Origin: a virus
IMG/VR virus record: IMGVR_UViG_3300042935_001795
Coordinates: 1-64,000 of that record
Reading direction: 5' to 3' (one strand)
Length of the DNA stretch: 64,000 bases
The position numbers and the translations under genes were made by a program. Each line of letters begins with the position of its first letter. The stretch's first letter is position 1. Below, piece after piece: positions 1 to 64,000 of the stretch. The notes beneath the pieces are model-generated. The model was not told the DNA's origin, ran no database searches, and saw only the letters and a program-made list of their open reading frames with translations.

Positions 1-331
1 ACCCTTGGTCTCCTTGGTAACCTTGAAAACCTCGGTTGTAAGATTGGCCATCATTTCCTTGGAATCCTTGAAAACCTTGTCGTCCTTGGGCACCTTGAAA
101 CCCTTGGTCTCCTTGGTAACCTTGAAAACCTCGGTTGTAAGATTGGCCATCATTTCCTTGGAATCCTTGAGCACCTTGGCGTCCTTGAGCACCTTGAAAC
201 CCTTGGTCTCCTTGGTAACCTTGAAAACCTCGGTTGTAAGATTGGCCATCATTTCCTTGGAATCCCTGAAAACCTTGAAAACCTCGAACACCTTGAAAAC
301 CTTGTCGTCCTTGGTTTCCTTGAGGACCTGA
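1..331. repeat. 99-bp tandem repeat encoding collagen-like units (GFQGNDGQSYNRGFQGYQGDQG...)
   Basis: ctcggttgtaagattggccatcatttccttgg recurs at 31, 130 and 229. Confidence 0.9.
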
Positions 332-592
332 AATGCCATCCATTAGGGTCCATCCGGAAATTGTTGTAGCCTGTGCAGGTGTTCCACTTAAGAAATATAT
401 TTTATGAGTAGAAGTTTCTACTAATAACGAATAATTTGTTTTAAGTTTATCAGGAATACCGGCAAATGCGGAGTTTAAGCTAGAATTATCAAAATTAGTC
501 ACAGATCGAATACCACCCCTAGAATCAGCGATATCGGTTATTGAATAACTCGGGTTAAAATGTTGAAGTATATCGTTTAATGTAACTGCCAT
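1..592 (-). CDS. Collagen-like fibre protein, 3' end runs off the window (missed by the ORF track)
   Basis: ATG at 592 translates to MAVTLNDILQHFNPSYSITDIADSRGG...GISGPQGNQGRQGFQG...; the G-X-Q triplet frame stays open to the window edge. Confidence 0.85.
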   Translation of the reverse strand, partial: MAVTLNDILQHFNPSYSITDIADSRGGIRSVTNFDNSSLNSAFAGIPDKLKTNYSLLVETSTHKIYFLSGTPAQATTISGWTLMDGISGPQGNQGRQGFQGVRGFQGFQGFQGNDGQSYNRGFQGYQGDQGFQGAQGRQGAQGFQGNDGQSYNRGFQGYQGDQGFQGAQGRQGFQGFQGNDGQSYNRGFQGYQGDQG

Positions 593-610
593 TCAGTTTT
601 TACTTTTTCT

Positions 611-3583
611 TTATGTTATTGTTATAGTTGTATTATACGCGGCGGACGCATTGGCAATATATACTCTATATATAGCCGATATTCCGGTAATGGTTGTAAT
701 TGTTAAATCAGTTCCTCTTTTTGTAAATGCATCGCTTTGATTAATACTAGAACCTGTAACATTTAGTGTTGATATGTTACCAGCAGTTGCTAGATATGCA
801 AATACTACTCTCCAACCTGCTCCATATCCACCTGAAGTAGTGTCATTAACCGAGAACGCTTGAGAATTTGTACCAAATCTATAATTACCTAAACCTTGTA
901 TTTGTGCAGCTGAAATGGTATCTACGGTTCCTTGAGTTATTGGTGTAAGGGCAGGTCCAATGAATAAATAACCATAATAAAATACATTATCAAATGCTAC
1001 AGTATGGGTTGCACTTGAAGTATCGTTTCCGGTAGCTCTAACAACTTGACTATTAACTACAATTAAACCAGTTTTTAGTTTTGAAAGACCTATTGTATAA
1101 CTAGTTGTTGTTGTTAAATTAGATGCGGTTAGGGTAGTACTAGTCGCATTCGCAACAGGTGGAGTTGGACTAAAAGTATAACTTCCAGTGACTGCAGTCT
1201 GATAACCTTTACCGGTTGTAATAGTAGGAATTGTTGCAGCTCCACTATAATTTACCTTTGCGCCAGTAGGAATAGTAATGCTACTACTAGACCCTGATCC
1301 TGTCATTGTAGAACTTATTGTAGATCCGCTTATGTTAGTGGATGGAAATGGAGTAGTTCCATCGGTTTTATATATACTCCAAGTAGAAGCTATAGTTGGT
1401 TGAACTATTGTTGTTGCATCTAATTGTAGGCTTAACTGTGAACCTTCTAGTGTAAAATCATTGTTATATGATAGAGTTAAAGGATCTCCTGCTAATGTTC
1501 CATCGCCACTTAATGGAGCTGTTTTGTGTATTATAGTTACTCCGCTACCTCCCTGAAATCCTTGGTCTCCCTGAAAGCCTTGCGTACCTTGCGTACCTTG
1601 AAAACCTTGAGTACCTTGTACACCTTGAGTTCCTTGAAAACCTTGAAAACCGTCAACTCCTATAGTTCCATTAGTACCTTGGGATCCTTGAAAACCTTGT
1701 GTACCTTGTACACCTTGAGTTCCTTGAAAACCTTGAAAACCGTCAACTCCTATAGTTCCATTAGTACCTTGGGATCCTTGAAAACCTTGTGTACCCTGTA
1801 CACCTTGAGTTCCTTGAAAACCTTGAAAACCGTCAACTCCTATAGTTCCATTAGTACCTTGGGCTCCTTGAAAACCTTGTACACCTTGAGTTCCTTGAAA
1901 ACCTTGAAAACCGTCAACTCCTATAGTTCCATTAGTACCTTGGGCTCCTTGAGTTCCTTGAAACCCTTGAGGACCTTGCACACCTTGAAAACCTTGGTAA
2001 CCTCGGTCTCCAATGTCTCCTGTTCTTTGGAACGTAATATATGTTAATTGATCAGGGGGTATAGTTCCAGCAACGGGGCTAGAAATAAATGCGATTGGAA
2101 CATCGAAATGGTCTATATGCTCTACATGATTACCTACAATATTAAAAATCGCATAAAGTGATGGGTCAGTATATGATGTTAATTTAAAAGTACCTTTGAT
2201 TTGAGAAGTTGAATCATCAATTGTCTGTAAGAATGATTGAACACTTATAAAGTTGTTATCTACATATGAAATGTACATTTCCGTACCATATTCATTAATC
2301 CTTACGTGACCGGGGTTTAAATTTACAGGATGTGTTGCGTCATTATCATAATAGAATTCGAACGTTGCGCCACCAAAATTTCCTGCTTCACCTTTTAATC
2401 CTTGGTATCCTTGGTCTCCTTGAGTACCTTGAAAACCCTGAGTACCTTGGTCTCCCTGAGTACCTTGAGTACCTTGAAAACCCTGAGTACCTTGAACTCC
2501 TTGAGTACCTTGAACTCCTTGGTCTCCTTGGTCTCCTTGAAAACCTTGAGTTCCCTGGTCTCCTTGAGTTCCCTGGTCTCCTTGGTAACCTCGAGGTCCT
2601 TGGTCTCCTTGGTAACCTTGAGGTCCTTGACGTCCTTGAGGTCCTCTGTCTCCGGTAGGTCCTATAGGTCCTTGAGTTCCAAATAGAGAACTTCCACCCG
2701 GTTGTGAAGTTCCTGGAGGAACCTCTACAACCTCTCCAAAAACTTGTCCGGATGAGATTTGATTAATATCGGTAGAGTTTACAATAGCATCTATAGTAAA
2801 CATTCTATTTCCAGCAAAACGTTCAGTAGAATTTCTACTTCCTCCAAACCCTTTAGTAGAATTTTTATTTGCGCCAAACGGGTCTAATTCATCTGAACCT
2901 CCTTCATTACCTAAATGGAATGAAGGTATAAATGAATTAACTTCAATAGGAAAGGTTATTTTAAATCGGTCTTTGTCGTCATATGTGAATCCAACAGGTT
3001 TTTCAAGAGTATAATCGTCAGGTAAGGCATAATAAGATGCAATTCTATAATTACCCTCCTCTAAATGTCCAACTTCAACATTAAAATAGTTGGATTTGTA
3101 CATTCTTTTGATTATTGCTTCAGTAATTTTAAAAGAATCAAGCGTTGAAGATACTAATATTTCAACATCAAAACTAATAGTTATTGGAATCATGTCAAAT
3201 TCAGCAACATAGGATTCAATAATTCCTTCAGAGTTCATTTTAGTGTACTGACCTGTAGTTCTTTTATTGACTAGTTTTCCAGAATCAATAGCAAGTCCCG
3301 AAAAGTTTACAATTCCTCTTGGTATAGCGTCGTAGTTTGTATCGGCGTGTTCTTTGTCAGGTGTACAATTCGGTCCGGATGGTGTTGAAAATAAGAAATT
3401 GTCTCTAAGGAATTGGTCATCCCCTGTTATTGAGTAGTAAAATGGAACATCCACTACTACTCTTTCGTCATTGGTTATTTGTCGATGAAAATATAATTTA
3501 TTATTCAAATCGGCTAAAAAACCTATAATGATGTGTCTAACTACACTATCATCAGAATTAAATTTTTGATTGTAACTTGCCAT
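611..3583 (-). CDS. T4 gp15-like tail terminator/sheath stabilizer domain fused to collagen-like G-X-Q repeats and a Thr/Ser-rich C-terminal domain
   Basis: The N-terminal ~220 aa resemble gp15 (VVRHIIIGF..., VPFYYS, IPRGIV, IPITISFDVEI); two collagen blocks follow; late-type promoter at 3588-3595. Confidence 0.65.
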   Translation of the reverse strand: MASYNQKFNSDDSVVRHIIIGFLADLNNKLYFHRQITNDERVVVDVPFYYSITGDDQFLRDNFLFSTPSGPNCTPDKEHADTNYDAIPRGIVNFSGLAIDSGKLVNKRTTGQYTKMNSEGIIESYVAEFDMIPITISFDVEILVSSTLDSFKITEAIIKRMYKSNYFNVEVGHLEEGNYRIASYYALPDDYTLEKPVGFTYDDKDRFKITFPIEVNSFIPSFHLGNEGGSDELDPFGANKNSTKGFGGSRNSTERFAGNRMFTIDAIVNSTDINQISSGQVFGEVVEVPPGTSQPGGSSLFGTQGPIGPTGDRGPQGRQGPQGYQGDQGPRGYQGDQGTQGDQGTQGFQGDQGDQGVQGTQGVQGTQGFQGTQGTQGDQGTQGFQGTQGDQGYQGLKGEAGNFGGATFEFYYDNDATHPVNLNPGHVRINEYGTEMYISYVDNNFISVQSFLQTIDDSTSQIKGTFKLTSYTDPSLYAIFNIVGNHVEHIDHFDVPIAFISSPVAGTIPPDQLTYITFQRTGDIGDRGYQGFQGVQGPQGFQGTQGAQGTNGTIGVDGFQGFQGTQGVQGFQGAQGTNGTIGVDGFQGFQGTQGVQGTQGFQGSQGTNGTIGVDGFQGFQGTQGVQGTQGFQGSQGTNGTIGVDGFQGFQGTQGVQGTQGFQGTQGTQGFQGDQGFQGGSGVTIIHKTAPLSGDGTLAGDPLTLSYNNDFTLEGSQLSLQLDATTIVQPTIASTWSIYKTDGTTPFPSTNISGSTISSTMTGSGSSSSITIPTGAKVNYSGAATIPTITTGKGYQTAVTGSYTFSPTPPVANATSTTLTASNLTTTTSYTIGLSKLKTGLIVVNSQVVRATGNDTSSATHTVAFDNVFYYGYLFIGPALTPITQGTVDTISAAQIQGLGNYRFGTNSQAFSVNDTTSGGYGAGWRVVFAYLATAGNISTLNVTGSSINQSDAFTKRGTDLTITTITGISAIYRVYIANASAAYNTTITIT
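1550..2010. repeat. 90/81-bp tandem repeat (GTNGTIGVDGFQGFQGTQGVQ...)
   Basis: cgtcaactcctatagttccattagtacc occurs at 1651, 1741, 1831 and 1912. Confidence 0.9.
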
Positions 3584-3587
3584 GGAT

Positions 3588-3595
3588 TATATATC
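3588..3595 (-). promoter_or_regulatory. Putative late promoter GATATATA; exact copies also at 15045, 26032, 29587, 35245, 41569, 45978 and 61348
   Basis: The identical octamer recurs just upstream of virion genes, ssb and the ncRNA units; analogous to the T4 late TATAAATA box. Confidence 0.7.
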
Positions 3596-5269
3596 CTATT
3601 CTATTAGTTCAATATCAAACTTGGAGAATCCATTTTCTCTGTAGATTTGAATCTTTTTGTCAAAGATTTCATGAGGTAGTGGAGTATGATTAATCACAAA
3701 GCAATTGATTTTACTCTCCTTAATTACGCCACTCAAGATTTTTAGGATATTGTGGATTCCATCTTGATCGACAGAACTTAACAGCTCATCTAAGAATAGT
3801 AGATTTAATTGTGGGAATCTTAACTTTAAGATTTTAATAATTGCAATGATAATTATAAAATCTGCTTTCTTTCGTTCGCCTGTTGAAAGGGTCATTGGAT
3901 TTATTTCCTCTCCTAAGTGATTGATAATACAATTGAATTTCTCATCAAACCTGAGATGGAAGTGAAGGTGCATTGTCTGGGTCATAGCTGCAATATTTGC
4001 ATTCAATCCGGGTAATATAGTCTTGATTGCAAGATTTTTAACTCCATCCTCTCCAAGAACCTCTTCAACCATTTCTAAAAAATTATAGTCGATTGTTTTA
4101 GTATCTTTAAGATTTCCTTTCTCCAGCTCTTGTGCTTCAAAGTCAGAGATAATTTGTTCCATGTGAGAAAAATCAGTTGTACCTTTGATTGATGCTGCAA
4201 TTGATAAAAGCTCTGTTTTAAAATTTGCAATGTTAATATTTAAGGAAGATACTTTGTCTCGGACTGCACTATCTTTATCTCTAAGATCGCTAATTTGGGT
4301 TTTAATAGTTGACACTTCTTGTGTAACTTCATGAAGTTGACTTGGAATATCTTTTAGTTCAGATTCAAGTTCATCTTTTCTAGAGTTATGGAATTCTCCG
4401 GTAAGCTCATGTTCGCAAGTTGGACATGAATTATTTTCATACAACTCTAATTTCTTTTTAAGTTCTGCTATTTTAAACTTTAATTCAGTTTCGGTCGACT
4501 GATTTGTTTGAAGGTCTAGATTTAAACCTTTAATACTTGCACTAATTTTACCTTGAGCCTCTTCAAGTTTCTTTTTATTCTCATCATATTTAACAAGAGA
4601 ATCTTTAAGATGTTGAATTTTCTTTTTGTCCTTTTCTTGGCTTTCAACCATCAATTGGTCCAATTTAATTTGAACTTGTTTTATATTCTCATTTATTTGG
4701 CCTAACTCTCTACCAAATGCATCAATATCACTTTTAAGAGTTCTTCTCTCCTCTTTAAGCGCATTTTGCATTTCATTTAAGATAGAGAACCCAAACATTT
4801 TATCAATAATTTGTCGTTTGTCGCTATTACTCATTGTTAAAAAAGACTTAAAGTCATTAACCGAGAGAATAATGATATTTTTAAATACATGATATGGTAT
4901 GCCAAAGATTTCCTCTTCAAGATATTCTTGTACTGAACGTTTTCCTGCCTTGTCAAATTCAATTCCATTAAGGAGTACTTTAAAAATTCCAGGAGTCAGA
5001 CCACGCTCAATAACAACCTCAATACTTTTGCATTGAAGAGTTATTCGGACCCAAAGTTCTTTATTAATTCGGTTTGGAAGGTCGGACAGTTTAACTCCTT
5101 CGACTTTCCCATAAAGTGCAAAAACTATCGCGTTAGCAATAGTTGTTTTGCCTTCACCATTTTTACCTAGCGTTAAAAATAGCTCAGATTTATCATCTTC
5201 GAATTTTATTGTTTGAACTTGATTACCATAGGATGCAAAGTTTTTTAGTTCAATACTTTGTATTTTCAT
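3596..5269 (-). CDS. gp46: Recombination endonuclease ATPase subunit (Rad50/SbcC-like, T4 gp46)
   Basis: Walker A GKNGEGKTT, CPTC zinc hook, LSTGE signature, LFLDE Walker B, long coiled coil. Confidence 0.95.
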   Translation of the reverse strand: MKIQSIELKNFASYGNQVQTIKFEDDKSELFLTLGKNGEGKTTIANAIVFALYGKVEGVKLSDLPNRINKELWVRITLQCKSIEVVIERGLTPGIFKVLLNGIEFDKAGKRSVQEYLEEEIFGIPYHVFKNIIILSVNDFKSFLTMSNSDKRQIIDKMFGFSILNEMQNALKEERRTLKSDIDAFGRELGQINENIKQVQIKLDQLMVESQEKDKKKIQHLKDSLVKYDENKKKLEEAQGKISASIKGLNLDLQTNQSTETELKFKIAELKKKLELYENNSCPTCEHELTGEFHNSRKDELESELKDIPSQLHEVTQEVSTIKTQISDLRDKDSAVRDKVSSLNINIANFKTELLSIAASIKGTTDFSHMEQIISDFEAQELEKGNLKDTKTIDYNFLEMVEEVLGEDGVKNLAIKTILPGLNANIAAMTQTMHLHFHLRFDEKFNCIINHLGEEINPMTLSTGERKKADFIIIIAIIKILKLRFPQLNLLFLDELLSSVDQDGIHNILKILSGVIKESKINCFVINHTPLPHEIFDKKIQIYRENGFSKFDIELIE

Positions 5270-5271
5270 AT

Positions 5272-6384
5272 TTAATCCATTTGATTATTATATGCGTAAA
5301 AATCATGAAGTTTCTTTAAACGATCTTTGATTTGCGTTTTAACATCTTCAGCATGTTGGGTATTATCAACATAGATATTACAAAGATGTAGGATATTATA
5401 GTTTTTGTACAGGTCTTCAATTTGGTCCATGTCGTATGAATCCTCGTCTAAGAATGTGTCTTGCTCGTAGATATTGGGGTCAATTTTTCTACTTATTGTT
5501 TGTACTTTATTAATTAGTCTTGAAAGAGCCGATGTCGTTGCAATATTTGATGGAACATATAGGTCTACAAAATTGTTTCTAATCGCATCTTTAAATTCTC
5601 CAAGAGGTGTATTGTAAAGATTGGTTAGATTAAATTTAACAAACTTTGGTGATATTGTATTTTCAAAGAAGGTCTCCTGCATGTCTTCTAAATTAACCAA
5701 GTCAAATCCTTTAGTATTGTCCATATCAGATCGGGTTAATTCATAAGGTGTACCAACCATTCTCAGTTGGCCGCGTCTCTGTCTATAATGAATATGTCCT
5801 GAATAAACTGCAGTAAATCGGTCATAAGTAGTTGAATCTGTACCGTGGTGATTATCAACCTTCTTATTTAATTTAATACCTCGAACTTCTGAATGGCAAA
5901 ATACAATTTCAGCATTTGGGAATAAATCTAAAGTTTCTACTTCATGTTCTACATCCCGTCTCCATGGCATTAATAAGATTTCTCGTCCACCCCAATTGAA
6001 TGTTTGGGGTTCTTTGTAGATACTTACATTTGGAATCCATTTAAGTGCATCAATAGAACTTACATCATTACTTTTCTTTGCCCATATATCATGGTTTCCG
6101 CAGATTACATGGGTTGGCAAGATATTTCCAAGCCTTTCAAAAAGGTCAATAGCGTAATGTAGCACTCTAATGTTTACACTTTGTCTATTATCGAAAGCAT
6201 CTCCAACTTGAACCAGTATATCTCCCTCTTCGTAATTTTCTAATAGGGTCGGAATAAATTGGTTGTCATAAAAATCTTTTTGCATCTCTAACCATTCCAA
6301 AGAACTCGATCGGACTCCTAGGTGCATATCACCTAGAATCCAAATTCTTTTAACTGGCTTGTTTAAATTTGCTTGTTGAATCAT
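5272..6384 (-). CDS. gp47: Recombination nuclease subunit (Mre11/SbcD-like, T4 gp47)
   Basis: Metallophosphoesterase motifs GDMH, GD, GNHD, SGHIH; adjacent to gp46. Confidence 0.95.
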   Translation of the reverse strand: MIQQANLNKPVKRIWILGDMHLGVRSSSLEWLEMQKDFYDNQFIPTLLENYEEGDILVQVGDAFDNRQSVNIRVLHYAIDLFERLGNILPTHVICGNHDIWAKKSNDVSSIDALKWIPNVSIYKEPQTFNWGGREILLMPWRRDVEHEVETLDLFPNAEIVFCHSEVRGIKLNKKVDNHHGTDSTTYDRFTAVYSGHIHYRQRRGQLRMVGTPYELTRSDMDNTKGFDLVNLEDMQETFFENTISPKFVKFNLTNLYNTPLGEFKDAIRNNFVDLYVPSNIATTSALSRLINKVQTISRKIDPNIYEQDTFLDEDSYDMDQIEDLYKNYNILHLCNIYVDNTQHAEDVKTQIKDRLKKLHDFYAYNNQMD

Positions 6385-6386
6385 AG

Positions 6387-6830
6387 TTAGAATAATCTAT
6401 TTATATGCTTTTTCTTAAGTACGTTTGTCTTCTTGTCTAATACCTCGATTAGCTCTTCTTTAAATTTATTTCCTAGTGACTGGTAGAATTTGGTTGGATT
6501 AACATTAAAGTAATCACATAATTCTGAAAATACTTCAATAATTGAATGATTTGGTCGGAGCTCGTCTGAAATAAATTCATAGATTTCGTTAATTTCATTC
6601 TTTTTTAATTTAACAGTCTCGTTAAATTCATTAATGTTATTAAAGTGTTTGAAACGTGAGGATTCAATTAGCTCATGAATCTTTGTGATTATGATTTGTG
6701 TTTCAATTTTGTCCTCTTCGTCTCGATTGTCTAAATAACTTGGAGCAATTTCAAAAGAAAATGAACTGTCTAATTCATATTCACTCTCAGTAAATGTATT
6801 GTCGAATATCTTGTCTCTTTGTGTTCTCAT
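6387..6830 (-). CDS. Hypothetical protein, possibly a gp33-like late transcription coactivator
   Basis: The C-terminal SIIEVFSELCDYFNVNPTKFYQSLGNKFKEELIE pattern resembles T4-family gp33; weak. Confidence 0.4.
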   Translation of the reverse strand: MRTQRDKIFDNTFTESEYELDSSFSFEIAPSYLDNRDEEDKIETQIIITKIHELIESSRFKHFNNINEFNETVKLKKNEINEIYEFISDELRPNHSIIEVFSELCDYFNVNPTKFYQSLGNKFKEELIEVLDKKTNVLKKKHINRLF

Positions 6831-6832
6831 GT

Positions 6833-8146
6833 TTATAAGTTGTGTATGTTTGAATTTGTAACGTCATCAGTTTCAGTAAGTCTCATGTATTGATAGTTAA
6901 TATCTAGTCGGCATTTAACACCTTTACCTTCACCATCTCTAATTTTTAGTACTTTAAGCCAATATTCAAATGATGCTCGCATAATATCATCTTGAATAAT
7001 TCCAAGCATTAAATCTGCGGTATGTGAAAGTCCTGCAGATTCTGCAACATCTCCCATTCCAATATCACTTGAATTATAATTATTTCGGTTAATCTGCGTT
7101 GCAGTAACTATCAACCAATTATTTCTTACTCCCATTGCACGTAAATCTTCAGCAATTTGCTTGATTTTAAGGTACATATTTTCAGAGTTTGGATTTCTAT
7201 AGTTTGCCAGGATATTAATGTAGTCAATAACAATAGCTCCTAGTTTTATTTTACGTTCCTCTTCGATTTGTTTTAAATAGGCTTCAATATCTGGTACAGT
7301 GGCTTGAGAAGTTGGAAATTGTTTTACAAAAAGATTTCCAGGTGGCGTTAAACCATCACCTACATTTTCAAGTTTTCTTTTAATCAAGTCTTTATTTTGG
7401 GCTTTTGCATCATATTCGTTCATTGGAATTGTAAGTAGGTTTGCTCCAATTCTTTTAAGAACTTTATGAGCTGCCATTTCTGCTGAAACAAATGCAGTGT
7501 TAACTCCCATCTTAACAAAATTTGCAGCGTCATTCGCTAAGAAAATAGACTTACCGATGTTTTGTTCTCCAACATAAACTATTAATGAACCATCTTTGTC
7601 ATAACCGCCAGAAAGTAACCTGTCTAAAAAGTTATATCCTGTAGAAAATTTAGCTCGACCTTCTTGATGGTGATCGCCTGCATTAAAGAAATCTAATCCA
7701 ATATCTGAGTTAAATACAATTGAATTTCGGTCATTGATTAAACTTTTAACTTTTGAGATTATAGAATCTGCATTCTCTGGAGTTACTTCAGTTGTTTTAA
7801 TATACTCGATCGTATCTATTAGGGTAGTATCGAACGTTCTCCATTTAATCCAGGCTTCAGCGGTAGAAACTAACCATTCCTCATCATATTGAGATAGGTC
7901 AGTTTTATAAACCAACTCAATAATATTTTCATCGACCTTTCCTTTAAACTTAGGACTTTGAGAAAGGATTTTCATCTGATCTGCCTTTGGAGCTTCATGG
8001 AATTTCTCATAGAATTTTGTTGCAAGAAAATGCATTGTGTCTATTTCATCTGAAGTATAAAAGCCTTTATGTATTTTTTCTAAGTACTTTGGTTTTGCCA
8101 AAGATAACTTAAAGAATATTTTTTCAAAATCTTGTCCGAATTTCAT
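6833..8146 (-). CDS. gp41: Replicative DnaB-like helicase (T4 gp41)
   Basis: GEQNIGKS Walker A, SAEM, IVIDYINI, TATQINR, ESAGLSHTAD. Confidence 0.95.
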   Translation of the reverse strand: MKFGQDFEKIFFKLSLAKPKYLEKIHKGFYTSDEIDTMHFLATKFYEKFHEAPKADQMKILSQSPKFKGKVDENIIELVYKTDLSQYDEEWLVSTAEAWIKWRTFDTTLIDTIEYIKTTEVTPENADSIISKVKSLINDRNSIVFNSDIGLDFFNAGDHHQEGRAKFSTGYNFLDRLLSGGYDKDGSLIVYVGEQNIGKSIFLANDAANFVKMGVNTAFVSAEMAAHKVLKRIGANLLTIPMNEYDAKAQNKDLIKRKLENVGDGLTPPGNLFVKQFPTSQATVPDIEAYLKQIEEERKIKLGAIVIDYINILANYRNPNSENMYLKIKQIAEDLRAMGVRNNWLIVTATQINRNNYNSSDIGMGDVAESAGLSHTADLMLGIIQDDIMRASFEYWLKVLKIRDGEGKGVKCRLDINYQYMRLTETDDVTNSNIHNL

Positions 8147-8158
8147 ATATTTTTTTAG

Positions 8159-8186
8159 ATTATAAGCCCTTTTGGGGTAAAGTTTC
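8159..8186 (-). promoter_or_regulatory. GAAAC-N17-TATAA promoter class; copies at 11788-11815, 23635-23662, 28106-28133, 28394-28421, 45934-45961 and variants at 25598-25625 and 44877-44904
   Basis: Exact 17-nt spacing counted in each copy; most lie upstream of replication or metabolism genes. Confidence 0.75.
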
Positions 8187-8498
8187 TTATTGGAACGGGT
8201 TAATTAATATTTTATATGCCTCTTTTCCCTCTTCAAAATTTGTTTGTTCAATTAAACCAAGCCCAATTGCTTGTTGTAAACCTTTCTCTGCGTTTTCAAT
8301 ATTACCGCATGCGTGATATGTCATCAATGAGTGTTTGGTAAAATTGTTTCGAGGACGGTCTGGTTTTTTCATAGTTTCGACAACATAAACATGTATAATA
8401 TCAAAGGCATCCGGAAAACTTTCTAGTTGTTCATGGATGCCTAAAATATATTTTATGGGTAGTTTGTCTTCATCTAGTCGATTAAGATTTACTTCCAT
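8187..8498 (-). CDS. Hypothetical protein (possible winged helix)
   Basis: 103-aa ORF tightly packed between uvsX and the helicase. Confidence 0.6.
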   Translation of the reverse strand: MEVNLNRLDEDKLPIKYILGIHEQLESFPDAFDIIHVYVVETMKKPDRPRNNFTKHSLMTYHACGNIENAEKGLQQAIGLGLIEQTNFEEGKEAYKILINPFQ

Positions 8499-8499
8499 A

Positions 8500-9627
8500 T
8501 TATTCGGTATCTTCAGCTGTTAGGTCCTCATTTAAAAGGTCTCCAATTTCATTATTAAGAGTTTCTGCCGAAGTATTGTAATTAAAAATTGGTTTAATGT
8601 GAGCGTTAATTTGCTCAAGTACCTCTCTTGTAAATACCTTCTCAGTAAAGAATTCTGCGTTAGTAACAGTCTCATCTGAGTGCTTACAAATCCATCCTCT
8701 TGCTGTTGATTTAGGTATTTTAACACCTTTCTCGATAGAACCTCTAGTGATTCCACAAATATCCCATGTCGCATATTGTTCTAATCCAACATAAGGATTC
8801 ATACCTTTAGTAAAGTCAAGGTGGAATTTAATTGGGTGTGGTTTTGCAAAACGATTCTTGTCAGGCTTAGCGGTTACAACGATACCAACCTTCTTGTCAC
8901 CATCTTTTAATTGTGCCTTATTTAACATAAGAACTATTGAAGCGGCATACTCTGGTCCTGTACCACCTCCGGCAACTTGACGTGATATAAAGTCTTGTGT
9001 TTGGTATGTGTGGTTTGTAAATAAGAAAGGAATTTTTAGGTCAGCCAATGGAGTCATGATAATTCTAAAGATTGACTTTAACATTTTAGAACGCGTCATA
9101 TCTGCCTTCTCGCTTCCAGTTGCAGCATCATCAATTTCTTTTTGTGTTGCAAGGTTACCGGCGCTATCCAAGATAATCATAATCTTTTGAATCTCTCCTC
9201 CCTTTCTTTTAACCTCTTGCATTTTTTGAGTAATTGAAGTTACTGAAGTTCTAAATGCCTGAACTGTATTTACAGGCTGGTAGTTTACTTTAGTTACATC
9301 AATACCAAATTTTACCATCTGGTCCTTGTCAACTGCAGCCTCTGAATCATAATAGATTACGTAGTAACCCATATTGATTGCCTCTCTAACTGAGTTCAGT
9401 GTCAAGAAAGTTTTACCTGTTCCTGATGGTCCAGCAATCGAGCAAGACCTGTTGTTTGGCCAGCCTCCGAATAAATCTCCAGAAAGACATGCATTTAAGT
9501 GATAGTTTCCGGTATGAATCCATTCAGTAACTTCAGAAAAGTCTGATTTATCCATAACAGAACCTAATGGGTTTAATCCCGCAAGTTCTGCGTTTAAATC
9601 GTCAAATGTAAATCTATTTTTTGCCAT
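8500..9627 (-). CDS. uvsX: RecA-like recombinase UvsX (likely start MAKNRF at 9627)
   Basis: GPSGTGKT Walker A, YYDSE, ILDS, TNHTY, GGG motif, KNRF. Confidence 0.93.
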   Translation of the reverse strand: MAKNRFTFDDLNAELAGLNPLGSVMDKSDFSEVTEWIHTGNYHLNACLSGDLFGGWPNNRSCSIAGPSGTGKTFLTLNSVREAINMGYYVIYYDSEAAVDKDQMVKFGIDVTKVNYQPVNTVQAFRTSVTSITQKMQEVKRKGGEIQKIMIILDSAGNLATQKEIDDAATGSEKADMTRSKMLKSIFRIIMTPLADLKIPFLFTNHTYQTQDFISRQVAGGGTGPEYAASIVLMLNKAQLKDGDKKVGIVVTAKPDKNRFAKPHPIKFHLDFTKGMNPYVGLEQYATWDICGITRGSIEKGVKIPKSTARGWICKHSDETVTNAEFFTEKVFTREVLEQINAHIKPIFNYNTSAETLNNEIGDLLNEDLTAEDTE

Positions 9628-9805
9628 TTTTGTATTGTTTTGTTTCTTTTTTTCGGAGGTCTTCAAGTTCCTCTATTAGTCCTTTAGTTTCCTTTTGTAT
9701 TATTGCCATTTGCGACATAAGAGATTCTAGTCTACTATTAATTCTCTTGTACTGATTGACATATTCTTTTTGGTCTGACGTTAAGTCATCGATATCTATA
9801 TCCAT
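9614..9805 (-). CDS. Small coiled-coil hypothetical protein
   Basis: 63-aa ORF in operon context between the polymerase and uvsX genes. Confidence 0.6.
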   Translation of the reverse strand: MDIDIDDLTSDQKEYVNQYKRINSRLESLMSQMAIIQKETKGLIEELEDLRKKETKQYKNGKK

Positions 9806-9807
9806 AT

Positions 9808-11004
9808 TTAAAATAATGATGTTGAATAAATTAAGTTTCTATTTAATGTGTGTAAACCAACTGCGGTAAGAACCCGGTTCAATGGGTCTATAACACTCTT
9901 TTCGAATTGTGTTTCATAGTCAACTGTCGGAGCAATTTCATAGGGATGAGATCCTGGCTGGTATGCAAATATTTCGCAAGTTCCATGCTTACAATGGTAC
10001 AGTTTTAACTTTTCGCCATTACCAATCATCTTATACTTATTCTTGTGCTTTGGATTTTGGTTCATTAAGAAATTATAAAACCCAGCAGCTTTTACGTTTG
10101 GCGGACATTTTAAACCATATTGAAATTCTACCGTATCATCTATGATATATTTTTCGATATTGTTAGTTCTTTTATTAAAACATATCTCATCAACACTTGC
10201 TAATTGAAATTCTTTTTTACATTGTTTCAAATAGTCTACAAGTCTCTTTAATAGGGACGCAGTAGGTTTTTCTGAAAGAATAAGTTTAAGTATCTCGGTT
10301 AATTGCTTTCTTGCAAGAGCTGGAGTTGAACTTTGAATTGTATCAAATCCGATTGTTTTCACTTTCTTAAGTGAAGGGTAACGTTCTTCGATTCCAATTT
10401 TATCCTCCCATGCAATATTCTGCAGGTATTTTTTCTTAGCTAACCAAATCCCAGAGTAGGCAATTGTTTCCAATTCAAACTGGAGGAAGTTTTCGGTATT
10501 AGTGGCTTCTGCATATTTCTCCATACACTTAAAAATATAATCCTTAAGTCTAAAGTTATACAATTTCATAATGAATTGGTCAATCGATATCTTGTCTCCA
10601 AGCCATTCAATAGATTCATACATCTCTTCAAACTGTACATAACAAGAATCGGTATCAATATAGACTACTGAAGGTCGCACAAGTTTATTTTTAACTTGAA
10701 TGTTAAAAAACTCATGAACTGCCTTGTCTTTAGTCCAGAACTCTTGAAAATACTTATTTAGTATCTTCTCAGAATATAGAATCGCAGATTGACCCTGTAA
10801 GGTAATAGATTCTGCGATGTCTATATTAAAAAAGTGAAACCATTTGTTACCGAAGGCGCCATAGATCGAGTTAAGCATTACTTTTACGGCTTGCTCATAG
10901 GCTCCAAACTTTGCTGACAACATAGAATAATGCTCAACCAATGTTTTAATTTCATCTTGTGATAAATCACTCTCTGGTTTTAGTATTAGTTCTTCGATTG
11001 TCAT
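9808..11004 (-). CDS. Family B DNA polymerase, C-terminal half (gp43B-like: fingers, palm, thumb)
   Basis: Motif B KVMLNSIYG, motif C YIDTDS, KKKY; lacks the exonuclease domain and motif A. Confidence 0.93.
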   Translation of the reverse strand: MTIEELILKPESDLSQDEIKTLVEHYSMLSAKFGAYEQAVKVMLNSIYGAFGNKWFHFFNIDIAESITLQGQSAILYSEKILNKYFQEFWTKDKAVHEFFNIQVKNKLVRPSVVYIDTDSCYVQFEEMYESIEWLGDKISIDQFIMKLYNFRLKDYIFKCMEKYAEATNTENFLQFELETIAYSGIWLAKKKYLQNIAWEDKIGIEERYPSLKKVKTIGFDTIQSSTPALARKQLTEILKLILSEKPTASLLKRLVDYLKQCKKEFQLASVDEICFNKRTNNIEKYIIDDTVEFQYGLKCPPNVKAAGFYNFLMNQNPKHKNKYKMIGNGEKLKLYHCKHGTCEIFAYQPGSHPYEIAPTVDYETQFEKSVIDPLNRVLTAVGLHTLNRNLIYSTSLF

Positions 11005-11007
11005 AAA

Positions 11008-11763
11008 TTATTCAGCAGTTTGGCAAGTAGCGATAGTTAGTAATGTTTCTGAATCTTTTGAGCGTAATACTACTCTGTTATCCATAACATTTGCTGAATA
11101 ATCTTCTTTGTCTAATAGGTTTAAATATTTTTTGAAAAGAGTTACATTTCCAGGATTGGTTCCTTGGAATGAATCAGTCACAAGGTAGTTGTAAGTTTTA
11201 CCTTTCATTCGGACACCTTCTGCATTAGTTGAGATAGTGAAAGTTTCTTCTTTGTCCAATCCAAAAAGAGAACGAACTTTTGAAGTTGCAGTATAATCCA
11301 TGTCAAATACATAGTTTGCTGCGTCAATATTAAAGATTCCTGCAATTTGAGCATCGGTAAGGTCTTTATAACCTAATGAAGGCTCAGAACATGCAAGTTT
11401 AATTTCCAATTCATTGTTAAAAATACGGAACTCAGTTGCTACGAAATCCTCGTCATTTTCTACGAATTCAATTTCAGCCTGGATGTTTCCAAATTCAAAT
11501 TGTTTAAACGCGTCAGTTAAACGACCAGCATCAAAAAAAGCAATTTTTAATTCTTTTGATGTGTTAATAGCACCGTCTTCCAATTGGAATACTTGTGACA
11601 CTGGAATTCTGTGATGTTTTACAGCATCTCTTTGTGGAAGATAGGCGGATGCCTGTACCACTTCATCCTTGATTTTAAAGTAGATAAAGGTATCGATAAC
11701 CTTAAGTCTATTCACAAAACCGATGAAATTGTTTTGGTCTACTTTGTCAATTTTAATTTTCAT
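11008..11763 (-). CDS. Probable sliding clamp (gp45/PCNA-like)
   Basis: 251 aa, acidic, two-domain alpha/beta pattern, directly upstream of the polymerase C-half. Confidence 0.6.
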   Translation of the reverse strand: MKIKIDKVDQNNFIGFVNRLKVIDTFIYFKIKDEVVQASAYLPQRDAVKHHRIPVSQVFQLEDGAINTSKELKIAFFDAGRLTDAFKQFEFGNIQAEIEFVENDEDFVATEFRIFNNELEIKLACSEPSLGYKDLTDAQIAGIFNIDAANYVFDMDYTATSKVRSLFGLDKEETFTISTNAEGVRMKGKTYNYLVTDSFQGTNPGNVTLFKKYLNLLDKEDYSANVMDNRVVLRSKDSETLLTIATCQTAE

Positions 11764-11820
11764 ATTTAGTGTTTAAATTATTTTAATATTATAGACAAAA
11801 AAGGGGTTTTGTTTCACATA

Positions 11821-11846
11821 AAAAAACCTGTCATTACTGACAGGTT
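11821..11846 (-). terminator. Intrinsic terminator
   Basis: Minus strand reads AACCTGTCA-GTAA-TGACAGGTT followed by a T run. Confidence 0.8.
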
Positions 11847-11892
11847 AAACTCGTGTGAGTCGGTCCTCCGATTCTATCCTGAGGAGGGGTTC

Positions 11893-11988
11893 TTATTTAG
11901 ATTTTTTTAATTCGTCAAAGACCATGACTATAAAAAATAAACCAATCATACCAATAAAAAAGGGCAGGCAATTCGGATCAGGTTCCAC
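11893..11988 (-). CDS. Unannotated 31-aa single-TM peptide MEPDPNCLPFFIGMIGLFFIVMVFDELKKSK
   Basis: GTG start, TAA stop, hydrophobic core and basic tail; fills the intergenic gap. Confidence 0.5.
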   Translation of the reverse strand: MEPDPNCLPFFIGMIGLFFIVMVFDELKKSK

Positions 11989-12005
11989 TTTGTGAAATTA
12001 TATTT

Positions 12006-12461
12006 TTATCTTACGTCTCCTGTTCTTAGCATTGAAGAAACGTCTGTAAAGTATTTCATCTCTTCGGGTGTTAATTTAGTTTTAATATAGTTTCCAATTT
12101 TTGTTAATTGGTTTACTCTTTCTTTTTGTGCTTTAAGTCCAGCTTGACTGCTACCTAATTTAGCAGCTGCACTATATGGAGTTAAATCTTGATACATTTG
12201 TTTAAGTTTTTCATCTCCATCAAATTTCTTAATGATTTCTCCAATTAATTCTTTTCTTTGTCCTTTTGCAGCCTGTTTAGCTTTTGCTTCAGCCCTATTT
12301 GCAAGTGCTTCTGCAGCATCTCCAAGAACTCTACCAACTAGAGGTAAACTTTGAGCTACTGCCCAAAGGCCCATTAGCCCAACTGCAACTCCCATTGCAA
12401 CATCAACTACAGTTCCCATGTCTTCGTTTACGAATTCCTCGTATAATTTAACGTGTTTCAT
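12006..12461 (-). CDS. Putative internal virion protein with capsid-targeting motif and a TM helix
   Basis: Begins MKHVKLYEEFVNE, followed by hydrophobic VAMGVAVGLMGLWAVA. Confidence 0.7.
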   Translation of the reverse strand: MKHVKLYEEFVNEDMGTVVDVAMGVAVGLMGLWAVAQSLPLVGRVLGDAAEALANRAEAKAKQAAKGQRKELIGEIIKKFDGDEKLKQMYQDLTPYSAAAKLGSSQAGLKAQKERVNQLTKIGNYIKTKLTPEEMKYFTDVSSMLRTGDVR

Positions 12462-12480
12462 TATGTACTTATTATTTTTA

Positions 12481-13539
12481 TTATATATTTCTTTTTTGAA
12501 ATTTGTTTATGTTTTGATTAATAATAGTTCCACATGCAATATCGATAGCGCAATTAACTACTGGATTATCTTCCCATTTGGATGGATTGATTATAGTTTC
12601 TAAGTGCGGAACCAGTGCGGCAGAGATTTCTCTAGAAGCCGCATTCCATAAGTATGTTGGAGTATGATCGACCGAGTAGTATTGTACTCCTCTTCTCATT
12701 TTGATAATTGGATTTTTAAATGTTGTAGGTTCGGCAAAAAAGAATCCCATTCCCTTGTCACAACTAATATCGATAATTGCACAGTTTTTGCGTAATTGGT
12801 CTAGTTGATTCAAATCTTTAATAAACATTAGTGGATTATTTACGTCCTGTAGGACTCCATTAAATATAATATTGGCAGAGTACATGTCCTCCCAAATATC
12901 ATCATCATTAAAGTTTTTGTACCAAACATCAGGATTTTTATCAGCTACTAGGTGTGTAGGTCTCTGTGTATATACTGTGATGTTGTTAAAACCTCTACCT
13001 TGTAGGGCATAGATTGCTCCTTTACTTACAGAACCAAATCCAAAAATAACAACCTTCTTACGGTCTCCATAGTGTCCATCAAGACCTGCTAATTGTAGGT
13101 AATGAATAACTCCAGCGTAACCTGCTAATTCATTGTTACGATAAAAAGCATGAATTTTTTGGTTTTTAGAAATATGATTCATCTCCTCCCATGCAATCAA
13201 TGTTAATTTTTTTTCAATGGCGATATCGGTAATGTCTCTCTGTTGAACGGCATGGGTCCAACCACATAGGGTTGAACCTTCCTGCATTTGTTTTAGGTCT
13301 TCGGCAAGGGGTTTTGGTAGTATAAGTATGCTACTCTCTTTAAAAAGATCCTCGCGACTGGCAAACTTACAACCTATTTGTTGAAGCTGAATGTCTGAAT
13401 ATCCATAATCAGTTCCATATCCCTCTTCAAAAAGGAGTTCTTTGATTATTTCTCCTGATAATCTTTCAATATGTGATGGGTGAATTGGAATACGTTTTTC
13501 GTCCTCCTTTAGCGATGTTTTAAATATTCCTGTTTTCAT
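12481..13539 (-). CDS. ceo: N5-(carboxyethyl)ornithine synthase-like NAD(P)H oxidoreductase (AlaDh/PNT family)
   Basis: KEDEKRIPIHP, FEEGYG, GWTHAVQ, RNNELAGYAGV, Rossmann GFGSVSKG, DISCD, VDHTP. Confidence 0.8.
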   Translation of the reverse strand: MKTGIFKTSLKEDEKRIPIHPSHIERLSGEIIKELLFEEGYGTDYGYSDIQLQQIGCKFASREDLFKESSILILPKPLAEDLKQMQEGSTLCGWTHAVQQRDITDIAIEKKLTLIAWEEMNHISKNQKIHAFYRNNELAGYAGVIHYLQLAGLDGHYGDRKKVVIFGFGSVSKGAIYALQGRGFNNITVYTQRPTHLVADKNPDVWYKNFNDDDIWEDMYSANIIFNGVLQDVNNPLMFIKDLNQLDQLRKNCAIIDISCDKGMGFFFAEPTTFKNPIIKMRRGVQYYSVDHTPTYLWNAASREISAALVPHLETIINPSKWEDNPVVNCAIDIACGTIINQNINKFQKRNI

Positions 13540-13540
13540 A

Positions 13541-14623
13541 TTAGTCTAAATTAAAAAAATATCGATATCCATCTTTTGCTTTTGGATCTGTCAATATCTT
13601 GTAGTCCATTGGCCACTGGGACGAATCGATTTCTTTTTTAAATTTTGGGTAATAATTTTGATGTCCAGGAACTACATATTTTAGGTAAATATCCTCTAAG
13701 AATTCATCATCTAGAGGTTCTCCATAAAAATCTTCGTACATTGCCTTATAAACTTCGCACATTTTAACGCTTCCAAGTCCGGTAGCAGATGATGTTTCCA
13801 TAATCCACATTTTACCTTTTTTATCTACAACAATATCTAAGGCCCATAAGTCTAGGTCCAAGAATGTTTTAATGTCTTTACAAATTGATTGAGCATTTTC
13901 AATAAATTCAGGGTCTACTTTGTTTTGGTCTTGATAAACATAAGTAAAGCTGATTTTTTCATCTGCAGTTTTTGTTTTAATCGACCTATCATCTTCAATT
14001 CTTGGTACTCTTTCATTAATAATAAATATTTTGTCTCTACAAAACATTACTCTATATTCTCTAGCAAAATCTATAAATTGACAAAAGATATCGAATGTAT
14101 CTTTGCTCTCTTCTAATTCTTTGGCAGTGTCAAATTTTTGAATACCAAGTCCGCTATGTCCATCTTTTATTTTTGCAATTACTGGAAAACCGACGTCTCC
14201 TTTAATTGCATCCTCTTTTGAAAAACATGTTTTTGGAAGCCAATCAAATTTTGCGGCCGCTTTTGCAAATTTTATTTTATCTCCTGAAAGTGGAAGTAAT
14301 TCTCTCTTGTTGTATAAATTATCATTATTGATACCTTTATTCTTTAAGAATCCGATCGCTTCTGGGTCTACTGCTCCGCCATAATTAAGTATTGGCACAT
14401 CTCCAGGTACTACAACTTTATCGTCTTCAAAATCCTCTTTGGTTGCGTAGTTCAAGAATAGGTTACCTTTCGCGGCAATATTGTATTTCTTTTCACGACC
14501 ATTAACATCACCTGAAGTTGCATGAATGTCATGAGATTTCATAATCCATGCCACTTTCTTAGCATATTTGTTTTTAAGATTTTCTTCGTAGACGAATTCT
14601 TCGAAAAGCTTGATTGGAATCAT
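13541..14623 (-). CDS. RimK-like ATP-grasp ligase with a capsid-targeting-like N-terminus
   Basis: DK...LPKT, FPVIAK..GHSGLG, CQFID, EYRV, ALDIV, ME; N-terminus MIPIKLFEEFVYEE. Confidence 0.75.
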   Translation of the reverse strand: MIPIKLFEEFVYEENLKNKYAKKVAWIMKSHDIHATSGDVNGREKKYNIAAKGNLFLNYATKEDFEDDKVVVPGDVPILNYGGAVDPEAIGFLKNKGINNDNLYNKRELLPLSGDKIKFAKAAAKFDWLPKTCFSKEDAIKGDVGFPVIAKIKDGHSGLGIQKFDTAKELEESKDTFDIFCQFIDFAREYRVMFCRDKIFIINERVPRIEDDRSIKTKTADEKISFTYVYQDQNKVDPEFIENAQSICKDIKTFLDLDLWALDIVVDKKGKMWIMETSSATGLGSVKMCEVYKAMYEDFYGEPLDDEFLEDIYLKYVVPGHQNYYPKFKKEIDSSQWPMDYKILTDPKAKDGYRYFFNLD

Positions 14624-14629
14624 TGTAAT

Positions 14630-15022
14630 TTATATTGTTTTTACTAAACGAACTGAATATGCTTGTCCTCCATCGGTAAAATATTCTTGTTTTCCTGAGC
14701 CAAAGTTTTGAACCCATACCGCATTCTTACCAAACGTTTCTGAAGACATGTAAAACGCATTCATTCTAAGGTTAGGTAATAGAGTAACGTTTTGGTGCAT
14801 TGTAGTTAGTTCTTCTCTAGTTGGCAATCTCCAACCTTTACCCATTTTTTTGGCTAAACGATTTGCGTTAACCAATTTAAGATCTGCTCCGTTAAGTTCA
14901 CTTAAGTCACGTTCTGCAACTTCAATGTTACCAATTGTAATAGGGTTTCCAATTACATCAGATGCAGTATATAACCCAGCAATCTCATTAATAAAGTCTT
15001 CGTATAATTTAATATATTTCAT
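14630..15022 (-). CDS. DUF1566/Lcl-like (CLec fold) protein with capsid-targeting motif
   Basis: GWRLPTREEL...YMSS...WVQNFGSG...SVRLVK; starts MKYIKLYEDFINE. Confidence 0.7.
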   Translation of the reverse strand: MKYIKLYEDFINEIAGLYTASDVIGNPITIGNIEVAERDLSELNGADLKLVNANRLAKKMGKGWRLPTREELTTMHQNVTLLPNLRMNAFYMSSETFGKNAVWVQNFGSGKQEYFTDGGQAYSVRLVKTI

Positions 15023-15068
15023 ATTATTTACATTTTATTTTATTTATATATCCCTAGATTTTTAACAT

Positions 15069-15100
15069 AAAAAAGCAGGGAGTAGCGAATTCCCTGCTTT
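15069..15100 (-). terminator. Intrinsic terminator after nrdA
   Basis: AAAGCAGGGA-ATTCGCTAC-TCCCTGCTTT followed by TTT. Confidence 0.85.
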
Positions 15101-15159
15101 ACACCTCCGTGAACTAGTCCCGGTCCTAAAATGCAATCATGTTTCAGATTGCCGGTTTC

Positions 15160-16785
15160 TTATGCCTCACAGCTTGAACATTCAAGAATGTCTCTTGCAA
15201 AAGACTGGGCTGAACTTTGACTAAATTGATAGTATAATGTTTTAACCCCTTCCTCATGAGCATAAAGGTATAGTGTATTAATATCCTTAGCCGAAACTGA
15301 TGGATGTATCATTAGATTTAGTGACTGCGATTGGTCAATGAAATGTTGTCTTTGTGCCGCTTGTAGTACTATTTCCTTTGGACTGATTTCAACAAAAGAT
15401 TTAAAAACCTCTTTAGTTGGAAAGTCTAAATGCTGTACACTTCCGTCACGTTTTAATATTCCTTCCCAAACATCTGGCGTATTTAAACCATATTTGTCCA
15501 GCTCTTGAATTAAGAAAGGATTTTTGTAAATAGTTTTTGACTTGGCAAGGTCTTTGATAAAATAATTAGATTTGATTGGTTCAATTCCCATACTTACCTG
15601 TCCTAAAATAAATGAACTACTTTTGGTTGGTGCAATTGCAATTAGGGTAGTGTTAGCGTATCCTGGTCGGATTGATTTGTAACCTTTCTCGTCATGTAAT
15701 AATCTAGAAGCCGCTTCGCTCTTTTCCTTTAGTGTTGAAAAGATTTCATGGTTTAATTGTTTTGCTTGAAGTGAATCAAAACTGATTAATTTAGATTGAA
15801 ACAGGGAATGATAACCTAAAACTCCAAGTCCTAATGCTCTGTGGTCATTTGCAAATCTCCATGCTCTTTTCATTCCAGGCATATTATAAGATTTATTTAT
15901 AAACTCATTCATAACTGCATTCAAGAACATTGTGTAAACTTCAATCGCATCAGTTTCTTTAATTTCGTCCCAATGTAATAAATTGATAGAACCTAAACAA
16001 CATACAAATGAATTGAAACTGTCGGTTGGTAATTGTATTTCGCTACATAAATTACTTGCAGTGATTTCTAAACCTAACTCTTTGTATGGTGAATTATTGT
16101 TTGAGTTATCTTTAAACATGATATATGGAAAACCAAACTCATTACGTCTTTGAATTATTTTAGCCCAAATTTTACGTTTGTCTGCGTCTCCTGCCTTCAT
16201 ATCAGCGATCCAAGCGTCGGTAACTGTAACTCCATATTGTAGGTTTTGAATTGGATTTCCATCTGTTCCAATATCTAAAAATTCTAAAATGTCATTGTGT
16301 TCAACTGGTAACCAAACTGCACATGCTCCTCTTCTGGCCTCTGATTGTTTACATACATCAACTGTTGTATCATATAATCTGGCATAGTGTACTGGACCAT
16401 CTGCAGTTCCACCTGTCGAAATTTTAGTACCTCTTGCTCTGATGTTTCCTAAAAATGCCGAAGTTCCTCCTCCGTATTTTGACATCATTCCAATTTCTCT
16501 ACTACCATTTAAGATACTATCTAAAGTATCGTCTACGTTACTTCCATAACAACTAACCGGAAGTCCTTTGTCTTTTCCATAATTAATCCAAACTGGAGTT
16601 GATAAACTATAAAATCCTCTAGTCATATAGTCCTCAAACTTTTTTGCAAATCCTTCAATTTTTAAGTCCTTTTCTGCGGTATTTGCTACATCTTTAATTC
16701 GCTGCTCTGGAGATTCAGTAATATAGCCTCTAGATAAAAATGTTCTACTGTCTTCGTTAAGCCAGTAATTCTTCTCGTAATCCAT
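15160..16785 (-). CDS. nrdA: Ribonucleotide reductase class I alpha subunit (no ATP cone)
   Basis: PVSC, SNLCSE, APTKSSS, KTLYY, C-terminal CSSC. Confidence 0.95.
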   Translation of the reverse strand: MDYEKNYWLNEDSRTFLSRGYITESPEQRIKDVANTAEKDLKIEGFAKKFEDYMTRGFYSLSTPVWINYGKDKGLPVSCYGSNVDDTLDSILNGSREIGMMSKYGGGTSAFLGNIRARGTKISTGGTADGPVHYARLYDTTVDVCKQSEARRGACAVWLPVEHNDILEFLDIGTDGNPIQNLQYGVTVTDAWIADMKAGDADKRKIWAKIIQRRNEFGFPYIMFKDNSNNNSPYKELGLEITASNLCSEIQLPTDSFNSFVCCLGSINLLHWDEIKETDAIEVYTMFLNAVMNEFINKSYNMPGMKRAWRFANDHRALGLGVLGYHSLFQSKLISFDSLQAKQLNHEIFSTLKEKSEAASRLLHDEKGYKSIRPGYANTTLIAIAPTKSSSFILGQVSMGIEPIKSNYFIKDLAKSKTIYKNPFLIQELDKYGLNTPDVWEGILKRDGSVQHLDFPTKEVFKSFVEISPKEIVLQAAQRQHFIDQSQSLNLMIHPSVSAKDINTLYLYAHEEGVKTLYYQFSQSSAQSFARDILECSSCEA

Positions 16786-16808
16786 TTAGTTTAATTTGTT
16801 TTTAAATT

Positions 16809-17786
16809 TTAAAATAAGTCGTCTTCGGTGATTGCCTTAGACTTTTTGTTGTAGTCAATTGATTTTTTGTAGAAGAAATCACCTTCTTTAGTTGAAAGAA
16901 TCTCAACATCGAACCATAGAGATTTTTCAATTTCTGTAAAATCAACTTCAAATACAGGTTTCATTCCAATTCGCTGTAGGGAATTATTAAAACGATTTTG
17001 AATAAATTGTTTGATAGTTTCTTTTGATAGGAAATCAAGTTCACCCTTTTCAAAAATCCAATCAAGAATTTTAACCTCTGCTAGGTATGCTTTTTTACAA
17101 GCAGAATCTATAAGTTGTTCGAATTCCTCATCAAACCATTCTGGGTTCTCTCTCTTAATAATGTTAATCAATTCAGATCCGAAGTTTCCATGGATTTCCT
17201 CCTCTTTACTAGTTGCTTCAACTACATTTGAAATACCTTTAAATAGGTTTTTCTCCTTGTTAAAAGACATCATAATAAAGAATTGACTAAATAAACTAAC
17301 ATGCTCTATAAACAATGAAAATAGCAGTACGGATTTCGTATACATTTTATTGTCTTTACTTCTTGTACCGTCCAAATACTTGCTTAAGTATGCAATTCTA
17401 TCTTTAATTGCTGGAATCTCTACTACATGCTGGAATTCGTCTTCTAATCCTAGGATTCTTAATAATTGTGCGTAAGCATCTTTGTGTCTCACTTCACTTT
17501 CTGCAAATGTCATACCAACATCTCCAATTTCAGTGATTGGCATTCTTTTGTAAAGATCTGCCCAAAAAGTTTTAACATTAACCTCAATTTGCGCAATTGC
17601 GAGCATCGATCTTTTAATTACTTCACGCTCTGAGTCAGATACTTTAGTCATAAAGTCATCAATATCTGTTGTAAAATTAAATTCAGTGTGAATCCAGTAT
17701 GAGTGACGGATTGCGTCCTTGTATGCTAATAGGGAAGGGTATTCGTAAGGTAAAATATTTATGCGTTTTTGAAAGATATTGCTCAT
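16809..17786 (-). CDS. nrdB: Ribonucleotide reductase beta subunit, class Id-like
   Basis: IAQIEVNVK (Glu as first ligand plus Lys), EVRHKDAY, EEEIH. Confidence 0.93.
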   Translation of the reverse strand: MSNIFQKRINILPYEYPSLLAYKDAIRHSYWIHTEFNFTTDIDDFMTKVSDSEREVIKRSMLAIAQIEVNVKTFWADLYKRMPITEIGDVGMTFAESEVRHKDAYAQLLRILGLEDEFQHVVEIPAIKDRIAYLSKYLDGTRSKDNKMYTKSVLLFSLFIEHVSLFSQFFIMMSFNKEKNLFKGISNVVEATSKEEEIHGNFGSELINIIKRENPEWFDEEFEQLIDSACKKAYLAEVKILDWIFEKGELDFLSKETIKQFIQNRFNNSLQRIGMKPVFEVDFTEIEKSLWFDVEILSTKEGDFFYKKSIDYNKKSKAITEDDLF

Positions 17787-17821
17787 TGATGGAGTTTTTT
17801 TTAGAAATTTATATATACGTT

Positions 17822-19219
17822 TTATTGGAGTAGTTTTTTCAACCGGTCTGCTTTTGTGAAATATTCATAAGAAGTTTTTTTATAATCTTTACGCTGTGCA
17901 TAAAGGTCACTTAATATTTTTCTTAGAATAGAATCCTCGGTCTTATAAACTACACCATTATCGCAAACAATAACCTCTTTATTCTTTCTGCGTTCTTCAA
18001 TTTCACTTTTATAAATCTTTTCAATATAAGCATCTGGAGATATATTGAACTGTCTCATGATCGAAGGGTATAGTGAAGCAAAATCGAATGCGCTTACACC
18101 TTCATAAAATCCTAAGATTGGTTCTTTTACGAATGCTCCAGCATATTGGCCATCTTTTTGACTGTCAGATTTCTCTTCACTTCCAATTCGCATTCCTTGC
18201 TCAGCAAGTTTTCTGGCCATAATTGCTTCAGTAACCGCCACTGGAGAACTTGCTTTATACAATGGCATATTAGTAATGTTTGCCAAGGTTAGTAGTACCT
18301 CCATCGACTTCAACTTCTGGTCAATGTAATATACAAGCACTGAATCGACAACATTGTAATATATGTACTTGACAAAGTTATCCCGGTATAAGTCCTGTAG
18401 TGAGCCAGTGAACTTGATTTTGTTAACGTTCAAGACTTGACTAGAAACATAATCCAAAGAGTTGGATTCCTTAACCTTTACAGTTCGGTCATATTTGTCA
18501 TACAATTGCATGTAGTCAAGAATTCCGATATGAAGAGGTCGACCGTCAGTATGATCGATTGAATTGGTCATACCAACTTCTTTAATATCAATTTGAAGTC
18601 TTTTACAACGATTAACAATATATTGCCAGTCATAGTTAATAAAATTCCACCCAGTCATCATTGGAAACTTTGGTAAGAATTTCATTAAGAATGTGTAAAC
18701 CATGTCATACTCAGACTTGAACTTATGGTACTTAAATTCCCAATCCTGATCAAAGTCTTTAAAATACTCATTGGTATCGTCTTGAATCTTTTGGATTTTA
18801 TCCGAAGCCATATCCTCTAAACCTAAAACAATTGCTTTACGATCTGGAGTAATTATTGAGAATGAAAGAATTCTACTTTTGGCCTCTTCGGCTTTTGGAA
18901 AGCCATCGACAATTTCAGTTTCAATATCGACAAAATACGTCTTTGGCATATTATATGCTGTTAGGTCTTTTTTGTCCTTCTCTGAAAGATTATCTAAAAA
19001 ATAAAGGATTGAAAACTTATTAAATTGTTTTCCATATCCTAATTTAACAGGTCGGCCATCCCAGTTTTTATACTCTGGGCTTGCTGCTCTGTCTTTTTCA
19101 TCACAAACATACCAATTTTGGAATTTGTCCACTGGATATTGTTTGAATGCTACTTCTCCCTTGTCATTGTAGTATGAAATGATAACATCTTTTTCACGCT
19201 GTTCGATGTCTAAAATCAT
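17822..19219 (-). CDS. Family B DNA polymerase, N-terminal half (3'-5' exonuclease plus motif A; gp43A-like)
   Basis: DIET, TGWN...YD, YNVVD exonuclease motifs; FDFASLYPSI motif A; ends in a fingers helix. Confidence 0.93.
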   Translation of the reverse strand: MILDIEQREKDVIISYYNDKGEVAFKQYPVDKFQNWYVCDEKDRAASPEYKNWDGRPVKLGYGKQFNKFSILYFLDNLSEKDKKDLTAYNMPKTYFVDIETEIVDGFPKAEEAKSRILSFSIITPDRKAIVLGLEDMASDKIQKIQDDTNEYFKDFDQDWEFKYHKFKSEYDMVYTFLMKFLPKFPMMTGWNFINYDWQYIVNRCKRLQIDIKEVGMTNSIDHTDGRPLHIGILDYMQLYDKYDRTVKVKESNSLDYVSSQVLNVNKIKFTGSLQDLYRDNFVKYIYYNVVDSVLVYYIDQKLKSMEVLLTLANITNMPLYKASSPVAVTEAIMARKLAEQGMRIGSEEKSDSQKDGQYAGAFVKEPILGFYEGVSAFDFASLYPSIMRQFNISPDAYIEKIYKSEIEERRKNKEVIVCDNGVVYKTEDSILRKILSDLYAQRKDYKKTSYEYFTKADRLKKLLQ

Positions 19220-19686
19220 TAATATCCTCTTTTTTGACGGTTAACATTTTCTTCTGCTTTCGCGAAGTAATAATTGTAAGCTGTTTTTGCATCTAATCCG
19301 ATTGAAGATGCATAATTTATAAAGAAATGTAGTATGTCTACCCATTCCATATAAAGTTCTTTTTTGTCCTCTTCTGATAGGTCGGAAACTTTCATAGTTT
19401 CATACTTTGCAAAGTCTTTTTTCCAGTATTTCCAAACTGCATTTCCACTACCATCTTTAATACCTCCAAGGGCATCGGTCATCTCGTGAATTTCATCAAC
19501 TACTGCGTGTGTATTAACATGCCAAAAGTTCATAATTTCTCTGATTGACATGTTTTCAAAATTAAAACCATAAGTTTGCTCTTGCATCCTCTTTTGGTTT
19601 TCCATAATATCCGCCAGGTGGGTGGTCGAATTTGAATAGAAGTCTTGGACTTCCAGGTCTTTACATTGATTGTCTATATTTGCCAT
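19219..19686 (-). CDS. Dimeric dUTPase/dCTPase (T4 gp56-like, MazG fold)
   Basis: VDEIHEM, WKYWK, EWVDILHF, KAEENVNRQKRGY. Confidence 0.85.
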   Translation of the reverse strand: MANIDNQCKDLEVQDFYSNSTTHLADIMENQKRMQEQTYGFNFENMSIREIMNFWHVNTHAVVDEIHEMTDALGGIKDGSGNAVWKYWKKDFAKYETMKVSDLSEEDKKELYMEWVDILHFFINYASSIGLDAKTAYNYYFAKAEENVNRQKRGY

Positions 19687-19728
19687 AAGTTTTTTATATA
19701 ATAGTTTTATAGGTAATTTTGAACTTGT

Positions 19729-20916
19729 TTAAAATAAACATGAACTTTTAAATGATACGTTTTCAACCTCGCATGATTCACCAATTTGCTCTTTTGAAAT
19801 TGGAGCATTTGCTCGGTTCAAGGCCATCTTTTTACTATCTCTAAGTCTTAGAAATACACCAAATTGACAACAACTAATTTCAGTACCAAACGTAGTAAAC
19901 CTTCCAGTCTCTGTGATTGTTTCTAAATAGTCAAGATTCTCTCCAGTAAAATCAAAGAATTCATGTTGAGTGTCCCGGATTTGTCTGATGACTTTAGCTC
20001 CAACATCAGATGAAATTGAAAAACCTAAATCTTCATAGAACCAGTTGATTGTGGTCATTGCTCCAACTCCAGGTGCAACAAAGTCATCGTCTTCGTTAAG
20101 ATTTCCAGATAGACTATTTGGTCGCAATAGATCAGGAGTCCCAATTTCAGGCATTCGGGCAAGGTTGGTACTAAAGTGATATCCATAATAGTTTCCAATT
20201 CCTCGATGTGATGTTAGAAAGTCGAAAGACTCTTCCATTGTTGGTTTCTTGGCGTAGAATTCTGCGAAACGTGGACCTAGTAAGGTAAACCAAAAAAACA
20301 TATCGCTTGTTCGACTCTGTCTGGTTGGATCTGGTTCGGCATTGATTAATATATCATAAGGAGTTTTAAGAACTCGGGCATGGTTTCTCGATTCGGTCTG
20401 CAAACTTGTTCGTAATTCTGTAGTACCATAAATCTTTTCTCCACGTCTCCTTGCATTCTCCATATTAACCATGCAATGCAGAACATACTTCTCATCATTA
20501 ACTAATCGGTCATATTTAACAAATGGAAATCCAGTGTCGTGTGTTAATAGACTAATTGTATTTGACGGTCCATAGAATTTTACAATTGCTGCATTAATTA
20601 GTCGGTCTTCAAAGGTACATTCTGGATTGTAGAAGACATTTTCGTTTAACCAAATAATCTCGTCGTGAAACGAACGATTTGGGTGGAAGTATGGAACTGA
20701 TCGTCCCTCTACAATAAATCCATGCCCAAATTTGTCCTCTCCAGTACCTTCGCGATGTCTAAATGTATCGAAGGTGCATGTTTTTGCAAAACGAACTTCA
20801 TATTCTCTTCGATTCATTTCATGAATAAAATCTCGAAGTAATTGCTTTTTTTCTGCTGGTATTAAATCCAACAGCGCCTGAGAATCCATCTCAAGCAGTT
20901 TTTTATTTGAAGTCAT
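19729..20916 (-). CDS. 5-hmdU DNA kinase-like protein (aGPT-pyrophosphorylase clade 1 family), divergent
   Basis: RGIGNYYGYHFSTNL, EDDDFVAPGVGA and EISCCQF match the family pattern GIG.F..Y....DL / DFV..GPGA / E..LCEF. Confidence 0.65.
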   Translation of the reverse strand: MTSNKKLLEMDSQALLDLIPAEKKQLLRDFIHEMNRREYEVRFAKTCTFDTFRHREGTGEDKFGHGFIVEGRSVPYFHPNRSFHDEIIWLNENVFYNPECTFEDRLINAAIVKFYGPSNTISLLTHDTGFPFVKYDRLVNDEKYVLHCMVNMENARRRGEKIYGTTELRTSLQTESRNHARVLKTPYDILINAEPDPTRQSRTSDMFFWFTLLGPRFAEFYAKKPTMEESFDFLTSHRGIGNYYGYHFSTNLARMPEIGTPDLLRPNSLSGNLNEDDDFVAPGVGAMTTINWFYEDLGFSISSDVGAKVIRQIRDTQHEFFDFTGENLDYLETITETGRFTTFGTEISCCQFGVFLRLRDSKKMALNRANAPISKEQIGESCEVENVSFKSSCLF

Positions 20917-20918
20917 TT

Positions 20919-21956
20919 TTATATTTTATTTTTTAAAGTATCATTAAATTCTTTAAATATTCTTTTTAATTCTTGTTTTTGTTTAAGTATTAAATCTTCT
21001 GAATATAAACTTACTAATTTTTTAACATCTTCTCGAGATTCAACATATAATATACTTCTAAGTTTAGTATCTTTTATTAACTCTTTATTTGGGTCATATT
21101 CTATTGGAATTGCAGCTAGACAGTTAGAAGCTAGTGTTTCATAAAATCTAAAAGTAGTTGTATTACCCTGATGTTCTTCATCTGCAATTATAATACTCAC
21201 TTTAGATTCATCAATAACATTTAGCATTTCGGTATGCTTTAAAGGTAGAATTTGAGTAGCATTAATTTTTTTAGATTTATATCCAATTAAAATATTATTG
21301 CCATCATGTGGCATATACTTTTGTAATATTTGTTCTCTATAAGATTTTCTATTTCTACCAAAATAAACAACATCCCATTTTTTATTATTTTCAATTTCAA
21401 ATAATGCAGCATTTGGACTATTTATTTTATTTTGAAATAGGTCTTTAAACATATACTTAAAAAAATCAAAGTATATTATTTTATTAGGGTCTCCTTCCCA
21501 TCCATTGAATTGTTTAATGTCTTTTCCGGGAAATAATTGTATTGAATCTTTTATAAGATTATCCCAAGTTTTAACATGTTCTTGACAAAGATTAAATCTT
21601 TCTAAAGCTTTAGCTGGATTAATAGGTGGTAAATGAGGATCTGCGACTATATTATAAATCTGAACCTTTGCATTAGAAATACCCTCTACACAAGAAATCA
21701 TGTGGGATTTAATTCCTCCTCCAAAAAAGTTAGCACCGGACAATTGAATAAAAATTCCATCATATTCTTTCCACTCTGCTAGAGAAGCATCAATATAGAA
21801 GTCTTGGTCTTTGTTTGATCTGTTTTTTTGGCCTATTACATGGACTTCATGTCCTGCTTCAATTAGCGCCTTTCTAACATAATAGACTTCTAGTCCATTT
21901 GCTCTTTCTCTATGATGAGATGTATTTATAAAAAACGAAAGTATCCCAAATTTCAT
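20919..21956 (-). CDS. T4 DNA beta-glucosyltransferase-like GT-B glycosyltransferase
   Basis: NFFGG, DVVYFGRNR, TFRFYETLAS...EYDP...LYVESREDV parallel T4 BGT motifs. Confidence 0.7.
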   Translation of the reverse strand: MKFGILSFFINTSHHRERANGLEVYYVRKALIEAGHEVHVIGQKNRSNKDQDFYIDASLAEWKEYDGIFIQLSGANFFGGGIKSHMISCVEGISNAKVQIYNIVADPHLPPINPAKALERFNLCQEHVKTWDNLIKDSIQLFPGKDIKQFNGWEGDPNKIIYFDFFKYMFKDLFQNKINSPNAALFEIENNKKWDVVYFGRNRKSYREQILQKYMPHDGNNILIGYKSKKINATQILPLKHTEMLNVIDESKVSIIIADEEHQGNTTTFRFYETLASNCLAAIPIEYDPNKELIKDTKLRSILYVESREDVKKLVSLYSEDLILKQKQELKRIFKEFNDTLKNKI

Positions 21957-21957
21957 C

Positions 21958-22356
21958 CTATTTTTGTACTAATTTAGACACAATGTTAACCAATTCAACT
22001 TCAGGACAGTTTTCCTGAATGATTTGATATTGTATAGGGTCATCTTCAAAAAACCTGGAAACAATAACACCTTCACCTTTTAAACGGTTGATTGTATGTG
22101 CTTTGTGATGTCCAGAATGTCTTCTTGCCGCAACGGTATGGTTTCCACGTTCCTCAAGAGTCATTGGATTAAAATACACCTTGCATTTAATTCCTCTCTC
22201 TTTAAGGATTGCGCGAACCTCATCCTGTTCATCAACGCATCTTCCAGTAATAACAAAATCTGTTGTTGCTCTTGGAGTTATTCCAATTGAAATTACTCCG
22301 TCAAAATCGTATCCGTAGATATCGCTTGGTTTTTTGGTTTTAAAAATATTTAACAT
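21958..22356 (-). CDS. Capless HAD-family phosphatase
   Basis: DFDGV (motif I), ITGR (II), K (III), FFEDD (IV). Confidence 0.8.
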   Translation of the reverse strand: MLNIFKTKKPSDIYGYDFDGVISIGITPRATTDFVITGRCVDEQDEVRAILKERGIKCKVYFNPMTLEERGNHTVAARRHSGHHKAHTINRLKGEGVIVSRFFEDDPIQYQIIQENCPEVELVNIVSKLVQK

Positions 22357-22371
22357 GCTTAAAGTTTTGAT

Positions 22372-22401
22372 AAAAAAAGGGAGAGTTATTTCTCTCCCTT
22401 T
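22372..22401 (-). terminator. Terminator-like hairpin after the inositol synthase gene
   Basis: AAAGGGAGAG-AAATAA-CTCTCCCTTT followed by a T run. Confidence 0.75.
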
Positions 22402-22422
22402 AGGTTAATGTAATTTTTAGAC

Positions 22423-23610
22423 TTATTTTGTTTTAGCAACTAACTGTTTTCTTGTAGAATCTGTTAGGCGTCTTGCTGCCAATTCAGTACATTCATAAAC
22501 AGCGTCAGCAAACATCATCTGGTCTGGTGGGGTTTTTTGTGTAAATGCTGAAGGACCTCTTAAGGCTCCTACAACTCCTAATTCTCTTGCAACTCTTAAG
22601 TAACGAACTGCGTCAATTACAACTCCTGCAGAGTTTGGAGAGTCTTGTACACTTAATTGAGCATCAAAAAGAACTGGTGCTCCACCGAATCCTGTAAGTT
22701 CTAAACGGAAGTTAGCAACTTTATTATCACCATAGAATGCGATATACTCAGAAGGACCTGCATGTAAGAATGAATCTTCAGTTGAGATTCCTCTAATTTC
22801 GTTTTGAGCACGAATAACATTTTCTTTAGAAATCTTTTTAGATGCTAGACGAGATTTGTCTTCCATGTTTAAGAAATCTGTGTTACCTCCAACATTTCTT
22901 TGGATGTGCGCTTTTACGTGATGTCCTCTTTCAAAGGCAAGTTCTTGTAACATTTGAGAAAGAATACTTGCTCCAAATTGAGAACGCATATCATCACCGA
23001 TGATTGGAATACCTGCATCGATAAATCTTTGCTCCCAAGCTGGGTCAGATGCGATAAAAACTGGAATACAGTTTACTAGTGAGATTCCTGTTTCAAGACA
23101 AATTTCAGCCCAGAATTCAGTTGTTTTTTGAGAACCTACTGGTAAGTAGTTAATTAGTACCTCAACTCCATGGTCTTTTAATTTGGCAATGATTGAATCC
23201 TTCCATTCACGTGCTTTTTTTGTTGTCCAATTTGTACGATTAATATCGGTAGTATTTCTTAAATACTCGTCAACTAAGAAACGATTTTGTTCTGGATAAT
23301 TATCCATAAGGGCTGCATAACCATCAATTACTGGAGCCTCATAAACTGGTGCTTTACTAGTAATAACATCAACGATGTCCCATGCAGAGTTTGGTCTTTG
23401 TTTAAGTGCATATCCTAGTGTTTGATTAACTTTACGTTCATCAATTTCGAATCCACAAACAAATTCAATATTTTCTGCTTTGTAACCTCCAATATCGGAC
23501 TTCATCATTCCGGTAATATCATTTGGATTCTCTGTGTAATATTGTACACCTTCAACTAATGATTTAGCGCAATTTCCAGTCCCAATAATTCCTACTTTAA
23601 TTTTGTTCAT
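22423..23610 (-). CDS. ino1: myo-inositol-1-phosphate synthase
   Basis: GTGNCAKSLVEG, INYLPVGS, GDDMRSQFGA, NVGGNTDFLNM, SKKISK, DSPNSAGV. Confidence 0.95.
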   Translation of the reverse strand: MNKIKVGIIGTGNCAKSLVEGVQYYTENPNDITGMMKSDIGGYKAENIEFVCGFEIDERKVNQTLGYALKQRPNSAWDIVDVITSKAPVYEAPVIDGYAALMDNYPEQNRFLVDEYLRNTTDINRTNWTTKKAREWKDSIIAKLKDHGVEVLINYLPVGSQKTTEFWAEICLETGISLVNCIPVFIASDPAWEQRFIDAGIPIIGDDMRSQFGASILSQMLQELAFERGHHVKAHIQRNVGGNTDFLNMEDKSRLASKKISKENVIRAQNEIRGISTEDSFLHAGPSEYIAFYGDNKVANFRLELTGFGGAPVLFDAQLSVQDSPNSAGVVIDAVRYLRVARELGVVGALRGPSAFTQKTPPDQMMFADAVYECTELAARRLTDSTRKQLVAKTK

Positions 23611-23665
23611 TGTTTTAAAATTTAATTTATAATTTTTATACTTGTTTTATTTAAAAAGTTTCAAA

Positions 23666-24250
23666 TTAAAACCACTCATGTACTACTACACCTAGGTTTG
23701 TAATGTCATTAACTATTTTTTGGCGTGATTCAAAAGATTCGGATGGCATAGCTCTTTCGTGGAACTCAATATAGATTTCCTTTATATTACTAATGGTACA
23801 ATCTTCTATCATCTTTCTTAAGACCGAGAATTCAGAACCTTCAATATCCATCTTGCATATTATGTTTGAATCTTTGGGTAGTTCAGAAACAAACTTGCTA
23901 AAATCAATACTTGGAACCTGTACATAGGTCTCATAACCTGGCCAATAAAATCCAATTCCATTAATTGAAGATGCCCATCCGTCTATATCGGACTGTCCAT
24001 CTGTTGGAGAACCTGTTTGGCTCTTTTTATGGTTTTCTTGATTAAATAGTACAAATCCATCCTCAATCCATACTGCCTGATTATGGCAAGTAATATTTAG
24101 GGGTATTTTCTTTACTCGTTCTTCTATGTTACATTCAGGATTTGCCTCAAAGGTATGAATCTCAAATGTATCATCAATAACTCCTTTAGCCTGAAAGTCG
24201 AGTAGGCCTTCACAAAGATGAGTGCCGCAATCTAAAAAAATGTTTTTCAT
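23666..24250 (-). CDS. FkbM-family SAM methyltransferase
   Basis: FLDCG.H..EG, FEANP, KMDIEGSEF, IEFH. Confidence 0.85.
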   Translation of the reverse strand: MKNIFLDCGTHLCEGLLDFQAKGVIDDTFEIHTFEANPECNIEERVKKIPLNITCHNQAVWIEDGFVLFNQENHKKSQTGSPTDGQSDIDGWASSINGIGFYWPGYETYVQVPSIDFSKFVSELPKDSNIICKMDIEGSEFSVLRKMIEDCTISNIKEIYIEFHERAMPSESFESRQKIVNDITNLGVVVHEWF

Positions 24251-24264
24251 ATATTATTTTGTTT

Positions 24265-25329
24265 TTAAAAAAGAGTATTAATAGTTTTCTTTAGTACAAC
24301 ATTTTTCTCGGACGTCTCGAAATCATATTGGTAAAACTCTCTAGATAGGTGAACAGAACCTGGCTTTTCCATGTAGGTATCGGCAAAATACTGTGGGTCT
24401 GCTGAGTACCAGTGAATTGGCCATTCGATTACGTTCATATTATATATAGCCGAGAGTTTGTCAACCTCTTCGTTAAATATTTCCATTAATTGAGTCCGTT
24501 CTCGTTGAGTTCCGATAAATGGAGTACCTTTATGGTACCCGGTTTTTGGAATTCTACGACCTTCAAATTCAATAGGCAATAATTTTACAATGGTATTCTT
24601 TTGAATTCCTAAAGATTTAAGGTGTTCAAAGTAATTCTTTACAAGTGATTTAACAGCTTCAACTGGTTTTTCTTGTCGACATAAGTGATGACGAACGTCG
24701 ATGTTTCCAAAGTAAGTAATCAAGTGATCAGTTCCTTCAGGAATATATGAGGCCATTCCTTCTTTTAAGACTCCAAATAGGGTTTTACCATCATTTCGAC
24801 TAATATTTGAACCAGGATGGTACACTGAAACGGAATGAGAATCTCCTAACACAAATGTTTTAGAATCCAGTTTTAATTCAATAGTTTGTGTTTCAAGACT
24901 TCTTTTTGTAAGTGCTTCAGTATTAAGAGATGCCCATAAAGGTGAACATGATTTCATCCGGCTTTCGGCAAATTGTCCAACATTTGGCATTTCTCGATTC
25001 AAACAATATATTGTTCCACTAAAATCTAAGAATCTTTTAATTCTCTCTGCTGGTTCGTCAGTGGCTCCACCAAATAGGTTATAAGAACCTTGAAATTCCA
25101 TTGGAAGTGCTACTAACCAAACATCATATTGATGAATATCTTCTGACTTGGTAAGTACTTCAACATCCAATCCGAGAGACCTCAATTGATTAGCTAGGAG
25201 AAAGGCCCATGCACTTTTATGGCTAGCCTTCTTTGAACTATACGTAGTTACTACATCATCAATTGCAATCTTCTTGCCCTTTAATGAATCTAAAACTGCA
25301 TAAATATTAACCATTGTTTTGCTTTTCAT
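24265..25329 (-). CDS. Two-domain protein: BGT-N-like domain plus SGNH-like domain (start may be 25314)
   Basis: N-half YDVWLV...NLFGG resembles 20919..21956; C-half has GDSHS, G, GNIDVRHH and SVHL. Confidence 0.55.
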   Translation of the reverse strand: MKSKTMVNIYAVLDSLKGKKIAIDDVVTTYSSKKASHKSAWAFLLANQLRSLGLDVEVLTKSEDIHQYDVWLVALPMEFQGSYNLFGGATDEPAERIKRFLDFSGTIYCLNREMPNVGQFAESRMKSCSPLWASLNTEALTKRSLETQTIELKLDSKTFVLGDSHSVSVYHPGSNISRNDGKTLFGVLKEGMASYIPEGTDHLITYFGNIDVRHHLCRQEKPVEAVKSLVKNYFEHLKSLGIQKNTIVKLLPIEFEGRRIPKTGYHKGTPFIGTQRERTQLMEIFNEEVDKLSAIYNMNVIEWPIHWYSADPQYFADTYMEKPGSVHLSREFYQYDFETSEKNVVLKKTINTLF

Positions 25330-25582
25330 TAATGTAATTGTCTAATCCTTGGATATATGCAACTGCATCTAATAAGTTATCACGTTTGTGATTGTAAGAT
25401 TCTCTTGAGAATTTAAGTGCAACAAGTGCTTTAAACATGTGTTCACCTGTAACTTCAAGTCCGGTCATACCTTTAAAAATCATTGCAGCCCTGTCCATAC
25501 CTTCTGAGAAAGGACCATAGTTTCTGTCTGCTTCTTCGGAGCGGTTATTAACTATTCCGCTTGCTTCGTCTAAAATATTCAT
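25307..25582 (-). CDS. DUF6378-like protein, often found in phage nucleotide-modification loci
   Basis: ILDEA..IV..R...YG....F, LKFSR, HKRDNLLDAVAY. Confidence 0.75.
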   Translation of the reverse strand: MNILDEASGIVNNRSEEADRNYGPFSEGMDRAAMIFKGMTGLEVTGEHMFKALVALKFSRESYNHKRDNLLDAVAYIQGLDNYINEKQNNG

Positions 25583-25645
25583 AGTTTGTGTTTAAGTATT
25601 ATATGTTATATATTGGTTTTGTTTTTTATGCACTTTAATTTAATA

Positions 25646-25656
25646 TGTAAATATAA
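25646..25656 (-). promoter_or_regulatory. TTATATTTACA box resembling a Bacteroidota -7 element; identical copies at 31118-31128 and 38885-38895
   Basis: Three identical 11-mers, each just downstream of a hairpin; similar to the TAnnTTTG consensus. Confidence 0.6.
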
Positions 25657-25672
25657 TACAAAAAATCGACAT

Positions 25673-25717
25673 AAAAAAATCCTGACTAAAAAAGTTATTA
25701 ACAATTTTGTCAGGATT
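25673..25717 (-). terminator. Terminator closing the ncRNA transcript
   Basis: AATCCTGAC...GTCAGGATT stem followed by a T run. Confidence 0.7.
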
Positions 25718-25726
25718 AAATTATTA

Positions 25727-25965
25727 CGGGATCGTTTTTCGTGATTTTCTTCCCGGCGGAATAACCCATTTTATAGTCTTCGGCTTTGATGTTCGCGAGC
25801 GTCTACTAAACTTCGACCCATCCTACTTATCACCTATTGGGGTGGTGCGACTGGTGATCTATTTTTTATACTGGTTAAACTTCCATTTGCCTGTTATACT
25901 TGATACTATCTCTGTAATACGTCTGGCTATCATAGTTGTGTGAGTACTTTTTGCTGTACCGATCC
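25727..25965 (-). ncRNA. Y-RNA-like unit 2 (~239 nt)
   Basis: 5' GGATCG-GTACAGCAA ... AAAAA-CGATCC-CG terminal stem; internal ATCACC/GGTGAT hairpin. Confidence 0.6.
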
Positions 25966-25967
25966 AC

Positions 25968-26023
25968 CTGGTTCCGATTTTGCGTAGTTTATAATTGCTT
26001 GTATCGTTTGCTGTAAGGAACCA
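25968..26023 (-). ncRNA. Y-RNA-like unit 1 (~56 nt)
   Basis: 5' TGGTTCC-TTACAGCAA ... AAAATC-GGAACCA-G terminal stem; starts ~9 nt after the GATATATA promoter. Confidence 0.62.
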
Positions 26024-26040
26024 ATTTATTGTATATATCT

Positions 26041-27471
26041 TTAAACAACTGGAGCGTATCTCTCACTCAAAATTGTTTTATCCATGATTTGTTGTGGAGA
26101 TTCTATATCTCCTCCAAGTAAACTTGTCATAATTGCTGGAGAGAATCCTGAAACAAGTGCGGTTCCTTTAGCATCAAATGCAACTGGTACTCCTCCGTTT
26201 CGGGATTGAATATTCCAGTAAACAATTTGAGGTACTTTGTAACCTGCATCGGCATACATTTTCTCAATTAACTGCTGAGCAGTAGGTGTCCATTTTCCAC
26301 CTTCGTTTCTCCAACCTCCACCTCCGGTTGCCGAGTTAAATTCCATATCCGATAGGATTAAGATTTTGTTTGGCATTTTGTCTTGAGACAATTTGTGCTT
26401 AGTGGCCTGATCTAGGATCAGTTTGAATGTAGCCTCAAGATCTGTTGACATTCCCCAATCAGAGTCTGACATCTGTGTGTAGCGATCATTCAGTGAGCCA
26501 CTTAATACTTGCAACTGTGGTTTACTTGAGAATGTTATAAATGCATCTTTGAAAGGACCCACATTTCTTTCAGAAATATAGAGACCTAATGAGATTGCAA
26601 CATTCATACAAGTTACAGTTTTACTTCCACCAGCTGGACTTGACATAGAACCTGAAACGTCTACTACTGGTAAAATCATATCGTTTGCACCTTCCAAATA
26701 GTTTGGCAAGGCTTTCCATTGTTCGTTTGCTACGGTTGCATTTCCACGCTCTAACGATGTAATAATATCGTAAGGATAAACTGCACCTGCATTAATCTTA
26801 GCCTCACCTTTTACAAGGGAAGCAATATACGCTGAATAACTTTCGTATGCATTTTTACCAAAGGCTTTTTGGTAACGTGCAGAAGCTACTGATGGTAATT
26901 TACCGAAGTCAATAGAATTCCAGTCTTTAGCACACATTTTAGTTTCAACAACACTTGTTAAACCTACAAGAGATTTTCTGTATTGTTTTGGGGACATTCC
27001 AGTAAATTTACGTAACTTTTCGGCTACTGCTCCTTTACGTGGCATCCATTTAGCACATAAACCATTTTCGTTGATTAATGCATCTGAAATTAGGGTGAAT
27101 GCCTCCTTTTCAAGATATGTTCCTGCTAAGGCTAGTAAGTCGTCCCAGCGTCCGTACTCTGAAATTAAGTGTAAGTTTGGTCTAAGTACCAAATCGTGGT
27201 TTTCTGCCAAGTAGACTAAAATGTCTTTGAAAACTTGACGTTCTCCAGCTCCACCTCGAACATCTCTAGCCCAAAAAAGAAGTTTCATAGCACGCTTTGG
27301 GTCTTCATTAAATGCTTTAGAGAAAGTAGTAATCAAACGTTGTTTGTCCTGTCCTCTCATAGCTCCAATGTTAAAGAAAAGGTCAACACATGCATTCAAT
27401 GATGTCGAATTTGTCGCCATTCCATTTTCAGTTACCATGTCCTCTTGTCTTAATGCGTCTATAAATTCCAT
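26041..27471 (-). CDS. Ro60/TROVE-like helical protein with a vWA domain (DUF2828 family)
   Basis: TENG, RDVRGGAGER, YGRWDD, AKWMPR, MIDAS VVDVSGSM, ILSDMEF, YWN, SGFS. Confidence 0.85.
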   Translation of the reverse strand: MEFIDALRQEDMVTENGMATNSTSLNACVDLFFNIGAMRGQDKQRLITTFSKAFNEDPKRAMKLLFWARDVRGGAGERQVFKDILVYLAENHDLVLRPNLHLISEYGRWDDLLALAGTYLEKEAFTLISDALINENGLCAKWMPRKGAVAEKLRKFTGMSPKQYRKSLVGLTSVVETKMCAKDWNSIDFGKLPSVASARYQKAFGKNAYESYSAYIASLVKGEAKINAGAVYPYDIITSLERGNATVANEQWKALPNYLEGANDMILPVVDVSGSMSSPAGGSKTVTCMNVAISLGLYISERNVGPFKDAFITFSSKPQLQVLSGSLNDRYTQMSDSDWGMSTDLEATFKLILDQATKHKLSQDKMPNKILILSDMEFNSATGGGGWRNEGGKWTPTAQQLIEKMYADAGYKVPQIVYWNIQSRNGGVPVAFDAKGTALVSGFSPAIMTSLLGGDIESPQQIMDKTILSERYAPVV

Positions 27472-27526
27472 TTTGTTTATTTTTAAGTTCTTAATTTATA
27501 CTTGTTATAATTTTTTTATAATCTAA

Positions 27527-28090
27527 TTATTCATAATTAATAGTTAAAGAAAGCTTTCCATCAACACAGCTTTCAACGCTATGCATCGTTCCGGCTGGAA
27601 TTAAGAAAGACTGATCTTCTACCAGAATATTTTCATTATTAATTTTCCAAAGACTTTTGCCATAAATAGGTTTCACTATTACATCATAGTTATGAGAATG
27701 TTGATTAAAACTGACTCTAGAACTTTCGGAACCTTTTGAAAAATAAAAGTTTGCATGTAGTTTTTTACCACAAACATTAAATAATTTTTCACTTAAATCT
27801 CTTAATTCAACAGAAAGATCTAAAACATCAGCTAAAGTTGTGGTAAGACCGTAATCATAAAACTTTTTCCACTCATCAAATATAAATAATCCATCTAAAT
27901 CAAAAAAACCAGATCTCGAGTTTCTTCCCCACTGGTCTATTGTTTCAACTGTACGATCATTACTATTAAATCGTATTGTCCATCTTTTAGTAATTTTTAA
28001 AAAATTAAATACATCTTCTTCAGACAAATTAATTTTATGATTATTAATTATATCTAGAGATGTTTTCAACAAACTATCGTATTTATTCAT
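27527..28090 (-). CDS. Cupin/JmjC-like protein (possible Fe(II) oxygenase)
   Basis: ANFYFS...FNQHSH.YDV...GKSLW...IPAGTMHSV...LSLT. Confidence 0.7.
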   Translation of the reverse strand: MNKYDSLLKTSLDIINNHKINLSEEDVFNFLKITKRWTIRFNSNDRTVETIDQWGRNSRSGFFDLDGLFIFDEWKKFYDYGLTTTLADVLDLSVELRDLSEKLFNVCGKKLHANFYFSKGSESSRVSFNQHSHNYDVIVKPIYGKSLWKINNENILVEDQSFLIPAGTMHSVESCVDGKLSLTINYE

Positions 28091-28099
28091 TATAAATAT

Positions 28100-28369
28100 T
28101 TATAATTTATACTCAGTATCTTTGGTTTGTTTCAAAATAATTTGTTTTTTTAAAATTATTCTTAACCAATATAAGTTTACAATCCATTCTAGTTCCTCTG
28201 CTTCAATATTGTCTTCGAGAGCAGTAATCATTATGAATGTGTCGATCATTTGTTTGGCTGATTCTAGTTGTCTCAGAGTATCACATGATTCGATAGTCTT
28301 ATTTATCTTTTCAGTGGCCAGTTTTGACCATCTTTCAAAGTTGTCTGGTTTAAAAAAGTATTGCATCAT
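28100..28369 (-). CDS. Hypothetical protein
   Basis: 89-aa ORF preceded by a GAAAC-N17-TATAA promoter. Confidence 0.6.
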   Translation of the reverse strand: MMQYFFKPDNFERWSKLATEKINKTIESCDTLRQLESAKQMIDTFIMITALEDNIEAEELEWIVNLYWLRIILKKQIILKQTKDTEYKL

Positions 28370-28378
28370 TGTTAAATT

Positions 28379-28409
28379 AAAAAAACCTCAGTAGTTATAC
28401 TGAGGTTTT
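28379..28409. terminator. Terminator hairpin overlapping a promoter
   Basis: AAAACCTCAGTA/TACTGAGGTTTT inverted repeat. Confidence 0.7.
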
Positions 28410-28430
28410 AAATATTGTTTCAATTTTTAA

Positions 28431-29567
28431 TTAATAATCAAATGGCGGAGTTCCATAATCTGTGTGTTTAACAGCGTACCATACATTTTTAGGTCCTAAA
28501 ATATACCACCAACCTCTATCTGAATCAACTAGTTGGTATTCTCCTTTTAGTGAAACGTTTTGAAATTTACTAAAGTTTTTTGTTACTGGAGTACCATCTG
28601 GCCATAGTTTAGAACACGTTTGCGCTTTAAATGTTTTTCCATCAAATTGTCCTAGAAATATTTTTGCAGAATACCCTTCTTCTTGTTCATCTTTTGCAAA
28701 TGTATTAATAGAATTTTCTGTGTCTTCATTTAATGATTCTAGTATTTTGCCATTCTTTTCAATTTCATGAATTGTTTCAGGCATAGAAGTGATTCTTACT
28801 CCAATATCGCCGGACCACTTGTAATTGCGATTTTGTTTTAATGAAGTATGATTTGCAAATATTCCACCTGGTAAATTTGTAATGATAGTTCCTTTTGGCA
28901 AGATAACATTAACATAATCTCCTATTTTTGCATTTTTAACATCTTTCTTTAATTCATACTTTTTATTATCTAATAATGTAATAGTTCTACCGCTATTTCC
29001 AGAAATTGTTTGTAGACTTGCTTCATTTATAAACTCTTCAAAAGATTTAAACTTTTTTAAGAACTCTTTGCGTCTCTTTTTTTCTTCTTCCTCTTCCTCT
29101 TTTGCATCTCCTCTTCCTTTTGGAACGTCTCCAGAACCTACTCCAGTTGGTGAAGGTAAGGCAGTTGCTCCCATTCCTCCAATACTATCAGGAGAAACCA
29201 TTTCTTCAAGTTCATGATAACCATCATTTGCCTGCTTAATATAATTATAAGACTGTGAAATATGGTCCTGTAGCCATCCTGGTAGGTCCTTTTCCTCTCT
29301 TCCAATTTTTTGAAGTAGCTCTCCAACTGCTTTTGAAATTGCGTTAAGTTGACTCATTGCCATTCCAACCTCATGGTCTTCACCTTCTTTAACATAGTCA
29401 GGTAGTCCTTCATGTTTTGTACTTGCAAAATCTTTCAATTGCTGAAGTGTCATAGAATCTGCAAGGTCTTTAACCTCTTGGCTTGCATCTTTAGGGTCCA
29501 TATCTCCTTTTTTAAGAGAGTATGCCATACCCATTAATTGTTGTTGTGCTTTACTTGTACTTGGCAT
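28431..29567 (-). CDS. Multidomain putative internal virion protein (DUF3008-like N-terminus)
   Basis: MPSTSKAQQQLMGMA...FASTKHEGLP; internal FKSFEEFINE and ESLNE motifs; late promoter at 29587. Confidence 0.65.
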   Translation of the reverse strand: MPSTSKAQQQLMGMAYSLKKGDMDPKDASQEVKDLADSMTLQQLKDFASTKHEGLPDYVKEGEDHEVGMAMSQLNAISKAVGELLQKIGREEKDLPGWLQDHISQSYNYIKQANDGYHELEEMVSPDSIGGMGATALPSPTGVGSGDVPKGRGDAKEEEEEEKKRRKEFLKKFKSFEEFINEASLQTISGNSGRTITLLDNKKYELKKDVKNAKIGDYVNVILPKGTIITNLPGGIFANHTSLKQNRNYKWSGDIGVRITSMPETIHEIEKNGKILESLNEDTENSINTFAKDEQEEGYSAKIFLGQFDGKTFKAQTCSKLWPDGTPVTKNFSKFQNVSLKGEYQLVDSDRGWWYILGPKNVWYAVKHTDYGTPPFDY

Positions 29568-29592
29568 GATTTTAATTTATTTTTATTATATA

Positions 29593-30093
29593 TCACACTC
29601 TTAATTGGGGATCTTTTCTTGACCAGCCAAAGAAATCAAAGATTGAATTTTCAGAGTCTCCGGCAACTTTATTTCCCGTTGTAGTGCAAAATAGGCCATA
29701 TTCATTAAGTTTATATCCCATTGCTTTTACTTTGGTTCTTTTGCGAATATTATAAAAAACAGGCCCAGTGGTTTGGTATAGACATGCGCCAAAAGAATCG
29801 CTATCGGTTAAAAATATATTGATTGGTCGTTCTTTATAGATACCAAATACCTTTTTAGTACCACCATAATCATAGTCAATTATACCTTTAATCTCTATTA
29901 GAAAATTATCGATGTCTTTAGGTATTACAACAATGTCAATATCTCCAACCTTTTCCGCGCTTCTACGAATAGAACCACTAATTTCTATAGAATCGCACAT
30001 GTGTTCTATTTCGTGGATTAATTGGTGTGCCACAATTTTTGCATCAACTAGGCCCGTCTTTTCAAAATTATTTTTGGCTGTTTTCTTTTTCAT
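29593..30093 (-). CDS. Minimal family X DNA polymerase (catalytic plus C-terminal domain only)
   Basis: GSIRR, GDIDIV, TG...N...R, LNEYGL; 166 aa. Confidence 0.85.
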   Translation of the reverse strand: MKKKTAKNNFEKTGLVDAKIVAHQLIHEIEHMCDSIEISGSIRRSAEKVGDIDIVVIPKDIDNFLIEIKGIIDYDYGGTKKVFGIYKERPINIFLTDSDSFGACLYQTTGPVFYNIRKRTKVKAMGYKLNEYGLFCTTTGNKVAGDSENSIFDFFGWSRKDPQLRV

Positions 30094-30614
30094 ATTTTTG
30101 CTTTTACTTTAATCCAATCTCTTTCGATGTTTGATATGTTTTCTCCATATCTCCAAACGCTATCTTTTAATTTTAGTACAATACCCTCTCTACCTAGAGA
30201 TAATGCATTTTGTAGAATAGAATTAACTTCGTCAAATGATTTTGCTACTTCATGCTTAACCTCGATTCCAAAATCATTTTTTAATATTTTTAACCTTTCA
30301 ATTAGGTTTAAACTCGGTTGGGATGGAATAAAAATATCAAAAATCTTAATTTCATAATCTCCACTTTTAATAGCACCTTTAACTTGGTATTCTATTTCCT
30401 CTGATTTGCTAATAATTTCACCATCTAATTGATAATCATAAGATTGTTTAGGGAAATAGGTCGTAATGTCAATCTTCTTTTTTGTTCTAGTAAAACATTC
30501 TCCGTTTTGGTTGATACATATTCTCCATCCTCTCCACTTCCATTGCACTAGATAATTTTCTAATGGAATTGATTTAAAGAATATTGTACCAGGCTTAGGC
30601 GGATAAAAGAACAT
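30090..30614 (-). CDS. Minimal ATP-dependent ligase adenylation domain (no OB fold)
   Basis: KWRGWR (motif I variant), LDGEI, IFDI, EGIVLK, WIKVK. Confidence 0.75.
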   Translation of the reverse strand: MFFYPPKPGTIFFKSIPLENYLVQWKWRGWRICINQNGECFTRTKKKIDITTYFPKQSYDYQLDGEIISKSEEIEYQVKGAIKSGDYEIKIFDIFIPSQPSLNLIERLKILKNDFGIEVKHEVAKSFDEVNSILQNALSLGREGIVLKLKDSVWRYGENISNIERDWIKVKAKI

Positions 30615-31092
30615 CTTCGTAGAAATTTTCGTGTCTAGCAGTGTCTCTCATCTTAACATAAACTTTATAAACCTTGTCATTTGCGTTTATTTTATCACCT
30701 AATGTAAGTAACTCTTCATTGATGTGTTGTTTAAGTTTAGCCAATCCTAAAGGACCTACATTATTGATAATTCTATTTTCACTTTTAAAGTAGCTTGACG
30801 ATTCGTGAATTTTGTCTCCATCTCGGGTACAACATACAATACAATCAACACCTTCTATGGCTCCGGCGGGTAGGATAAACGCGGGAAATCCGGCAAAAGG
30901 AATAGATTCTACAAGGTCGATGTTAGGATTATCGACGACACTATTTTTGTTTTTAAATCCCATTTTAGCAGCTGCAAAAAATGCTGCTCTACCTTGTGCA
31001 AGTGAGGCTGCTTCATTGTCATCATAACCTAGAATTTTGGCAGCTTCAAAATAAACTAGTGAACATAAAGGAAATCGATTAAATTTGTACAT
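30595..31092 (-). CDS. Hypothetical protein, first gene of the PolX/ligase operon
   Basis: 165-aa ORF overlapping the ligase start, downstream of a TTATATTTACA promoter. Confidence 0.65.
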   Translation of the reverse strand: MYKFNRFPLCSLVYFEAAKILGYDDNEAASLAQGRAAFFAAAKMGFKNKNSVVDNPNIDLVESIPFAGFPAFILPAGAIEGVDCIVCCTRDGDKIHESSSYFKSENRIINNVGPLGLAKLKQHINEELLTLGDKINANDKVYKVYVKMRDTARHENFYEDVLLSA

Positions 31093-31130
31093 AATATTTC
31101 TTTGTTAAAATTAGATATGTAAATATAATC

Positions 31131-31159
31131 AAAAAAACCCAGATTAAAAAATCTGGGTT
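31131..31159 (-). terminator. Terminator hairpin
   Basis: AACCCAGATT/AATCTGGGTT stem followed by a T run. Confidence 0.75.
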
Positions 31160-31182
31160 GTTAAAGTTTTGTTAAAGTTTTG

Positions 31183-31515
31183 TTATGCTAAATATTGTTT
31201 TTCATCACCTAACTTTGAATTTTTTAGGGCTGATGAAAACATGTCAGTATATTTTAATCCATCTAAATCTTTCATTCTTTTGGCAATAAACTTTGCAACG
31301 TCTGCTCCGTCTTTTGCAACGTTCTTTCCTAAGTAGTGAATTGCATTTCTTAAATCTGTTAAATCTTTAATAGGAAACCTACCACCTGGCATCGCTTCTC
31401 CATTTTTTTCTAATTCTTTTCTCTCTTGTGAAGTATACTTTTTTTCGTATAATTCATAAGATTCATGAATCATTGATTCATTTAAAAATTCTTCGTATAG
31501 TTTAATATGTTTCAT
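31183..31515 (-). CDS. Putative internal virion protein (capsid-targeting motif)
   Basis: Starts MKHIKLYEEFLNE; contains AMPGGRFPIKD...NAI. Confidence 0.7.
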   Translation of the reverse strand: MKHIKLYEEFLNESMIHESYELYEKKYTSQERKELEKNGEAMPGGRFPIKDLTDLRNAIHYLGKNVAKDGADVAKFIAKRMKDLDGLKYTDMFSSALKNSKLGDEKQYLA

Positions 31516-31516
31516 C

Positions 31517-32053
31517 TTACTTTTGGTCTATTTGCATGATTTCAGAACCTCTGATTTCAACATTATTTTCTCCAATTTGGGCATCATATCCACCATAAAT
31601 ATCTTCTCCGCCAGCAATTGCAGTGTTTAACATACCTCCTAATTTTTTAGAATATTTACTACCATCAGCATCATCCATAAAACCGACGTTAATTACAAAG
31701 TCTCCAGGAATTCTAATATAAAGTGGACCTCCATCTCTATTTAATCCATTAATAGTATCTGGCTCCCATGAAAGGTTTAATCCTTGAACATGAACATAAA
31801 CAACTTGGTCCATGTCTCTTACTGCCTTTTCAACTTCAGCTAGAATCATTTTTTGGGCATCTTTTCCAAAATCCCACCATGCTCCATTAACTTCTTCTAA
31901 AGTATCTGCCGCGTCTCCTTCAAAAGAGACTCTTTCAATTTCTTTTTTAAAAGCCTGCATAACTTTACCAATAATACCTTTAGAGGCATACGGCCCAGTC
32001 ATTCTGTAGACTTTCTCATTTAAAAATTCTTCGTATAGTTTAATATGTTTCAT
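31517..32053 (-). CDS. Putative internal virion protein
   Basis: Starts MKHIKLYEEFLNE. Confidence 0.7.
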   Translation of the reverse strand: MKHIKLYEEFLNEKVYRMTGPYASKGIIGKVMQAFKKEIERVSFEGDAADTLEEVNGAWWDFGKDAQKMILAEVEKAVRDMDQVVYVHVQGLNLSWEPDTINGLNRDGGPLYIRIPGDFVINVGFMDDADGSKYSKKLGGMLNTAIAGGEDIYGGYDAQIGENNVEIRGSEIMQIDQK

Positions 32054-32066
32054 ATTGTATATCTTA

Positions 32067-32576
32067 TTATGAATAGGCTTCGATGTCCCATTGAATTCTA
32101 TCTAATGGTTTTTCGCCGTACGCTACATTTCTCTTAACCCAATCAATAAGACCTGGTTCAAACTTGGCATTTTGGGCCATATCATATGCGTGGTCTGCAC
32201 CACCATCTCCTGACATGTTTTTAATCCATTTGTCATATTCCTTTTGGTTCCATTTTTTAGGCTTAGAATGTGGTCCATTACCTGCTGTAGAAAATGCGGC
32301 CATCGATGAACTTGGAATAAATACATCAGTAAGACCTGCGGTACCTGACTTACCATTGTCGTATCCAATCTTTTTTCTGAATTTAACTAGGGCATAATCA
32401 GCAGCCTCGATTTGACTGTTGCGTGACATTGCTCCAGTTTTTTTACCATAGGCTCTTTTAAGTTCCTCTTGTTTATCAGGGTCAGTTTCAAAGTGAATTT
32501 CTTTAATGCTATCAGTTCCCCAATCCTCATTTAAGGATTCATTAACAAAACTTTCAAATGTAGGTATGTGTTTCAT
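32067..32576 (-). CDS. Putative internal virion protein
   Basis: Starts MKHIPTFESFVNESLNE. Confidence 0.7.
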   Translation of the reverse strand: MKHIPTFESFVNESLNEDWGTDSIKEIHFETDPDKQEELKRAYGKKTGAMSRNSQIEAADYALVKFRKKIGYDNGKSGTAGLTDVFIPSSSMAAFSTAGNGPHSKPKKWNQKEYDKWIKNMSGDGGADHAYDMAQNAKFEPGLIDWVKRNVAYGEKPLDRIQWDIEAYS

Positions 32577-32578
32577 AA

Positions 32579-32923
32579 TTATCTTTGTTTTCCAATTGTT
32601 ACTTGTCCCATTTGAATAGCCTTTTCGATTTGATCGTATAACTCTTGGGCATTTTTAATATCTTTTGTGGGAATCTCAAATTCTCCTTTTTTGCAAAGAA
32701 GAACGTAATACTCACCATTGTTAGTTATATTAAAATACTCATCTCCTGTCATAAAAGGAATTTTCTTTCCTCTAACAGAACCAGACCCTATTTCAATTGT
32801 TCCTTTAGAAGAATTTAATAGTTTAGCCACCTTGTCAAGTATTTTATCATCCGTTGTTTTAACTCCCTCCGGATATTCTATCTTTTCATTAACAAACTGT
32901 TCGAATAGTTTAATATGTTTCAT
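32579..32923 (-). CDS. Putative internal virion protein
   Basis: Starts MKHIKLFEQFVNE. Confidence 0.7.
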   Translation of the reverse strand: MKHIKLFEQFVNEKIEYPEGVKTTDDKILDKVAKLLNSSKGTIEIGSGSVRGKKIPFMTGDEYFNITNNGEYYVLLCKKGEFEIPTKDIKNAQELYDQIEKAIQMGQVTIGKQR

Positions 32924-32924
32924 C

Positions 32925-35219
32925 TTACCAAGCGTAATTTTTAGCTTCTACTTTCTTAACGTAATCAACGATTGTTTTAGAACTTTCTTTTAATCTACCT
33001 TCATAGAATTTTCCGCTATAACCGGTTGCAACTTCTTTTTCAGCATCAACAACGTATCCAACGTATCTGTTATATTCATCTAAGATATTTCTCATTAAAT
33101 TAGAAGCATCGCTCATTTTGATTTCTCTACCTTTAGGGTCTAGTCCAACAATAAGTTCTCCATATCTTCCTTTTTCACCTTTAGATAGTGCATCTTTAAT
33201 TTGAGTAGCAAGAGTATCAATAGCTCCTAATACAACTGAATCCATCGGCATTTCAGATGCTTTTTGCGCTAAGATTTGGTTATAACGGGCTTTGTTTTCT
33301 GCTTTAAAGTCTTTGTCACTTTGAAAAGCAGTAGCTCCTCTTTTATCATTAGCTCTTTGTAACTGAAGTGATGTTGTAGAATATCTTGCTTTAAGAACAT
33401 CTAAGTCAATAACGTAAACGGTATCTGCTAGTTCAGCTACTTTAGTAAGGGAGGTAATTCCTGAACCATCGTATCTTTTAGAGTCTCTTTTATCAAAACC
33501 TGCTGCATCTTCTCTAGTTTTTGTAATTTTTAAAGTTTCTCCTTTTGTATAGCTATTGTATGCAGTTGAGTACCATTCATTACTTCCGTTAGTTATTGCT
33601 AATAAGGTATTTGATTGGATAATTCCATTATTATAAGTACTTGGAATACTACCTTCGATGTATGGATTTTCTTTTTGGTTATTTACTATATAGAAGTAAA
33701 CACCATTAGCTCTTTTTTCTTTACGAGCAGTTTGAGGGTCCATTTCAATAATGTCATAATCTTCAATTTTGTCAATTGCTAATTTTGAAAAGTTATAGAA
33801 TGCTCCTGCAAGGTCTTTAGTACCTGCGCTTCCTACTGAAAAAAGGTTAGCCAGTTTAGCACTTTTAAATGCCTCATTTAATGTACTTTCATTTAGTTTG
33901 TTTGCAACGAAATCCGCGAAAGATTCGTAAATAAATTTTGTTGTCATATCATTTATATTTTTATTTTCGTCTAAGTCAATTACCCAAGCATATTCAACAT
34001 ACTTGATAGCATCTTCTGGATTCACATCCCATTTAAGTGCCGCATCTAATACGATTTTTCTTGTGATTTTTTGGTTTGGGTATTTTGCAATTTCTTTATC
34101 AAATCCTCCAGGAACCCAAATCTTTGGGGCCTTTGTAGTGGCTTCTGAAACCATTACATTTTTAAGGATTCTTGAACCTGTTTTTGATAGTGATATTCCA
34201 TCTTCAGATACGTTAAAACACTGAGCGTTTCTTCTCAACCATCTTTTAGAATCTGTGGTCATTTCTTTAAGAATATTATTAAAATCTTCCTGTGAAACTT
34301 TACCATCTTTAATAGCCTCTAACATTCTGTTACGAACTTTAGCAGCTTTACCTACAGTAACTGCCGGATTTTTATCAGTATATTGTCTTTTGATTGTAAC
34401 GTTTCTTTCATTAACTACTGATTCGTTTAAACCAAACTCTCTGATATCGTTTTGTCCATTGTCAAATGATTTTTGAATAGAGTCTAGTGCTTCTTTTCTA
34501 TCGCTTGATTTTTCAAAACCAATTTCACTATCAGTAAATGCTCTTGAATATTTTTTCCATGAGTCTTTTGATAAATCAGCAACTTTTCTTAAGTTGATTG
34601 CTGTAGATTCTATACGATATCTTCCAATTGTTCCGGCTGGGTAATTGTTAGTTGATAAACCTAAAAATAATTTAGCCTCATCTAAAGAAGATTCTTTAAT
34701 AATTTTATCATCTTTATGGAAAATGTATTCCATTTTCTTACCAGTTTTCTTGAATTCACCAGTATAAGAAACTTCTCCATCTTTATTTTTAAAAACTTTA
34801 TCAACTACAAATTCTCCATCAGATGAAGCGTATGGAATTACAATACTTCCTTTTTTAACGGTAGCCTCATTTGTAACTGATTCATTCGCCATCATCTTTT
34901 TAAAACCTTTTGCAATAGTTTTAATATCGTCTTTAATTTTACCTAAAACTGGATTTTCGCGAATGGCCATATTTACAACATTACCATTTTTGTAAATGTT
35001 GTATGAACCACCATCAAATTCTTCGTCATTATAGTCTAGGTCAAAACCATCTTCCTCTAATGTTCTTTTATTTACTGCCCATTTTCCATTTTCAGGGTCT
35101 ACACTAGCCGCAGCATCTGCAAATTTTTGAGCAATTTTAAGTGTCTCATCTTTAGTAAGTCCAGCAGGTCCACCATAAGTTGAGGTACTACCTTCGTTTA
35201 GGAATTCATTAAAATTCAT
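32925..35219 (-). CDS. Putative internal virion polyprotein
   Basis: Starts MNFNEFLNE; linkers ESVTNE, ESSLDE, ESVVNE, ESTLNE; late promoter at 35245. Confidence 0.65.
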   Translation of the reverse strand: MNFNEFLNEGSTSTYGGPAGLTKDETLKIAQKFADAAASVDPENGKWAVNKRTLEEDGFDLDYNDEEFDGGSYNIYKNGNVVNMAIRENPVLGKIKDDIKTIAKGFKKMMANESVTNEATVKKGSIVIPYASSDGEFVVDKVFKNKDGEVSYTGEFKKTGKKMEYIFHKDDKIIKESSLDEAKLFLGLSTNNYPAGTIGRYRIESTAINLRKVADLSKDSWKKYSRAFTDSEIGFEKSSDRKEALDSIQKSFDNGQNDIREFGLNESVVNERNVTIKRQYTDKNPAVTVGKAAKVRNRMLEAIKDGKVSQEDFNNILKEMTTDSKRWLRRNAQCFNVSEDGISLSKTGSRILKNVMVSEATTKAPKIWVPGGFDKEIAKYPNQKITRKIVLDAALKWDVNPEDAIKYVEYAWVIDLDENKNINDMTTKFIYESFADFVANKLNESTLNEAFKSAKLANLFSVGSAGTKDLAGAFYNFSKLAIDKIEDYDIIEMDPQTARKEKRANGVYFYIVNNQKENPYIEGSIPSTYNNGIIQSNTLLAITNGSNEWYSTAYNSYTKGETLKITKTREDAAGFDKRDSKRYDGSGITSLTKVAELADTVYVIDLDVLKARYSTTSLQLQRANDKRGATAFQSDKDFKAENKARYNQILAQKASEMPMDSVVLGAIDTLATQIKDALSKGEKGRYGELIVGLDPKGREIKMSDASNLMRNILDEYNRYVGYVVDAEKEVATGYSGKFYEGRLKESSKTIVDYVKKVEAKNYAW

Positions 35220-35243
35220 AGGATTTCTATATTTATTTATGTT

Positions 35244-37115
35244 TTATATATCTTTGTTAATAAATTGTTCGAATGTCATAATTTCATTGGAAGCCGATTC
35301 AGCTACTACTCCCATTGCATCTTCAATTTTAGATTTTAGTTCATTGTACATTCTATGAATTGCGTTTGGAGTTAAATTGTTAAATAGTTTTTCGTCTCCA
35401 TCTAATAGCGCATTTCTAACTGCAGTAGCCGAAATATCATCGTCAGTTCTTGGAATTTCAAAAAGTCCAAAATCAGCTCTACAGTTTAATTGGTCTCTAT
35501 ATGCATCATTATTAACTTGATAACCATAACTTGTCATTCTATCACTTCCCGTTCCCCAAAGTACTGGCTCATATTTAGGTCTCATTTCATTAAACATAAT
35601 ATCGATACCTCCGGTTGGAACTACAAATATTTCTTTAAGGAATGGATATTGTTTTTTAACATTGTTGAACATATCAATTTGAGTCTTTTCATCGTATGGT
35701 CTGCTAAATTCATCACCTTTCTTTTTGGTTTTTGATTTAACAAGGAATACAACTACAGGGAATCCATTCTCTTTATGTATAGTTTCTAAAACTTTTGCAT
35801 GTCCCAGTGTAAATGGCTGAAATCGTCCAACAAACATGTTTACTGGTTGTTTTCCTTGTTCAACATGAGTAAGTTTAAGTGCCTCGTTTAAGTCAACTGA
35901 GGATTTAATTCTATTACGTAACATGTAATTTTGGAAATCATAGATTGCATTTTCATCAGTATTTTCAACAAATATCTTTTCATTAATTTTTTCGATGATT
36001 TCGTTTAAACGTTCCATAGTATCTGTGTCTATTAAATCTGAAGTTTTGGTTCGCTTCTTTCTAAAAGAACCTAAAATCATTTTAAAAAGTTCTGCTAAAA
36101 TATCATTTGAAACATATTTTAGGGTTTTTTCATCAGTAATATATTTGGCGTTTAATTTAAAAGATTCTGCTGATGAAAATTCAGCACTTTCAAAATTAAC
36201 TCCAATATATTTTGAAGAGTTTTTGTCGACATATTCATTAAATATAATCGACATTATTTCAAGATATCGATAATCTGCTCTTTCGTCTTCGAGTTGAACT
36301 TCATCGATTTTAAATTGAGTTATAAATTCTAAAAAGTCAGTGACTGCAATTTGATACATGTGACTTGAAGAGTTATCGATTGTATTTTTTCGAATAAAGT
36401 CCTCTAATTTAAAAGATTTAATAGATTTTTCATCAATAAAATTAACAACCAATCCATCAAATTCGTCTTCAATTCCAGAATTTAGGGCAGTTTCAAATGC
36501 ACTATTGTTAAAAAGTTTAACTATTTTACTAGTAAAACTTGTTTTGTCTTTTGTCTCCTCTAAATAATCAAATGTTTCGCTAAATTCTCTATCGCTCATT
36601 CCAAGTAATTCTAGTAACTCATCCCGTTGTAATTGAGATAAATAGCCATCAAAAATTACACTTGGCCGTTGAACATCAAGAATTTTTGCCCATTTATTTA
36701 AGATAACCGGGTCATTTATAGTTTTCTTAACCTTATCGCCTTCTCCTATTTGTTGAATGTGAGTTAGGATTAAGTTATTTTTTGGAGTTTTTTGGTATTT
36801 AATTTTAGATACATTAACTTCTGGTAGGTATTCAAAACCAAATCTCCAATCAAGTGGCATTTGGTTTTTAGTAGAGCTTGGTAAACTTTGCATATAGTTG
36901 ATTGCAATCTCATATAGAGAAATAATAGTTCGGTCAACTAAATTTAATTTGTCTGAATTTGAAGATTTAAAATATTCAAATCCATCAAGATTTCTTTTAA
37001 CAAGAAATGTAGGTGCAGAAACTTTCTCAGTTACTAACACCCTATTTTTTAACATTTCAATAAAGGTTTCTCTATTGGTTTCGTTAAAATACTCTCTTAA
37101 TTTTTGTAATGCCAT
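35244..37115 (-). CDS. Degenerate ligase-like domain fused to an HxGH (cytidylyltransferase/NMNAT-like) nucleotidyltransferase
   Basis: N-half VTEKVSA...DGLVV...FKL; C-half GRFQPFTLGH, GSDR, ISATAVR; C-terminal MTFEQFIN. Confidence 0.7.
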   Translation of the reverse strand: MALQKLREYFNETNRETFIEMLKNRVLVTEKVSAPTFLVKRNLDGFEYFKSSNSDKLNLVDRTIISLYEIAINYMQSLPSSTKNQMPLDWRFGFEYLPEVNVSKIKYQKTPKNNLILTHIQQIGEGDKVKKTINDPVILNKWAKILDVQRPSVIFDGYLSQLQRDELLELLGMSDREFSETFDYLEETKDKTSFTSKIVKLFNNSAFETALNSGIEDEFDGLVVNFIDEKSIKSFKLEDFIRKNTIDNSSSHMYQIAVTDFLEFITQFKIDEVQLEDERADYRYLEIMSIIFNEYVDKNSSKYIGVNFESAEFSSAESFKLNAKYITDEKTLKYVSNDILAELFKMILGSFRKKRTKTSDLIDTDTMERLNEIIEKINEKIFVENTDENAIYDFQNYMLRNRIKSSVDLNEALKLTHVEQGKQPVNMFVGRFQPFTLGHAKVLETIHKENGFPVVVFLVKSKTKKKGDEFSRPYDEKTQIDMFNNVKKQYPFLKEIFVVPTGGIDIMFNEMRPKYEPVLWGTGSDRMTSYGYQVNNDAYRDQLNCRADFGLFEIPRTDDDISATAVRNALLDGDEKLFNNLTPNAIHRMYNELKSKIEDAMGVVAESASNEIMTFEQFINKDI

Positions 37116-38404
37116 TATCTTCCGTATTTTATAATTCCCATTAATTGATTAATTGCAGCGAATGTTCCTGTTAATTTGTACATGTGTCCTTTGTATGAAA
37201 ATACGATACCTTCAGTCGGTATAATAGATTGGATTCCTCCAATTCTCTCTAATCTGTCAAGTTCTTTTGCAACCTTTTCGATTTGAGTAAGGTCTCCATT
37301 TAGTTTAATTTTGTCGGCTTCGGTTCGGATTTCGTTATGTAGTCTTTGCATTTCTTTTTCAGGAGAAGCAGCAACAAAATTACTTGCATTCTTTAAGATA
37401 ACACTTCCCAATTCTAAGAAAAGGTCTTCAAATGGTCGAATGTTTTCTTTAAATTTTACTTTAAAGTCCTCTTTGTCGAACTTTTTAACGGCTTCGGCTT
37501 GTTCCTTTGTTAACTCCTTGTCTAAAGAACGCATGTTTAATGTTTTCTTGTCGTCATATGCCCATCTTAACAATAAACCTTCTTTGATATTCTGGGGTAG
37601 GTCACCAAATATTGTTTCAATTTGCTCTCTCCACCACATTTCATGGTAGCGAGCAACTGAGTCAGCATCGGTTAATTTATAACGATTTTTAAGAGTATCT
37701 AGTTTTCCTAAGAATTTAGACTGATTCTCTTCAAAATTTATATCTTTTTGTAGTTTAATAACTTGTGGAGGGATTATTGTAAATGTTTTTCCAATGTCAG
37801 CATTTAAAGATTTAAGAACTCCGGTAACACTTTTTGCCGCACTATTGTCGTCTCCAACTATATTTCCTGCGCCATCAGTCTTCTTGATACCATGAAATTG
37901 AATTACGTCAACGTCATAGTGAATAACGTTAGGGTTAGCAGAATATATCAACTCCATGTTCATGAAGTTCAGACCATTCTGGAACACTTCCTCTTGTGTT
38001 TTAGCCGGTAACTTTATAAGCAGAGTTGCTAAATCAGTGGCTGCAAATTGGAAAGTATCTTGTACTAATTTACTTGCATGTCCTTCAAATTTATTTTGAA
38101 AATCCTTAAGGCTCATTGGAGTTTGCAACTCAGTTTTATTTCTGGCAAATTTAACTTCACCATTTTGAATAGTTGCAAAAACGTTTTGACCGTCAGTTTT
38201 TTCAGTAGGCTCTTCTTCGAAGTTTAATTCTCCTTGAAGTCCACCAATAATCATATTCTTGAAGTCTCCGAATGTTAGGTCATTGTTATCGAATGGATGA
38301 GACATGTGTCCGGCAGCTCCACCTTCTAATAGTAACCGTTCATTCAATTTAACTTCGTACCTTTCGGTTATGAACCGGTTAAAATTAAGGATTCTTTTTT
38401 TCAT
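37115..38404 (-). CDS. Covalent nucleotidyltransferase (RNA-ligase-like) protein
   Basis: EKTDG (motif I), MELIY, QFHG, EGIVF (IV), YKLTG (V); N-terminal LNFNRFITE. Confidence 0.65.
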   Translation of the reverse strand: MKKRILNFNRFITERYEVKLNERLLLEGGAAGHMSHPFDNNDLTFGDFKNMIIGGLQGELNFEEEPTEKTDGQNVFATIQNGEVKFARNKTELQTPMSLKDFQNKFEGHASKLVQDTFQFAATDLATLLIKLPAKTQEEVFQNGLNFMNMELIYSANPNVIHYDVDVIQFHGIKKTDGAGNIVGDDNSAAKSVTGVLKSLNADIGKTFTIIPPQVIKLQKDINFEENQSKFLGKLDTLKNRYKLTDADSVARYHEMWWREQIETIFGDLPQNIKEGLLLRWAYDDKKTLNMRSLDKELTKEQAEAVKKFDKEDFKVKFKENIRPFEDLFLELGSVILKNASNFVAASPEKEMQRLHNEIRTEADKIKLNGDLTQIEKVAKELDRLERIGGIQSIIPTEGIVFSYKGHMYKLTGTFAAINQLMGIIKYGR

Positions 38405-38405
38405 A

Positions 38406-38882
38406 TTATAAGCTTTCTAATTTTTTACTTAAATCAAGTATGTTTGCATTAATTCTTATTTTTTGATTATCAAGGTCAAGAGCTGACATTTTAAGAGTTG
38501 CTATTTGGGCTTGAATTGCAGATTTTGGGTCATCTACTTTTTGGTTTAAGTCATTAACTTTATTTCTAAGTTCTTTTCTTTTTAAGAGTAGATCGGATGC
38601 TTTTAATGAAAGATCAGCTCTTGCATCAGAGTAATTAGATTCTGCAACACCATTATTTCCTTCCATTCCATCATATACAGAGTTTAAGTTTTCTAAAGAA
38701 ACTGTTAATTGAGAAAACATCCAAGACTCTAGTTGTTCTCCTTCTGTCATTCTCTGTTTAATCATGCCTGCATATTCTGCAATTTTTTGAAGTTGACCCA
38801 TAGTCATATCATTTAATTCGGCTAGGGTATCTCGACCCTCTGCTTCATTTAAGAACTCTTCAAATAGGTTAATATGTTTCAT
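38406..38882 (-). CDS. Putative internal virion protein (true start likely MKHINLFEEFLNE at 38882)
   Basis: Capsid-targeting motif; helical module M..GQL..I..YA...LESW similar to one in 28431..29567. Confidence 0.7.
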   Translation of the reverse strand: MKHINLFEEFLNEAEGRDTLAELNDMTMGQLQKIAEYAGMIKQRMTEGEQLESWMFSQLTVSLENLNSVYDGMEGNNGVAESNYSDARADLSLKASDLLLKRKELRNKVNDLNQKVDDPKSAIQAQIATLKMSALDLDNQKIRINANILDLSKKLESL

Positions 38883-38946
38883 AGTGTAAATATAATAAAA
38901 ATACCTGACATGGTAAAACATCAGGTATTATTTATTTAGATTATTT

Positions 38947-41535
38947 TTAAGATTCCTGAGCGATCATTGCATCAATAATATCGAATGAGATATATCCTTT
39001 TGCTTTAACAAATTCTTTTGCAAGTTTAAGGACTTTCTTTTCTCCAGCCGGTGTTACCTCATTATCTGGACCATCTTCATTGTTATCATTCCAATCTTCA
39101 ACGGCAGCTTGTACGTCTTGTTGGATTTGCATACCAGTTGGGTTTTTCGTTTTTTGAGCTCCTTCTTGGTAATCTTCCCAGTAGTTCGCATCAAATCCTT
39201 CAGTAACTACTGATTCTCCTAATGAGCTTGTTAACGTTCCAACACATGCTCCGTAATCATCACCACATTTTTTAAGAATTCCATCAACTACTTCAGTAGC
39301 TTTAGCCTCATCAAAGTCATCTCCAAATGCTTTTTTCAAAACAGCCATTGCGTATTCTTTAAATTCATCATCAGAACTAACTTCAGCTTCATTAACTATT
39401 GATTCAAAAGTAGCTGTAATTCCTTTAATTTTATATTCCTTTGATAATGCTCCTAATTTATTATAAAGTTCATCTAGTTCATATTCAACTAAATGCTTAT
39501 AGCCTTTTTTAATGTTAATGTCTGCATTTCCAGATCTTGCCATATAATCATCTTTACCTTCAGCAACTACAGATTCTTTAGCAGATCCAGCGGCTTTAGC
39601 TCTTTTTGCTTGTAGTTTTTTAAGTTTTTCTGTTTCTTCTTGGCGAGCTTTAAAGGCTTTTAATTTTTTTAATTGTTCAGCTCTACTTGTTTTTTCTGCG
39701 CTTGGATCTTGACCTTCAGTTAAAGATTCTTGAACATTGTTTTCCCACCATGCTTTAAGTGCTTCAAAATCTTTACGACCCATGTTAGAAAGAGTATACT
39801 CTACTATGTCATTATCGTAATCATCTGCTTCATCTTTGAAACCTCCTGGAGTATCGATGTAATCTTTACCCATGATTCTTTTAATTCTAACCTCTGGCAT
39901 ACCATCAATTTCCTCTAAGAACTCTTCAAAGTCTTCAGTTGATTTGAATTTTTCAGCTTCATTAACTACTGATTCAATTAATTCCATATTGTATGCATTT
40001 GAAATATCTGTTTTAATTTCTCCAGTTTCTTTTGAATGCAATTTCATAGTTTTACCATCAGGATTTAATTTAATGAATGTAACTTCACCATAGTCTGATG
40101 TGTATTTGTGGTTTGGCTTCAAGTCTTTTGCTTTACCTTCGTAAACAGTTCCAGCAACTTCTTCAGGTTTGTTAAATTTCTTAACAGATTTTTTAACAGT
40201 ATTTAATTGTCTAACAACAGAATCAATAACTCCAGTATCAATATCGTTTCCAGCAGCAGCGCTGCTATATAAGTTAGTTAAATTTTGAGATGCTAAATAT
40301 AATTCATTTCCAATAACATCTTTTGGTAATCGGTTGAATGCTTCAGAAACTACTAATTCTAAATCTTTATCTTTATCGGCGATTGTTGCATCAAGTTCAG
40401 CTTCTAGGGCTTTCTTCTGAGCAGTCATCTCTTTTAATTTTCCAAGTAACATTTCTTTAGCAGGACCTTCAGCGGCTTTCCAATTTTGTGCGGTAGCCTG
40501 CATTGTAGTTGTCAGTTTAGACCAGTCATATTGAATTTTAGCAATTGTACGAGCCTCATTAACCAAAGATTCATTTTTCTTTTGGCTTGCTTTTAAATCT
40601 GCAAGTTCTCCTTTTAATTTAGGGTCTAATTGTCTTTCAATTCCCCAGTTAAAACTTGCATTTATCAACATATTCAATGGTAAGTTTTCATTTTTCTTAC
40701 CAAACGCAGATGTACTAATCCAGTTTAAATAATGGTCAGCTAATTCTTTTGATAATTTGATACCTTCTGCTTCTGAAGAATCTCCATCAACAATTCCTTT
40801 AAGTAATTTTTTAGCCATTCCATGCTTACCTTCATTTAAAGATTCTTGTATGAAACTAATATCTTTAAGATAAAACTCATGGTCTGAACCATCCTGAGTA
40901 TATCCTATAAAAGAATCACCTTTGTCACCTTTTAATTCTGCAGGGTTAACTGAGTACCAATCGTTTCCAACAAAAACTTCTACAGGTTTTCCACCAATTT
41001 GAGTATAAAGGTCATTTGCAGTTTTACCAGTAAATTTACTTCTTTTAGCCTCTTCAATTTCGTAAGTTTCACCATCAACTTCAAATTCATCTTCGTCATC
41101 TTCTTTTGCTTTTTTAACAGCAGCTCCAAACGCATTACCTTCTTTAAGACCTGTGTCTTTTTTAATGGTTACTTTATATTTTTTACCATTAAATTCAAAC
41201 TCAGATTTTCCATCTTGTTTAGCTTTACCGGCTGCAAATATAAATGCATTTCCCTCTTCTAGTTTTTTAGGTTCTCCTAATTTATTAAGTTCGTCTTCAA
41301 TATCTTCTGCTTCATCTTCTGAAACGTTTCCAAACATTTTGTTAATTAAGGCTTGTTTTTTCTCTTCATCTAATTCAGATAGAGATGTTAAACCCATTTC
41401 ATCAAGGATTGCTCCAATTTTACCAACAGTTTCCTGTCTTTTTGCATTGTTTGTTTCTCTTAGTTTCATCGTAGCTTCCTGATTCTTAACTTCAGTAAAA
41501 CTCTTAAATGTAGAGATTTTGTTAACTTGTGCCAT
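38947..41535 (-). CDS. Large acidic putative internal virion polyprotein
   Basis: ISTFKSFTE N-terminus; many ES-x(1,2)-[NAT]-E linkers; duplicated EGNAF..A..KAK....F module; late promoter at 41569. Confidence 0.7.
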   Translation of the reverse strand: MAQVNKISTFKSFTEVKNQEATMKLRETNNAKRQETVGKIGAILDEMGLTSLSELDEEKKQALINKMFGNVSEDEAEDIEDELNKLGEPKKLEEGNAFIFAAGKAKQDGKSEFEFNGKKYKVTIKKDTGLKEGNAFGAAVKKAKEDDEDEFEVDGETYEIEEAKRSKFTGKTANDLYTQIGGKPVEVFVGNDWYSVNPAELKGDKGDSFIGYTQDGSDHEFYLKDISFIQESLNEGKHGMAKKLLKGIVDGDSSEAEGIKLSKELADHYLNWISTSAFGKKNENLPLNMLINASFNWGIERQLDPKLKGELADLKASQKKNESLVNEARTIAKIQYDWSKLTTTMQATAQNWKAAEGPAKEMLLGKLKEMTAQKKALEAELDATIADKDKDLELVVSEAFNRLPKDVIGNELYLASQNLTNLYSSAAAGNDIDTGVIDSVVRQLNTVKKSVKKFNKPEEVAGTVYEGKAKDLKPNHKYTSDYGEVTFIKLNPDGKTMKLHSKETGEIKTDISNAYNMELIESVVNEAEKFKSTEDFEEFLEEIDGMPEVRIKRIMGKDYIDTPGGFKDEADDYDNDIVEYTLSNMGRKDFEALKAWWENNVQESLTEGQDPSAEKTSRAEQLKKLKAFKARQEETEKLKKLQAKRAKAAGSAKESVVAEGKDDYMARSGNADINIKKGYKHLVEYELDELYNKLGALSKEYKIKGITATFESIVNEAEVSSDDEFKEYAMAVLKKAFGDDFDEAKATEVVDGILKKCGDDYGACVGTLTSSLGESVVTEGFDANYWEDYQEGAQKTKNPTGMQIQQDVQAAVEDWNDNNEDGPDNEVTPAGEKKVLKLAKEFVKAKGYISFDIIDAMIAQES

Positions 41536-41567
41536 TTTTAATATGTTTTTTTATTACGTTATTATGT

Positions 41568-43076
41568 TTATATATCCCCATCAAAATCCACTTTCTTTAC
41601 AGTGTATTCAAATTTCTCTTGTTTGTATATTGATTGTCGCACCTTTCCGTGCTTGTATAAATAATTATCCCATTCAACTGTTCTAATATCATCAACAAAA
41701 TCAACAATTAACACCTTGTCTTTTGAGTGATGTTGTCTCAACCCCCGTCCAATTGATTGTCTAATAATCACTTCTGACTTGAATGATTCTGTGAAAAATA
41801 TGTTGTGGATTTTCTTGATTGAAATACCTGTAGAGAATGTTCCAAAACTTGCAACAATTACAATTTCCTCTCCAGCCTCCATCTTCTTTTTGTATTCCTC
41901 TCGGATTTCTGAGGCCGTACCACCATCAACATAAAATACTCGTTTGTTGCTCTCTTGCCTTAACTTTTCATATAGTCTCTGGCCATGTTCGATTCGATGA
42001 AAAAGTACTAATGAGTTCCTAGGAACTCTTGCAATTACGTTTGAAATAAAATTAAGTCTTGCCTCACTAGTGATTACAAAGTTTTGTTCCAATGAGAACA
42101 CATCTTTATTTTCATATCGGTTTTGGGCTAATTCCATAAAGGCTGTTCGCTGCTTTGGAGTTGCATAGTTCATTTCAATAACCTTAACTACGCATTGCGC
42201 AATATGTCCTTGCTCTTGTAGAAAACTTGCCTTAACCTCACTAATAACAGGTCCGGTTTGGCTCATTAGGGTTAATTTGTCAAGTGTTCCATCTTTTGGA
42301 ATTGTACCTGAAAGTCCAAACCTATATTTGGCATTAACGCACTTGCTCAGGATTTCTTTAATACTTGCTCCTTTTGCCTTGTGAGTTTCATCAACAATAA
42401 CTGCGTCGAACTCTGCAAAATAGGCAGCGTCTTTTTTAATCAATGATTGATAGGTCCCAATAATTATATTTTTGTTCTTTTTAACCTCTTGTCCTGCAAA
42501 TATTTGTTGGATTCTTAGGTCAATTCTATTTTTACAATTATATTCATGGAAATCTTCATGGGCTTGTACAACCAATGAAACATTTGGTACAATAAAAAGA
42601 ATCCGTTGGGCATGTCCTTTTTCAAGCATGTATGCAACGGTCATGAAGCTAATAAGTGTCTTACCTGCTGAAGTTGCAAGTTCTGCTAGACACTTTCTAA
42701 ATTTTAAAATGTTATATGCAGTTTCTATTTGATAATCACGAGGTGTAAACTGTGAACCTTTAAAGAATTCTAGAGCCCATTCCTCAAACTGTTCTGCATT
42801 AATATTGGAGTCAATAAGCCTCTTAATACCCTCGATTTTAAGTTCATATCGGTATTCTTTACATATTGTCATAACATGACGCCAAAGTCCGGCTGGAATC
42901 CATTTATCATCTTTAATATATGATACGTATCCATCCCAAACTCCGCGTTTTACTAGAGGGTGAAACCTCCAGCTTTCTATTCTTTTGGTCAGAGAGATTC
43001 TAATCTGCTCTAACTCAATTTCAGATGCTTCATCAATTCTTAAAAATTGATTGTCATCCGTTAATGTTAAAATCAA
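41568..43076 (-). CDS. uvsW: UvsW-like SF2 helicase (TTG start)
   Basis: WDGY, PRDYQ, ATSAGKT, DETH, GLSGT, QSIGRGLR. Confidence 0.93.
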   Translation of the reverse strand: MILTLTDDNQFLRIDEASEIELEQIRISLTKRIESWRFHPLVKRGVWDGYVSYIKDDKWIPAGLWRHVMTICKEYRYELKIEGIKRLIDSNINAEQFEEWALEFFKGSQFTPRDYQIETAYNILKFRKCLAELATSAGKTLISFMTVAYMLEKGHAQRILFIVPNVSLVVQAHEDFHEYNCKNRIDLRIQQIFAGQEVKKNKNIIIGTYQSLIKKDAAYFAEFDAVIVDETHKAKGASIKEILSKCVNAKYRFGLSGTIPKDGTLDKLTLMSQTGPVISEVKASFLQEQGHIAQCVVKVIEMNYATPKQRTAFMELAQNRYENKDVFSLEQNFVITSEARLNFISNVIARVPRNSLVLFHRIEHGQRLYEKLRQESNKRVFYVDGGTASEIREEYKKKMEAGEEIVIVASFGTFSTGISIKKIHNIFFTESFKSEVIIRQSIGRGLRQHHSKDKVLIVDFVDDIRTVEWDNYLYKHGKVRQSIYKQEKFEYTVKKVDFDGDI

Positions 43077-43092
43077 ATCTCATTTGATATTT

Positions 43093-43521
43093 TTATAAAC
43101 GACTAATGTCCAACCTGTTTTTGATTGCAAAGCCCATGTTGTCGAGTGTTTTAATTGATCCCTCAAAAAAACTTTTTTGAGTCACTAATAACTCAAGGAT
43201 ATTTGTATCGTCTGCGATGTCTGCATCGACGAATTTTTCGCGCATTTTATCGGTGAGTTTATAGTCATAACTATAATACTCAATCCATTTATCTTTATAC
43301 TTTCGGTCTACTACTGATTTTTGGGTTTTGATTCTATTACCCATGGTTGCTAGGTGTTCAACCAATATTTGTCGATAACTAAGTGTGAATGCACTTACAC
43401 TCTCTAAATTGTTACCTAATTTAAGTTCCTCAGTTAGACCTTTTATTTTTTGGGTCCAATCTTCTCTTTGTTTAATTAAGTATTCATCAAGTTGTGTTAT
43501 CTTGTCTTTGACATCTGTCAT
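43093..43521 (-). CDS. uvsY: UvsY-like recombination mediator
   Basis: Helical, KWIEYYS...FVDAD...KTLDNMGFAIKN; adjacent to uvsW as in T4. Confidence 0.7.
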   Translation of the reverse strand: MTDVKDKITQLDEYLIKQREDWTQKIKGLTEELKLGNNLESVSAFTLSYRQILVEHLATMGNRIKTQKSVVDRKYKDKWIEYYSYDYKLTDKMREKFVDADIADDTNILELLVTQKSFFEGSIKTLDNMGFAIKNRLDISRL

Positions 43522-43533
43522 ATACTGTGCTTT

Positions 43534-43752
43534 TTAAAAAAGTGAATTTCCTTTATTGTTTTCCTTAATGAACACTGAACTTTTTAACCGGGACTTTAAC
43601 CTTGGCTTAGTCATTTTAAATTCTTTTTCAGTGTGGGAATATTTTGATGTACTAAAATCTAGCATCATCTTAATATTCTTTCTTTTGTTTTTTTCGTTTT
43701 CAAAATCTTCGAATTCTTGGGCAACCATTTCTAAAAAATCTATTTTTATCAT
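43534..43752 (-). CDS. Hypothetical protein
   Basis: 72-aa ORF coupled to the primase stop (ATGA overlap). Confidence 0.55.
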   Translation of the reverse strand: MIKIDFLEMVAQEFEDFENEKNKRKNIKMMLDFSTSKYSHTEKEFKMTKPRLKSRLKSSVFIKENNKGNSLF

Positions 43753-44873
43753 AGGTAATATGCATCTAGTCGAGAGTTAGTAAAATACTTTTGAATCTGT
43801 GCTAAGCATTTATTTTTTGTTAGCCAAGACGCGATCACCAAATCGTTTAAATCACCTATTTGTTTAGGATATTTATCTCTTTCATCTTTGTTCAATTTTT
43901 GCAAAAAGTCTTCCCAGTCCTTGTCAATTTTTGTATCTTTAAAGAACTTCTCCCATGTAAATATTTGTTTGCCTCTTCGAATTTTCTCCATCATCTTCTT
44001 TTTACCGGTAGTATCGTTATCAAACATATATCGTATTGTAGGTATCTCATCAAATTCAAGGGTTGAACGACCTGCTGTTGCTAATCCAATTGAATTCTGC
44101 ATAAACATTGCATCAATAGGTCCTTCAAACATTGTAACTTCACGTTCAAAGTCAACTGTCATTACTCCAAAAAGGGTTGAAAGTTTCTTAACGCCAATCA
44201 ATTCTTCATCAGTCAGCACAATCTCCCGTTGAATCTCTTGATACATCTTCTCAAGGTCATAAGTTAAATAACGAGAATTAGAACGCTTGTCGATTGAACG
44301 AGTTTGAAAGCCGATAACTTTATCATTTGGTGCTATATTGAGAACCACAATTCTTTTATCTTTAGGCGAATACATAAAACGATTCATCTGTGAAGCCAAT
44401 AATCTATTTTTAAGATAAAAAAATGCAGGGTCTCCTGGTTCGACTTCTTTAAATTTAAACCATTCCATAAGTTCTACTCTTGTAGGAGCCATATCGTAAG
44501 TCAATTTAAAAACATCATGTTCAAGTACTTCAATTTCATTAGTTTCCATTTTATGCTCTTGAATATAGTCAATAACTTGAATAGAATCATCGGTACTTTG
44601 AAATTTTATATGATGGTCTTTTAATAATTGGTATGCATTTGAATGGACGCCGCAGTTAAAACAATGGAATTGTAAGGTGTCCCAGTAGAGATTTCCACGC
44701 TTCTTTTTATGGTCAGTAGTCGAGTCACCACAATAAGGACATGCCATTGTAATTCTACCTGGCATCTCTTTAATCATATGCTTGCTTGGCTCGTGGTGAG
44801 CTTTTACAATTGCTTGTTTTACCAAGCTCCTGATTTTTATCTTTAAATCTTCTGTGATTTTTTGACTCTGCAT
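43749..44873 (-). CDS. gp61: DNA primase (T4 gp61-like)
   Basis: CPYCGDS...HCFNC zinc finger; TOPRIM EGPIDA, FDND, DLND. Confidence 0.92.
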   Translation of the reverse strand: MQSQKITEDLKIKIRSLVKQAIVKAHHEPSKHMIKEMPGRITMACPYCGDSTTDHKKKRGNLYWDTLQFHCFNCGVHSNAYQLLKDHHIKFQSTDDSIQVIDYIQEHKMETNEIEVLEHDVFKLTYDMAPTRVELMEWFKFKEVEPGDPAFFYLKNRLLASQMNRFMYSPKDKRIVVLNIAPNDKVIGFQTRSIDKRSNSRYLTYDLEKMYQEIQREIVLTDEELIGVKKLSTLFGVMTVDFEREVTMFEGPIDAMFMQNSIGLATAGRSTLEFDEIPTIRYMFDNDTTGKKKMMEKIRRGKQIFTWEKFFKDTKIDKDWEDFLQKLNKDERDKYPKQIGDLNDLVIASWLTKNKCLAQIQKYFTNSRLDAYYL

Positions 44874-44885
44874 ACTATTATATAG

Positions 44886-44915
44886 AAAAAAAGGGCTAAG
44901 TTTAATTAGCCCTTT
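44886..44915 (-). terminator. Terminator after ssb, overlapping the primase promoter
   Basis: AAAGGGCTAA/TTAGCCCTTT stem followed by a T run. Confidence 0.75.
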
Positions 44916-44935
44916 AGTTTATAAAATAACTTTGA

Positions 44936-45862
44936 TTAAATATCTAAGTCGTTCAAGAATGAATCTAAGTCATCAGATGAATCTACATTAGTAGAACCTC
45001 CTGGAGTTCCTACCATTTCGGATGGGAATTCAAAGTCGCTAGATTCTGAAGTTGGTTCAGATTTTGCTGGAGCTTTTTTAGCTGCAGGTTTTGAAATAAC
45101 TGAATCTATTGAACTTCCTGGATTTAAGTAATTTCTAAGAATAGAATTAACAAAATCAAGAGTTTCTCCGTCCCATGCTTTGTATTCGTATGGCTCTAGA
45201 CTTGGAGCCGATTCCAATTCTGCTTTAATAGCACCCATTGATTCAGGAGTACGTGTTGCACCTTTACCATCAATTTCAACTGGTGAAGTTTTTGAAGAGA
45301 ATTTTGATTTATCGTAGTTGTTAAATTCTCCTTGTCTTGTGATAATCAATTCGAAGTTTTTACCTGCAAATAGGTCAAATACTTGAGTTGGTTCACCAAA
45401 TGCTGGTTTTAATTCCTCATCAATTTTCTCTTTGATTTTGTAACCAAATTTGAAAACTTTGTATTGTCCTTCTAGTTCAGGATTTTGTGGGTCTTTAATA
45501 ATTTTAATAAGTGCAAAGTATTGCTCACGTCTTTTAAGTTTATCACTCATTTTACGGTCAACTGCTGAGTCACTTTTACGTAACTTAAAGAATACGTCTG
45601 CGATAGGACATGGAGCTCCAATTGTCGATGGAGAATCTACCATTTTACCGTCACCATTAGCATTAGTTAGCCAATGTACGTATTTTTTCACTAAAGAGTT
45701 TCGTGGGTTTGTTGGGTTTGGAACAAAGCGAATCATTGCTTTATAAGTTCCATCCTTACCGTCATCTGCGGTAGGTTTGTAAAGATCGCTTCCAGATGAA
45801 GCTTGTGTTTCGTGTGTGTCGACGTCATTTACGCCAAGATTAAAAATGTCAAAATCTGCCAT
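44936..45862 (-). CDS. gp32: Single-stranded DNA-binding protein (T4 gp32-like)
   Basis: IRFVP, CPI, FKFGYKIKEKI, NYDKSKF, acidic tail DDLDSFLNDL. Confidence 0.92.
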   Translation of the reverse strand: MADFDIFNLGVNDVDTHETQASSGSDLYKPTADDGKDGTYKAMIRFVPNPTNPRNSLVKKYVHWLTNANGDGKMVDSPSTIGAPCPIADVFFKLRKSDSAVDRKMSDKLKRREQYFALIKIIKDPQNPELEGQYKVFKFGYKIKEKIDEELKPAFGEPTQVFDLFAGKNFELIITRQGEFNNYDKSKFSSKTSPVEIDGKGATRTPESMGAIKAELESAPSLEPYEYKAWDGETLDFVNSILRNYLNPGSSIDSVISKPAAKKAPAKSEPTSESSDFEFPSEMVGTPGGSTNVDSSDDLDSFLNDLDI

Positions 45863-46090
45863 GTCTTTAATTGCTTTAATTTAGTTAAACTTTAATTTAA
45901 TAAGTCTTAAGGGCCCTTTAATTACTTATGATAATTATATAGAAACTATCTTTTTTGTTTCAAGAATCTATATGAATTATATATCTTTTTTATTAGGGAA
46001 ACCTGTCCCTGAAGACATAAAGTTACCTTCTTAAAATATTTTTTAAGATTCTTGAAACAAAAACTCATACGTTGAATATAACTAAAGTCT

Positions 46091-46747
46091 TTAAGCCTCC
46101 GGGTAAAATAGAGTCCGGGCTAAGTGGTTCAGAAAATAGGCATCCACCAAATCATCTAAAGGTTTTGGGACTTTTTTAGTCTCTCCGATGTGGGTTTTAC
46201 AGTATTCAAGCAGTGACGAGGATTCAAGCACTGAATCGTTTAAAACGTTATCCAGGAATTTAACCCAAAGTTCATCCTTCTTCATGTTACCCTTACCTGC
46301 ATGTTTCTTAATCGTCGAAGGCGCGATGGTCATCATATCTTGGACTTTAAGCCTCGACATTAACTCCATCTTTAGGATTGCAGCTCCAGCCGCCATATCA
46401 ATAATATTATTAGTTCCACCTGAAGAACCATAAGAGGAACCTTCAAAGGCAATCACAAAAGGTGAATCATCGCCTGCAATTTCAATAATCATATTAATAA
46501 TGTCACTTGCAGTCTGGGTGTGTCGCTGGATTTTAATCATCTCGCTTTTAGAATAGGCCTCGTTATTCGTCCAATCCGGCTGATGAGTAATCCTGGTATC
46601 TTCAAGCAAGTCTAATTCTTGTTGAAGTTTCTGTTCGGCTTTGGTGCCTGTGTTTGGTTTTAAATACCCAATAAAATAGTACTTGTTCTCTGAGAAGATA
46701 CAAATACCTGGTGAATTTAGGGAAAAGTCAATTGTTACGAAATTCAT
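46091..46747 (-). CDS. RuvC-like Holliday junction resolvase/nuclease
   Basis: IDFSLNSPG, AFEG, PSTIKK.AGKGN..K, DDLVDA. Confidence 0.75.
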   Translation of the reverse strand: MNFVTIDFSLNSPGICIFSENKYYFIGYLKPNTGTKAEQKLQQELDLLEDTRITHQPDWTNNEAYSKSEMIKIQRHTQTASDIINMIIEIAGDDSPFVIAFEGSSYGSSGGTNNIIDMAAGAAILKMELMSRLKVQDMMTIAPSTIKKHAGKGNMKKDELWVKFLDNVLNDSVLESSSLLEYCKTHIGETKKVPKPLDDLVDAYFLNHLARTLFYPEA

Positions 46748-47116
46748 TTAGATTTTACTACCAAGAGAAGAACCAAGAGCGGCTCCTACTAGTCTTGAGG
46801 TTAACATATCATACATTATACCACTTTGGATTCCTAAGATATTGGCAATAGTTTTACCAACAGTTTTACCAAGAGCGAAACCTGCAAGTCCACCAAAGAT
46901 ACTACCTAAAATACCTTCATTAGTAATCTCTTCATTGAATGCTTGGATATTATAAGTTCCATCTACGTTTTTATACGTCTTTGAAAATTGCTCTAGGGCT
47001 GAGTCAACTTTAGCTTCAAGTTCTTCGGTCCATTCGGTTTGAAGGGATTCGTTTAAGACCTGTAGTTCTGTCTCCGTTATGTCTTGTTCTGCTATGTAAT
47101 CTAAAAATGTTTTCAT
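46748..47116 (-). CDS. Putative virion protein with capsid-targeting motif and glycine-zipper helices
   Basis: Starts MKTFLDYIAE (T4 IP-like); GILGSIFGGLAGFALG follows an ITNE site. Confidence 0.7.
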   Translation of the reverse strand: MKTFLDYIAEQDITETELQVLNESLQTEWTEELEAKVDSALEQFSKTYKNVDGTYNIQAFNEEITNEGILGSIFGGLAGFALGKTVGKTIANILGIQSGIMYDMLTSRLVGAALGSSLGSKI

Positions 47117-47118
47117 GT

Positions 47119-47670
47119 TTAATCTATTTCTAATATTATATTAAATTTGTTATAGTAAAAATTCAGGTCAAATGTTGTAAATTCTGCAATATTTGAACTC
47201 ATATTAAGTTCTAAATCTGAAATTGAATTAAGTATTGGTTTTTCAAAAACAGCACTCATTAAGTGAATCCCCTCTGCATCCATTATTTGAAGCTTGATAT
47301 CATTGATGAAAGGTTCTTTAACTGTCTTTGAATAATAATACAATAAAGTGTCCTGCATAATCCAGTAATTTATATAACCATCTAAGAGTTGCATTGTTAC
47401 TTTAAACTGTCTATCAATCGTATTCTGGATTGGAATTGAACCTCTGTGATATGTTATTGTACCATCATTTGGCGAAACTTCAATCGGGTCAAAACTAATT
47501 CCTGGAAGACCAACACCTTGTATCGAATAGTTTATAAAATCGATAGGTTCTGTAATTAAATTACCTGGTATTCTATTCAAATACTTCTTATATTTATCAG
47601 CAACCTCTTTAGGAATAAAAGTCCTAGGAAACTTAAAATTGAATAAATTATTTCTACTATTTAATATCAT
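47119..47670 (-). CDS. Tail-tube-fold protein (gp3/gp19-like)
   Basis: SIQGVGLPGISF...Y....IP and SISDLEL....AEFTTFDLNFYY patterns. Confidence 0.55.
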   Translation of the reverse strand: MILNSRNNLFNFKFPRTFIPKEVADKYKKYLNRIPGNLITEPIDFINYSIQGVGLPGISFDPIEVSPNDGTITYHRGSIPIQNTIDRQFKVTMQLLDGYINYWIMQDTLLYYYSKTVKEPFINDIKLQIMDAEGIHLMSAVFEKPILNSISDLELNMSSNIAEFTTFDLNFYYNKFNIILEID

Positions 47671-49745
47671 TATATGATGTTTACGTTTCCGTAGTAAAGC
47701 AGTGACTCAGTACTTCCGTTTTTAATATTAATATAAAATTTGTCTGCAAATTGATTTGTATCGCTTTGGTCAAATCGTACTGCTACACTTTTTGGAACTT
47801 TAAAGAAAACTTCTCCAACTCCTAAATCGACTCCTGGAAAACTAGGATCGTGGGATATTTGTTGTTCAATAGTTCCACTCTTAATAATAAGTATCAAATC
47901 CTCAGCATTAACTAGACTTATACTCTTCATAGAGTCTCCATCAGGTTGGGCAACTTTAAATTTAATATAATTATCAGAAACCTTTGAAAGATTAATAATC
48001 CCATCTCCTTCTTTTTTATAATCCATTGAAGTTGTATCATTTACTGCAGCGCCATCCACCGTTACTTGAGTACTGCCTCCCATAATTCTATAAGTATCAA
48101 GGGCGACAGGAACGTATTTAGTTTCTCCAACGCTAGGTCTTATAGAATTTACAAATTGATTAAGTTCTCTATTAACACTAGTATTTGGTAAGGTATTATA
48201 GACCACACTTGGAGCAAAATTAGAATTAAGGGCCAATTTTAATAATTTCTTACCATATTTTTTAGGTTGTGCATATATTAAAGAAGCCGTCTTTACTATT
48301 TGAGTATTATCGGTTTCATTGTAAATTCTCATATTGACGGATAATAAGAAGTTACTTGACACTGAAGAGTTTAAAATAACTGGTCGGAATACAATAGCTT
48401 CATCATAATTCGAAGTCTGTGTAAAAGTATTATTAAACGTATTAATATAATTAAGACCTAATTGTTCTGCGACTTGAACTTCGTAAAATATGGTAATGTC
48501 ATCTCCGGAAGTTGCAATTCTTCCAGTTATATAATTTTCAAATGCTGGTTGATTCCCATTATAAGTCCCATAGATTTTAAAATAATCTCCATCCGTAGCA
48601 TGTTCAACATTAATTGAAATATCTGTATATTCATCTTCTTGCGCTAATATTAATGATTTTCCTTCAGCAACATTAATATAATCATAACCTCCAAGATTAA
48701 CTTTGCTATCAATTAATTTAAAATCAAACTCATAATTTGCAGTTGTTGGAATAGAATTTGTTCCAGATGCTCCAAAGAAGGTGTTTTTAAATAATTGATT
48801 TTTACTTGTACCGGCTGGAAACATTTCAACTAATGAAGGAACCTTTATTTCAATATATTTAGAATATGAAGACTCTCCTAATATAAATGGATTTGGGTTT
48901 TGAATTTCAAAATTTGAAGTGTTTAAATAAACAGTTGAATTAAAATAATTATAAACTCCAGAGTTTCTTTTAACTTTAGTTTGGAATAAGAATCCATCGT
49001 AACCTCTACCACTAAAAGAGTACCCTGTTCTTAAGTGTAATCTAATAGTGTCATACAAAACTGCCGGAACAACCGCATCATCTACTATTTGCAAATTAGA
49101 ATCAGATCCTAACCATTCGGCAGAATCTAAATAGTCCAATCCATTTCCAAGAAGTGCCCATGTACTTGCTTCATCTGTTGGAACTGCATAGTATCTACCA
49201 GACTGTCCTGCTCCGGTTCTAATATCATTTCCAGTGTCTGCTAATGGAACTGAAAATAAGGAACTTGCACGATTTGAAACTTGAATTTCACCTCCAGTAA
49301 ATTGGGTTCCTGCTAGATTAGTATATTCATATGCATATTTTCCATTAGTAGTTGGCGTATAAATGTAAGTATACGTTGATCCTGATTGTGATAAATATCC
49401 ATTTCCTCCAGGAATAGTAAATCCTGATTTTTTATTAATACTAACATCACTTAAATCAAATTTATAAGTACTTCCATTTTTTAACAATAACATACGAGAT
49501 GCAAAATTATTAATAACAACATATCCATTCGATGTTGTTACTGTAAACTCTACAACATCTGCACCCAGTTCATGTATTAAAAATCTTGACGCACTTGTAT
49601 TACCATCTACTGTATCTAAATACTTGATTTGACTCCCATTATTATCGTTCTCAATTTTGACCAAATCAGGTGTCGATTGGTCATGATACATGAATTCTAA
49701 TAATACGTCGTCGTCTAATTTAACGAACCTTGATGATTTTGCCAT
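47670..49745 (-). CDS. Putative structural protein
   Basis: 691 aa, beta-rich, in the tail gene block. Confidence 0.6.
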   Translation of the reverse strand: MAKSSRFVKLDDDVLLEFMYHDQSTPDLVKIENDNNGSQIKYLDTVDGNTSASRFLIHELGADVVEFTVTTSNGYVVINNFASRMLLLKNGSTYKFDLSDVSINKKSGFTIPGGNGYLSQSGSTYTYIYTPTTNGKYAYEYTNLAGTQFTGGEIQVSNRASSLFSVPLADTGNDIRTGAGQSGRYYAVPTDEASTWALLGNGLDYLDSAEWLGSDSNLQIVDDAVVPAVLYDTIRLHLRTGYSFSGRGYDGFLFQTKVKRNSGVYNYFNSTVYLNTSNFEIQNPNPFILGESSYSKYIEIKVPSLVEMFPAGTSKNQLFKNTFFGASGTNSIPTTANYEFDFKLIDSKVNLGGYDYINVAEGKSLILAQEDEYTDISINVEHATDGDYFKIYGTYNGNQPAFENYITGRIATSGDDITIFYEVQVAEQLGLNYINTFNNTFTQTSNYDEAIVFRPVILNSSVSSNFLLSVNMRIYNETDNTQIVKTASLIYAQPKKYGKKLLKLALNSNFAPSVVYNTLPNTSVNRELNQFVNSIRPSVGETKYVPVALDTYRIMGGSTQVTVDGAAVNDTTSMDYKKEGDGIINLSKVSDNYIKFKVAQPDGDSMKSISLVNAEDLILIIKSGTIEQQISHDPSFPGVDLGVGEVFFKVPKSVAVRFDQSDTNQFADKFYINIKNGSTESLLYYGNVNII

Positions 49746-49759
49746 TACTCTATAATTTT

Positions 49760-50575
49760 TTAAAACCTAAGCCATTTTGGAGACCATATAAGTCCTACAT
49801 TTAATGAAGGTCCGATACTAACCACTTGATTATTGTTTAGGTTAATTCCATATCCAACTCCAACTCCGAGTGACCAACCTGATTTTTTCTCAAGTTTTTG
49901 GTTTAATTTGTCGTTAACTAAATTAATATTTTCAATATTAGTAAATAATACTCCAGGAGACGGTGATGTGATTTTTAATTTGTTAACACCTTCTTCGTTT
50001 ATAATTGCAGCCTTAAGTTCAATTCCCTGCTCAAAGTTAAATTTATTTGAAAGAACTGAGATATTATTAGTCTTTTTATTTCTTAAAAGGTCAACAGTTC
50101 CATTAAACTTACTCCAATTATATTTATCCCATTTTTTTTCATTACTAATCGATATTGTCGCAGTTGAATCACTTGTTTGAACAACTGAACTTTGGGCATT
50201 AATAATAGAATCTTTTACTTTAATTTCGGCTCTTAGTAGAGAATTTACTCCTTTAAGGTCTTTATTAAGACCCAAAGATTTTTGATACTTTCCAATAACC
50301 TCCTTATTTTCGGCAGTTAGAGTATTAATATCAAACTCATAGCCTAGTTTGATTGCAACTAGTTCGCCATTCTTATTTCTTTCAAATTTAATGGTATCTT
50401 GAGACGCTTTAAGATTATTATAATTTCGGGTTGCAACCTTTTGTGCATTTTCAGCGTCCTGTGTAAGAGTTGAATTTCGATCGCATTGATATGTTAATAA
50501 TAAAACAAGAACTATTAGGACTATAAATTGTATAGTGTTCTTATTTGTCGGAATGTATTTTTTAAAGTCTATCAT
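49760..50575 (-). CDS. Membrane-anchored coiled-coil protein with C-terminal amphipathic beta-hairpin (spanin candidate); start likely MIDFKK at 50575
   Basis: Hydrophobic IQFIVLIVLVLLLTYQC; coiled coil; WSLGVGVGYG...SLNVGLIWSPKWLRF. Confidence 0.55.
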   Translation of the reverse strand: MIDFKKYIPTNKNTIQFIVLIVLVLLLTYQCDRNSTLTQDAENAQKVATRNYNNLKASQDTIKFERNKNGELVAIKLGYEFDINTLTAENKEVIGKYQKSLGLNKDLKGVNSLLRAEIKVKDSIINAQSSVVQTSDSTATISISNEKKWDKYNWSKFNGTVDLLRNKKTNNISVLSNKFNFEQGIELKAAIINEEGVNKLKITSPSPGVLFTNIENINLVNDKLNQKLEKKSGWSLGVGVGYGINLNNNQVVSIGPSLNVGLIWSPKWLRF

Positions 50576-50595
50576 ATTAGTTATTGTATTTATTA

Positions 50596-53004
50596 TTAAT
50601 TCCAGACTATAGCAGGATCGCCAGACCAAGGCATTCCTCCCCTGAGGTTATCTCCACCCGGTAAAGGAGTTTGCACTATATACTGTAAATATACGTAATG
50701 TCGGCTATCATTTGTTGGCTGCCTAGAAAAAGTACCGGTAACACTAGTACGATCTTGTAACGCAATTCTATTGCTATCATGGGAACTATAAGAAGTACTA
50801 GGATTCGCAATAGAGTTAACGACTAAATTAAAAGCAGGCAGACTACCAGGCAGACTCTGAAATTGTCCAGTAACTACTGCATTGGTTCCACTATAGTAAT
50901 TTTTACTCTGTAAAATATGAACTATTATTTCAACGGGAAATCCTGTCCAATTTTCTACTGTAAGGGTTTTAGATACTAATCCGGTGCCACTAGTATGATC
51001 AATTTCAGTTTCTCCATCAGAAACATAAGAAATAAGCGGACTATATGAAAAATCATTAACATTTATAGCATATGGAATTGTTGTTCCCGCTGAAGTAGTT
51101 AATGGAAGTCCAGATAACTTAACAGTCATCGTTATTGCCGTAGCAAAATCGGTTACTGTAACTCCTTGATTTGATAAAACTGAATTCAAAATAGTTATAG
51201 TTCCTCCTCCCGCAGGCGGCTGAATTATTCCACCTATTGGATTATTTGTTTGAATCCAATAATATGGAGTTGTTTTATATACTAATTGAAACGTAGCCCC
51301 CGTATAGAAATTATAGGATACAACCGTTGATTCCGGAGTAACACAGGTTATATGAGTACTATTTGTTCTATTAAGTGTTATATTCACAGCAGCCTCAAGT
51401 ATAAAATTAGACGTATCAATATTTAAAGTTAGCGCTGTTGCATTAGCCGGATGTGAAGTTACATTAAAAGATATAGTAATTGTAGTTGGATATAATCCTG
51501 AAGCTACAGTTATACCTGTAATTTGAATTCCACTTATTAATCCAGTAATATCAGCCGCTGTTGGAATTGGTGTTTTCCAATAATATCCAAGAGGGGCAGT
51601 AACGGTTGCCGTAAATGTATAAGATTCTCCTGCACCTTTGTTAGTTACACTGAATAAAGGGTAGGGGTCTGGTATTAATTTAGGTGCATCAGCCTTTGTG
51701 TCATTTAATACAATTGTTAACGGCACTGGAGTAGACTGTCCTTCTCCTCTATCAAACCAATATAAATCATTTCTACCCAAATAAATAATTTGAGGGATTT
51801 GTTTAATTCTAAAAGTTCCATTTGTAGTTCCAAGTCCTATGTATGTTAAGTCGTTGTCAACTGTAGATGTAACATTATATGTGGTTGCTGAAACCGAAGT
51901 CGCATTCATATTTATACGTGAACCTCCAGTAATATGAGCTCTTTGTTTATTTGTTTCAACCGAACCCTGTCCAATTGGACTAGTTGAAAATGTATTATCA
52001 GCTATCTTGTAGTTAAACCTACCTAACATAGGAATTGTATAAACATCGACCCCATCCGTCCAATCCTGTCCATTACAAAGGTACCATCCTTCATAACTTC
52101 CTACTCCTTTGCCGACAGATATCGGTAATACGCTTGTGTCGCCAAGGGATAATATAGTTTCAGAATATTTAAACTTAGTGTTATCCGCAAATATAGAAGG
52201 TAATATCGAAACCATCGTACCTATAGGAACAGTTCCTCCAATTTCTCGTATACTTTTAAATTTAACAAGACCCTCATAATTGCTAGAAGTAGCAAGTCCA
52301 TTAAAAGTTGCGCCTGCATTTTCAATAACTAAATCACTTTTAATAATAACAGGAGAATTAAATTCTGTGTTTTGTTTAAAGAATATTCCGCTTGGATTAA
52401 TTAATAAATTATCTGGGGATAGAATAGAACTACGAAAACTAGTACCTGCTGCAGTATATGAGCTTATAGAGTTTTGAAGATCAAGATTAAAAAATCCCAT
52501 TGTCATTTGATCTTTACCCGCTAATCTTTCTAATTTAAAATCATATACCTTTCCAGCAATACCATCATTTAAAAATCTTAGATTAGAAATAGAATATTGT
52601 TTTCTATGGATATTCCATTGATATGGCGTTTTTCCTCCAACCAAATCAAATTTTGTTCCATATTCCGGATCATTTTCAATATATCCAATATTTATGACCG
52701 GGGCAAACTGATTACCTGGAGTATGCATAGGTATTAAAGTGTCTGCACTAATAGGTCCTGGCGCAATTCTTTTCCAAAGGTTAACAGAAATAGGACCTTC
52801 AAACCCTTTAGTTCCCGTTGGTCCAGTAGGTCCTTGGAATCCTTTTTGCCCGGTATTACCTTGAGCACCTCTTTGTCCAATATCGCCTTGAGGACCTCTA
52901 GGACCTCCTCCAGTTGCGACTAACTGATCAAAATTATAATTGACATTGTCAAGTTTAATAGTATCAGAATCTAAAGTGTTTATTTGTTTAAGACTAATTG
53001 GCAT
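50596..53004 (-). CDS. Tail fibre/collar-domain protein with short collagen segment (paralog 3)
   Basis: NYNFDQL, G-X-Y run, PIGTMVSI, GWYLCNG, PQIIYLG. Confidence 0.75.
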   Translation of the reverse strand: MPISLKQINTLDSDTIKLDNVNYNFDQLVATGGGPRGPQGDIGQRGAQGNTGQKGFQGPTGPTGTKGFEGPISVNLWKRIAPGPISADTLIPMHTPGNQFAPVINIGYIENDPEYGTKFDLVGGKTPYQWNIHRKQYSISNLRFLNDGIAGKVYDFKLERLAGKDQMTMGFFNLDLQNSISSYTAAGTSFRSSILSPDNLLINPSGIFFKQNTEFNSPVIIKSDLVIENAGATFNGLATSSNYEGLVKFKSIREIGGTVPIGTMVSILPSIFADNTKFKYSETILSLGDTSVLPISVGKGVGSYEGWYLCNGQDWTDGVDVYTIPMLGRFNYKIADNTFSTSPIGQGSVETNKQRAHITGGSRINMNATSVSATTYNVTSTVDNDLTYIGLGTTNGTFRIKQIPQIIYLGRNDLYWFDRGEGQSTPVPLTIVLNDTKADAPKLIPDPYPLFSVTNKGAGESYTFTATVTAPLGYYWKTPIPTAADITGLISGIQITGITVASGLYPTTITISFNVTSHPANATALTLNIDTSNFILEAAVNITLNRTNSTHITCVTPESTVVSYNFYTGATFQLVYKTTPYYWIQTNNPIGGIIQPPAGGGTITILNSVLSNQGVTVTDFATAITMTVKLSGLPLTTSAGTTIPYAINVNDFSYSPLISYVSDGETEIDHTSGTGLVSKTLTVENWTGFPVEIIVHILQSKNYYSGTNAVVTGQFQSLPGSLPAFNLVVNSIANPSTSYSSHDSNRIALQDRTSVTGTFSRQPTNDSRHYVYLQYIVQTPLPGGDNLRGGMPWSGDPAIVWN

Positions 53005-53052
53005 ACCTATCTATATTTAGATTATATATTCTAATTTTTAGAGAGTATACTA

Positions 53053-53688
53053 TTAAATTTTTTGAATAAACAGGGTAACCATATAAGGCTGTAGGTTGTT
53101 GTGCGCATTTCCGCCTCCAGTGTCTGAAGTTCTATAGATTTGACCACCACCACTATTACGCGAATTCGCATCATAGGGAAAACTCGAAACAGTTCTATTA
53201 GTCCAACCTCCGTAACCATTTCCTCCGGAAATCCAATCATCTCCTGGAAATAAGTGATTGTGCGTTGGCATTTGAGCAATAGTTATAGCCTCTCCATTAT
53301 TACCCGAAAAGACTGGTTGACCATTAAGTTTTATATATAGTTGTCGAATGTCCCATCCATTTTGATCAAAGGCTGCCACATTACCCCATGCCAATGGAAC
53401 TCTACCGGTTCGGTTCATTGTATTATTTAATCCATTGCAAATTGCCCAGCCATCTCTATCACCTCCCGGAAGTCCGCGACCTTGCGTTGGACCTGACGTC
53501 TCGAAATTTGCAGTAATATATTCATTAGTGCAATCAATCATTTTTAAGTCTCCGACTAACCATTGATCTTTTGCAAAATTTAAAATAGCAGTTTCAACCG
53601 TTCTATGATTTGCCGCGGTTATTTGCTGGGATGGAGTTGGAGTTAATAGATTGGATATTAATGTTATTACATCGTTAAATTTTACCAT
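53053..53688 (-). CDS. Tail collar-domain/short fibre-like protein
   Basis: GWAICNG, TIAQMPTHNH, TGGGNAHNNLQPY. Confidence 0.8.
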   Translation of the reverse strand: MVKFNDVITLISNLLTPTPSQQITAANHRTVETAILNFAKDQWLVGDLKMIDCTNEYITANFETSGPTQGRGLPGGDRDGWAICNGLNNTMNRTGRVPLAWGNVAAFDQNGWDIRQLYIKLNGQPVFSGNNGEAITIAQMPTHNHLFPGDDWISGGNGYGGWTNRTVSSFPYDANSRNSGGGQIYRTSDTGGGNAHNNLQPYMVTLFIQKI

Positions 53689-53721
53689 TTTTATTATTTT
53701 TATTTTTATTTTTATTTTTTA

Positions 53722-55107
53722 TTAATACACATTATACTCAGTTGTTACATAGTCTGCATTATTATAATCACCTGTTGCTGTTTGACCAGTTCCTAGCTGT
53801 GACCACCATAAATTCCTAGTCCTTAAATAAATAATTTGAGGTAACTTTTTAATTCTAAATTGTCCACCTGCTGGATTTATTACTATTATCGGATCAGTAG
53901 ACTGATTAGCTATATTAATATTATAATTAGCAGCGGTTGCACCAACAGGTATGCTAGCGTTAACAAAATGTGCTGCACCTCCAATTAATTGAATGTCGTC
54001 ATTGAGTGCACCTATATATCCTTGACTATTAGGATCTTCGGTTATCGGGTTAGCCAATATTTGATATGAAAATGAATTAAGATCGGGAACCAACGTTGTT
54101 CCTGCTACAGTGTTATCGGTCCATTGTTGTCCATTACAAACATACCAACCATCATAATCTCCAATTCCAGCTCCTATTCTTATTTTTAACGGGTTATTTG
54201 GATCTAGATTTGTATCTATAAATTGATAATTAATAAATTTAGATGAGTCACTAAATATTGAAGGCAATATAGAAATAATAGTACCTATTTTAACATCACC
54301 TCCGAGTTCATCAGTTGTTTTAAAAGTTACATCTCCGGCTGTATTAATTGTAGTTAATATTTTATTTACCCCAGGATTAGCGTTTTCAATACTTAATGGG
54401 GCATTAAATTTAACTTGCTTTTCAAAAATTGTATTACTATATGTATTTCCGGAAGTAGTTGAAATATCAAAAAGTTCTGAGTCATTAGAGTCTATAACAA
54501 TATGTTTTTCTGCTTTTAGATTTAATTGTGAATTTAGATTATCAGTAAAACCTAGATATAGTCGGTACTCATCAGTTACCGAATTATCCATGGTAATATC
54601 AAACGAATTAGTAAGAATACCACTACTTGTAAATCTTAAATTCGAGGCAACTTTAGCACTTCTTCGGTTAACAACCCATTGATATTTTGGTAAATTGGTA
54701 CTATTTGATTGTTGTTGTATATATCCATTGTCTGCTCCTTGTCCGTTTATATTTGGTCCTATATAACCAGCCGCAATAACAGCACCAAAAGTAGGAGTTG
54801 TTCCTGAAATAGGATGTCTTGCAAATAAAGTCGACATAATATTCGATGAATCTGTAAAATTTTGAGGAATAGAGTTCCAGTATGATTCAACAACGACCGC
54901 ATCAATTCCTTGAGCTCCTCGTAATCCTTGAAATCCTTGAGTACCTTGAGCTCCTCGAAATCCTTGATATCCTGTGTTTCCATCGGGTCCTACATAGCCT
55001 TTAGGACCTCCACTATTGGCAATTAACTGATCAAAATTATAGTTAATTTTGTCAAGCTTAATATTGTCAGTATCAAGTGTCCGTATCTGTTTTAGGTTAA
55101 TTATCAT
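53722..55107 (-). CDS. Tail fibre/collar-domain protein (paralog 2)
   Basis: NYNFDQL, collagen segment, IGTIISI, GWYVCNG, PQIIYL. Confidence 0.75.
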   Translation of the reverse strand: MIINLKQIRTLDTDNIKLDKINYNFDQLIANSGGPKGYVGPDGNTGYQGFRGAQGTQGFQGLRGAQGIDAVVVESYWNSIPQNFTDSSNIMSTLFARHPISGTTPTFGAVIAAGYIGPNINGQGADNGYIQQQSNSTNLPKYQWVVNRRSAKVASNLRFTSSGILTNSFDITMDNSVTDEYRLYLGFTDNLNSQLNLKAEKHIVIDSNDSELFDISTTSGNTYSNTIFEKQVKFNAPLSIENANPGVNKILTTINTAGDVTFKTTDELGGDVKIGTIISILPSIFSDSSKFINYQFIDTNLDPNNPLKIRIGAGIGDYDGWYVCNGQQWTDNTVAGTTLVPDLNSFSYQILANPITEDPNSQGYIGALNDDIQLIGGAAHFVNASIPVGATAANYNINIANQSTDPIIVINPAGGQFRIKKLPQIIYLRTRNLWWSQLGTGQTATGDYNNADYVTTEYNVY

Positions 55108-55133
55108 CTAGACTATATATATTATTTTAATTA

Positions 55134-56750
55134 TTAAACACATCTAATTCCTCTTTGAGTAAAATTACCAGCAAAAGAATTCCAATATATTGGATATCCA
55201 TCGACATTTGCATACCATCCAGATGGAGCATACGTTGTAGTTCCAAGATTAAACAATTTATATGTTGTTGATGGAACTGTAAAGGTATTCCACACTGCTG
55301 ACGTAAACTCATTCCAATCCTTTGGTTCGTTAACATTCAGACCACATACTAAGGTACTGTTAGAACTCGGTTGCGTTAAGAAAATAGTATAATTAGTATC
55401 TGGAGTTGTTAAAGTAGTTGACCATTTTAAATTTGGATTTCCTAAATAAACAATATGAATCATTCCGCTTATTCTATAGCCTTCGTTAGGTACATCCAAA
55501 GGCCCCATAGATATATCACTTTCTCCGGGAGATGTATCATTATTATAAAATTGACTTGTATATCCTATTGAATATACTCCAGTAGCGTTAGGTATCCCTG
55601 AAATGCGCATATCATATCCTCCAATTAATATAGGGTTTTTTGCAGGAAGCGTAACTAAATTTTGTACATCACCATTTGCACCTATAGTATAATTAAAGTT
55701 ATTTAGATTTGGAGTTAAAAATTTATTGTACCCTTCTACCGTTTCCCAAGTCTCTCCATTGCATAAATACCAGCCTTCAAAATCTGTACCAATCTTTCCT
55801 CTTCCATAAATATTATTTAATGGAGAACCAGTATCTACCGTTACCGAATCATTTAACCAAAAATGTTCAGTAACAAAAACGTCATTTTTAATTGAAATTA
55901 TAGAACCTATTGGAAATACACCAAAAACGTCTTTAATATCTTTCCATTCAACATTTCCACTCGTATCAGTCGATACAAGAATCCTATCTTGAATGGCTCC
56001 CGGTGTAAACATAAAATTAGTTGATGATTTTGTTGTTCCACCATTTACACTTAAATTAAACGCAGGACCGATAATTCCACCAGTATTAACAGTAATTAAA
56101 TCTTCAGTAATAATAATTGAATCTTTTAATACTGACGATATTCCATCAGAAGTACCTGTTCTAATCACTATGGTCTGTGCAGTATAAATAATTCTAAAAT
56201 TCGGACTAGTCAGGTTTGGAGTAATCTCAAATCTTGGATTAACGCCAGAATATCCAAGCCTAAAATTATAACCATCAAACCCACTGTTATCTTCAACTCT
56301 TAGATTAACCCAATCGTTATCTGCAACTTTTATAGATTGAATAGGTGAATCAATTGCCGGATCTACTCCGACGCCATATACTCCAGTATCACTAATTTTA
56401 TATCCAATTCTTAAAGCAACTGGAGCTAACTGAATTTCAGTTATAGGGTTTTTTCTAGTAAATAAATATCCTGGTAAACCTTCGGCTTCTGGGAAATAAT
56501 CCCACTCGTTTAAATTTCCTGCTCCTTGAAATCCTTGAAATCCTTGAGAACCCCTATATCCAACGTAACCTTGAGGTCCTACATGTCCAGCTCCGCCATC
56601 TACTCCGATATTTCCACGAGGTCCTGGTGCACCTCCATTTGAAAACTGATTAAAATTATAATTAATCTTATCAATTTTGCTTTTAGACCACCAGGCTCCA
56701 CTATTTGGATCAAGATCAGTTACAAAAAGTTCTTTTATTTTAATAGCCAT
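55134..56750 (-). CDS. Tail fibre/collar-domain protein (paralog 1)
   Basis: NYNFNQF, collagen segment, PIGSIISI, GWYLCNG, HIVYLG. Confidence 0.75.
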   Translation of the reverse strand: MAIKIKELFVTDLDPNSGAWWSKSKIDKINYNFNQFSNGGAPGPRGNIGVDGGAGHVGPQGYVGYRGSQGFQGFQGAGNLNEWDYFPEAEGLPGYLFTRKNPITEIQLAPVALRIGYKISDTGVYGVGVDPAIDSPIQSIKVADNDWVNLRVEDNSGFDGYNFRLGYSGVNPRFEITPNLTSPNFRIIYTAQTIVIRTGTSDGISSVLKDSIIITEDLITVNTGGIIGPAFNLSVNGGTTKSSTNFMFTPGAIQDRILVSTDTSGNVEWKDIKDVFGVFPIGSIISIKNDVFVTEHFWLNDSVTVDTGSPLNNIYGRGKIGTDFEGWYLCNGETWETVEGYNKFLTPNLNNFNYTIGANGDVQNLVTLPAKNPILIGGYDMRISGIPNATGVYSIGYTSQFYNNDTSPGESDISMGPLDVPNEGYRISGMIHIVYLGNPNLKWSTTLTTPDTNYTIFLTQPSSNSTLVCGLNVNEPKDWNEFTSAVWNTFTVPSTTYKLFNLGTTTYAPSGWYANVDGYPIYWNSFAGNFTQRGIRCV

Positions 56751-56753
56751 TCA

Positions 56754-59700
56754 TTATGCTTGTATTTTAATGTGTACTTTAAATTTATAAGAATACCCAT
56801 ATTTTTTATTATATATTAATCTAAAACTCAAACCATCATTTTGATAACTTTGAATGTTAAAATTAGTTAGCTCTACATAATTATCAGCAGTCAACTGCGA
56901 CGTTTGAGTAACAGAAACAAATTGAGTTTGACTAAGTTGATTAAATAATCCCTTACCTCTCTTACCTGGAATTCCATATATTTTAATCGAATCGATAATA
57001 AAACGAGGAGATATATTTGAATTTGAATATATTTGTAAATCATCTTTTATCGAAGATTTATCTCCATACGAATTTAAAGGGTTAACATATCTTCTAAAAT
57101 TATTTTCAATTCCATCTTCAATCAATTCATTTAATATTGCAGTTGATAAATAAAAATCTGCAATCACTTGAGATTCGTCTTCAATCCAATGAATAGATGC
57201 CTTATTAGACCTTACAAATCTTATTTTATCTAAACTTTTAATTGAAGCTTCTTTAATATTATCGAACTTAGTTATATCATAAGTATCTCTAACCTTCATG
57301 ACAGTTGATGTCATAAAAGTTTTCTTTTCTACTGGACTCAATGTTCCATTTGTTGTTTCAGATTCTCCAGCACTTAGCGCTCTTGTGAAATAATCTTTTG
57401 CATATTTAGATTTAAAAACATTAATATTTTTTTTGTCAATTGCAATTTCCCCAATCATTGGATACAATGGTAATTTATCGGTTGTTTGTGAAAGTTTTAA
57501 TATGTTTTTTGAGTCCTTTTCATTAACTTTATGATAAAAATAATTATTAATAAAACCATAATTGGTTGTATTTTCTTTAAAAGAATCAAAAGAGATTCCC
57601 TTCCCATTTAATTGGTCGTATACTATAGTACTAGGATTTGGTGGTATATTTCCAAAACCTATCTTAAAATAAGGATCGATTTCCGAAAAAGTTATAATAT
57701 TGTTAAAAATAGGATTATAATCACCATTCATTCTTCTCAAAATAGTTGCGTATCCTCCATCCTCTCTATCTTCTATAATATTGCCAATTTGACTTGAAGA
57801 CAATCTATATGCCTTTGGTCTTTCTGGATCTGCTGCGGGTTGAACAATAGAAGGGTTAACAACATCCACTCCTGATTCTATTGAAAGAACAAAATCATTA
57901 TCAATTCTTGTTCCATCTTCGGTGATTGTAATATAATTTATTTGTTCAAAGGAATTAAATCTTTTAGAATATCTATATGCACTAATTGAATCTAATAAAT
58001 TAGCAAATTCATTTTCACCTCCGCGCGAATATCTAAATGGCCCGATTAAAGGCACTAGTGACATAAGCTGTGGATTTAGTCGTGATAGATTTCCATCGTC
58101 CTCATTTAAAATCGGTACAGCTAAATTTATATCAAATTTCCATGGATGTCCACTTACTAATATTGAAGTGTCATCAATAACATCAACAACTTTTATGGCA
58201 TATGCTACACCTGACACGCTAAAATATATCCACGAGTATTCTCCGGAAGAATTTCTTTTAACAAAATCAGTAAATTTTGCGGTTCCATCTTGAATCGATA
58301 TATCTGAAGCCTTAATAATAAAAGGAACATCCGGCTGCGAATCTTCATCCGGAGCAGATCCAGCAAAATCAATACGAAATGGAATCCTAGTGTCTATAAT
58401 ATCTCCAGCTAATGTCAAATCAGTTAATGTGTATAATAAATATCTATTTAATTCATCTTCTGCTATATCGTTTTCAATAACGTTTAATTGTATGTTAACA
58501 CAAATAAATTTAAACTTGTCATTTTTAACACAATTAAAAACAATTGAATTAGATGGAATAGTCCCATTACCAAGATCAGGTACTATATTATAAGAAAGAT
58601 ACGCTCCAAACTTATAATCACTAATATCAATACCATTTAAAAATTCTGTTGGAATGTCACTAGTAATTTCTTTTCTTTTTTGGTAAACATATCGAAGACC
58701 TCTAAAAACTGTCGATGAATTTTTTTCAAAATTACCTATATCAAACTTAGACCATAACCTTTTGTACGCATTATTAAACCATGTTTGTAAAAGGTCGCTT
58801 GAATCATAATATCCAGTCCAATTGAAATGCTTATCAAAATAATTAAAAGTTGTACTTTCTAATTTGAGAAGATTTAATCCACCGTCATTTGCAAAATCTA
58901 AATAATTATTTAAGTCTTTTCTATCGCCTAATATATTAGTTGGAATCCTATTTAGATGAAAATGTTCCATATTTAAGTATTCGACATTTCTTTTTGAATC
59001 TATTTCTATATTTGGGGATAAATTGTCATCTCCAAATGCTTCATTAACGTTTAAAACATAAGGTAAATTTCTAGCATTTAAAGCATCTTTAAGCTCATAT
59101 TTACAAATAGTAGGAACCATTCTACTTAAAAGAGCAGTTTCTTTAAGACTATTTTCTTTAAGTCTATCATACTCGCTCAAAAGCACACTTTTCGTAACTG
59201 TTTTCGAAGTTTCAGAAGATAAAATATCTCTAAGACCAGAATAGAACGTTATATCACCGACTGTGCCGGTTCCTGTTAATAATTTAGGCACATCAGGAGT
59301 GTCAATTGGATTTTTATATGCCGGATTTGGATATGTATATTTATCATAAACCAAGTCTCCTAGGTCTGAGTTTCTTGTTGAGTAAAAATCAAAATCAAAA
59401 TCTTTAAAATCGTATGCTGCAAATTTACCATGAACCGTTTTATATTCATCATAAACTTCATATACTCTATCATTTGAAAGTTTTGTAGAATTATTTAAAA
59501 TAACTCTATAATAATCCGGATCAAATGGGTCTTGGTTAACTTCTATAATTCTAACAAATTTATCAGAATCTTTTTGTTTTAAATATTCTCCAACTTGAAC
59601 ATTTCCAATTTCTGAAGACTTCACAAGAACTGACTGTCCTTCATTTGCTCCGGCTATAGTGGTCCATATATTCCAATTATTTGGATTTACAATATTAGTT

Positions 59701-61322
59701 TTTAACCCAATGTCATTAAATTCACCATCGTCAACTGTAATAAAATCAACTAAATTAGTATTGTATACTCCGAACGCAGTCTGTCTTCTCTTGTTTCCAG
59801 CGGAAATCTCTTCAATAATTATCGAAGTATCGATAACTTTTGTTTTGTATGTTATAATTTCTCCATTGTTAATCGCAGCCGCAATTGCTATTGCTATTTG
59901 CTGCAAGCTTCCTAGGTTTGAAAACTTATTTCCGGCCGCTCTAGCCGCAGGCAGTGACGGGTCTGCAATAATAAGATAGTCTCCTAAATTGTATTGCGAA
60001 ATTTTAATCTCAGTTTTATCTCCAATAAAAATTCTATCATTAACACTTGGAACATCTTTTATAGTCACTTTAATAAATCCTTTATAACTCGGTTCTTTTA
60101 GATCTGCAGTTATTTTGTTTCCATTTTTTGCAAATCCAATAAAAGATTTTCCATCGTTATTATTTGGAGAGATTAACAATTTATAAGACCATACTTCAGG
60201 TATAGAAAGTCCCGGATTACCTTCACTAATTAATTTTCTAAATGAATTTTTTATATTATAAAAAGTGCCTGCTTTATCTTTAACATATTGTAGAGATGGA
60301 ACCAAAAATTGTTCACTTCCTGGAAACATTTCAACATCAGTAATTGAAAATCGACTTAAATCATAAAAGGTTTTATAACTAGAATATTCAACGCTTAATT
60401 GACCATCTACGCTGAGTCCAATTGAACCAAAGTTTCCTTCATCAATATCATCTGCATAAATACCAAAGTATCTATATATTTTATAGTTCTCTGCGGTATA
60501 GTCGTCAAATAAGAACTCTAAATTAATTATATTAGCGGAAACAATTCCATTTCTTTCAAGACCATTTGTAATGGTTTGATTGCTAAAAATTTCAGGATAG
60601 TCAACTTGAATATAGTCTCTATCTAATTGTTCGGTTTTAGCAGTAAATCCGCCATTAACAATATCAATGCCATTAAACGTTGATTGAGAACCTTCTTTAA
60701 AGTTTATTGAAAGTAATGAGTTTGGAAATCTTTTATCGTTAACATGTGTATTTAAGTATTCTCCAATTTTTGAAGATTTGCTCAAATCAAATGTCTTAAT
60801 TATTGTTGCATTTTTAAGAAGTTCCAGAATCCTAGAATTTTGTCCAGTGGTATCTTCTGTATAATCATTTTTATAATCAACGTCCTCGATTCTATAAATT
60901 ATAAATTTAGAGGGTACTTCTTTTTCAAGCCAAATTGGAGCAAATATTTTATATTGCTCATCATATAATTTAGTAGTGTTTTGAATTGCACCATATTGGT
61001 ACTGGTCTTCGTATTGAAATTCATAATCAGAAAACAGGGTAATATCTGAAGATGTTCTAAGAGTTTCATATCTTTGGGTTAATGGAAGATTTCTATAAAA
61101 ATTAGCAATATCGATAGAATATATTCCCGAAGATTTAATCTCATATTTTTGAAATTTAATTTTAGAAAGTTGTTTATTTGCTCTAAAAGAACTTAAAAAC
61201 AAGTCGCCATTTGAGTTAACAAGTAACTTTGAATTACTTGTTAACTTTGGGTTTGTTCTCAATAAAGCAAAAGATTTATTATCTATTGAATTGTTTACAG
61301 CACTAGTATTAATTATAGCCAT
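56754..61322 (-). CDS. Large putative structural (tail/baseplate) protein
   Basis: 1522-aa ORF with a late promoter at 61348, in the structural gene block. Confidence 0.6.
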   Translation of the reverse strand: MAIINTSAVNNSIDNKSFALLRTNPKLTSNSKLLVNSNGDLFLSSFRANKQLSKIKFQKYEIKSSGIYSIDIANFYRNLPLTQRYETLRTSSDITLFSDYEFQYEDQYQYGAIQNTTKLYDEQYKIFAPIWLEKEVPSKFIIYRIEDVDYKNDYTEDTTGQNSRILELLKNATIIKTFDLSKSSKIGEYLNTHVNDKRFPNSLLSINFKEGSQSTFNGIDIVNGGFTAKTEQLDRDYIQVDYPEIFSNQTITNGLERNGIVSANIINLEFLFDDYTAENYKIYRYFGIYADDIDEGNFGSIGLSVDGQLSVEYSSYKTFYDLSRFSITDVEMFPGSEQFLVPSLQYVKDKAGTFYNIKNSFRKLISEGNPGLSIPEVWSYKLLISPNNNDGKSFIGFAKNGNKITADLKEPSYKGFIKVTIKDVPSVNDRIFIGDKTEIKISQYNLGDYLIIADPSLPAARAAGNKFSNLGSLQQIAIAIAAAINNGEIITYKTKVIDTSIIIEEISAGNKRRQTAFGVYNTNLVDFITVDDGEFNDIGLKTNIVNPNNWNIWTTIAGANEGQSVLVKSSEIGNVQVGEYLKQKDSDKFVRIIEVNQDPFDPDYYRVILNNSTKLSNDRVYEVYDEYKTVHGKFAAYDFKDFDFDFYSTRNSDLGDLVYDKYTYPNPAYKNPIDTPDVPKLLTGTGTVGDITFYSGLRDILSSETSKTVTKSVLLSEYDRLKENSLKETALLSRMVPTICKYELKDALNARNLPYVLNVNEAFGDDNLSPNIEIDSKRNVEYLNMEHFHLNRIPTNILGDRKDLNNYLDFANDGGLNLLKLESTTFNYFDKHFNWTGYYDSSDLLQTWFNNAYKRLWSKFDIGNFEKNSSTVFRGLRYVYQKRKEITSDIPTEFLNGIDISDYKFGAYLSYNIVPDLGNGTIPSNSIVFNCVKNDKFKFICVNIQLNVIENDIAEDELNRYLLYTLTDLTLAGDIIDTRIPFRIDFAGSAPDEDSQPDVPFIIKASDISIQDGTAKFTDFVKRNSSGEYSWIYFSVSGVAYAIKVVDVIDDTSILVSGHPWKFDINLAVPILNEDDGNLSRLNPQLMSLVPLIGPFRYSRGGENEFANLLDSISAYRYSKRFNSFEQINYITITEDGTRIDNDFVLSIESGVDVVNPSIVQPAADPERPKAYRLSSSQIGNIIEDREDGGYATILRRMNGDYNPIFNNIITFSEIDPYFKIGFGNIPPNPSTIVYDQLNGKGISFDSFKENTTNYGFINNYFYHKVNEKDSKNILKLSQTTDKLPLYPMIGEIAIDKKNINVFKSKYAKDYFTRALSAGESETTNGTLSPVEKKTFMTSTVMKVRDTYDITKFDNIKEASIKSLDKIRFVRSNKASIHWIEDESQVIADFYLSTAILNELIEDGIENNFRRYVNPLNSYGDKSSIKDDLQIYSNSNISPRFIIDSIKIYGIPGKRGKGLFNQLSQTQFVSVTQTSQLTADNYVELTNFNIQSYQNDGLSFRLIYNKKYGYSYKFKVHIKIQA

Positions 61323-61389
61323 CTAGGACACCTCTTTTTATTTATATTATATATCCCAGATTATAGGAAAACATAAAGAGGCAGAATTC

Positions 61390-64000
61390 TTAATAAAACC
61401 TATTAATATCCGGGAAAGAAAGATTCATAAAACTAGAAGTTAACCATCTACGTCTTCCTCTTCCTGGTTGATAATTGTTTTGATATGTTGTCAACATCGT
61501 GCTTGTTACATTATTAATGTTTCTACCTTCAGCTGCATATTTAGCAGTTACTTCAACATCAAATTTAAAATCTTCTCCTCCAAAAATATCGATATCGATT
61601 CCTATTTTTTTCGCGTAACTTAGGTTTGTAAAAGTATTATCTAAAATTCCACCAATTCTACCGGTTCCGGTCGCTGCAGGTCCATAATAATCAGTCATAC
61701 GATATTGGTATACTAAGTCAACCGATATTGCGTTTCCGCTTCCTCCTTTAATTATCTTTTTACCACTTTTATTAGAAGCATCTACCGCCAATGAAGTAGT
61801 GTTTAATGGAGAAAGGTAAAGAAAAGATCCGCACGATCTTCCACCTAATAAGTATTGATCTTCTGGAGAGAATCCAGCCTTACAAGTTTGTCTTATACCC
61901 GGCACAGCCCCATTAGTACTGCTATACGTGCTTACGGTACCAATTATTCTAAGAGGTGTTTGTTTTTTACCGAATATATCTGTTGCTCTTAAGGGTGCAG
62001 TTTTCGGCATTCCAACAATTCCATTACTTGCAATTTGTTTTAAAGTAGTACCCACTCCAGCGTTATCATTATATGTTTGTAAAAGAGGATGGTCGACGTG
62101 CATATAAATACCATTTGAGTATTTAGAATAGGTTATGTCAGATCCAATTGCAACTTTTTGAGGAGTTGTTCCGCTAAAACCTCCAGACCATACAAAATCG
62201 TTTGGACTAGCAGATACTGGAAGAAATGGAGTTGCAGTTACATTTGAAAAGTTTTTAAATCCAGTGGTATCTACCGGAACCGGAGTAAATGTATATGAAA
62301 TTCCATATTCATAAGTGTCATACGCACTATTTGTGCCCAAATCACTCGCTGTATTAATGTTTCCATCTACACCTTCGGTAATTACATATAAATTATCGTC
62401 GTTTGCAATATTTCTAAATCTAGAGTAAACAAATTGTCCCTTTAACTGAGACGACTGATCAGGGCCACTATTAATATATTCATTTTCATCAGCAGTAGAA
62501 ATATTTTGATAAACTACAGGAACTAAATCATATTTGCCTTCTACTGTATAATATGTATTACTACCATAAACTGAATCAATTGAATTAATTAATGTTCCAA
62601 GTCCAAATATAGTATTACTTGTAGAAACCGGAGCTGGAAGCTTTGTGTCTCCCACAATTCTAGATATTAACTCAAGGTCAGAAGCTTTAGTATTTGATAA
62701 TTCAATTTTAAAGTTTTTAGTAACGATTGCTCCTTTTCCATTAGTTTTTGGAATTTCTTGACTATAGTAACCTGCAAACAACTGCACTGTTGAGTTATTT
62801 GTTACTGGTGTAACGTTTCCGTTTTCATCAATAATTCTTACAAGTAATTCTCCAGTTGTTTTCTCAATAACCGCTCTTAAGCTAAGAACCTCATTTTGAA
62901 GAGCTAATAGCTTTTCATAAACAGTGATTGGTGCTTGATTATCGGTTATAAATCCGGAAGATATTGTATTTGCACTATGCGCAAATGTTTGACTACCAAC
63001 CGTAAAAGATTCTGCAACGTGTTGGAATACACCTGCAGATTCTAAGTCCTGTTGTATTTGTACTTTTAATAGGTCAAGTTCATTAGCTTTAATAACATTT
63101 CCTAAATTATCGGTGTTAATTTCACCTTGTGGAAATTCGATTTTTTGAATTAACGACCATTCAGATTCTAAAGGATTCGCCGGGAATCCAGCTTCAGAAA
63201 TCGATTTAATCATAAATTCAACAACTTCACCCGGGTTAATTGCAATATCAAAAGAGTTAAAGTTTACTGCATTAGCATCTTCTTCACTTTCAAGAATCCA
63301 TCCATATTTTCCATTAGCATCCATTGCTCTCTTTCGAACAGGTCCATGGACCTCTACCCAATTTGAAAAAGCAGCTGTTTTTTCAGTTTGGTTTGTCGCA
63401 TCTACAAATTTAAGTTGATCGATATTTGAAGTTTTTCCAGAAGTAGAAACGTAGCGATATCTAATTTTAAATTGAACAACTTCCTGTGATACTTGGTTTC
63501 CAATCCTTTTAGGTTCCGGAACCGCCCAAAATCCTCTAACTTTATATTTTGGAGCTACTGTTTGTAGGTCTGAAGATTCTGCTGAAGATTTAATTTCACT
63601 AACAACTGAAGAGAAAAGTTTTGATTCAGATTCTCTTTGAGTAACTAGCGAGTTTAATTCATTTTTATGAGTATCGCTTTCTGCCTGAGACGCAAATTTC
63701 TTAGTATTAATTAAAGATTTTTTCTGTTTGATAGATTCATCAAGTTGTTTTAATGATTGCTCTGTTGATGATTTATCAGACTTTAATTGTTTAATTTTAT
63801 CAGTTGTTGTATTGTCAGTTAAGTGCTTATTAATTTGAACAACTTTAAAGTTTTCAACATTAATAACTGGGGGTGTTGGCATAATTCCAGAAGCTGCAGG
63901 CGGAATATAATCTACCTTTAGCGATTTAAGGAATTGTCCAAAATCTGCAACTTCGTTTTTATAATATTCTGCTAGGGTCATTTTAGTACCTGTAGAGTCG
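61390..64000 (-). CDS. Large putative structural protein with a coiled coil; 5' end probably outside the window
   Basis: The frame stays open upstream of the ATG at 63981 to the window edge. Confidence 0.6.
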   Translation of the reverse strand, partial: DSTGTKMTLAEYYKNEVADFGQFLKSLKVDYIPPAASGIMPTPPVINVENFKVVQINKHLTDNTTTDKIKQLKSDKSSTEQSLKQLDESIKQKKSLINTKKFASQAESDTHKNELNSLVTQRESESKLFSSVVSEIKSSAESSDLQTVAPKYKVRGFWAVPEPKRIGNQVSQEVVQFKIRYRYVSTSGKTSNIDQLKFVDATNQTEKTAAFSNWVEVHGPVRKRAMDANGKYGWILESEEDANAVNFNSFDIAINPGEVVEFMIKSISEAGFPANPLESEWSLIQKIEFPQGEINTDNLGNVIKANELDLLKVQIQQDLESAGVFQHVAESFTVGSQTFAHSANTISSGFITDNQAPITVYEKLLALQNEVLSLRAVIEKTTGELLVRIIDENGNVTPVTNNSTVQLFAGYYSQEIPKTNGKGAIVTKNFKIELSNTKASDLELISRIVGDTKLPAPVSTSNTIFGLGTLINSIDSVYGSNTYYTVEGKYDLVPVVYQNISTADENEYINSGPDQSSQLKGQFVYSRFRNIANDDNLYVITEGVDGNINTASDLGTNSAYDTYEYGISYTFTPVPVDTTGFKNFSNVTATPFLPVSASPNDFVWSGGFSGTTPQKVAIGSDITYSKYSNGIYMHVDHPLLQTYNDNAGVGTTLKQIASNGIVGMPKTAPLRATDIFGKKQTPLRIIGTVSTYSSTNGAVPGIRQTCKAGFSPEDQYLLGGRSCGSFLYLSPLNTTSLAVDASNKSGKKIIKGGSGNAISVDLVYQYRMTDYYGPAATGTGRIGGILDNTFTNLSYAKKIGIDIDIFGGEDFKFDVEVTAKYAAEGRNINNVTSTMLTTYQNNYQPGRGRRRWLTSSFMNLSFPDINRFY

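What the first reader, a model, noticed from the sequence alone, without database searches (positions are those of the whole stretch)
19219..25582. Candidate new DNA hypermodification pathway using inositol
Seen: a co-oriented cluster directly upstream of the polymerase N-half contains DUF6378, a BGT-N/SGNH fusion, an FkbM methyltransferase, myo-inositol-1-phosphate synthase, a HAD phosphatase, a T4 BGT-like glycosyltransferase, a 5-hmdU DNA kinase-like protein and a gp56-like dCTP/dUTPase. Known: T4 gp56 and BGT support glucosyl-hmC; the 5-hmdU DNA kinases of phages ViI and M6 activate hmU for substitution; MIPS plus a phosphatase yields myo-inositol. Inference: inositol or inositol phosphate, possibly further glycosylated, methylated or acylated, is attached to a hydroxymethyl-pyrimidine as an anti-restriction or anti-CRISPR coat. 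I know of no described inositol-bearing base. No CDP-alcohol phosphotransferase is present in the cluster, which argues against simple inositol-lipid synthesis.
Basis: partly seen in the sequence, partly recalled or inferred. Interest (0 to 1): 0.85.

Follow-up and report, generated by a model that had tools for sequence, protein, structure and literature searches.

The report
Phage inositol-linked hydroxymethylcytosine modification cluster
An uncultured lake phage keeps genes for making the ring alcohol inositol locked between enzymes built to work on hydroxymethylcytosine in DNA, which points to an inositol-bearing DNA base that has not been shown chemically.

Summary
All eight minus-strand genes exist at the stated coordinates. 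Three labels need correction.

- **The "5-hmdU DNA kinase-like" gene (p2)** has no kinase domain. It is a stand-alone PF18723 helical protein whose best solved fold match is the PaMx11 DNA transferase gp46. It carries an invariant Glu-x-x-x-Cys pair.
- **The target base** is most likely cytosine. Near-complete relatives carry a T4 gp42-type hydroxymethylase, and it lies inside the locus in 30 of 98 distinct related loci.
- **The BGT-like glycosyltransferase and FkbM methyltransferase** are accessory, present in 4 and 62 of the 98 loci.

The conserved core is the inositol-phosphate synthase (MIPS), a small HAD phosphatase, a BGT-N/SGNH protein and p2. All four occur in 89 of 98 loci.

The MIPS+HAD pair also sits beside DNA-modification genes in all three cultured phage groups that carry it. 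No lipid or sugar-nucleotide genes were found.

Best reading, at 0.55: a cyclitol is attached to hydroxymethylcytosine in DNA. This is unproven chemically. I found no such base in the searchable literature. This scan has noted the same linkage before on other DNA.

The parts
19219..19686 (-). p1, gp56-like MazG-type dCTP/dUTP pyrophosphatase (155 aa)
   Evidence: phrog_173 at 1.7e-13. tblastn matches 1441 phage records, mostly annotated as dCTP pyrophosphatase; listed rows are 26-45% identical and mostly cover residues 50-155. No Pfam model above cut-off.
19729..20916 (-). p2, PF18723 (HMUDK_hel / aGPT-Pplase clade 1) helical protein without a kinase domain; invariant Glu346 and Cys350
   Evidence: PF18723 at 31.3 bits, cut-off 25. 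AF2 model pLDDT 90. VIA-wide top hit is PaMx11 gp46/PUGT 8z2m_A (Z 10.0, rmsd 4.2, 228 aligned), followed by two queuine-salvage DUF2419 enzymes and 19 helix-hairpin-helix DNA glycosylases at Z 5.0-7.5. BFVD hits are PF18723 and Pplase1 proteins. E346 and C350 are invariant in 9 of 9 aligned family members, including PaMx11 gp50 and RP13 ORF120.
20919..21956 (-). p3, T4 beta-glucosyltransferase-like GT-B enzyme (accessory)
   Evidence: PF09198 at 26.7 bits against cut-off 27. phrog_7922 matches full length at 5.3e-14. 24.5% identical to T4 b-gt, E 3e-7. Present in 4 of 98 distinct loci.
21958..22356 (-). p4, minimal HAD-type phosphatase, always paired with MIPS
   Evidence: Alignment A3 of 13 homologues keeps DxDGV, TGR, HK and DD invariant. 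Adjacent to or near MIPS in Moby, Cr30 and RP13. Present in 94 of 98 loci. No Pfam, NCBIfam or PDB sequence hit.
22376..22401 (-). Terminator-like hairpin between MIPS and p4
   Evidence: 10-pair stem with 5 GC pairs, then a T run, on the minus strand. This is a consensus match only.
22423..23610 (-). p5, myo-inositol-3-phosphate synthase (MIPS)
   Evidence: PF01658 at 80.6 bits. TIGR03450 at 285 bits over the full length, below its equivalog cut-off of 638. 1gr0 Ino1 scores 264 bits against 141 bits for the five-membered cyclitol-phosphate synthase 6k96.
23666..24250 (-). p6, FkbM-family methyltransferase (accessory, position varies)
   Evidence: PF05050 at 43.8 bits and TIGR01444 at 52.2 bits. 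One or another FkbM form is present in 62 of 98 loci. One RNA-library contig joins 23662 to 24267, which is a strain without this gene.
24265..25329 (-). p7, two-domain protein: BGT-N-like domain (about 1-150) plus SGNH hydrolase/acyltransferase domain (about 155-345)
   Evidence: AF2 model pLDDT 90.8. SGNH fold: Foldseek prob 1.0 and VIA Z up to 11.6. S164, N209, D211 and H327 are invariant in 45 sequences. hhalign against T4 BGT residues 25-99: prob 59%, E 9.1e-5. hhalign against p3: E 0.0019. Fused to p2 in Aeromonas phage 44RR2.8t ORF233c.
25307..25582 (-). p8, DUF6378 protein, function unknown
   Evidence: PF19905 at 35.5 bits. Present in 74 of 98 loci. It overlaps the hydroxymethylase stop codon in L117.

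Best explanation
The cluster is a post-replicative hypermodification pathway for 5-hydroxymethylcytosine (hmC) in phage DNA that uses a cyclitol, most likely myo-inositol.

Inferred steps:
1. The gp56-like dCTPase (p1) and a T4 gp42-type dCMP hydroxymethylase put hmC into the DNA. The hydroxymethylase is seen in relatives and lies outside this 30%-complete record.
2. MIPS (p5) converts glucose-6-phosphate to inositol-3-phosphate. The small HAD phosphatase (p4) removes the phosphate. The FkbM enzyme (p6) may O-methylate the ring.
3. p2 is a base-flipping, DNA-glycosylase-like enzyme with the same Glu-x-x-x-Cys spacing as the transferase PUGT. It works with p7, which joins a DNA/hmC-binding BGT-N-like domain to an SGNH acyl-transfer domain. 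Together they replace or decorate the hydroxyl of hmC with the cyclitol, giving an ether-linked 5-(inosityloxymethyl)cytosine.
4. The BGT-like enzyme (p3), where present, glycosylates what is left.

Shown here: the gene identities, folds, conserved residues and linkage. Inferred: every chemical step on DNA.
For: **Linkage**
- Of 142 IMG/VR loci, reduced to 98 distinct ones, 93 hold both MIPS and a p2-family gene, and 89 hold MIPS, HAD, p7 and p2 family together. Across these loci MIPS identity runs from 43% to 98% and p2 identity from 24% to 98%.
- In distant relatives one compact block reads hydroxymethylase, DUF6378, dUTPase, p7, MIPS, FkbM, HAD, p2, C5 DNA methylase. An example is L117, from a complete 293-kb record.

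**Independent contexts for MIPS**
- All 19 phage-collection records with a MIPS belong to three groups.
- In Cr30, MIPS sits beside PF18724 ADDT (1.3e-52) and a weakly matching glycosyltransferase (PF20691 TAGT, E 8.5e-4, under cut-off; phrog_842 4.7e-8).
- In RP13, MIPS lies 3 kb from a PF18723 protein (3e-47).
- In Menderavirus, MIPS sits inside FolE-QueC-DpdA-QueE.

**Base identity**
- 5 of 5 larger relatives hold a divergent TS-family gene of 68-75 bits; four of them also carry a ThyA-type gene of 283-284 bits.
- Its best PDB match is T4 dCMP hydroxymethylase, 8.3e-15.
- 21 of 29 listed TS-like ORFs have Asp at the specificity position, as T4 gp42 does. The other 8 are ThyA-type or dUMP-type.

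**Enzymes**
- p2 fold and Glu/Cys pair. PUGT Glu243 and Cys247: PMC11472151 sections 14 and 22.
- p7.
- Aeromonas phages 44RR2.8t and 31 have genes 42 and 56 but no glucosyltransferase (PMC2993671 passages). They carry a p7-p2 fusion next to a vSGLT-like sugar/solute symporter in place of MIPS.

**No competing pathway**
- No PF01066 and no PF00483 in 5 of 5 records, including two complete ones; the controls rang.
Against: - No enzyme here is shown to bind inositol or to act on DNA.
- No kinase or other obvious activating enzyme is encoded. No PF18724 transferase was found in G001, G006, 44RR, RP13 or Moby (positive control).
- The role of PF18723 proteins is unproven even in thymidine systems. 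In M6, gp55 was dispensable in vitro.
- The Aeromonas phages keep p7-p2 without MIPS, so p7 and p2 can work without phage-made inositol.
- A terminator-like hairpin separates MIPS from p4.
- The similarity of p2 to PUGT is structural only. hhalign finds no sequence signal, and Z 10 is within the range that helical folds can reach by chance (note).
- The loci were baited with MIPS or p2 and come from related phages, so the counts are not independent events.
- This record itself lacks the hydroxymethylase. CheckV estimates it at 30% complete.
Confidence: 0.55

Rival explanations
1. p1, p2, p7 and p3 modify hmC DNA, for example by glycosylation or acylation, but MIPS and HAD are an unrelated auxiliary metabolic pair. 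They would make inositol for host physiology (osmolyte, signalling, envelope) and merely share a hypervariable region next to the polymerase.
For: - A terminator-like hairpin lies right after MIPS.
- Aeromonas phages have the p7-p2 fusion without MIPS.
- The cluster sits between regA-side genes and the polymerase, a region where Moby and Cr30 also carry variable cargo.
Against: - MIPS and the p2 family are together in 93 of 98 distinct loci, down to 43% MIPS identity.
- MIPS+HAD sits beside three other kinds of DNA-modification genes in cultured phages.
- No inositol-lipid or CDP/NDP-inositol genes in 5 of 5 records.
- In L117-type loci MIPS lies in the middle of the block, between p7 and p2.
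Confidence: 0.2
2. The SGNH domain of p7, targeted by its BGT-N-like domain and helped by p2, acylates hmC or a sugar on it. The final mark would be an ester. Inositol or inositol phosphate would serve only as an acyl carrier, cofactor or regulator.
For: - The SGNH fold carries an invariant Ser, Asn and His.
- Its structural neighbours include carbohydrate O-acetyl esterases and the peptidoglycan O-acetyltransferases OatA and PatB.
- No kinase is encoded.
Against: - It does not explain why a synthase plus phosphatase for a free polyol is conserved with p7 and p2.
- It does not explain why MIPS+HAD joins ADDT and deazaguanine clusters that lack p7.
- No acyl-donor gene was found in the cluster.
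Confidence: 0.1
3. The cluster acts on something other than DNA, such as free nucleotides, tRNA or a cell-envelope glycoconjugate or inositol lipid.
For: - The second-best fold matches of p2 are queuine-salvage DUF2419 enzymes, which act on a nucleotide (Z 9.3 and 8.8).
- Inositol is best known in lipids and in mycothiol (my own knowledge).
Against: - No CDP-alcohol phosphotransferase or nucleotidyltransferase was found.
- The neighbours are a dCTPase, a hydroxymethylase, a dUTPase, a C5 DNA methylase and the DNA polymerase.
- p7 and p3 share the domain of a DNA glucosyltransferase.
Confidence: 0.05

Closest known systems
Thymidine hypermodification in phages M6, ViI, PaMx11 and PhiW-14 (dUMP hydroxymethylase, 5-hmdU DNA kinase, amino-acid:DNA transferase aGPT-Pplase2/ADDT, and a PF18723 paralogue). 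Read here: PMC8989533 passages; PMC11472151 outline and sections 11, 14, 22.
   Same: - A hydroxymethyl-pyrimidine is made at the nucleotide level and then decorated on DNA.
- p2 belongs to PF18723, the family of PaMx11 gp50.
- p2 shares the fold and the Glu-x-x-x-Cys spacing of the transferase gp46/PUGT.
- ViI already shows an oxygen nucleophile, serine.
   Different: - The base is cytosine-type, not uracil-type.
- No P-loop DNA kinase and no PF18724 transferase were found. The kinase search had no positive control.
- The putative donor is a phage-made cyclitol, not an amino acid or polyamine.
- A BGT-N/SGNH protein is an obligatory partner, which is not described in those systems.
T4 glucosyl-hmC system (gp56, gp42, alpha- and beta-glucosyltransferases). 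Read here: PMC2993671 passages.
   Same: - gp56-like dCTPase.
- gp42-type hydroxymethylase in relatives.
- A BGT-like GT-B enzyme in this window.
- A BGT-N-like domain in p7.
   Different: - The BGT-like gene is present in only 4 of 98 loci.
- In p7 the UDP-glucose-binding half is replaced by an SGNH domain.
- No UDP-sugar genes are linked. A cyclitol pathway is linked instead.
Arabinosyl-5-hydroxycytosine pathway of RB69 and DLP3. Read here: PMC13326640 abstract, section 28 and passages.
   Same: - A phage-encoded mini-pathway (isomerase, small HAD-like phosphatase, kinase) feeds a decoration of a modified cytosine on DNA.
- A TS homologue makes the precursor base.
   Different: - The TS homologues near these clusters keep Asp at the position where that paper finds Asn in 5-hydroxy-dCMP synthases, so hmC is expected rather than 5-hydroxycytosine.
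- There is no nucleotidyltransferase to make an NDP-activated donor.
- The transferases are not GT-B enzymes.
Bacterial myo-inositol-3-phosphate synthase (M. tuberculosis Ino1, PDB 1gr0)
   Same: p5 aligns over its full length at 264 bits, with long conserved blocks.
   Different: - It is phage-encoded.
- It scores below the NCBIfam equivalog cut-off (285 against 638 bits).
- The five-membered cyclitol-phosphate synthase 6k96 is the next-best match at 141 bits, so the exact cyclitol is not proven.

Membership tests
Myo-inositol-3-phosphate synthase (PF01658 / TIGR03450) | Family model matched above its curated cut-off | tested here: met
   PF01658 scores 80.6 bits against a cut-off of 27. TIGR03450 covers 4-370 of the protein at 285 bits but is below its equivalog cut-off of 638.
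Myo-inositol-3-phosphate synthase (PF01658 / TIGR03450) | Closer to true MIPS than to related cyclitol-phosphate synthases | tested here: met
   1gr0 Ino1 scores 264 bits; 6k96, the five-membered-cyclitol-phosphate synthase, scores 141 bits. The product was not tested.
5-hmdU DNA kinase (5-HMUDK) | P-loop kinase domain | tested here: not met
   p2 hits only PF18723 at E up to 10. The whole chain to residue 369 models as a helical, glycosylase-like fold. The one Walker-like regex hit in a homologue falls in a beta-hairpin region, and the consensus there has GR rather than GK.
PF18723 HMUDK_hel (aGPT-Pplase clade 1) | Pfam model above cut-off, and the fold shared with named members | tested here: met
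   31.3 bits against a cut-off of 25. BFVD Foldseek hits at prob 1.00 to PF18723 proteins of phiRSL1, Lucky3 and SP10 and to Pplase1 proteins; PhiW-14 at prob 0.99. PaMx11 gp50 is PF18723 at 5.6e-41.
PF18723 HMUDK_hel (aGPT-Pplase clade 1) | Conserved Glu and Cys near the C-terminus | tested here: met
   E346 and C350 are invariant in 9 of 9 sequences of 14-60% identity and in 43 of 43 close homologues.
Amino-acid:DNA transferase (PF18724 ADDT / aGPT-Pplase2) | Sequence membership | tested here: not met
   No PF18724 hit at E up to 10. hhalign of A1 against PaMx11 gp46 gives prob 0.2%.
Amino-acid:DNA transferase (PF18724 ADDT / aGPT-Pplase2) | Fold and catalytic Glu/Cys geometry | tested here: inconclusive
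   8z2m_A is the top VIA hit (Z 10.0, rmsd 4.2, 228 aligned). The Glu-to-Cys spacing of four residues is the same as PUGT Glu243/Cys247. No residue-level superposition was available.
T4 beta-glucosyltransferase (PF09198), for p3 | Family model and full-length homology to T4 b-gt | tested here: inconclusive
   PF09198 scores 26.7 bits against a cut-off of 27. phrog_7922 covers 1-335 of 358 positions at 5.3e-14. tblastn to T4 b-gt gives 24.5% identity over 88% of the length, E 3e-7. Catalytic residues were not checked.
SGNH/GDSL hydrolase, for the p7 C-domain | SGNH fold with conserved Ser, Gly/Asn and His blocks | tested here: met
   Foldseek prob 1.0 to TesA and others. VIA Z 11.6. G162, D163, S164, H165, N209, D211 and H327 are invariant in 45 sequences. 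The Pfam GDSL model is under its cut-off (19.2 against 23.6 bits). Block names are recalled, not from a call.
BGT N-terminal (acceptor) domain, for the p7 N-domain | Homology to T4 BGT residues 1-170 | tested here: inconclusive
   hhalign of A2 against T4 BGT gives prob 59%, E 9.1e-5, over 64 columns that include NLFGG/NFFGG. hhalign against p3 gives E 0.0019. No Pfam hit. The domain was not folded alone.
HAD phosphatase, for p4 | Four HAD motifs (DxD, T/S, K, DD) | tested here: met
   D17, D19, G20, V21, T37, G38, R39, H84, K85, D105 and D106 are invariant in 13 of 13 sequences. The motif definitions are recalled. No library model or PDB sequence matches.
T4 gp42-type dCMP hydroxymethylase (in relatives, not in this record) | TS fold with Asp at the Asn177 position and Asp169 kept | tested here: met
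   The best PDB hit is 1b49, T4 dCMP hydroxymethylase. 21 listed ORFs read RSND...D. The residue roles come from PMC13326640 section 28. The regex required the first Asp, so an Asn variant would not have been listed.

The most novel reading that the evidence does not exclude
A widespread group of lake and marine giant phages replaces cytosine with an ether-linked, sometimes O-methylated, inosityl-oxymethylcytosine made without any kinase. In this reading the BGT-N/SGNH enzyme esterifies the hmC hydroxyl to create a leaving group. The PF18723 cysteine enzyme then attacks C6 and swaps the ester for free inositol. That would be the first carbocyclic polyol on a DNA base, the first function for aGPT-Pplase clade 1 proteins, and a new route of activation.
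Probability: 0.2. Interest if true: 0.9.

Novelty: new variant of a known kind. Interest (0 to 1): 0.8.

Why it matters
- **A new class of DNA substituent.** Phage DNA hypermodifications defeat restriction enzymes and CRISPR nucleases and have supplied tools for epigenetic sequencing. A cyclitol on cytosine would be a new chemical class, neither sugar, amino acid nor polyamine.
- **A family without a function.** It would give a role to PF18723 proteins, which none of the paper sections I read assigns.
- **An unusual domain swap.** A glucosyltransferase acceptor domain would be seen re-wired to an SGNH catalytic domain.
- **A hidden isomer.** Inositol and hexoses have the same formula, so an inosityl-hmC nucleoside would have the same mass as glucosyl-hmC. 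Mass-only surveys could already have misread it.
- **Abundance and tractability.** The cluster is common in lake metagenomes. It has cultured proxies in Aeromonas 44RR2.8t and 31, Cr30, RP13 and Menderavirus, so it can be tested directly.

Tried and rejected
- **p2 against solved structures.** Foldseek against PDB gave no match at E <= 0.001. A profile of A1 against PDB sequences gave 0 hits at E <= 10. hhalign of A1 against PaMx11 gp46 gave no signal. The link to gp46 therefore rests on VIA-align and on the motif spacing.
- **Complex prediction.** Complex prediction of p7 with p2 returned no verdict, with scores of 0.00 and 0.00. I do not use it either way.
- **Atlas and PDB searches.** The Atlas search of p7 residues 1-152 gave no usable hit. 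For p8 the Atlas returned only DUF6378 clusters, PDB sequences gave 0 hits, and BLASTP against the Cr30 dGTP_diPhyd_N protein gave no alignment. The function of p8 stays unknown.
- **DNA kinase search.** PF18748 rang in 0 of 5 records, but nothing rang in any control either, so this does not show absence.
- **Walker-A regex hits.** The hit in the L117 p2 homologue was spurious, and its C-terminal tail looks like a winged helix by eye only. The 189-aa neighbour looks like thymidine kinase by eye only. The L144 376-aa protein has a P-loop but was not examined further.
- **Candidate kinases in the cultured phages.** A Cr30 P-loop protein is only weakly like PaMx11 gp49 (E 0.013). The RP13 phrog_139 protein is not like it.
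- **RNA evidence.** All four laid runs are contigs. In the three RNA libraries, depth over MIPS is 16-97, against 0-27 over neighbouring cluster genes. In the DNA run, depth is 2-22 across the stretch and 12.6-16.4 over MIPS. The tool states that such depths cannot rank genes and that DNA may be present in RNA libraries, so I treat this as a weak hint only. Bins without cover mean nothing.
- **Taxonomy and host.** The nearest polymerase is in an uncultured huge phage, at 44% identity. No host could be assigned.
- **Literature.** Searches found no paper describing an inositol-bearing DNA base or an SGNH enzyme in DNA hypermodification. The library lacks most subscription journals.

Full report
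**What is there**

The window is part of an 89,642-base viral record that CheckV rates 30% complete. Its GC content is about 0.30-0.39. They lie directly upstream of the N-terminal piece of a family-B DNA polymerase at 17822-19219.

| Gene | Coordinates | Assignment | Evidence |
|---|---|---|---|
| p1 | 19219-19686 | gp56-like NTP pyrophosphatase | phrog_173, 1.7e-13; 1441 phage records, mostly annotated dCTP pyrophosphatase, listed rows 26-45% identical |
| p2 | 19729-20916 | PF18723 helical protein | 31.3 bits, cut-off 25 |
| p3 | 20919-21956 | T4 BGT-like glycosyltransferase | PF09198 26.7 bits against 27; phrog_7922 full length; 24.5% identity to T4 b-gt, E 3e-7 |
| p4 | 21958-22356 | small HAD phosphatase | invariant motifs in 13 homologues |
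| p5 | 22423-23610 | MIPS | PF01658 80.6 bits; TIGR03450 285 bits; 1gr0 264 bits |
| p6 | 23666-24250 | FkbM methyltransferase | |
| p7 | 24265-25329 | two-domain protein | see below |
| p8 | 25307-25582 | DUF6378 | |

**The "kinase-like" gene is not a kinase**

- p2 matches only PF18723, even at E <= 10.
- An AlphaFold model built from 43 homologues (pLDDT 90) is helical throughout.
- Foldseek against PDB found nothing.
- The exhaustive VIA-align search put PaMx11 gp46/PUGT first. That enzyme is the 5-phosphomethyl-dU glycinyltransferase (8z2m_A: Z 10.0, rmsd 4.2, 228 residues aligned). Two queuine-salvage DUF2419 enzymes followed (Z 9.3 and 8.8), then 19 helix-hairpin-helix DNA glycosylases at Z 5.0-7.5.
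- The tool warns that Z under about 13 can be common for helical proteins. Even so, all 22 top rows belong to one superfamily.
- The BFVD search independently found named PF18723 and Pplase-clade-1 proteins at probability 1.00.
- PaMx11 gp50, a stand-alone protein next to the kinase gp49, is itself PF18723 (5.6e-41), while gp46 is PF18724. PF18723 is therefore the helical paralogue of the transferase, not a kinase.
- In nine family members of 14-60% identity, Glu346 and Cys350 are invariant. The four-residue spacing equals that of PUGT Glu243 and Cys247, the metal-binding Glu and the Cys that attacks C6 (PMC11472151 sections 14 and 22).
- hhalign finds no sequence link to gp46, so the residue equivalence is inferred.

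**p7**

- The model (pLDDT 90.8) has an SGNH domain at about 155-345. Foldseek gives probability 1.0 to TesA and others, and VIA gives Z up to 11.6.
- G162, D163, S164, H165, N209, D211 and H327 are invariant in 45 sequences.
- The N-terminal domain aligns with T4 BGT residues 25-99 (hhalign prob 59%, E 9.1e-5) and with p3 (E 0.0019). Both alignments run through the NLFGG/NFFGG motif.
I could not fold the domain alone.
- In Aeromonas phage 44RR2.8t, p7 and p2 are fused into one 795-aa protein, ORF233c.

**Which base**

- This record has no TS-family gene.
- 5 of 5 larger relatives (145-236 kb) carry a divergent 284-290-aa TS homologue of 68-75 bits; four of them also carry a ThyA-type gene of 283-284 bits.
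- The best PDB match of the divergent gene is T4 dCMP hydroxymethylase (8.3e-15), followed by CMP hydroxymethylase MilA.
- Of 29 distinct TS-like ORFs listed from the loci, 21 have Asp where ThyA has the specificity Asn. These include all those beside the clusters and the 44RR gene-42 homologue. The other 8 are ThyA-type, or the PaMx11 and RP13 uracil-type enzymes.
- They keep the Asp that PMC13326640 (section 28) finds replaced by Asn in 5-hydroxy-dCMP synthases. My regex required that Asp, so an Asn variant would have been missed.
- The expected precursor is therefore hmC.

**Linkage**

- I fetched loci with MIPS (80 loci), with p2 (34 loci) and with the p2 alignment (79 loci).
- This gave 142 loci, which reduce to 98 distinct ones.

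| Feature | Distinct loci (of 98) |
|---|---|
| MIPS and p2 family together | 93 |
| MIPS, HAD, p7 and p2 family together | 89 |
| DUF6378 | 74 |
| An FkbM form | 62 |
| gp56-like | 47 |
| Hydroxymethylase inside the locus | 30 |
| BGT-like | 4 |

- Of the five exceptions, four are cut at a contig or locus end (L060, L062, L143, L153). The fifth is the 44RR record.
- These loci were baited with the genes counted and come from related phages, so the numbers show conservation rather than independent events.
- The conservation nevertheless holds down to 43% MIPS and 24% p2 identity.
- In distant relatives the block is compact. In L117, from a complete 293-kb record with terminal repeats, it reads hydroxymethylase, DUF6378, dUTPase, p7, MIPS, FkbM, HAD, p2 with an extra C-terminal tail, C5 DNA methylase, NAD epimerase.

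**Independent contexts for MIPS**

All 19 records of the phage collection with a MIPS homologue fall into three groups.

- **Menderavirus (16 records).** In phage Moby, the one record whose region I read, MIPS and the p4 homologue lie between FolE and QueC/DpdA/QueE.
- **Cr30.** A PF18724 amino-acid:DNA transferase (1.3e-52) and a weakly matching glycosyltransferase (PF20691 TAGT, E 8.5e-4, under its cut-off; phrog_842 4.7e-8) lie directly upstream of MIPS.
- **RP13.** A PF18723 protein (3e-47) lies 3 kb upstream. The only TS homologue in the genome is uracil-type.

The Aeromonas phages have genes 42 and 56 but no glucosyltransferase (PMC2993671 passages). Their p7-p2 fusion lies next to a sodium:solute symporter that is closest to Vibrio vSGLT (349 bits). 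No MIPS is present. That fits a free sugar or polyol as the substrate, but it also shows that p7 and p2 do not need phage-made inositol.

**What is absent**

- No CDP-alcohol phosphotransferase and no PF00483 nucleotidyltransferase in this record or in four relatives, two of them complete. The controls rang in 13 and 14 of 14 genomes.
- No PF18724 in five records, with a positive control.
- The kinase model PF18748 rang nowhere, including in the controls, so that search is uninformative.

**Mechanism**

The most economical reading has three parts.

1. hmC DNA is made as in T4.
2. MIPS and HAD make free inositol, which FkbM may O-methylate.
3. p2 flips hmC and its Cys attacks C6, which lets the exocyclic carbon be captured by a ring hydroxyl.

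p7 would either prepare a leaving group by esterification or deliver and position the partner. No step on DNA has been shown. Direct substitution at hmC by a C6-attacking cysteine enzyme without phosphorylation is known to me from work on C5 methyltransferases. That is recalled, not read here.

**Other evidence**

- The 6.4-kb stretch is held at half of its sampled words or more in 14 runs labelled lake, freshwater or crustacean metagenome. Three of these may be the source of this DNA. Parts of it are held in freshwater RNA libraries.
- Contigs from three RNA libraries cover most of the cluster, but contigs cannot prove transcription.
- One RNA-library contig joins 23662 to 24267, which is a strain lacking p6.

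**Literature and earlier notes**

- Five searches found no described inositol-bearing DNA base.
- The scan's earlier notes report the same linkage on other genomes, reach the same reading and are likewise unproven.
- One of those notes gave me the lead that PF18723 equals aGPT-Pplase clade 1. I confirmed this for PaMx11 gp50 and through the BFVD names.

**Verdict**

- The cluster is a new variant of phage hydroxymethyl-pyrimidine hypermodification, with a probable cyclitol donor and a new enzyme pair.

Noticed in passing
window 25648-26200: The non-coding stretch downstream of the DUF2828/DUF7788 (TROVE-like) gene has contig depth of 7-582 in three RNA libraries, against 11-17 in a DNA run. 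Contig depths cannot rank genes, so it is a hint only.
   Followed up: partly
window 23662-24267: One RNA-library contig (X15) joins these two points and skips 604 bases, which is the whole FkbM gene p6. A co-occurring strain therefore lacks it, matching its patchy presence in relatives.
   Followed up: partly
L001 (Stenotrophomonas phage Moby) 7207-12621: MIPS and the small HAD gene are inserted between FolE and QueC/DpdA/QueE of a 7-deazaguanine DNA-modification cluster. This may be a second kind of inositol-linked DNA base.
   Followed up: partly
L109 (Aeromonas phage 44RR2.8t) 4295-8275: A phage-encoded sodium:solute symporter, closest to Vibrio vSGLT at 349 bits, lies directly upstream of the 795-aa p7-p2 fusion ORF233c.
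   Followed up: partly
L076 13284-13781; L024 10989-12723: Variant clusters carry a different FkbM, a 349-aa PF18723 protein only 26% identical to p2, and in some a cREC_REC 'cyclic-phosphate processing receiver' domain protein (PF20274, 5.5e-21).
   Followed up: no
L117 11443-13592; L126 13136-14350: C5 cytosine DNA methylases and an NAD-dependent sugar epimerase/dehydratase directly follow the p2 homologue in distant relatives.
   Followed up: no
L107 155-1459 and 2642-3328: In a relative, the gp42-type hydroxymethylase is flanked by a Clp/Hsp100-like ATPase fragment and a ClpP-like protease. This is read by eye from the translations and was not tested with a family search.
   Followed up: no
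window 22376-22401 (-): A strong terminator-like hairpin lies between MIPS and the HAD gene, although the two are always paired.
   Followed up: no
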